Shown here piece after piece: positions 1-32,000 of a stretch of 32,000 nt of DNA. The notes below the pieces were generated by a model, which did not search any database, had not been told where the DNA came from, and saw only the letters and a program-made list of their open reading frames with translations. Each line of letters begins with the position of its first letter. Position 1 is the first letter of the stretch. The stretch comes from Vibrio vulnificus CMCP6. GTDB taxonomy: Bacteria > Pseudomonadota > Gammaproteobacteria > Enterobacterales > Vibrionaceae. Location of the stretch: NCBI RefSeq assembly GCF_000039765.1, contig NC_004459.3, positions 930,001 through 962,000 on the forward strand. Direction: 5' to 3'. The translations under genes and the position numbers were made by a program.

Positions 1-1448
<1,448 letters not shown>

Positions 1449-1663
1449 ATACAACCCCAAAGGGTCTTTGTTAAACAACCAAAGTTGCTATCTCATTATT
1501 TGAATGAGCGAGATAGCGTTGATTTTGCCGGACTCAATTTCGAATAGTCACTAAAAGTGACCTTCCCAAGAACACTTGAATGTGTTTGTTGGTGTTTGTC
1601 TTAAAGACAAACATTGAGAACTTTACAAACAACAATAAATTGTTGTTTTGTCAGCTTTCCAAA

Positions 1664-1676
1664 TTGTTAAAGAGCA
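1664..1676 (-). promoter_or_regulatory. boxA antitermination element in the 16S-23S spacer
   Basis: The minus strand reads TGCTCTTTAACAA, identical to the E. coli rrn boxA consensus. Confidence 0.7.
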
Positions 1677-1787
1677 ATGCAATTCTCTACGAGAAACACA
1701 CTTTTTAAAGACTCTCAGCGTCGAAAAATCAACCACAAACATAAAGAAGGTGGTTTTCATCAAGAAACACTAAAAATATTTAAAGAG

Positions 1788-1863
1788 TGGTGGGCGATAC
1801 CGGGTTCGAACCAGTGACCCCCTGCTTGTAAGGCAGGTGCTCTCCCAACTGAGCTAATCGCCC
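1788..1863 (-). tRNA. tRNA-Val (anticodon UAC)
   Basis: The reverse complement is GGGCGATTAGCTCAGTTGGGAGAGCACCTGCCTTACAAGCAGGGGGTCACTGGTTCGAACCCGGTATCGCCCACCA. It is 76 nt with an encoded CCA and the anticodon loop CTTACAA. Confidence 0.95.
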
Positions 1864-1877
1864 ATTGCATTCAAGAA

Positions 1878-1953
1878 TGGTGGAGCTATGCGGGATCGAA
1901 CCGCAGACCTCCTGCGTGCAAGGCAGGCGCTCTCCCAGCTGAGCTATAACCCC
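1878..1953 (-). tRNA. tRNA-Ala (anticodon UGC), isodecoder 1
   Basis: The reverse complement is GGGGTTATAGCTCAGCTGGGAGAGCGCCTGCCTTGCACGCAGGAGGTCTGCGGTTCGATCCCGCATAGCTCCACCA. The G3:U70 identity pair is present. Confidence 0.95.
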
Positions 1954-1967
1954 AACTCTTGAAGTAA

Positions 1968-2043
1968 TGGTGGGTCGTGCAGGATTCGAACCTGCGACCA
2001 ATTGATTAAAAGTCAACTGCTCTACCGACTGAGCTAACGACCC
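1968..2043 (-). tRNA. tRNA-Lys (anticodon UUU)
   Basis: The reverse complement is GGGTCGTTAGCTCAGTCGGTAGAGCAGTTGACTTTTAATCAATTGGTCGCAGGTTCGAATCCTGCACGACCCACCA, nearly identical to E. coli tRNA-Lys as I recall it. Confidence 0.95.
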
Positions 2044-2044
2044 A

Positions 2045-2120
2045 TGGTATCCCGTAGGGGAGTCGAACCCCTGTTACCGCCGTGAAAGGGCGGTGTCCTA
2101 GGCCTCTAGACGAACGGGAC
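2045..2120 (-). tRNA. tRNA-Glu (anticodon UUC)
   Basis: The reverse complement is GTCCCGTTCGTCTAGAGGCCTAGGACACCGCCCTTTCACGGCGGTAACAGGGGTTCGACTCCCCTACGGGATACCA. Confidence 0.95.
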
Positions 2121-2187
2121 ACTAAGATACTCTAAACTTTCTAAACCGTATCAATCTGTGTGAACACTCATCGCAATAATCATCGTA

Positions 2188-3729
<1,542 letters not shown>

Positions 3730-3877
3730 AAAAGTTTTTTTGAAGCTTGCGCTTCGGCTCAATGAATACTGAATAAATTGACTGTGCCGATACTTAGTAT
3801 CGTTTTGGTCACTCAGTTCATTGATAAATCTTTTGGATTATCATCAACGAGTGCCCACACAGATTGATAGGTTTATA

Positions 3878-3889
3878 TTGTTAAAGAGC
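3878..3889 (-). promoter_or_regulatory. boxA element in the rrn leader
   Basis: The minus strand reads GCTCTTTAACAA, about 150 nt upstream of the 16S 5' end. Confidence 0.65.
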
Positions 3890-3926
3890 TTTGCTTTCAG
3901 CGCTTTAGCACTTAAGCAGGACGCGT

Positions 3927-3954
3927 ATAATACGCTATTGACTCTGTAAGTCAA
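3927..3954 (-). promoter_or_regulatory. sigma70 rrn promoter of the downstream operon (only one recognisable)
   Basis: The minus strand reads TTGACT-16 nt-TATTAT followed by the GC-rich discriminator ACGCGTCC. It lies between the upstream operon's 5S and this operon's leader. Confidence 0.6.
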
Positions 3955-4020
3955 CATAAAACTCTAAGCTTTTTGCTTAAAACTTTATGGTGACTGGTCT
4001 AATTAAAGACAAGTCGAACC

Positions 4021-4050
4021 TTTTGTCTTCACTTTTTGAAAAAGTGAAAA
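4021..4050 (-). repeat. Hairpin repeat copy A, immediately 3' of 5S in the transcript
   Basis: The plus strand reads ttttgtcTTCACTTTTTgAAAAAGTGAAaa, a 10-bp perfect stem. It shares the 17-nt string ttttgtcttcacttttt with 4186-4202. No U-tract follows it on the transcribed strand. Confidence 0.8.
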
Positions 4051-4057
4051 TAAATAG

Positions 4058-4177
4058 GAGCCTGGCGATGTTCTACTCTCACATGGGGAACCCCCACACT
4101 ACCATCGACGCTATTTCGTTTCACTTCTGAGTTCGGAATGGATTCAGGTGGGTCCAAAACGCTATGGTCGCCAAGCA
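4058..4177 (-). rRNA. rrf: 5S rRNA
   Basis: The reverse complement is TGCTTGGCGACCATAGCG...CCGAACTCAGAAGTGAAACG...GATGGTAGTGTGGGG...GAGAGTAGAACATCGCCAGGCTC. It is 120 nt and aligns with E. coli 5S throughout. Confidence 0.95.
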
Positions 4178-4185
4178 AATTCTGT

Positions 4186-4217
4186 TTTTGTCTTCACTTT
4201 TTCTAAAAAAGTGAAAG
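4186..4217 (-). repeat. Hairpin repeat copy B, in the 23S-5S spacer
   Basis: The plus strand reads ttttgtcTTCACTTTTTctAAAAAAGTGAAag, the same hairpin as 4021-4050. Confidence 0.8.
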
Positions 4218-4299
4218 CAAAAAATCTGGAAAGCTGTTTATGTTCTCTACACATTCAATGTTCTTACATCGAGTCCATCAAAACCCTTTGGGTGTTGTA

Positions 4300-7186
<2,887 letters not shown>

Positions 7187-7401
7187 ATACAACCCCAAAG
7201 GGTCTTTGTTAAACAACCAAAGTTGCTATCTCATTATTTGAATGAGCGAGATAGCGTTGATTTTGCCGGACTCAATTTCGAATAGTCACTAAAAGTGACC
7301 TTCCCAAGAACACTTGAATGTGTTTGTTGGTGTTTGTCCTAAAGACAAACATTGAGAACTTTACAAACAACAATAAATTGTTGTTTTGTCAGCTTTCCAA
7401 A

Positions 7402-7414
7402 TTGTTAAAGAGCA
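7402..7414 (-). promoter_or_regulatory. boxA element in the 16S-23S spacer
   Basis: The minus strand reads TGCTCTTTAACAA. Confidence 0.7.
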
Positions 7415-7465
7415 GATTTCTTTCGAAACCATTTTTAAAGATTCTTAAGGAAAAACCCTTAAAGA

Positions 7466-7541
7466 TGGTGGAGCTAAGCAGGATCGAACTGCTGACCTCC
7501 TGCGTGCAAGGCAGGCGCTCTCCCAGCTGAGCTATAGCCCC
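7466..7541 (-). tRNA. tRNA-Ala (anticodon UGC), isodecoder 2
   Basis: The reverse complement is GGGGCTATAGCTCAGCTGGGAGAGCGCCTGCCTTGCACGCAGGAGGTCAGCAGTTCGATCCTGCTTAGCTCCACCA. It differs from the 1878-1953 copy by compensatory changes in the acceptor and T stems. Confidence 0.95.
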
Positions 7542-7551
7542 ATCGTTTGAG

Positions 7552-7628
7552 TGGTGGGTCTGAGTGGACTCGAACCACCGACCTTACGCTTATCAGGCGT
7601 ACGCTCTAACCACCTGAGCTACAGACCC
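7552..7628 (-). tRNA. tRNA-Ile (anticodon GAU)
   Basis: The reverse complement is GGGTCTGTAGCTCAGGTGGTTAGAGCGTACGCCTGATAAGCGTAAGGTCGGTGGTTCGAGTCCACTCAGACCCACCA, 77 nt. Confidence 0.95.
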
Positions 7629-7690
7629 ACTAGATACTCTAATCTAAACCGTATCAATCTGTGTGAACACTCATCGCAATAATCATCGTA

Positions 7691-9232
<1,542 letters not shown>

Positions 9233-9379
9233 AAAAGTTTTTTGAAGCTTTCGCTTCGGCTCAATGAATACTGAATAAATTGACTGTGCCGATACTTAGT
9301 ATCGTTTTGGTCACTCAGTTCATTGATAAATCTTTTGGATTATCATCAACGAGTGCCCACACAGATTGATAGGTTTATA

Positions 9380-9391
9380 TTGTTAAAGAGC
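9380..9391 (-). promoter_or_regulatory. boxA element in the rrn leader
   Basis: The minus strand reads GCTCTTTAACAA, in the same leader context as 3878-3889. Confidence 0.65.
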
Positions 9392-9429
9392 TTGCTTTTC
9401 GAGAAGCTTTTCTCTCAAAGCGGAGGTGC

Positions 9430-9457
9430 ATTCTAGCGAGTTAATTTGAAGAGTCAA
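9430..9457 (-). promoter_or_regulatory. rrn P2-like sigma70 promoter
   Basis: The minus strand reads TTGACT-16 nt-TAGAAT followed by GCACCTCC. Confidence 0.55.
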
Positions 9458-9545
9458 ACACTTTTTCAAATTTATTTTCTCAGAAGCTTTTGCCTCACCC
9501 GACCTTGCTGAAGCCTTACGCTGTCTGCCGTGTCGGTGGATGCGC

Positions 9546-9595
9546 ATTATAGGGAAGGCAGTTTCATTGGCAACCCCTAATTTGAAAAAAAGTCA
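9546..9595 (-). promoter_or_regulatory. rrn P1-like sigma70 promoter with an A/T-rich UP-like element
   Basis: The minus strand reads gactTTTTTTCAAATTAgggg TTGCCA-16 nt-TATAAT GCGCATCCACC. The -10 plus GCGC discriminator resembles E. coli rrn P1 (TATAATGCGCC). Confidence 0.65.
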
Positions 9596-9696
9596 CCAAA
9601 AGCGTTTGTTTGATTACAAAGCCAACAATGTGGCGCAAAAGAGAGCAAAACACCCCCTTTCGCGACTAATAAGATGGGGTAAATGATAGGACAAAC

Positions 9697-10410
9697 TTAA
9701 ATAAAGGCGTATGCATCAGCAAACATTCTTTCACGCTTAGCTTGTTTTTGCTGTGTAAATTGCTCTCTTGCTAAGCCAGCCATCTCAAATCGACCTGCGA
9801 TGTAAATATCGTAGTTTTCCAAACTACTGAAATCCTCGTGGATGGCTTGTAATACGTTACCCACTTTGCCCTGCCAATTCGCAGGAGACTCTTCCACGAC
9901 GGAAATAAAATGCACATTCGCATTTTGGCTGGCAATCAAAGCCAACTCTTCGCTCGCGTAAAGTTGTGAATAATCTCTAGCGCCCCAGTAAAGATAAATT
10001 GAGTTTGGCTTATTCTGCGCGATACAGTGATCGAGAATAGAACGTACATAACTAAAACCCGTTCCACCAGCAATGAGTAACATCGGTCTTTCGCTCTCTT
10101 CGCGGATCCACGCATCGCCATGTGGTGCATCGATATCAATATAGCTATCGTTATCCAATGCATTCTGCATCACCTCCACCACTTCAAGTGCATAAGCATT
10201 ATGTTCGGCAGCACCGATATGTAACTCTAACTCCCCTTCGTGACGACAAGGGCTACTGGCAATGGAAAATGGACGCTTGTCTTTCTCACCCATCACCACC
10301 ATGAGATATTGACCTGCTTTAAAGGAGACTGGTTTTTCAGGATGCAATAGGATCTGGTAAGTGTTGCTGGCTAGTGGCTTAATCGACTTTACTTTACATT
10401 GAATTGTCAT
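9697..10410 (-). CDS. fre: NAD(P)H-flavin reductase Fre
   Basis: The 237-aa product aligns end to end with E. coli Fre as recalled ([43 protein letters not shown]). The SD GAGGAA lies upstream. Confidence 0.92.
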
Positions 10411-10424
10411 GGTATTCCTCTGAC

Positions 10425-10697
10425 TTACTCTTCGGCGAAGGTAAGTTCTAAATTACTTTCTGTATAGGCCAGACAAGGAAATATCCAGCCTTGTCGTTGT
10501 TCTTGTTCAGTTAATAGTGGCTCTAGTTGATAACGAATCTCTCCAGAGACTTTTCGGCACATGCACATGGCACATGAACCCATTTGGCAACGGTTTGGAA
10601 ACGCAATGTTATTGTTGAGCGCAGCGTCCAAAACCGTTTCACCTTCTCTAACGACAAAAGAGATATCCATAGGAAGAAGGCGTACCATATGGCTCAT
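10425..10697 (-). CDS. Small plant-type [2Fe-2S] ferredoxin
   Basis: Cys ligand pattern C-x4-C-x2-C ... C ([10 protein letters not shown] ... FPCLA). I prefer the ATG at 10697 because it overlaps the ubiD TGA stop (ATGA) and is preceded by CAGGAG. The longer track ORF (10718) would overlap ubiD by 25 nt. Confidence 0.75.
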
Positions 10698-12547
10698 AGA
10701 ATACCGAACTCCTGCCAAAGCGCATCGACTTTAGCCACAAGTTTAGGATCTTTTTTAATCGGTTTTCCCCATTCTCTCGTGATTTCTTCAGGGTACTTAT
10801 TGGTGGCATCAAAAACCAATTTAGCGCTACAACTCTCACTACCGTCTATCTTCAACGTATCGCGTGCTGGATCCATCCGCGTAGTGATCGCCCAGATGAT
10901 GTCATGCCAATCATCGGCTTTGACATCGTCATCACACACCACGATAAATTTATTGCGCTGTTTGACGCTCTCGACTTGCCATAAGCTTTCTACCACTTCT
11001 TTGCATTGCCCAGCATGGGTTTTATTGATTTTAACAACCATAAACTGACCACTCGCAACCGCTGGCACATAGATATCTGATATTAGAGGATGGACCGCTT
11101 TAAGTGCATTCACATCGATACCAATCTGCGACGCAAACTCTGTGGACACCGTCGCCCCTTGCAATGCTAGCTCCGCCTCCCATTTTATGGTGGCATCTAG
11201 GCCCATCTTTGAACCTAACCCAGCCACAGGTGAGGCAAAATCGAGAGAATCTATCGGCGTGCTCTCAATAAATAGAGAGTCGAGTATTGGGTTCATATTT
11301 TCCGTCATCGCCTTAACGACATCATCCCAATCACGCGCATTCACTGATTCATCACACACCACTACATACTTGGTATACATGAACTGACGTAAAAAAGACC
11401 AAACGCCCATCATCACGCGTTTCGCATGGCCTGGGTATTGCTTTTTCATCGTCACGACAGCCATTCGGTAAGAGCACCCTTCCGGTGGCAGATAGAAATC
11501 TTCTATTTCAGGGAACTGCTTTTGCAAGATTGGCACGAAAACTTCATTGAGGGCCACCCCTAATACCGCGGGTTCATCTGGTGGGCGACCAGTGTAAGTA
11601 CTATGATAGATAGGCTCTTTACGCATCGTAATATGCGTGATGGTAAAAACGTGGTGCTTTTCCTTTTCATTGTAATAGCCAGTATGGTCACCATAAGGCC
11701 CCTCATCGGCATACTCGTTTGGGTCGATATAGCCTTCGAGCACAATCTCTGCACTCGCGGGGATTTCGAGATCATTGCTGACGGACTTAACCACTTCGGT
11801 TTTACTCCCACGCAAGAGACCTGCAAAAGCATATTCCGAAAGTGTATCTGGTACTGGTGTCACCGCCCCTAGAATGGTGGCAGGATCCGCACCGAATGCA
11901 ACCGACACAGGAAAAGGTTTTCCGGGGTATTTTTCCATCCAGTCACGCAGATCCAAAGCCCCACCTCGGTGTGCTAGCCAGCGCATGATGATTTTGTTTT
12001 TCGCGATTTTCTGTTGACGGTAGATTCCCAAATTTTGGCGCTTCTTGTTGGGACCTCGCGTAATGGTTAATCCCCAAGTTAACAGTGGCGCAACATCATC
12101 TTGCCAGCAGCTCATCACGGGAATCTTGTCCAGATCAACCTCTTCACCTTGCCAAACCACTTCTTGGCATGCTGCTTTGCGTAAACGCTTCACAGGCATA
12201 TTTAAAACTTGTTTGAACACAGGCAGCTTATCCAAAGCGTCTTTAAAACCTTTAGGTGGCTCAGGTTCTTTGAGATAGGCAAGCCACTGCCCAACCTCAC
12301 GCAATTCTTTAACTTGTTCTCTTCCCATCCCCATCGCAACACGCTCAGCGGTACCAAATAAGTTTGTCAACACTGGGATATCGTAACCAATTGGGTTTTC
12401 GAACAGTAAAGCCGGGCCGCCCGCTCGTAGTGTTCGGTCACTGATCTCGGTCATTTCATAGGCGGGATCAACTGGGTGAGTAATGCGCTTTAATTGCCCT
12501 TTCTTCTCTAGGTGATTGAGGAAGTCGCGTAAATCCTTAAAACTCAT
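10694..12547 (-). CDS. ubiD: 4-hydroxy-3-polyprenylbenzoate decarboxylase UbiD, long form (617 aa) with an internally duplicated C-terminal segment
   Basis: The product is collinear with E. coli UbiD ([58 protein letters not shown]). It has about 120 extra residues that arise from a repeated block (see findings). Confidence 0.93.
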
Positions 12548-12639
12548 AGGCCTTCTACATGAAGTGGGTAAACTTGAGGCAGTATAACAAAACGCATTTC
12601 GATAGGATCCGCTAATTTTGTGAGGCTATTTTGCAACTT

Positions 12640-13632
12640 TTATTTTAAAGCTTGTGCGATGAGATGACGCTTAACCGGGTAGCCACCCGATAATACCTCT
12701 TGCAACCATCCCTCATGACCTTGTTTACTGAGCTCTTTCGCCACCAGCACAGCATCATCAGGCAGAGCCATTCTCGTAATAAGAAACTGCTTCACGTCTT
12801 GGGAGAGCGGATGTTTACTTGCCAGCGCCTGAATCGCTTGTTCTTTCAGGCTTGGATTCAACGCTGCCGCCATCACTTGTTGCAACGCCTGTTCATCTCC
12901 CATAGACGCCAAACGTGTTAACTCTGCTTGGCTGTTGTGATCCGCTTTCATCCGCCACAATAGATGATACACATCTGGACGCTCGCTCACTTGAGCAAAA
13001 CGCACGACGACGGCGGAAGAAGGTAACCAAGTGGTGATGGGCTTATCGACTAATTGATTCACTAATCGATCTAACGCTTCTGGCGATAAACTGTCCAACT
13101 CTTTGAGTAGCAAAGATTCACGCAATTGAACTTGATGAGTAGAGCCTGAGAGCCACGTCTGCAAATCAAGCTTTCCTTGCTCCGCTAATAAAATGAACTC
13201 CAACGTGGATTGGTCTTGTTTCCAACGTTTGATAAGTCGACTGGCAATGGCAGGATAGTTAAACGCAGGGACAGTAAACTCGTAACCATCCCCTTTTTCA
13301 ACCACTTGGTAAGCTGGTGTTTGCTTGATTTGTGAATCGACAAAAAGCGCCATCCGAGGCGTTAAGATCACTTGATTTTTCTCAAGCTTATCGAGCAAGA
13401 CATAACGCACCACTTCTTGTTGAGGGAGTGCCAATCGTTCTAAAGAAAACTTCAGCTCATTTGTTTTGTCGCGAAGTGCATAATCCAAAAGTTCAGAGAC
13501 TTTGCTCTCGACTTGTTGATCTTGAAGCCACTGCTGCACCGTGTCGGCTGGCACTTCCTTCGCCAACGCAATCTGCGGCATCCAAAACAGTGATAAAGAG
13601 AGGAGTAGCGACGACAACAATCCATGTTGCAT
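12640..13632 (-). CDS. Secreted/periplasmic hypothetical protein (330 aa)
   Basis: A strong SD (AGGAGG) sits 5 nt before the ATG. The N-terminal signal peptide is MQHGLLSSLLLSLSLFWMPQIALA|KE. The rest is a helix-rich, Leu/Gln-rich sequence and I recognise no family. Confidence 0.7.
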   Translation of the reverse strand: MQHGLLSSLLLSLSLFWMPQIALAKEVPADTVQQWLQDQQVESKVSELLDYALRDKTNELKFSLERLALPQQEVVRYVLLDKLEKNQVILTPRMALFVDSQIKQTPAYQVVEKGDGYEFTVPAFNYPAIASRLIKRWKQDQSTLEFILLAEQGKLDLQTWLSGSTHQVQLRESLLLKELDSLSPEALDRLVNQLVDKPITTWLPSSAVVVRFAQVSERPDVYHLLWRMKADHNSQAELTRLASMGDEQALQQVMAAALNPSLKEQAIQALASKHPLSQDVKQFLITRMALPDDAVLVAKELSKQGHEGWLQEVLSGGYPVKRHLIAQALK

Positions 13633-13687
13633 ATTAACCTCCTGTTAACATTCAAATCCATTCTGAACAGTTATTCGGCTAAATGCA

Positions 13688-13720
13688 AACAAAAACGCCA
13701 CTCGAGGTGAGTGGCGTTTT
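13688..13720 (-). terminator. Rho-independent terminator downstream of rho
   Basis: Stem ACGCCACTC / GAGTGGCGT with a GAGG-type loop. On the minus strand it is followed by TTTTTGTTTG. Confidence 0.8.
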
Positions 13721-13735
13721 CTTAAAGTCAGTCTT

Positions 13736-14995
13736 TTATTGACGGCGCATTGCGTCAAAAAATTCATCGTTGGTTTTCGTCATCGCAAGCTTGTCGATGA
13801 GGAACTCCATCGCGTCTGTTTCGCCCATAGGATGAACAATCTTACGCAGAATCCACATTTTCTGTAGTTCATCTGGCTTCGTCAGCAACTCTTCACGACG
13901 AGTACCAGAGCGGTTGAAGTCAATCGCAGGGAATACACGTTTTTCCGCGATCTTACGGTTCAAATGCAGTTCCATGTTACCAGTACCCTTGAACTCTTCG
14001 TAGATCACTTCGTCCATCTTAGAACCTGTGTCAACCAACGCAGTCGCGATAATGGTTAAGCTACCGCCTTCCTCAACATTACGCGCCGCACCGAAGAAAC
14101 GTTTTGGACGATGCAGTGCGTTTGCGTCCACACCACCAGTCAGTACTTTACCTGATGAAGGGACAACGGTGTTGTATGCGCGAGCAAGACGAGTAATTGA
14201 GTCAAGTAGAATCACCACATCTTTCTTGTGCTCAACGAGACGCTTCGCTTTCTCGATAACCATTTCTGCAACTTGAACGTGGCGAGAGGCTGGCTCATCG
14301 AAAGTAGAAGCAACCACTTCACCTTTCACTAGACGCTGCATCTCGGTCACTTCTTCTGGACGTTCGTCAATCAGTAGAACCATCAACACACACTCAGGGT
14401 GGTTGTAAGTGATACTCTGCGCAATATTTTGTAGCAGCATGGTTTTACCCGCTTTTGGCGGAGCAACAATCAAACCACGTTGACCTTTACCAATCGGCGA
14501 TGCCAAATCCAATACACGCGCTGTGATGTCTTCTGTCGAACCATTACCACGCTCCATCACCATACGCTCATTCGCGTGCAGCGGCGTCAAGTTCTCAAAT
14601 AGGATCTTGTTGCGAGCGTTGTCTGGTCTATCATCGTTAACCGTGTTGACTTTCAACAGTGCAAAGTAACGTTCGCCATCTTTAGGTGGGCGAATTTTCC
14701 CTGCAATCGAGTCACCAGTACGTAGGTTGAAACGACGAATTTGGCTTGGTGATACGTAGATATCGTCCGGACCAGCTAGGTACGAACTGTCTGCACTACG
14801 TAGGAAACCAAAACCGTCTTGCAGAATTTCCAGAACCCCATCGCCAAAGATATCTTCGCCGCCTTTCGCGTGCGCTTTGAGGATTGCGAAGATGATGTCT
14901 TGTTTACGTAAACGCGCCAGGTTTTCCAGACCCAAGCTTTCGCCAAGCTTGACCAGGTCTGATACCGGTTTGTTTTTCAATTCGGTAAGGTTCAT
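13736..14995 (-). CDS. rho: Transcription termination factor Rho
   Basis: A 419-aa product from the ATG at 14995 (MNLTELKN...) matches E. coli Rho almost residue for residue, including the Walker A motif PPKAGKT. The track's 8-codon extension starts at a TTG and is not supported by homology. Confidence 0.97.
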
Positions 14996-15134
14996 GGTGG
15001 TGGATTCTTGTTTAGTCAAAATAAGATCTGTTTTCTAGTTAAGATGGATTTGGTCTCAGGATCGACCAAGAAGAGAAAGTTGTTTAATTAACGTGCGATA
15101 AATTAGCACTAAATAAAACTCTAGTCCAGAGTTT

Positions 15135-15178
15135 GAAAAAAACAAAACCGCGCATTTTGATATTGCACGGTTTTGTTA
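15135..15178 (-). terminator. Rho-independent terminator downstream of trxA
   Basis: Long stem AACAAAACCGcGCA / TGCaCGGTTTTGTT, followed on the minus strand by TTTTTTC. Confidence 0.75.
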
Positions 15179-15193
15179 TTAATCACTTATGGA

Positions 15194-15520
15194 TTATAGG
15201 TTCGCATCCAAAAACTCTTTCAATTGAGTTTTTGACAGTGCGCCCACTTTCGTCGCAGCTACGCTGCCGTTTTTGAAAAGCAGCAGGGTTGGGATGCCAC
15301 GAATACCAAACTTAGGTGGTGTGCCCGCGTTGTGGTCAATATTCAGTTTGCCGATAGTGAGTTTGCCTTCGTACTCTTCTGCGATTTCGTCCAGGATTGG
15401 GGCAATCATCTTACAAGGACCACACCATTCTGCCCAAAAATCAACTAGTACTGGGCCTGCAGCGTTGATAACGTCGTTTTCGAAACCTTCGTCAGACAGC
15501 TGCAAAATCTTGTCACTCAT
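15194..15520 (-). CDS. trxA: Thioredoxin 1
   Basis: A 108-aa product from the ATG at 15520 (MSDKILQL...). It has the WCGPC active site and is near-identical to E. coli TrxA over [22 protein letters not shown] and [14 protein letters not shown]. Confidence 0.97.
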
Positions 15521-15631
15521 CTTCCACTCCAATGTGTTTTTCGAAACTGGTTGGATGATAACCAGTAATTTGATGCTCTATTGGAATGTATTTGCTTTCT
15601 TAATGCAAGCTTTAGCTGATATTCTATAGCC

Positions 15632-16939
15632 ATGAAAAAGACGCATATCACAGAGCAAAAGTTCGCCGATTTGGGTTTAAATCCCCAAGTTGTTGAAGGA
15701 TTGGAAAAAAAAGGGTTTGAGTTTTGTACCCCTATCCAAGCCTTGGCGTTGCCGGTACTGCTCTCCGGCCAAGACATCGCAGGCCAGGCCCAAACCGGGA
15801 CTGGTAAAACGCTCGCGTTTCTTACTGCTACCTTTAACCATTTGTTGACCACACCTGCACACGAAGGCCGTCAGCCAACCCAGCCACGTGCCATCATCAT
15901 GGCGCCAACACGTGAGTTAGCGATTCAGATCTACAACGATGCTGAGCCTCTAATCGCAAGTACTGGCATCAAAGCAGCCCTCGCTTACGGCGGTGAAAGC
16001 TATGATAAGCAGTTAACCAAGCTACAAGGTGGCGTTGACGTTCTGATCGGCACCACTGGTCGTATTATCGATTTTTACAAGCAGCGTGTGTTTAACCTCA
16101 ATAACATTCAAGCGGTTGTGCTTGATGAAGCCGATCGCATGTTCGATTTGGGTTTCATTAAAGACATTCGTTTCTTGTTCCGCCGTATGCCAGCACCACA
16201 AGAGCGTCTGAACATGTTGTTCTCAGCAACGCTTTCTTACCGCGTGCAAGAATTGGCGTTTGAGCACATGCATAACCCAGAGCACGTTGTGGTTGAGCCT
16301 GAACAAAAAACTGGCCACCGCATTCAAGAAGAGCTGTTCTACCCTTCTAATGAAGATAAAATGGCGCTGCTACAAACACTGATTGAAGAAGAATGGCCAG
16401 ATCGCGCGATCATTTTCGCTAACACTAAATATAAGTGTGAATCCATCTGGGCTCATCTTGCTGCCGATGGTCACCGTGTTGGCCTGCTCACTGGTGATGT
16501 TCCACAGAAGAAACGCGAAAAGATTCTTGAGCAATTTACTCAAGGTTCTGTAGATCTCCTCGTGGCAACCGACGTGGCAGCTCGTGGCCTGCACATACCG
16601 CAAGTAACGCATGTCTTTAACTACGATTTACCTGATGACTGTGAAGACTACGTTCACCGTATTGGCCGTACTGGCCGTGCTGGTGCAAGTGGCCATTCGA
16701 TCAGCTTTGCTTGTGAAGACTACGCCATCAACTTGCCAGCAATTGAAGAATACATTGAGCACACCATTCCGGTCTCGGATTACGATTCAAGTGCCTTGAT
16801 CCAAGATCTACCAGCGCCAGTCCGTACACCTTCTGCGCGTAATCAGCAACGCCGCACGAACACTGGCGGTGCACGTTCAGGTGATCGTAAGTCAAACAAC
16901 CGTCGTCCACGACAACCGCGTCAACACAAGGAAGCGTAA
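15632..16939 (+). CDS. rhlB: ATP-dependent RNA helicase RhlB (DEAD-box)
   Basis: Motifs [12 protein letters not shown] (VLDEADRM), SAT and [10 protein letters not shown] are present. The N-terminus [11 protein letters not shown] matches E. coli RhlB (MSKTHLTEQKF). There is an Arg-rich C-terminal tail, and the gene is divergent from trxA as in E. coli. Confidence 0.95.
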
Positions 16940-16946
16940 ACCGTTT

Positions 16947-18440
16947 ATGAGTCAGGCAGGCAATTCTCCGCTTTATGCAGCCATCGATCTCGGGTCGAAT
17001 AGTTTTCATATGCTCGTAGTGCGTCATATCGATGGCAGCGTTCAAACTATGGCTAAAATCAAACGCAAAGTGCGTCTTGCCGCTGGGCTTGATGAACACA
17101 ATGCGCTCAGTAAAGAAGCGATGCAGCGAGGATGGGATTGCCTGAGCTTATTTGCGGAACGGTTGCAAGATATCCCCGCAGAGCACATTCGTATTGTTGG
17201 CACAGCCACACTGCGCACCGCCACTAATGTCGATCTGTTTCTGCAAAAGGCCAATCAAATCCTTGGCCACCCGATTGAAGTCATTTCTGGGGAAGAAGAA
17301 GCCGCGACGATTTACAAAGGCGTGGCGCACACCTCAGGGGGAAGCGGCCGACGCTTAGTGGTGGATATTGGTGGCGCGAGCACCGAGCTGATCATCGGTG
17401 AGGGGTTTGAAGCCAAAGCGCTGACGAGCCTCAAGATGGGTTGCGTAACTTGGCTGGAAAACTTTTTCAAAGATCGCCAACTCAGTGCACGCAACTTTGA
17501 GGCCGCCATTGAAGGGGCCAAGCAAACCTTATTACCGATCCTGGAGCAATACAAATCACTCGGTTGGGATGTTTGTGTGGGCGCTTCCGGTACCGTACAA
17601 GCTCTGCAGGAAATCATGTTAGCGCAAGGCATGGACGAGGTCATTACCCACGCTAAGCTTAAGCGCTTACAAAAACAGGCCATGCTTGCGGATCATCTCG
17701 AAGAACTTGAAATTGAAGGGTTAACCCTCGAAAGAGCACTGGTCTTCCCTAGTGGTTTATCGATTTTGATCGCTATTTTCGAACTGCTGGAAATCGACGC
17801 CATGACGCTTGCTGGCGGCGCTTTGCGTGAAGGCTTGGCTTACGAGATGATGAGTGAGTTACGCCAAGATGATATTCGAGCACGCACGATTGGTAGCATC
17901 CAGAGTCGTTACCAGCTCGACAGTCAATATGGTCAGCAAGTCGCGAATTTGGCCTTAAAGCTGCTGCAACAAGTGGGCGACGTGATGTGGATCCCTGAAC
18001 CACAAGGGGCCATGTTGCTAGAGACCACAGCCAAACTGCATGAAATTGGGTTGACCATTGATTTCAAAAAAGGTGGTGAGCACAGTGCGTATCTGATGCA
18101 GCATCTGGATCTTCCAGGGTTTACTCGCGCACAGAAATTCTTAATGGGTGAAATTGCCCGTCGTTATCGTGAAGGCTTAACCTCGCTCCCAGAACAGCAT
18201 GCACTGTCTGGCAACAGCGGCAAGCGCCTGCTGCGTTTATTACGCTTGGCCGTGATATTGTCGCATCGCCGTCAGCCATCCTTAGAGCCTGAGGTGACCC
18301 TGAGTGCTGAGGGTGACAAACTCACTTTAGCGATTGATGCGCAATGGTTGGAAAACAATCCACTCACTGCAGCGGAACTGGAACTGGAAGCCAACCGCCA
18401 AACCGACATTGGCTGGCCTTTGGTTATAGAAAGTCGCTAG
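16947..18440 (+). CDS. gppA: Guanosine pentaphosphate phosphohydrolase / exopolyphosphatase family (GppA)
   Basis: A 497-aa product from the ATG at 16947 (SD AGGAAG). [39 protein letters not shown] and LVFPSGL.ILIAIF are collinear with E. coli GppA. The rhlB-gppA synteny is conserved. Confidence 0.9.
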
Positions 18441-18452
18441 CTCACAGAGAAT

Positions 18453-18490
18453 AAAAAATCCCGAACCATGATGATTCGGGATTTTTTGTT
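18453..18490. terminator. Bidirectional rho-independent terminator between convergent gppA and yhhQ
   Basis: Stem AATCCCGAA / TTCGGGATT, flanked by an A-run on the left and a T-run on the right. Confidence 0.8.
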
Positions 18491-18520
18491 TGTGCCACTC
18501 GAAATGAGAGCAACTGGCCA

Positions 18521-19192
18521 TTAACGTGATGCGGAAGCAACCGTAAAGTGAGGATTCACCGCGGTCAACTTCTTAATCAAGTAATTCAATAGCACGCCAT
18601 ACATAGGGACAAACAGACCCAAGCTGATCACCAGTTTAAAGCCATAATCCACCAGCGCAATTTCCGTCCAGTGTTCCGCCATAAACGCGTCTGGGCTTTG
18701 ATAAAACGCGATAGCAAAGAACGCCAACGTATCCAGCGCATTACCAAATAGCGTCGAGCAAGTCGGTGCGACCCACCACTGTTTCATCTGGCGTAGACGG
18801 TTGAAGACGTGCACATCGAGGATCTGCCCTAGCAAATACGCCATAAAGCTGGCGATCGCGATGCGTGCAACAAATAAGTTGAACTCACCAAGATGAGCAA
18901 AGCCTTGGAACTGCCCTTCAAAGAACAATACCGATAACGCGTAAGAGACAATCAACGCCGGCATCATCACTAAGAATATGATTTTACGTGCCAACTTAGC
19001 ACCAAAAATGCGGACGGTGAGATCAGTCGCAAGAAAGATAAATGGAAAGGTGAAAGCGCCCCAAGTGGTATGAAAACCAAAAATGGTAAACGGTAGCTGA
19101 ACAAGGTAATTGCTCGATGCGATAATGACCAGATGGAACAGGGCCAAATAGATAAGGGCGTTGCGCTGCTGCGCAGGGGTAAAGTTACTCAT
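18521..19192 (-). CDS. yhhQ: YhhQ/DUF165-family queuosine-precursor (preQ0/preQ1) transporter
   Basis: A 223-aa polytopic membrane protein from the ATG at 19192. The motifs (SNYLVQ.P, TWGAFTFP.IFL.TDL, GNA.DT..FF) fit the YhhQ family, whose E. coli member is 221 aa as I recall. Confidence 0.8.
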   Translation of the reverse strand: MSNFTPAQQRNALIYLALFHLVIIASSNYLVQLPFTIFGFHTTWGAFTFPFIFLATDLTVRIFGAKLARKIIFLVMMPALIVSYALSVLFFEGQFQGFAHLGEFNLFVARIAIASFMAYLLGQILDVHVFNRLRQMKQWWVAPTCSTLFGNALDTLAFFAIAFYQSPDAFMAEHWTEIALVDYGFKLVISLGLFVPMYGVLLNYLIKKLTAVNPHFTVASASR

Positions 19193-19198
19193 GCGATA

Positions 19199-19234
19199 CC
19201 TTTTTAGTTTGGTTTGGGGGCGAGGGAACCCAAA
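19199..19234 (-). promoter_or_regulatory. Candidate preQ1-I riboswitch aptamer overlapping the yhhQ ribosome-binding site
   Basis: The minus-strand RNA is UUUGGG-UUCCCUCGCC-CCCAAA-CCAAACUAAAAAGG, followed by UAUCGC and AUG. It has a P1 hairpin with GGUUC after the 5' arm, C residues before the 3' arm, and an A-rich ACUA tail ending in the AGG of the SD. This layout matches B. subtilis queC AGAGGUUCUAGCUACACCCUCUAUAAAAAACUAAGG. Confidence 0.5.
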
Positions 19235-19323
19235 TCGAGTCTTCTCCAACAGGAAAACACTCTTACCAACAATGTAAAATGAAAATGTTTCCGTTCATCG
19301 TTTTGCCGATGAAGCGGCGGGCG

Positions 19324-19351
19324 ATTATACATTAATCGATATCAAGTACAA
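19324..19351 (-). promoter_or_regulatory. Putative sigma70 promoter for yhhQ
   Basis: The minus strand reads TTGTAC-16 nt-TATAAT. It predicts a 5' UTR of about 125 nt that contains the aptamer. Confidence 0.45.
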
Positions 19352-19410
19352 GCAGTGAGCGGTACGCAAACGATTGAACACCATTTCGCCGCTAGCAGAG
19401 CCAAAATGCA

Positions 19411-19450
19411 TCGATAAAAAAGGGATGTTTCATGTGAAACATCCCTTTGA
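19411..19450 (-). terminator. Rho-independent terminator of the recQ / small-ORF transcription unit
   Basis: Perfect 11-bp stem AGGGATGTTTC / GAAACATCCCT with a 4-nt loop, followed on the minus strand by TTTTTATCG. Confidence 0.85.
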
Positions 19451-19468
19451 AAATGAAAGATTTCGCAC

Positions 19469-19783
19469 CTAAAAACCTTTGGCAAAAAGTTGGGCTAAGT
19501 AGTCCATTACCTCTCGGCTATCATCCACAGTTAATGACTCAAACCACACCGCCTCACTGTAATGTTCCGCTTTCAGGAACAGATGTGTCTCTTCAAAATC
19601 GACCAACCAGCTGTGCACGTCGCCATCCCACTGTTTTTCCACCGCTTGAGCAGACAACAGTTTGAGAAGCCGTTCAGCCAGCGCGGGAAAGGTATCAAGA
19701 TTAAAGCGTGGCGTGCGAATCAACAATCGACCTTCTTGCGCCATGTATTCCGTTAAACCAAATTCCTTGTTGTTCTCATCCAT
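19469..19783 (-). CDS. Small acidic hypothetical protein (104 aa), translationally coupled to recQ
   Basis: Its ATG lies inside the last recQ codons (tATGGATGA, an 8-nt overlap). It shares the terminator at 19411-19450. I recognise no motif with confidence. Confidence 0.6.
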   Translation of the reverse strand: MDENNKEFGLTEYMAQEGRLLIRTPRFNLDTFPALAERLLKLLSAQAVEKQWDGDVHSWLVDFEETHLFLKAEHYSEAVWFESLTVDDSREVMDYLAQLFAKGF

Positions 19784-21611
19784 AATGAGTGATGTGCTCC
19801 TGAATCAAATCTAAAAACGGATCCGCGTATTTTTCTAGTTTGCGCTGCCCGACGCCGCTCACCGCGAGCATTTCACCATATGAAGTCGGCAATATTTCAG
19901 CCATGTCGATCAGCGTGGCATCACTGAACACCACATAGGGTGGGATCTCTTCCTCATCGGCAATCGATTTGCGTAGCTTACGTAATTTGGCGAACAGCTT
20001 TTTGTCGTAATGTTTGTTCGATAGCTTATCTGCTTTGGCACTGCGCGCGGCAGTATCTAAACGTGGCACCGCCAGCTCCAACGTCATATCACCACGCAGC
20101 AATGGCCTTGCTTCTTCAGTTAACTGCAAAGTCGAATTGCGGGTGATGTTTTGAAACAGCAGCCCTTTGTGGATCAGTTGGCGGAAAATGCTCACCCAAT
20201 AGTCATGGCTGTGATCACGCCCTAAACCGTAGGTCGAAATCTTATCGTGGCCATGTTCCCGGATACGAATGTTTTGCATCCCACGCAACACTTCCACTAC
20301 GTAGCCCATACCAAAACTCTGATTAACGCGATAAACACACGACAACGCTTTGCGTGCTTCTTCCGTCGCATCAAAATGCTTCGGCGGGTCTAAGCAAATA
20401 TCGCAATTGCCGCAAGGCTTCTCGCGGTATTCACCGAAATAGTTCAGCAGCACTTGGCGGCGACAGGTTTGCGCCTCAGCAAAGGCACTCATGGCATTGA
20501 GCTTATGACTTTCCACTTGTTTTTGCGGGCCGTCGTCTTTCTCATCCAACATGCGGCGCAACCAAGTGATGTCTGCCGGATCGTAGAGCATCATTGCTTC
20601 GGCGGGCAGGCCATCACGCCCTGCTCGACCCGTCTCTTGATAGTACGATTCGATATTGCGTGGAATATCAAAATGCACCACAAAGCGCACATTGGGTTTG
20701 TTGATCCCCATACCAAAGGCCACTGTCGCCACCACAATCTGGATGTCGTCTCGTTGAAACGCTTCTTGCACATAAGCGCGCTCATCGGCGTCCATACCAG
20801 CGTGATAACCCGCCGCTCGAATATGGTTGTTGCACAGCTTCTCGGTCAGCATTTCGACTTTCTTACGGCTACCACAATAAATAATGCCGCAATTGCCTTT
20901 CTGGCTTTCCAAATAGCGAATCACTTGAGAGACCGGCTTGTGCTTCTCCACTAGGTCATAACGAATGTTGGGGCGATCAAAACTGCCGAGATAAACGTGA
21001 GGCTCATTAAGATGTAAGCGACTTAAAATGTCTTTGCGCGTCGCATCGTCTGCCGTGGCCGTTAGCGCCATAAACGGCACGTGAGGAAAATGATGCTTCA
21101 ATTGCCCTAACGCGGCGTACTCGGGGCGGAAATCGTGTCCCCACTGAGAGATACAGTGCGCTTCATCGACAGCAATCATCGCCAAGGGCAAATTTTCCAG
21201 CCGCTCAATAAAGTCGCGCATCAACACCCGCTCTGGCGAAACGTACACCAATTTGAGCTGTCCCGCGTGCATGCGGTTGTAGACGCTGAGCAAAGCGTCA
21301 CGTGATAAGGTCGAGTTGACACATTCTGCCGCGACACCATTGGCTTTAAGTTGGTCAACCTGATCTTTCATCAGCGAAATCAAAGGGGAGATCACTAAGG
21401 TAATACCCGGGCGTACCAGAGCAGGAATTTGATAGCACAGCGATTTGCCGCCACCGGTGGGCATGATCACCAAACTATCTTTCCCCTCAACAGCCGCCTC
21501 GATCACCGACTGCTGCCCCTCACGGAAGGTCTGATAGCCGAACACCTGTGATAAAACGCTTTGGGGCGTCATCGAGCCATCGGAAGGGTCGGCAAGCAGC
21601 GTGGAAGTCAT
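19776..21611 (-). CDS. recQ: ATP-dependent DNA helicase RecQ
   Basis: Motifs FGYQ.FR.GQ, MPTGGGKSLCYQIPAL, DEAHCISQWGHDFRPEY, the Zn-binding CGNCDIC, and the C-terminal HRDC domain (YVVF.DATL..MA) are present. I prefer the ATG at 21611 (611 aa; E. coli is about 609 aa) over the GTG at 21653 used by the track, but the start is not certain. Confidence 0.93.
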   Translation of the reverse strand: MTSTLLADPSDGSMTPQSVLSQVFGYQTFREGQQSVIEAAVEGKDSLVIMPTGGGKSLCYQIPALVRPGITLVISPLISLMKDQVDQLKANGVAAECVNSTLSRDALLSVYNRMHAGQLKLVYVSPERVLMRDFIERLENLPLAMIAVDEAHCISQWGHDFRPEYAALGQLKHHFPHVPFMALTATADDATRKDILSRLHLNEPHVYLGSFDRPNIRYDLVEKHKPVSQVIRYLESQKGNCGIIYCGSRKKVEMLTEKLCNNHIRAAGYHAGMDADERAYVQEAFQRDDIQIVVATVAFGMGINKPNVRFVVHFDIPRNIESYYQETGRAGRDGLPAEAMMLYDPADITWLRRMLDEKDDGPQKQVESHKLNAMSAFAEAQTCRRQVLLNYFGEYREKPCGNCDICLDPPKHFDATEEARKALSCVYRVNQSFGMGYVVEVLRGMQNIRIREHGHDKISTYGLGRDHSHDYWVSIFRQLIHKGLLFQNITRNSTLQLTEEARPLLRGDMTLELAVPRLDTAARSAKADKLSNKHYDKKLFAKLRKLRKSIADEEEIPPYVVFSDATLIDMAEILPTSYGEMLAVSGVGQRKLEKYADPFLDLIQEHITHYG

Positions 21612-21792
21612 GAACAGTCTCAGTATTGGTCTTGATGGTGGTCTCGAAAGCACTCAATATTGCGAAATGCCCAAGATAATGAGGGCACATTGTAATGGCG
21701 TTTGATGGTGAATTAAACCGCAAAATACTAGGTGATTCCGGACCTCGCTCTTATACTGACCCATCCTTGATAACTAAGTTGGCTATCGTTCA

Positions 21793-22707
21793 ATGACCGC
21801 AGAAGAACAACAAAAAGCACGCCAAGGGGTGTTACTCGCCTTAGGTGCTTATACCATGTGGGGCATCGCGCCCATCTATTTTAAGTCGCTCGCGGCGGTC
21901 TCTCCGCTCGAAATACTCAGCCATCGCGTGGTGTGGTCTTTTTTCTTGCTCGCCGCCCTGCTCCATTTTGGCCGTCATTGGCGCACCGTGCGCGACGTTT
22001 TAACCAGCAAGAGCAAGATGCTCTATCTGGTCACGACCGCCATTTTAGTCGGCGCTAACTGGTTAATTTTTATTTGGGCGGTCAATGCCAACCACATGCT
22101 TGACGCCAGTCTTGGCTATTACATCAACCCACTGATCAATGTGTTGCTCGGCATGCTGTTTCTTGGCGAGCGATTACGTAAGTTGCAGTGGTTTGCAGTC
22201 ACCTTAGCGGCTTGTGGCGTGCTGGTGCAGCTTATCGTGTTTGGTTCGGTACCGATCGTCGCGATTGCTCTCGCCTTTAGCTTTGGCTTCTACGGCTTGC
22301 TGCGTAAAAAAGTCAGCGTTGATGCCCAAACCGGACTGTTCATTGAAACCTTAGTGATGTTGCCAGCCGCAGCGATTTACCTGTTGTTTATTGCTGCTAC
22401 CCCCACCTCTAATGTGTTGGCCAACCCTAGCCAGCTCAATCTGCTGCTCATTGCCGCAGGTGTCGTTACGACGCTGCCTTTGCTCTGCTTTACTGGCGCC
22501 GCCACTCGACTCAAGTTGTCCACCTTAGGCTTTTTCCAATACATAGGCCCAAGTTTGATGTTCTTACTGGCCGTGTTGATTTACGGTGAAGCCTTCACCA
22601 GTGACAAAGCGCTCACCTTCGCCTTTATCTGGGGGGCACTCGTGGTATTTAGTTTCGACGGCTTACGCTATCGCCGCAACAGCCGAAAAACCGCACTCAG
22701 CCACTGA
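21793..22707 (+). CDS. rarD: EamA/DMT-family permease RarD
   Basis: RQGVLLAL.AY..WGIAP.YFK, GGNWL.FIWAVN..HML.ASLGY.INPL and LSTLGFFQYIGP.LMFLLAV are collinear with E. coli RarD as recalled. Confidence 0.88.
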   Translation: MTAEEQQKARQGVLLALGAYTMWGIAPIYFKSLAAVSPLEILSHRVVWSFFLLAALLHFGRHWRTVRDVLTSKSKMLYLVTTAILVGANWLIFIWAVNANHMLDASLGYYINPLINVLLGMLFLGERLRKLQWFAVTLAACGVLVQLIVFGSVPIVAIALAFSFGFYGLLRKKVSVDAQTGLFIETLVMLPAAAIYLLFIAATPTSNVLANPSQLNLLLIAAGVVTTLPLLCFTGAATRLKLSTLGFFQYIGPSLMFLLAVLIYGEAFTSDKALTFAFIWGALVVFSFDGLRYRRNSRKTALSH

Positions 22708-22742
22708 TCGTTTTTTACAAGACAAATGCCATTGAGCTCGCT

Positions 22743-22773
22743 AAGCTTGGTCACAAACTGACCAAGCTTTTTT
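22743..22773 (+). terminator. Rho-independent terminator after rarD
   Basis: Perfect 11-bp stem AAGCTTGGTCA / TGACCAAGCTT with loop CAAAC, followed by TTTTTTG. It ends 8 nt before the ATG of the next gene. Confidence 0.8.
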
Positions 22774-22780
22774 GTACTCT

Positions 22781-23578
22781 ATGGAGCAGATCCACTACAT
22801 CCCAACACAAGATGACAAGCTCAGCCTGATTGATGCGAAGTATCAGAAGTTTGCCTTTTCACGGCACTATCATCTGGATTTCCATATCGGGCTGATTACT
22901 CATGGCGAACAGCAGTTCCATTCACAGGGTTGTCGTCATCACGTTGGTCATGGGCAGATTGTTATCATGCCTCCTGACGAGCTGCACGATGGCCATTCCA
23001 AACAACAAGAAGGCTATCAGGTGAATGTGTTTGCGATCGAACCTCATCTGTTAAGCGATCTCGCCGATCTTAAGCAAAATGGTCAAATTATCAGCTTTAA
23101 TCAGATGATCATCTCCGATCCTGTGGTTTTTTCACAACTTCGTAACCTGCACGCTTGGTTGCGCAGTAAAAACATCAGCCAACTCGCCCAAGATTGTTTG
23201 CCATTTGAAGGGTTTAGCACCCTTTTTGATCGCTATGGATCCACTTGCCGCCAAAAAGCCGTACCACTGGGTCAGCAATCGTTGGCGACACTCAAAGAGT
23301 TTCTACTGGCGAATCTCGATCAACCTGTGCGCTTAGAAACACTGGCACAACTCTGCCAACTTTCCCCCACTCAATTTCAGCGCCAGTTCAAAACCAGAAT
23401 GGGCATGACACCCTATGCATGGCTGAGCCGCTTACGTTTAGAACAAGCGATGAAGCTGCTTCAAGCGGGCCAATCCAGCACTGAGGTGGCGCACCAAATT
23501 GGCTACTATGACCAAGCACATTTCAGCAAAGCCTTCAAACAGACCTACGGTATTACCCCATCGCAAATTGCACGTTAG
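22781..23578 (+). CDS. AraC/XylS-family transcriptional regulator (N-terminal cupin-like sensor domain)
   Basis: The C-terminal double HTH is L..LA..C.LSP.QFQR.FK...GMTPY.WL...RL..A..LL and IGYYDQAHFSKAFK..YGITPSQ. I used the ATG at 22781. The track start at 22772 is a TTG inside the terminator T-run. Confidence 0.85.
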   Translation: MEQIHYIPTQDDKLSLIDAKYQKFAFSRHYHLDFHIGLITHGEQQFHSQGCRHHVGHGQIVIMPPDELHDGHSKQQEGYQVNVFAIEPHLLSDLADLKQNGQIISFNQMIISDPVVFSQLRNLHAWLRSKNISQLAQDCLPFEGFSTLFDRYGSTCRQKAVPLGQQSLATLKEFLLANLDQPVRLETLAQLCQLSPTQFQRQFKTRMGMTPYAWLSRLRLEQAMKLLQAGQSSTEVAHQIGYYDQAHFSKAFKQTYGITPSQIAR

Positions 23579-23665
23579 TGTTGCCTGTGTCAGTTTTTTA
23601 CAAGCGCAAAGCCGCGCAACCCGAGACAATCTACACTCGATTTTGATGATGCACGAGAAACACTC

Positions 23666-24337
23666 ATGAACGAACTGACGATTTTACTGACGCTGGCAAG
23701 CGTCCACTTTATTGCTTTGATGAGCCCCGGCCCCGACGTGGCACTGGTCGTGCAAAACGCAAGCCGCTATGGCCGCCAAACGGGCCTTTTTATTGCCCTC
23801 GGTTTGTCTGTTGGCATTTTGCTGCATTCTCTATTAAGCCTGACGGGCGTGAGTTACTTGGTCCACCAGCAACCGATGTTGTATGCCTTATTACAACTGC
23901 TGGGTGGCAGCTATTTGCTCTATTTGGGCATTGGCGCGTTGCATTCCGTATTACGTCATTGGCGTCAGCCATCGGTGAATCCCACCATCACTCAACGGCA
24001 GTGGACGCTGAACACGAAACGCCAAGCTTTTCTCAAAGGCTTTGCCACCAACATTCTCAATCCCAAGGCGTTAGTGTTTTTTGTCAGCCTGCTATCGAGC
24101 TTAATCCCAGCAACCATGTCGCTCTCTGGCAAGGCCACAGCGGTGATGATTTTATTTGCGTTGTCATTTCTTTGGTTTGCCAGCTTAGCGTGGGCGCTCT
24201 CTGGTCGCCGAATGCAACAGCATTTACACAAAGCGAGTGTCTATATTGATGGCATTTGCGGCGTTTTATTCTGCTTAATTGGCGCAGGCATCCTCTACAA
24301 CACGGTGATTCATCAAGTCATCAGCCAAGTTGCATAG
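23666..24337 (+). CDS. LysE/RhtB-family amino-acid efflux protein
   Basis: A 223-aa protein with six predicted TM segments. It has the N-terminal family signature SPGPD and the later NP(K)A motif. It lies directly downstream of the AraC regulator. Confidence 0.85.
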   Translation: MNELTILLTLASVHFIALMSPGPDVALVVQNASRYGRQTGLFIALGLSVGILLHSLLSLTGVSYLVHQQPMLYALLQLLGGSYLLYLGIGALHSVLRHWRQPSVNPTITQRQWTLNTKRQAFLKGFATNILNPKALVFFVSLLSSLIPATMSLSGKATAVMILFALSFLWFASLAWALSGRRMQQHLHKASVYIDGICGVLFCLIGAGILYNTVIHQVISQVA

Positions 24338-24354
24338 TTTTTTGCTCTTCGCCG

Positions 24355-24372
24355 TGTAAGAGATCTCTCACA
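24355..24372 (+). promoter_or_regulatory. GacA/UvrY/VarA-type upstream activating box
   Basis: TGTAAGagatctCTCACA matches the consensus TGTAAG-N6-CTTACA at 11 of 12 palindrome positions. It lies about 110-130 nt upstream of the first GGA motifs. Confidence 0.65.
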
Positions 24373-24479
24373 AACAAGTAAGCCAATGTCGTTTTTTACC
24401 TAAGACACTGGAGAGAAAATAACACTAACCACATGATTTTATTGAATATGAATGCTTTTTAGCCATGTTATGTATGTAG

Positions 24480-24945
24480 AAATGTGCGCTGGATCCGTTG
24501 TTGGTGCTGGGGAAAAAGTTACTATGAATACGTCGGAAGGATGCTGACACGGAACAGGAAATGACTACGGATTAGGTCATCTTCAGGAAGGAGATACGGT
24601 TATTCAGGATGAATAGTCGGCATGGAAAGCAAATTGGACATTGAACGGACGCAATAGTAACTAGGATGGTTACTACTAAGGAAGGCAATGGACACCTCTG
24701 GATGAGGCAAGGACTGAACATCAGGAAGATGTCAGGGACACCGCTCAGGGAACAAGTGATGTGAGCCAACGAGGATTGTTGGTAGACCAGGATAGGTCAA
24801 GGACACCGCTAGGAAGGCGACGAAAGGATTAAGCTGACGGATTCAGCATACTATCAAGGATTTGATGCAGGGAGCACTTTAGTAGCTGGATTGCTGCAAG
24901 TAAGACCATAACCCCGAAGGGCGTAAGCCCTCGGGGTTTTTCTTT
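24480..24945 (+). ncRNA. csrB: CsrB/RsmB-family CsrA-sequestering sRNA (5' end approximate)
   Basis: I counted about 30 GGA triplets by eye between 24491 and 24900. Many sit in the loops of short hairpins, for example TATTC-AGGAT-GAATA, AGTAAC-TAGGATG-GTTACT, ACATC-AGGAA-GATGT and GACC-AGGATA-GGTC. The element ends in a strong terminator (CCCCGAAGGGC-GTAA-GCCCTCGGGG + TTTTTCTTT, 24910-24945). It has no credible ORF. Confidence 0.85.
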
Positions 24946-24974
24946 GCTTGCTATTTGTCCCCGCTCACTGAGAC

Positions 24975-25003
24975 ATAAAAAACGGCGCCTTCAGCGCCGT
25001 TTG
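24975..25003 (-). terminator. Rho-independent terminator downstream of uvrD
   Basis: Stem AACGGCGC / GCGCCGTT with a 5-nt loop, followed on the minus strand by TTTTTATG. Confidence 0.8.
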
Positions 25004-25029
25004 CAGATCGAAGATCGATCGATAAACCA

Positions 25030-27204
25030 TCACAGTTTTTCCAGCCTCGCGTAAGCGGTCACTAGCCACTTGATTCCTTCCCCATTGAAGGCCACTTGAA
25101 CTCGACTTTGTGGCCCACTGCCTTCAAAGTTGATGATCGTCCCTTCACCAAACTTTGGGTGACGCACACGAGAGCCGAGCGAAAAGCCCGTTTCATTGAA
25201 GCTCTCTTTGACCACAGTTTGGCTAAAGCGACCACTGCTGGCAGGACGGCTGACTTGCGCTTTCATGCGCACTTCATCCAAGCAGCTTTCCGGCAGCTCT
25301 CGGATAAAACGTGATGGTTTATGATATTTGTCTTGCCCGTACAAACGACGCATTTCAGCGTAGGTAATATAGAGCTTCTGCATTGCCCGAGTCATGCCCA
25401 CGTAGCACAAACGGCGCTCTTCTTCTAAGCGGCCCGCTTCTTCGGCGGACATCTGGCTCGGGAACATGCCTTCTTCCACGCCCACCATAAACACCAATGG
25501 GAACTCCAATCCTTTGGCGCTGTGTAAGGTCATCAGTTGTACCGCATCTTCGAAATCGTCCGCTTGACCTTCACCCGCCTCCAAAGCGGCATGGGTTAAG
25601 AAAGCAGTGAGCAAACTCATCTCTTCGGCTTCTTCCGGTTTTTCAAACTGACGTGTCGCCGTGACCAACTCTTCCAAGTTCTCAATGCGAGCCTTGGACT
25701 TCTCGCCTTTCTCTTGCTCATACATGGTGTACAAGCCTGAGGATTTGATCACATGGTCGGTTTGAATGTGCAGTGGCATTTCAAAGCTGTCGTCTTCCAG
25801 CGCCGTGATCAGCTCGATAAAGCGACTTAACGCACCAGCAGCACGCCCCGTTAACACTTTTTCTTCGATCAAAGCGATACTGGCTTCCCACAAGGTGCAG
25901 CCACGATCGCGCGCGGCAAAACGCACCGTTTCCAAGGTTTTGTCCCCTAAGCCACGCGTTGGAGTATTAACCACACGTTCAAAGGCCGCGTCGTCATTGC
26001 GGTTGGCGATGAGGCGCAGATAGCTCAATGCATCTTTGATCTCTTGGCGCTCGAAGAATCGCATCCCGCCGTAAATGCGATAAGGCAAACCCGCTTGAAT
26101 CAACGCTTCTTCCAGTACACGCGACTGGGCGTTATTGCGATAAAGCATCGCTGCGTCGTTCAACACGCCGCCTTTGTCCTGCCACTCTTTGATTTTGTTC
26201 ACCGCAAAACGCGCTTCATCCAATTCGTTGTAAGCAGAATAAATCGAGATCGGTTCACCTTCGACGCCATCGGTCCACAGCTCTTTGCCCATACGCTCGG
26301 TATTGTTGGCAATCAAGGCGTTTGAGGCTTCTAGGATGGTTTTGGTCGAACGGTAGTTTTGCTCGAGGCGAATGGTGTTGACGCTCGGAAACTCAAGGGT
26401 GAACTTTTCGATGTTTTCCACTTTCGCGCCACGCCAACCGTAAATCGACTGGTCATCATCACCGACGATCATCACATGGCATTCAGGCCCCGCCATCATA
26501 CGCAGCCAAGCGTATTGAATGTTGTTGGTGTCTTGGAACTCGTCCACCAAGATGTGTTTAAAGCGCGCTTGATAGTGTTCGCGGATAAATTTGTTCTCAC
26601 GCAGTAGCTCATGCGCACGCAGCAAGATCTCCGCAAAGTCGACCAAGCCTGCGCGATCACACGCTTCTTGATAGGCGGTGTACAACTGTAGGTAGGTTTT
26701 GGTCACGGGATCGTGGTAGGCATCGATGTGCGCAGGGCGTAATCCTTCGTCTTTTTTGCCATTGATCCACCAAGCGACTTGGCGCGCTGGCCACTGTTTG
26801 TCATCCAGGTTTTGCGCTTTGATCAGTCGCTTAAGCAAACGTTGTTGGTCGTCGCTATCAATAATTTGGAAATCTTCCGGCAGCTTGGCATCCAGATAGT
26901 GCGCTCTGAGAATTCGGTGGCAAATACCGTGGAAGGTGCCATTCCACATGCCCGACGCACTGCCCATCATCAACTCTTCGATTCGACCACGCATCTCCGC
27001 CGCCGCCTTATTGGTAAAGGTCACAGACATAATAGAAAACGGAGAAGCCTGCTCGACTGACATTAGCCAAGCAATGCGATGCACAAGAACGCGCGTTTTA
27101 CCACTGCCTGCGCCTGCCAACACCAGCAAGTTTTCCAAAGGTGCAGCAACAGCCTCACGCTGTTTGTCGTTCAAGCCATCGAGAAGAAGTGAAGGATCGA
27201 TCAT
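25030..27204 (-). CDS. uvrD: DNA helicase II UvrD
   Basis: The 724-aa product is collinear with E. coli UvrD (LNDKQREAVAAP..NLLVLAGAGSGKTRVLVHRIAWLM, ILVDEFQDTN, VGDDDQSIYGWRGA, LEQNYRST, the QLMTLHSAKGLEF region). Confidence 0.97.
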   Translation of the reverse strand: MIDPSLLLDGLNDKQREAVAAPLENLLVLAGAGSGKTRVLVHRIAWLMSVEQASPFSIMSVTFTNKAAAEMRGRIEELMMGSASGMWNGTFHGICHRILRAHYLDAKLPEDFQIIDSDDQQRLLKRLIKAQNLDDKQWPARQVAWWINGKKDEGLRPAHIDAYHDPVTKTYLQLYTAYQEACDRAGLVDFAEILLRAHELLRENKFIREHYQARFKHILVDEFQDTNNIQYAWLRMMAGPECHVMIVGDDDQSIYGWRGAKVENIEKFTLEFPSVNTIRLEQNYRSTKTILEASNALIANNTERMGKELWTDGVEGEPISIYSAYNELDEARFAVNKIKEWQDKGGVLNDAAMLYRNNAQSRVLEEALIQAGLPYRIYGGMRFFERQEIKDALSYLRLIANRNDDAAFERVVNTPTRGLGDKTLETVRFAARDRGCTLWEASIALIEEKVLTGRAAGALSRFIELITALEDDSFEMPLHIQTDHVIKSSGLYTMYEQEKGEKSKARIENLEELVTATRQFEKPEEAEEMSLLTAFLTHAALEAGEGQADDFEDAVQLMTLHSAKGLEFPLVFMVGVEEGMFPSQMSAEEAGRLEEERRLCYVGMTRAMQKLYITYAEMRRLYGQDKYHKPSRFIRELPESCLDEVRMKAQVSRPASSGRFSQTVVKESFNETGFSLGSRVRHPKFGEGTIINFEGSGPQSRVQVAFNGEGIKWLVTAYARLEKL

Positions 27205-27214
27205 GATAAGAAGC

Positions 27215-27234
27215 TACTGGTTATTTATACAGAA
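27215..27234 (-). promoter_or_regulatory. LexA (SOS) box in the uvrD promoter region
   Basis: The minus strand reads CTGTATAAATAACCAG (CTG-N10-CAG, AT-rich centre). It lies immediately downstream of a TATAAT hexamer (27241-27246 on the minus strand) and 13-28 nt upstream of the uvrD ATG. E. coli uvrD is a known SOS gene. Confidence 0.7.
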
Positions 27235-27469
27235 ACAAGGATTATAACCTAAACCGTGCTCGCTTTTCAGACTAAATTGCAATTTAAGAAAAAGGCATCA
27301 ACCAGTTACAAATCATAGAGATAGTTACAGGCGTGATGAATTTATAAAAAATAATCGCCATTTTTTTGAAAGTTTTTCCCGCAACTTGCTGTCCTTTTAA
27401 CCAAGCAAGTGAGTCCACTCGGACGCACGAGCTCAATAAGTAAAGGAAAATCAGTCTGAGGAAAGAACC

Positions 27470-27730
27470 ATGAAAAAATCAAATCTTGCTGTTACTGCTG
27501 TTGTTACCGGTTTAATCGCAATGGGTGGCACTATGCTGACTGCAGCGCCTGCTATGGCGGCAGAAAAAGAGAAATGCTATGGCGTAGCCAAAGCGGGCAA
27601 AAATGACTGCGCCACCAAAACCAGCTCTTGCGCTGGTACGGCAAAAGAAGACAACCAAAAAGACGCTTTCGTGGTTGTTCCTAAAGGCTTATGCGGCAAA
27701 TTGGCCGGTGGTAACACACAATCTTCTTAA
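27470..27730 (+). CDS. DUF2282-type Cys-rich exported peptide; putative RiPP precursor (BufA/GigA-like)
   Basis: SD GAGGAAAG. The Sec signal peptide is [30 protein letters not shown]|AEKEK. The 56-aa mature part carries four Cys in the family pattern [15 protein letters not shown]-x5-SCAGT-x17-PKGLCGK. Confidence 0.85.
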
Positions 27731-27847
27731 GCCCCTTATTGAGGTGAACACCACCGCAAAACAGCAGGAGCACAGAGGCTCAACCGTGCTCCTCCTTTCT
27801 CACCTCATGTCACACCGTCCGCAAATTTTGCCGCAGGGAGTCTAACG

Positions 27848-28723
27848 ATGTCGAACACTGAGTTTCATCCCCATATTGGTGTTGGGCTTAGACTGCCCCA
27901 TCACGATCATTTTCATCACCATCGACCAGCGTTGTCTTGGTTGGAGATTCACAGCGAAAATTACTTCCAACCCAATTCTTTCCACCGCCAGCAACTCAAC
28001 CAAATGGCGGAGCATTACCAAATCAGTTGCCACGGGATTGGTTTGTCGCTCGGTTCTGTGGCTGGGGTTAATCCACAACATTTATTACGCTTAAAACAGT
28101 TGGTTGATGACTTACAACCATTTTTGGTTTCGGATCATCTCAGCTGGAGCGAAAACGGTGGCCACTACTTTAATGATTTGCTGCCTTTGCCCTACACAGA
28201 GGAAGCACTCGAGGTTTTTTGCCGTAACGTGCTGCATGTACAAGACGCACTAAAACGGCCGATCTTGATCGAGAATCCTTCCAGCTATCTCAAGTACCAA
28301 CATTCCACCATCAGTGAATGGCAGTTTTTGACTGAGGTGCAGCGTCGTACCGACTGCCGCTTGTTGCTCGATCTGAACAATGTCTATGTTTCTGCGTTTA
28401 ACCATGGTTTTGATTGCCAAACCTACCTTGAGGCGATACCAGCAGCGTGCGTTGACGAAATTCACCTTGCCGGCTTCACTATTAAATCGTTAGAGCAAGG
28501 AGAGATCTGGATTGATACCCATAGCCAGCCGGTGTCTGCCGAAGTTTGGCAATTGTATCAGCAGTGGATTGCCCAGCACGGCAGCCGACACACCTTGATT
28601 GAGTGGGATTTGGATTTGCCCCCCGTCGATGTGCTGCTCAACGAAGCAAAAAAAGCCGACACTCTGTTGCGAGCGTCTCTGCTTCATACCAACCCAATGC
28701 ACCCTTCACTAGCGTTAGGTTAA
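27848..28723 (+). CDS. DUF692 / MNIO-family (MbnB-like) multinuclear non-heme iron enzyme; putative precursor-modifying oxidase (BufB/GigB-like)
   Basis: SD GGGAG. The 291-aa protein has TIM-barrel family motifs GVGLR, WLEIHSENYF, VSDHLSW, ILIENPSSY, LLLDLNNVYVSA, DEIHLAGF and LIEWD. Confidence 0.85.
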   Translation: MSNTEFHPHIGVGLRLPHHDHFHHHRPALSWLEIHSENYFQPNSFHRQQLNQMAEHYQISCHGIGLSLGSVAGVNPQHLLRLKQLVDDLQPFLVSDHLSWSENGGHYFNDLLPLPYTEEALEVFCRNVLHVQDALKRPILIENPSSYLKYQHSTISEWQFLTEVQRRTDCRLLLDLNNVYVSAFNHGFDCQTYLEAIPAACVDEIHLAGFTIKSLEQGEIWIDTHSQPVSAEVWQLYQQWIAQHGSRHTLIEWDLDLPPVDVLLNEAKKADTLLRASLLHTNPMHPSLALG

Positions 28724-28734
28724 CAGGAGGCCAA

Positions 28735-29508
28735 ATGCAACTCGCCGAATTTCAACACCAGTTTCGCCAAGCACTACATTATCAAGCCAGTGGTGAATCC
28801 TGCGGCATTGTTAGTGACCAATTCAGTGCCGAGCAGCGGATACAAATTTACCGCAATAACTTTGTCATGAGTCTCAATGAAGTGTTAGCACTTACTTACC
28901 CCAAGACCTTAGCGTTGTTGGGAGAAGAATGCTTCGAGCAAATGGCGCGCCAACACGTACTCTCTGTGCCATTACACACTGGGGATGTGTCGCAATACGG
29001 GCGTGGATTTGCCAAGACGTTGGAACGTTTCCCCAACGTGAGCCAAGCGGTACCCTACTGTGTTGAGTTTGCGCGCTTGGAAGATCAACTCGATGAAAGC
29101 CAACAGCAACAAAATGAATTCCAGATACCGCGATATTGGCAATCCCTAGAGCAACTTTCACAACTCGAACCAGCACAGCATCAGGCGTTGGTGCTGCACC
29201 TTTTTCCCGGTTGCACGGCTTTTCGTTCCCACTACGCCGTTTTTTCACTCTTTACGGCGATTGAAACACAACAATTCGATCAACTTGAGATTGCGCAAAG
29301 CGAGCAAGGGATATTGCTCTGCCATCAAGCAACACCGCCGCGCTGCATAACGATGACGCCCGCACAATACGAGTTGGTCTGTTTGCTTGAACAACCACTT
29401 CCCCTCGCACAGATACCCGCACCTTTGCTTGCTGAACTGGCTTTTCTGTTCGAACTGGGTATTTTCGCGGGTTTTTCTCTCGCACCACAAGGAGGCTCCG
29501 ATGCGTGA
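28735..29508 (+). CDS. DUF2063-family protein; putative MNIO partner / precursor-recognition subunit (BufC/GigC-like)
   Basis: The ATG at 28735 is preceded by AGGAGG and lies 11 nt after the DUF692 stop. The N-terminal pattern is FQ..F..AL...., R.QIYRNNF...L.E.L...YP....L.G...F..... . The DUF692-DUF2063 pairing is conserved. The track's longer ORF (28603) overlaps the DUF692 gene out of frame and is rejected. Confidence 0.78.
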   Translation: MQLAEFQHQFRQALHYQASGESCGIVSDQFSAEQRIQIYRNNFVMSLNEVLALTYPKTLALLGEECFEQMARQHVLSVPLHTGDVSQYGRGFAKTLERFPNVSQAVPYCVEFARLEDQLDESQQQQNEFQIPRYWQSLEQLSQLEPAQHQALVLHLFPGCTAFRSHYAVFSLFTAIETQQFDQLEIAQSEQGILLCHQATPPRCITMTPAQYELVCLLEQPLPLAQIPAPLLAELAFLFELGIFAGFSLAPQGGSDA

Positions 29509-29947
29509 ATGGCTGAATCGTTATGACACTACCGTTACCCACTTACAATCTTGGGTGGTGCCCGGAGTATTACTATTTTGTCGCCTTTGGGTGGCGTGGG
29601 TTTTCTTCAATGCTGGATTAAGCAAAATCACCTCATGGGATAGCACTCTCTATCTGTTCGAGTTGGAATATCAGGTGCCTATTTTACCCTGGGAGTTGGC
29701 CGCTTATCTCGCCACGGCGGCCGAGCTTAGCTTACCGATCTTACTCGCCCTCGGCGTGTTCACCCGCATCACCAGCCTAGTGCTATTTGCCTTTAACGCG
29801 ATGGCCGTGATCTCCTACCCGCTTTTGTGGGAGAAAGGGTTTTACGATCATCAACTATGGGGGCTGATGCTGCTGATGACGTTTCTTTGGGGCGCGGGGC
29901 GAATTTCGCTCGATCACTGTTTTCGCCAAGAAATAGAGAAACGCTAG
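29501..29947 (+). CDS. DoxX-family integral membrane protein (BufD/GigD-like)
   Basis: The ATG at 29501 is preceded by AAGGAGG and overlaps the DUF2063 stop (ATGCGTGA). The 148-aa product has four hydrophobic segments, LLF.RLWVAWVFF.AGL.K and GRISLD typical of DoxX. Confidence 0.78.
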   Translation: MREWLNRYDTTVTHLQSWVVPGVLLFCRLWVAWVFFNAGLSKITSWDSTLYLFELEYQVPILPWELAAYLATAAELSLPILLALGVFTRITSLVLFAFNAMAVISYPLLWEKGFYDHQLWGLMLLMTFLWGAGRISLDHCFRQEIEKR

Positions 29948-29949
29948 AA

Positions 29950-29990
29950 AGAAAAATCCCCGCTCAAATTGGCGGGGATTCTTTTATTTG
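29950..29990. terminator. Bidirectional rho-independent terminator closing the DUF2282-DoxX operon and the convergent small gene
   Basis: Stem AATCCCCGC / GCGGGGATT. It is followed by CTTTTATTTG on the plus strand and TTTTTCTTTC on the minus strand. Confidence 0.85.
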
Positions 29991-30268
29991 TTCTGTAGAT
30001 AAGCAAGCAGCTCGTCAGCGGAAATACCTTGCTCGGCAAGCTCTTTCGCCATGGATTCAACCTGCTCTCCTTTCCGAGAATTGATAACCTGCTGAAACTG
30101 ATAAACGATATCTCTGAGAACATGCAGTGGCACCTGTTTTGCTGCACTGCGAATACGCTCTTCACTTTGATTGCCCAGTTCAACGAGCAACTTGCCGAAC
30201 ATAATTTTCTCTGGTGACTCTTCCATTTGTTCAAGGATTCGAGCCATTTCATATGTGGTTAACGACAT
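29984..30268 (-). CDS. Small helical acidic protein (94 aa) with weak resemblance to the H-NS oligomerisation region and no DNA-binding domain
   Basis: The ORF has a candidate promoter (minus strand TTTACT-16 nt-TATATT, 30323-30350). The segments LHVLRDIVYQFQQVINSRKGEQ and LAEQGISADELLAYL resemble E. coli H-NS [22 protein letters not shown] and LIADGIDPNELLNSL as recalled. Confidence 0.55.
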   Translation of the reverse strand: MSLTTYEMARILEQMEESPEKIMFGKLLVELGNQSEERIRSAAKQVPLHVLRDIVYQFQQVINSRKGEQVESMAKELAEQGISADELLAYLQNK

Positions 30269-30362
30269 TACCTATCAATTCCGTTAAGTGTCGAATGGTG
30301 GAGTGAGCGACAAATATACACGGCTTCGCCATACAGTAAAACTCTAAATTGGCGTTGCGTGG

Positions 30363-31556
30363 TTAAGCCACCACGCCTTTGCTGTGCCACTGGCGGCCCA
30401 ATTTTGAAAACAGAATCCCTAATGCCGGAACCAGCAGCCACATTTGAATCGCAATCATCAGTTGAGGTTCTAACGCAAAACGCTGCATGGTGCCCACTAA
30501 CAGACCCGCACCACTCATTTGGAATAAGCCCAGCAGTGCGGCAGCCGTGCCGGCTTTATCGCCAAATGGCTCTAACGCTTTACCTGCGGCGGCACCAAGA
30601 ATCCAAGCAAAGCCGACGGATGACAGGAAGATAGGCAACATAAAGGCAAATGGCGTCGCGGTTTCTGCCATCACCAACATGACTACGCCAGCGATCGCCA
30701 GAGTCACCACGCCCACCACCAGTGTATTGTGAGTACCCCATTTATCCATGAACTTAGGTGCCAGCATACAAGCCGCGATATTGATCGCCGCGTTGACACC
30801 AAACCAGAAAGTAAATTGGTTCATGGTTAGGCCAAGCCCTTCCATCAACACCACAGGTGCTGAGGTTACGTAAGCGAGGATCACCGCCATCGCCAGCAAA
30901 CACAGCGTGGCATGGAAAACAAAAGAAGGGGTACTCAACACGGCCCAGTAGCGGCTGAGTTTAAACACCGCTTGTTTTTCCGTCGCCGGGTTGCTCTCGC
31001 GCATGTTAAACAGCATCAGCGTGCCAACGACAACGGCAAAGCCCGCCATAAAACTGAAGTTAGCGCGCCAGCCAAACTGCTGGGTTAGCCAGCTACCCAG
31101 AATGGGGGCAAGCGCCGGAATGAAACAAATGGCCCCGTTAAGATAGCTGATCATTTTGCCACTTTTCTCTGGGCCGAAAATATCGCGAACTGTCGCAAAG
31201 GCTGCTACCGATGTTGCACACGCACCTAAGCCTTGTAGCAGACGGGATACCAACAACCATTCAATATTCTGCGCGCTCCACGCCAATAAAGCGCTCAGTG
31301 CATAGATGGTGATACCGCCCAATGCAACAGTTCGACGTCCGAGTTTATCTGCTAACGGACCGGCAAACAGTTGACCGACGCCCATCGCAAATAGGAACCA
31401 AGTAATCGTGTCTTGTGCTAATGCGTGTTCAACCGAAAAGGTATTGGAAATAAGTGGCAACGCGGGAAGATAAATATCAATTGCCAACGGGCTGAACAAC
31501 ACAAGCAAGGTTAACAACGCCATTTGTAATTTACTGGTTTGGCTCTGACCTGACAC
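30363..31556 (-). CDS. MFS drug/H+ antiporter, Bcr/CflA subfamily
   Basis: The 12-TM pattern with SPLAIDIYLPALP..S, G.LADK.GRR and LQG.GA motifs resembles E. coli Bcr. I prefer the GTG at 31556 (GGAG 6 nt upstream, 397 aa, similar to 396-aa Bcr). The track start at 31748 would run through the divergent LysR gene start. Confidence 0.8.
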   Translation of the reverse strand: MSGQSQTSKLQMALLTLLVLFSPLAIDIYLPALPLISNTFSVEHALAQDTITWFLFAMGVGQLFAGPLADKLGRRTVALGGITIYALSALLAWSAQNIEWLLVSRLLQGLGACATSVAAFATVRDIFGPEKSGKMISYLNGAICFIPALAPILGSWLTQQFGWRANFSFMAGFAVVVGTLMLFNMRESNPATEKQAVFKLSRYWAVLSTPSFVFHATLCLLAMAVILAYVTSAPVVLMEGLGLTMNQFTFWFGVNAAINIAACMLAPKFMDKWGTHNTLVVGVVTLAIAGVVMLVMAETATPFAFMLPIFLSSVGFAWILGAAAGKALEPFGDKAGTAAALLGLFQMSGAGLLVGTMQRFALEPQLMIAIQMWLLVPALGILFSKLGRQWHSKGVVA

Positions 31557-31662
31557 AAAACACTCCAAATTGAACAAGAACTTTGATGAGAGTTTAACCG
31601 CCTCGTGATATGAACGGAAATGATGTATATTCATCGCTGATATTCTTATTGGGAAATTCAGA

Positions 31663-32000
31663 ATGAACATCGAAAAACTCTCCCGCCTCGACCTTAATCT
31701 CCTAGTCTGCTTGAAAGTGCTGTTCGAGGAACTCAATGTGACTCGCACTGCGCATCGACTTTGTTTAAGTCAATCAGCGGTGAGTAAAGCGCTGGCAAAA
31801 CTGCGCCAACAGTTCGATGATCCCTTATTCGTTCGACATTCACACGGGCTTACTCCGACAGCGCGAGCGCTGTTTCTCAAACCGAAACTGGATCTGTTGA
31901 TCAATCAGTTAGAGCATCTTACTTTGCCGGAAGAGTTTCACCCTGAAAGCAGCGAATACCGCTTTCGTATTGCCGCAGTGGAAAGTGTGTATCCCCTGAT
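31663..32000 (+). CDS. LysR-family transcriptional regulator (N-terminal part; truncated by the window end)
   Basis: The reading frame is open from the ATG at 31663 to the window end. It encodes MNIEKLSRLDLNLLVCLKVLFEELNVTRTAHRLCLSQSAVSKALAKLRQQFDDPLFVR, the typical LysR winged-HTH. It is divergent from the MFS gene. Confidence 0.85.
   Translation, partial: MNIEKLSRLDLNLLVCLKVLFEELNVTRTAHRLCLSQSAVSKALAKLRQQFDDPLFVRHSHGLTPTARALFLKPKLDLLINQLEHLTLPEEFHPESSEYRFRIAAVESVYPL

Follow-up and report, generated by a model that had tools for sequence, protein, structure and literature searches.

A very probable Buf1-type bufferin operon, bufABCD, beside uvrD in Vibrio vulnificus

Results

In a 32,000-nt stretch of the Vibrio vulnificus CMCP6 genome (the window), four genes very probably form a Buf1-type bufferin (captophorin) biosynthetic operon, bufABCD, and this assessment extends to the function that we infer for it. 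The genes all lie on the + strand and are bufA (27470–27730), encoding an 86-aa precursor of the DUF2282/BufA1 type; bufB (27848–28723), encoding a 291-aa MNIO (DUF692) bufferin maturase; bufC (28735–29508), encoding a 257-aa DUF2063 partner protein; and bufD (29501–29947), encoding a 148-aa DoxX-family membrane protein. The agreement of all four genes with the bufferin family is far beyond chance. The operon is real but no discovery, because public databases already label these V. vulnificus proteins as bufferin components; the literature also covers the family, its chemistry, its unusual export through Sec, and its distribution over Pseudomonadota and, within them, Vibrionales, in which MNIO-DUF2063 clusters are reported to be enriched (PMC13097082). 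The operon proteins match V. vulnificus CMCP6 VV1_0952–0954 and a neighbor with full identity, and the NCBI/UniRef names for these exact proteins are "BufA1 family periplasmic bufferin-type metallophore" and "MNIO family bufferin maturase." The literature that we searched makes no mention of VV1_0951–0954 or of the inferred tags VV3195–3198. Thus, a preliminary description that had called the system uncharacterized in this lineage was right for experiments but not for annotation. What we add here is the synteny with uvrD, a conserved non-canonical promoter block without SigF/NrsF, and a locus-specific Vibrio hairpin.

The open reading frames match the tightly packed, co-directional arrangement given in that description, with spacers of 117 nt and 11 nt followed by an 8-nt overlap of bufC and bufD, and each of the four starts is indeed preceded by a Shine-Dalgarno sequence (GAGGA for bufA, GGGAG for bufB, and AGGAGG for both bufC and bufD). 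Past the end of bufD, a strong hairpin at 29955–29980 (dG −18.2, z −3.8), whose 10-bp stem contains 6 GC pairs and precedes CTTTTATTTG, is common to bufD on the + strand and tsrA on the − strand. Because an A-run lies upstream of this hairpin and a T-run downstream, and because it is positioned between bufD and convergent tsrA, the earlier term bidirectional terminator is a fair one. Around the operon lie uvrD, tsrA, and a Bcr/CflA MFS gene; the MFS transporter and TsrA were ruled out as cluster members, since they adjoin the operon in some clades only.

The four protein families, which the preliminary description had named, were borne out by a profile search in which all four Pfam matches were above their gathering thresholds. 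BufA matches PF10048 (DUF2282) over profile positions 1–52 of 53 (E = 1.6e-22; 79.7 bits, cut-off 22.4). By a heuristic reading of sequence features, its Sec signal peptide spans aa 1–30 (27470–27559), with an n-region MKKSN, a 21-aa h-region of mean Kyte-Doolittle value 1.78, and a cleavage site A-M-A/A-E that is kept as A-x-A/A-E across species, leaving a core of 56 aa (aa 31–86). Four cysteines (Cys36, Cys47, Cys54, and Cys75 in precursor numbering) are invariant among 61 distinct Vibrionaceae orthologues, and the profile, the signal features, and the orthologues together confirm the claim of an 86-aa DUF2282 peptide with a Sec signal, a 56-aa mature part, and four Cys. With roles transferred from Caulobacter Buf1 (PMC11626156), Cys36 and Cys75 are likely a disulfide pair, and Cys47 and Cys54 are likely thiooxazole sites. 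The BufA sequence holds no EGKCG repeat.

BufB matches both Pfam PF05114 (MbnB_TglH_ChrH; E = 1.4e-105) and the NCBIfam equivalog NF050167 MNIO_BufB (372.7 bits, cut-off 310), while it falls far under the cut-off of each of the other NCBIfam MNIO equivalogs (HvfB, 227.3 bits against 360; MbnB, 61.7 bits against 325; ApyH; and ChrH). The nearest solved structure is 3BWW (E = 5.9e-38). Residues H62, H97, E142, D175, N178, H206, D223, H225, E252, and D254 show no variation among 23 orthologues, and their motifs align with those of 3BWW, TglH, and MbnB. Through the 3BWW alignment, N178, D223, and H225 correspond to the HvfB site-3 residues N175, D242, and H244, and the other invariant residues we take to belong to sites 1 and 2, going by MbnB structures. 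The second gene can thus be accepted as a DUF692 MNIO on its two profile matches and its intact metal-site residues.

BufC matches Pfam PF09836 (DUF2063) over residues 5–94 (E = 4.4e-21). Searching the PDB by sequence, with the single sequence or with a profile, returned no relative of BufC, and the fold search alone gave matches. With the AlphaFold2 model (pLDDT 84.9, pTM 0.80), the best PDB folds were TglI (8HI7_A and 8HCI_A; E = 3e-5) and NGO1945 (3DEE) over 234–259 alignment columns, with 245 columns for 8HI7_A and a TM of 0.62 by target for 3DEE. As modeled, BufC is an N-terminal DUF2063 domain joined to a C-terminal RRE-like domain. Together, the PF09836 match and the fit of the whole-length model to TglI and NGO1945 agree with the proposed role of a DUF2063 MNIO partner. 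BufD matches Pfam PF07681 (DoxX; E = 7.4e-19) and has hydrophobic segments, as expected from the earlier assignment as a DoxX membrane protein. Against the corresponding models of the Haemophilus-type system, BufC scores 21 on HvfC (cut-off 142), and BufD scores 55.4 bits on the NCBIfam HvfX family (cut-off 80).

The order bufABCD is the same in all 71 Vibrio and Photobacterium species loci, with bufA cut off in one locus at a contig end, and the DoxX gene bufD is in position in 71 of 71. The operon is single-copy and compact in the species examined, bufB and bufC overlapping by ATGA in most species loci, and uvrD lies divergently upstream in every one of the 69 loci for which that flank was recovered. 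Identity across loci, leaving out one near-identical locus, is 63–94% for BufA, 63–77% for BufB, 53–68% for BufD, and 32–50% for BufC, a gradient from BufA to BufC that fits a product under strong selection. The GC content is flat over the operon and its flanks (0.43–0.52), and this together with the conserved synteny gives no sign of horizontal transfer. On this sequence comparison, bufABCD is a tightly packed unit, set between one conserved promoter-like block and one terminator, that is inherited vertically beside uvrD across Vibrionaceae.

When 66 distinct uvrD-bufA intergenic regions were footprinted, a promoter-like block stood out at 27367–27398 on the + strand, made up of TGAAAGTTTT (27367–27376) and, after ∼12 nt, CTGTCCTTTT (27389–27398), the second half reading CTATC(C/T)TTT in most species. 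Within 650 kb of Vibrionaceae DNA, this motif occurs upstream of bufA only. We read the conserved block as a putative non-canonical promoter, and any assignment of a sigma factor to it is tentative in the same way. The block resembles both a sigma-E type promoter (GGAACTT-N16-TCTGA) and a weak sigma-70 promoter (TTGAAA-N18-TATCTT). The region of the conserved TAAGCAAG block is the probable transcription start region, and just 3′ of this block lies a predicted 5′-UTR hairpin (27404–27433, + strand; dG −13.7 kcal/mol, z −2.9); an analogous GCAAG...CTTGC hairpin occupies the same position in most other species.

The Caulobacter SigF motif GTAACC-N16-CGAA has no match in 27205–27469, even at 2 mismatches, and inspection of the upstream region by eye found no convincing site for sigma-32, sigma-28, or sigma-54 nor for CueR, CpxR, OxyR, Fur, or Zur. 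A SigF/NrsF pair is likewise absent from the operon's neighbors (uvrD, tsrA, and the Bcr/CflA MFS gene), so that the earlier observation of no adjacent regulator was correct and sets Vibrio genuinely apart from Caulobacter, which has sigF-nrsF beside buf1. SigF/NrsF define a regulatory subtype, and membership among bufferin clusters requires neither. With no metal-responsive regulator, no recognizable metal-regulator operator, and no SigF motif, copper induction in Vibrio is therefore an assumption.

The spacer between bufA and bufB contains a predicted intercistronic hairpin at 27763–27797 on the + strand (stem 27766–27773/27786–27793; dG −14.1, z −2.25), the loop of which holds GGCTCAACC. 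When each sequence was folded individually, an equivalent hairpin was found in 51/51 long-spacer sequences (50 Vibrio loci and the window); the stems differ among species, and GCTCAA or CTCAAC is present in the loop in 31 of the 51. Covariance-model matches at E<0.005 fall at the bufA-bufB spacer position only, and loops containing CTCAA occur in 28/63 hairpins at this spacer but in 13/1378 hairpins elsewhere, which rules out a generic Vibrio repeat or terminator type. From 22 hairpins aligned with MAFFT, RNAalifold returned no structure, since the alignment leaves the stems out of register, and for the same reason column-wise covariation statistics are not clean. Pair counts in fixed columns were above shuffles but not above a +3 slide control, in both MAFFT and model-fitted alignments; we therefore do not claim formal covariation, and the case rests on per-sequence folding and locus specificity. 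A permissive Rfam search of 27150–30400 assigned no family to either hairpin, the sub-threshold matches all falling on the final terminator.

In V. vulnificus, as in many other species, the bufA hairpin has no clear U-tract after it and is thus not a classical terminator. The hairpin is probably an attenuator or a stabilizer. Stem-loops after the precursor gene occur in lantibiotic and other RiPP operons (e.g., nisA-nisB), and the Vibrio element is like these in being a stable hairpin right after a small precursor gene and ahead of the enzyme genes, a likeness compatible with partial termination or mRNA stabilization leading to precursor excess. It differs from them in that Vibrio conserves the loop GCUCAAC across clades and not the stem, and because the loop rather than the stem is conserved, a simple terminator role is no explanation. 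A rather doubtful but more specific idea is that the hairpin is not a passive terminator but a dedicated post-transcriptional control element whose GCUCAAC loop is read in trans by a protein or RNA that sets how much precursor is made relative to enzyme or how stable the bufA message is. What suggests this is that the stems have diverged freely while the 7-nt loop is kept in most clades and is restricted to the locus. Pairing of the loop within its own message, for which UUGAG upstream in the window was noticed by eye, was dropped, as that sequence is not conserved. At its apex, G-CUCAA-C is also similar to a hairpin of the 16S rRNA genes that lie within the window. If loop control is true, the hairpin and the conserved non-canonical promoter would together give this core-genome metallophore a regulatory circuit specific to the lineage.

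Discussion

The mechanism that we propose follows Caulobacter Buf1, Haemophilus HvfABC, and Fontimonas FonABC. In Caulobacter, the mechanism, the Cys roles, Sec export, copper binding, and the dispensability of DoxX have been described, BufB and BufC were necessary and sufficient to modify BufA1 in vitro, and Buf1/Buf2 bind copper and improve growth under copper stress (PMC11626156); 5-thiooxazole is the general MNIO-PME1 product (PMC13097082). By analogy, thiooxazole formation, export, and copper binding would proceed in Vibrio as follows. Transcription would start from the conserved non-canonical promoter under a regulator encoded elsewhere, and the hairpin after bufA would lower read-through or stabilize the bufA mRNA segment such that precursor exceeds enzymes. 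In the cytoplasm, BufB-BufC, with an iron cofactor and O2, would oxidize Cys47 and Cys54 to 5-thiooxazoles at four electrons each. The BufA precursor would then leave the cytoplasm through Sec, with signal peptidase I cleaving it after Ala30, the Cys36-Cys75 disulfide would form in the periplasm, and the 56-aa product would chelate periplasmic copper and so buffer the cell against copper excess, with BufD as an accessory.

The same thiooxazole biosynthesis could serve a role in Vibrionaceae other than copper detoxification, such as buffering or delivery of another thiophilic metal (Zn, Cd, Au, or Ag), supply of copper to periplasmic cuproenzymes, or, jointly with DoxX, a defense against thiol or oxidative stress. 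Such a role would suit an operon that has no copper-responsive regulator or operator recognized upstream and that is core-genome and syntenic rather than in a metal-resistance island; gig operons elsewhere answer Au, Cd, Cu, or a virulence regulator, the published discussion allows for other metals and for a DoxX-linked stress role, and Microbulbifer mmr is not copper-induced (PMC12538549). All characterized members nevertheless bind copper, Caulobacter Buf1 is copper-selective in a metal mixture, and in the Vibrio core all four Cys are retained, as is the S-C-A sequence around CysIII. We consider a role other than copper detoxification unlikely.

The locus could also be conserved yet transcriptionally silent, or a relic, in V. 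vulnificus. Expression data for the operon were not found in the literature searched, and a related, equally conserved MNIO cluster of marine Microbulbifer was silent under the conditions tested, including copper stress (PMC12538549). The four open reading frames here are intact and have good ribosome-binding sites, BufA is 63–94% identical over two genera, no catalytic residue varies, and conservation extends to the promoter block, all of which indicates purifying selection on an expressed system and makes silence very improbable. Least credible of all is that the legacy annotation is true and nothing is modified, i.e., that the genes encode a DUF2282 membrane protein, a DUF692 sugar-isomerase-like TIM-barrel, and a DUF2063 DNA-binding transcription regulator: "membrane protein," "DNA-binding domain-containing protein," and "UPF0276" remain on many database copies and the NGO1945 structure paper suggested DNA binding (PMC2954202), but in BufA a conserved AxA site and then a hydrophilic, Cys-rich core come after the hydrophobic segment, BufB is above the bufferin-maturase equivalog cut-off, BufC folds like TglI, which is proven to partner an MNIO, and BufB and BufC of homologues suffice for BufA1 modification in vitro.

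A copper-buffering bufferin operon would matter in V. vulnificus and its relatives, which are pathogens of humans, fish, and shellfish and which meet copper in phagocytes, in oysters, and in antifouling-treated waters. The single-copy, compact, uvrD-linked operon makes Vibrio a tractable genetic model for bufferin questions, among them the role of DoxX, metal specificity, and regulation without SigF/NrsF, and the promoter block and the hairpin with its conserved loop are concrete, testable handles on that regulation.

Comparison with known systems

A close counterpart is buf1ABCD of Caulobacter vibrioides (CCNA_03363–03366; Leprevost et al. 2024, PMC11626156), which has the same gene content and order. 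Both systems combine a DUF2282 precursor bearing a Sec signal and four Cys with an MNIO, a DUF2063 protein, and DoxX, both are without a protease or exporter, and both have CysIII in an S-C-A context. The preliminary description had listed the Sec signal, the absence of an exporter and protease, and the role of DoxX as notable; the features stand, but not their noteworthiness, as they are published traits of Buf1 clusters. The mature peptide is 56 aa in Vibrio versus 68 aa in Caulobacter Buf1, and 6 residues lie between CysII and CysIII versus 7. Unlike buf1, the Vibrio operon is without adjacent sigF-nrsF and without a GTAACC-N16-CGAA promoter, and it has the conserved bufA-bufB hairpin. The same four-gene architecture is found in the gig (gold-induced genes) operon of Cupriavidus metallidurans and in its Legionella and Bordetella homologues, all placed in the bufferin family (PMC11626156), and the earlier equation of this quartet with gig and BufABCD thus agrees with the primary literature. 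The Cupriavidus, Legionella, and Bordetella operons are under metal stress or BvgAS control, and that of Cupriavidus is minor in copper resistance.

The EGKCG captophorins, i.e., HvfABCX/oxazolin of non-typeable Haemophilus influenzae, FonABC/fontiphorin, and gonophorin, resemble the Vibrio system in joining an MNIO, a DUF2063 protein (PME1), and DoxX to a signal-bearing precursor, and 3BWW, the structure closest to Vibrio BufB, is a close HvfB relative. Their thiooxazole products and copper binding would have a counterpart in Vibrio. The Vibrio precursor is of the DUF2282 type with four single Cys, in contrast to the EGKCG repeats of the HvfABCX type, and with no EGKCG and with the HvfB, HvfC, and HvfX models all under cut-off, the operon falls outside that group. 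MbnBC/methanobactin and the Vibrio "Mov" systems share with bufB an MNIO TIM-barrel and conserved metal ligands, and they oxidize Cys to a heterocycle in a copper-chelating product, which the Vibrio bufferin would parallel by analogy. The partner there is MbnC, or none for MovX, whereas the Vibrio buf partner is DUF2063; their precursors have a leader peptide, not a Sec signal, and their product is an oxazolone-thioamide. The operon is thus also distinct from methanobactin (MbnABC) clusters, the MbnB model being under cut-off, the partner DUF2063, and the precursor Sec-signaled, and Vibrio Mov clusters form a separate sequence cluster in the MNIO landscape paper.

Results

The buf operon and the families of its four proteins

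The buf operon consists of four genes on the + strand, bufA (27470-27730, 86 aa), bufB (27848-28723, 291 aa), bufC (28735-29508, 257 aa), and bufD (29501-29947, 148 aa), with 117 nt between bufA and bufB, 11 nt between bufB and bufC, and an 8-nt overlap of bufC and bufD; these coordinates and spacings match exactly those of the preliminary description. That description also claimed a strong Shine-Dalgarno sequence at each gene and a terminator closing the operon, and this is what we observe. A purine-rich Shine-Dalgarno sequence lies 5′ of all four starts, and a hairpin at 29955-29980 (both strands), between bufD and the convergent gene, has a 10-bp GC-rich stem with an A-run on one side and a T-run on the other (dG -18.2, z -3.8, far beyond shuffled controls). 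In Pfam searches, all four proteins were over the gathering thresholds of the families first proposed for them, which were DUF2282 for BufA (E 1.6e-22), MbnB_TglH_ChrH/DUF692 for BufB (E 1.4e-105), DUF2063 for BufC (E 4.4e-21, residues 5-94), and DoxX for BufD (E 7.4e-19).

BufB scores 372.7 bits against the NCBIfam equivalog "MNIO family bufferin maturase" (cut-off 310) and falls well under the cut-offs of the HvfB, ApyH, MbnB, and ChrH equivalogs. Its closest solved structure is 3BWW, a DUF692 protein of Histophilus somni (E 5.9e-38), with TglH and MbnB next in rank. Residues H62, H97, E142, D175, N178, H206, D223, H225, E252, and D254 are invariant in 23 Vibrionaceae orthologues and fall in MNIO metal-site motifs; through the 3BWW alignment, N178, D223, and H225 correspond to HvfB N175, D242, and H244, where substitution abolishes activity. 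For BufC, sequence searches, including profile searches, returned no PDB relative. An AlphaFold2 model of BufC built from a 30-sequence alignment (pLDDT 84.9, pTM 0.80) matches the MNIO partner protein TglI (8HI7_A/8HCI_A, E 3e-5) and the DUF2063 protein NGO1945 (3DEE). Because these matches extend over 234-259 alignment columns, the C-terminal half of BufC is also predicted to adopt the partner-protein (RRE-like) fold.

The BufA N terminus reads MKK, then a 21-residue hydrophobic stretch, and then P-A-M-A|A-E. The core left after the predicted cleavage is 56 aa long and basic (pI 8.8), contains no His or Met, and is near-invariant among 61 distinct Vibrio and Photobacterium orthologues, in which all four Cys are invariant. 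The earlier proposal of a signal peptide followed by a 56-aa mature region with four Cys is well supported. In Caulobacter Buf1, a disulfide joins CysI to CysIV, and CysII and CysIII are converted to 5-thiooxazoles with a loss of 4 Da apiece (PMC11626156). By analogy, Cys36 and Cys75 of BufA would form the disulfide, and Cys47 and Cys54 would be the modified sites.

Conservation of the locus and its neighbors

We scanned one genome per species, which returned 71 Vibrio and Photobacterium loci. The order bufB-bufC-bufD is kept in all 71, bufA lies directly upstream in 70 (the last one is truncated where its contig ends), and uvrD is divergent upstream in 69 of the 69 loci where that flank was recovered. 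With L001, a locus near-identical to the window, excluded, identity to the window proteins is 63-94% for BufA, 63-77% for BufB, 53-68% for BufD, and 32-50% for BufC, and bufB and bufC share an ATGA overlap in most species. The conserved order and uvrD synteny, together with a flat GC content over the operon and its flanks, argue that the cluster is an old, vertically inherited Vibrionaceae locus and not an island.

Two variants of this arrangement were seen. The Photobacterium locus L056 carries tandem bufA genes ahead of bufB (3399-3665, 88 aa, and 3713-3973, 86 aa) with nearly identical cores and the promoter block 5′ of the first copy; matching uvrD-bufA spacers of ~650 nt suggest tandem bufA genes in loci L059, L061, and L062 as well. 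In L065, from a Vibrio MAG, the bufC frame continues into bufD as a 409-aa ORF (3452-4681). Either BufC and DoxX are naturally fused in this locus, or the long ORF is an artefact of assembly or of a frameshift.

Downstream of the operon are tsrA (29984-30268, - strand, 94 aa; NCBIfam equivalog NF051458, 178.8 bits), which has its terminator in common with bufD, and then a Bcr/CflA efflux MFS gene. TsrA, a global regulator resembling H-NS and known in V. cholerae, matches only the H-NS N-terminal domain in Pfam. Its gene borders buf in the vulnificus clade, the Harveyi clade, and a small number of others only, and we rejected TsrA and the Bcr/CflA MFS protein as operon members because they flank buf only in some clades. 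With tsrA set aside, no regulator gene is adjacent to the operon, in line with the earlier claim that the cluster has none. Genes for an EamA-family transporter, an AraC-family regulator, and a LysE-type translocator, located upstream of uvrD at 21793-24337 (+), are unrelated to buf.

A conserved block upstream of bufA

We aligned 66 distinct uvrD-bufA intergenic regions. For the divergent uvrD gene, they conserve a LexA/SOS box, TACTG-N10-CAGAA (CTG-N10-CAG; 27215-27234, -), and a TATAAT -10 element (27241-27246, -). Both are ~135 nt away from the conserved block on the buf side, so the uvrD and buf units look independently controlled. This block begins with TGAAAGTTTT (27367-27376, +), near-invariant upstream of bufA across Vibrio, continues ~12 nt later with CTATC(C/T)TTT (27389-27398 in the window, +), and ends with a conserved TAAGCAAG, spanning 27367-27410 (+) as a whole; in 650 kb of Vibrionaceae sequence, it occurs only upstream of bufA. 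A predicted 5′-UTR hairpin (27404-27433 in the window, +; dG -13.7, z -2.9) comes next in most species. We take this block as the probable promoter of buf together with its transcription start (predicted near 27402-27406), recognized by some sigma factor or regulator; it could be a sigma-E-like ECF promoter or a weak sigma-70 promoter. The block does not resemble the SigF motif of Caulobacter, and a search for that motif in the bufA upstream region found none.

A hairpin between bufA and bufB

At 27763-27797, the bufA-bufB spacer folds into a hairpin (stem-loop 27766-27793, +; dG -14.1, z -2.25). All 51 sequences with a comparable spacer, the window and 50 Vibrio loci, have a stable hairpin (dG -11.8 to -31.8), at positions ~3815-3975 in L001-L048, L050, and L070; most Photobacterium loci have neither spacer nor hairpin. 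The stems are unrelated in sequence, differ between Vibrio clades, and are out of register in the alignment used for column-wise covariation analysis. The loop recurs as GCTCAA/CTCAAC (a GCUCAAC loop) in 31 of the 51, and CTCAA is in the loop of 28/63 hairpins of this spacer versus 13/1378 elsewhere. When 22 of the hairpins were used to build a covariance model, it matched, at E<0.005, only this spacer position in 650 kb. The hairpin has no match among Rfam families.

The hairpin is most simply read as a leaky terminator or an mRNA-stabilizing stem-loop that raises precursor over enzyme, an arrangement common in RiPP operons. A T-run follows the hairpin in some species only, and the leaky-terminator or stabilizer reading leaves the conserved loop unexplained. 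The G-CUCAA-C tip is also found in CCGGGGCTCAACCTCGG, which we take to be a 16S rRNA hairpin, and this likeness is probably a coincidence. CCGGGGCTCAACCTCGG is present twice in the window (~3103-3119 and ~8606-8622, -), suggesting two rRNA operons there.

Discussion

The four families, the BufB equivalog match, and the BufC fold all agree with the reading of this locus as a bufferin operon. While the parts list, conservation, catalytic residues, and folds come from the present analysis, we infer the chemistry, export, metal, and phenotype of the Vibrio system from its homologues. BufB-BufC would oxidize Cys47 and Cys54 of BufA in the cytoplasm; BufA would then be exported via Sec and cut after Ala30, a disulfide would form in the exported peptide, and the product would chelate copper in the periplasm, with BufD as a likely accessory. 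The assignment of thiooxazole versus oxazolone/thioamide was disputed in the field, and recent work favors 5-thiooxazole for MNIO-DUF2063 systems (PMC13097082 among the sources).

The regulatory anatomy that we infer here is new, and its two small observations, the promoter block and the bufA-bufB hairpin, may merit a bench test. The preliminary description also called the operon uncharacterized in this lineage. This stands insofar as our literature search found no paper with experimental work on the V. vulnificus buf locus, but the database copies already carry bufferin names. All four window proteins are identical to V. vulnificus database sequences (BufB is "UPF0276 protein VV1_0952" of strain CMCP6, BufC is AAO09447, and BufD is AAO09448). 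In NCBI/UniRef, they are named "BufA1 family periplasmic bufferin-type metallophore," "MNIO family bufferin maturase," "HvfC/BufC N-terminal domain-containing protein," and "DoxX family protein," respectively, and hundreds of Vibrio homologues bear the same four names.

The wider class is also described. Precursor, MNIO, DUF2063, and DoxX genes are the core of bufferin clusters in the MNIO landscape paper, and in V. alginolyticus the RiPP cluster was already flagged in antiSMASH-based papers. According to a 2026 study, which proposed the class name captophorins, roughly half of the reference genomes of Pseudomonadota carry MNIO-DUF2063 clusters, with enrichment in Vibrionales (PMC13097082). 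The Caulobacter bufferin paper describes exactly the same quartet as the window operon, emphasizes that the precursor carries a Sec signal peptide and that the cluster has no exporter or protease dedicated to it, and found DoxX dispensable (PMC11626156). From these public names and the published quartet, Sec, and DoxX traits, we therefore conclude that the bufferin interpretation is right but that the finding is already known as far as sequence can tell, with nothing new at the level of family assignment.
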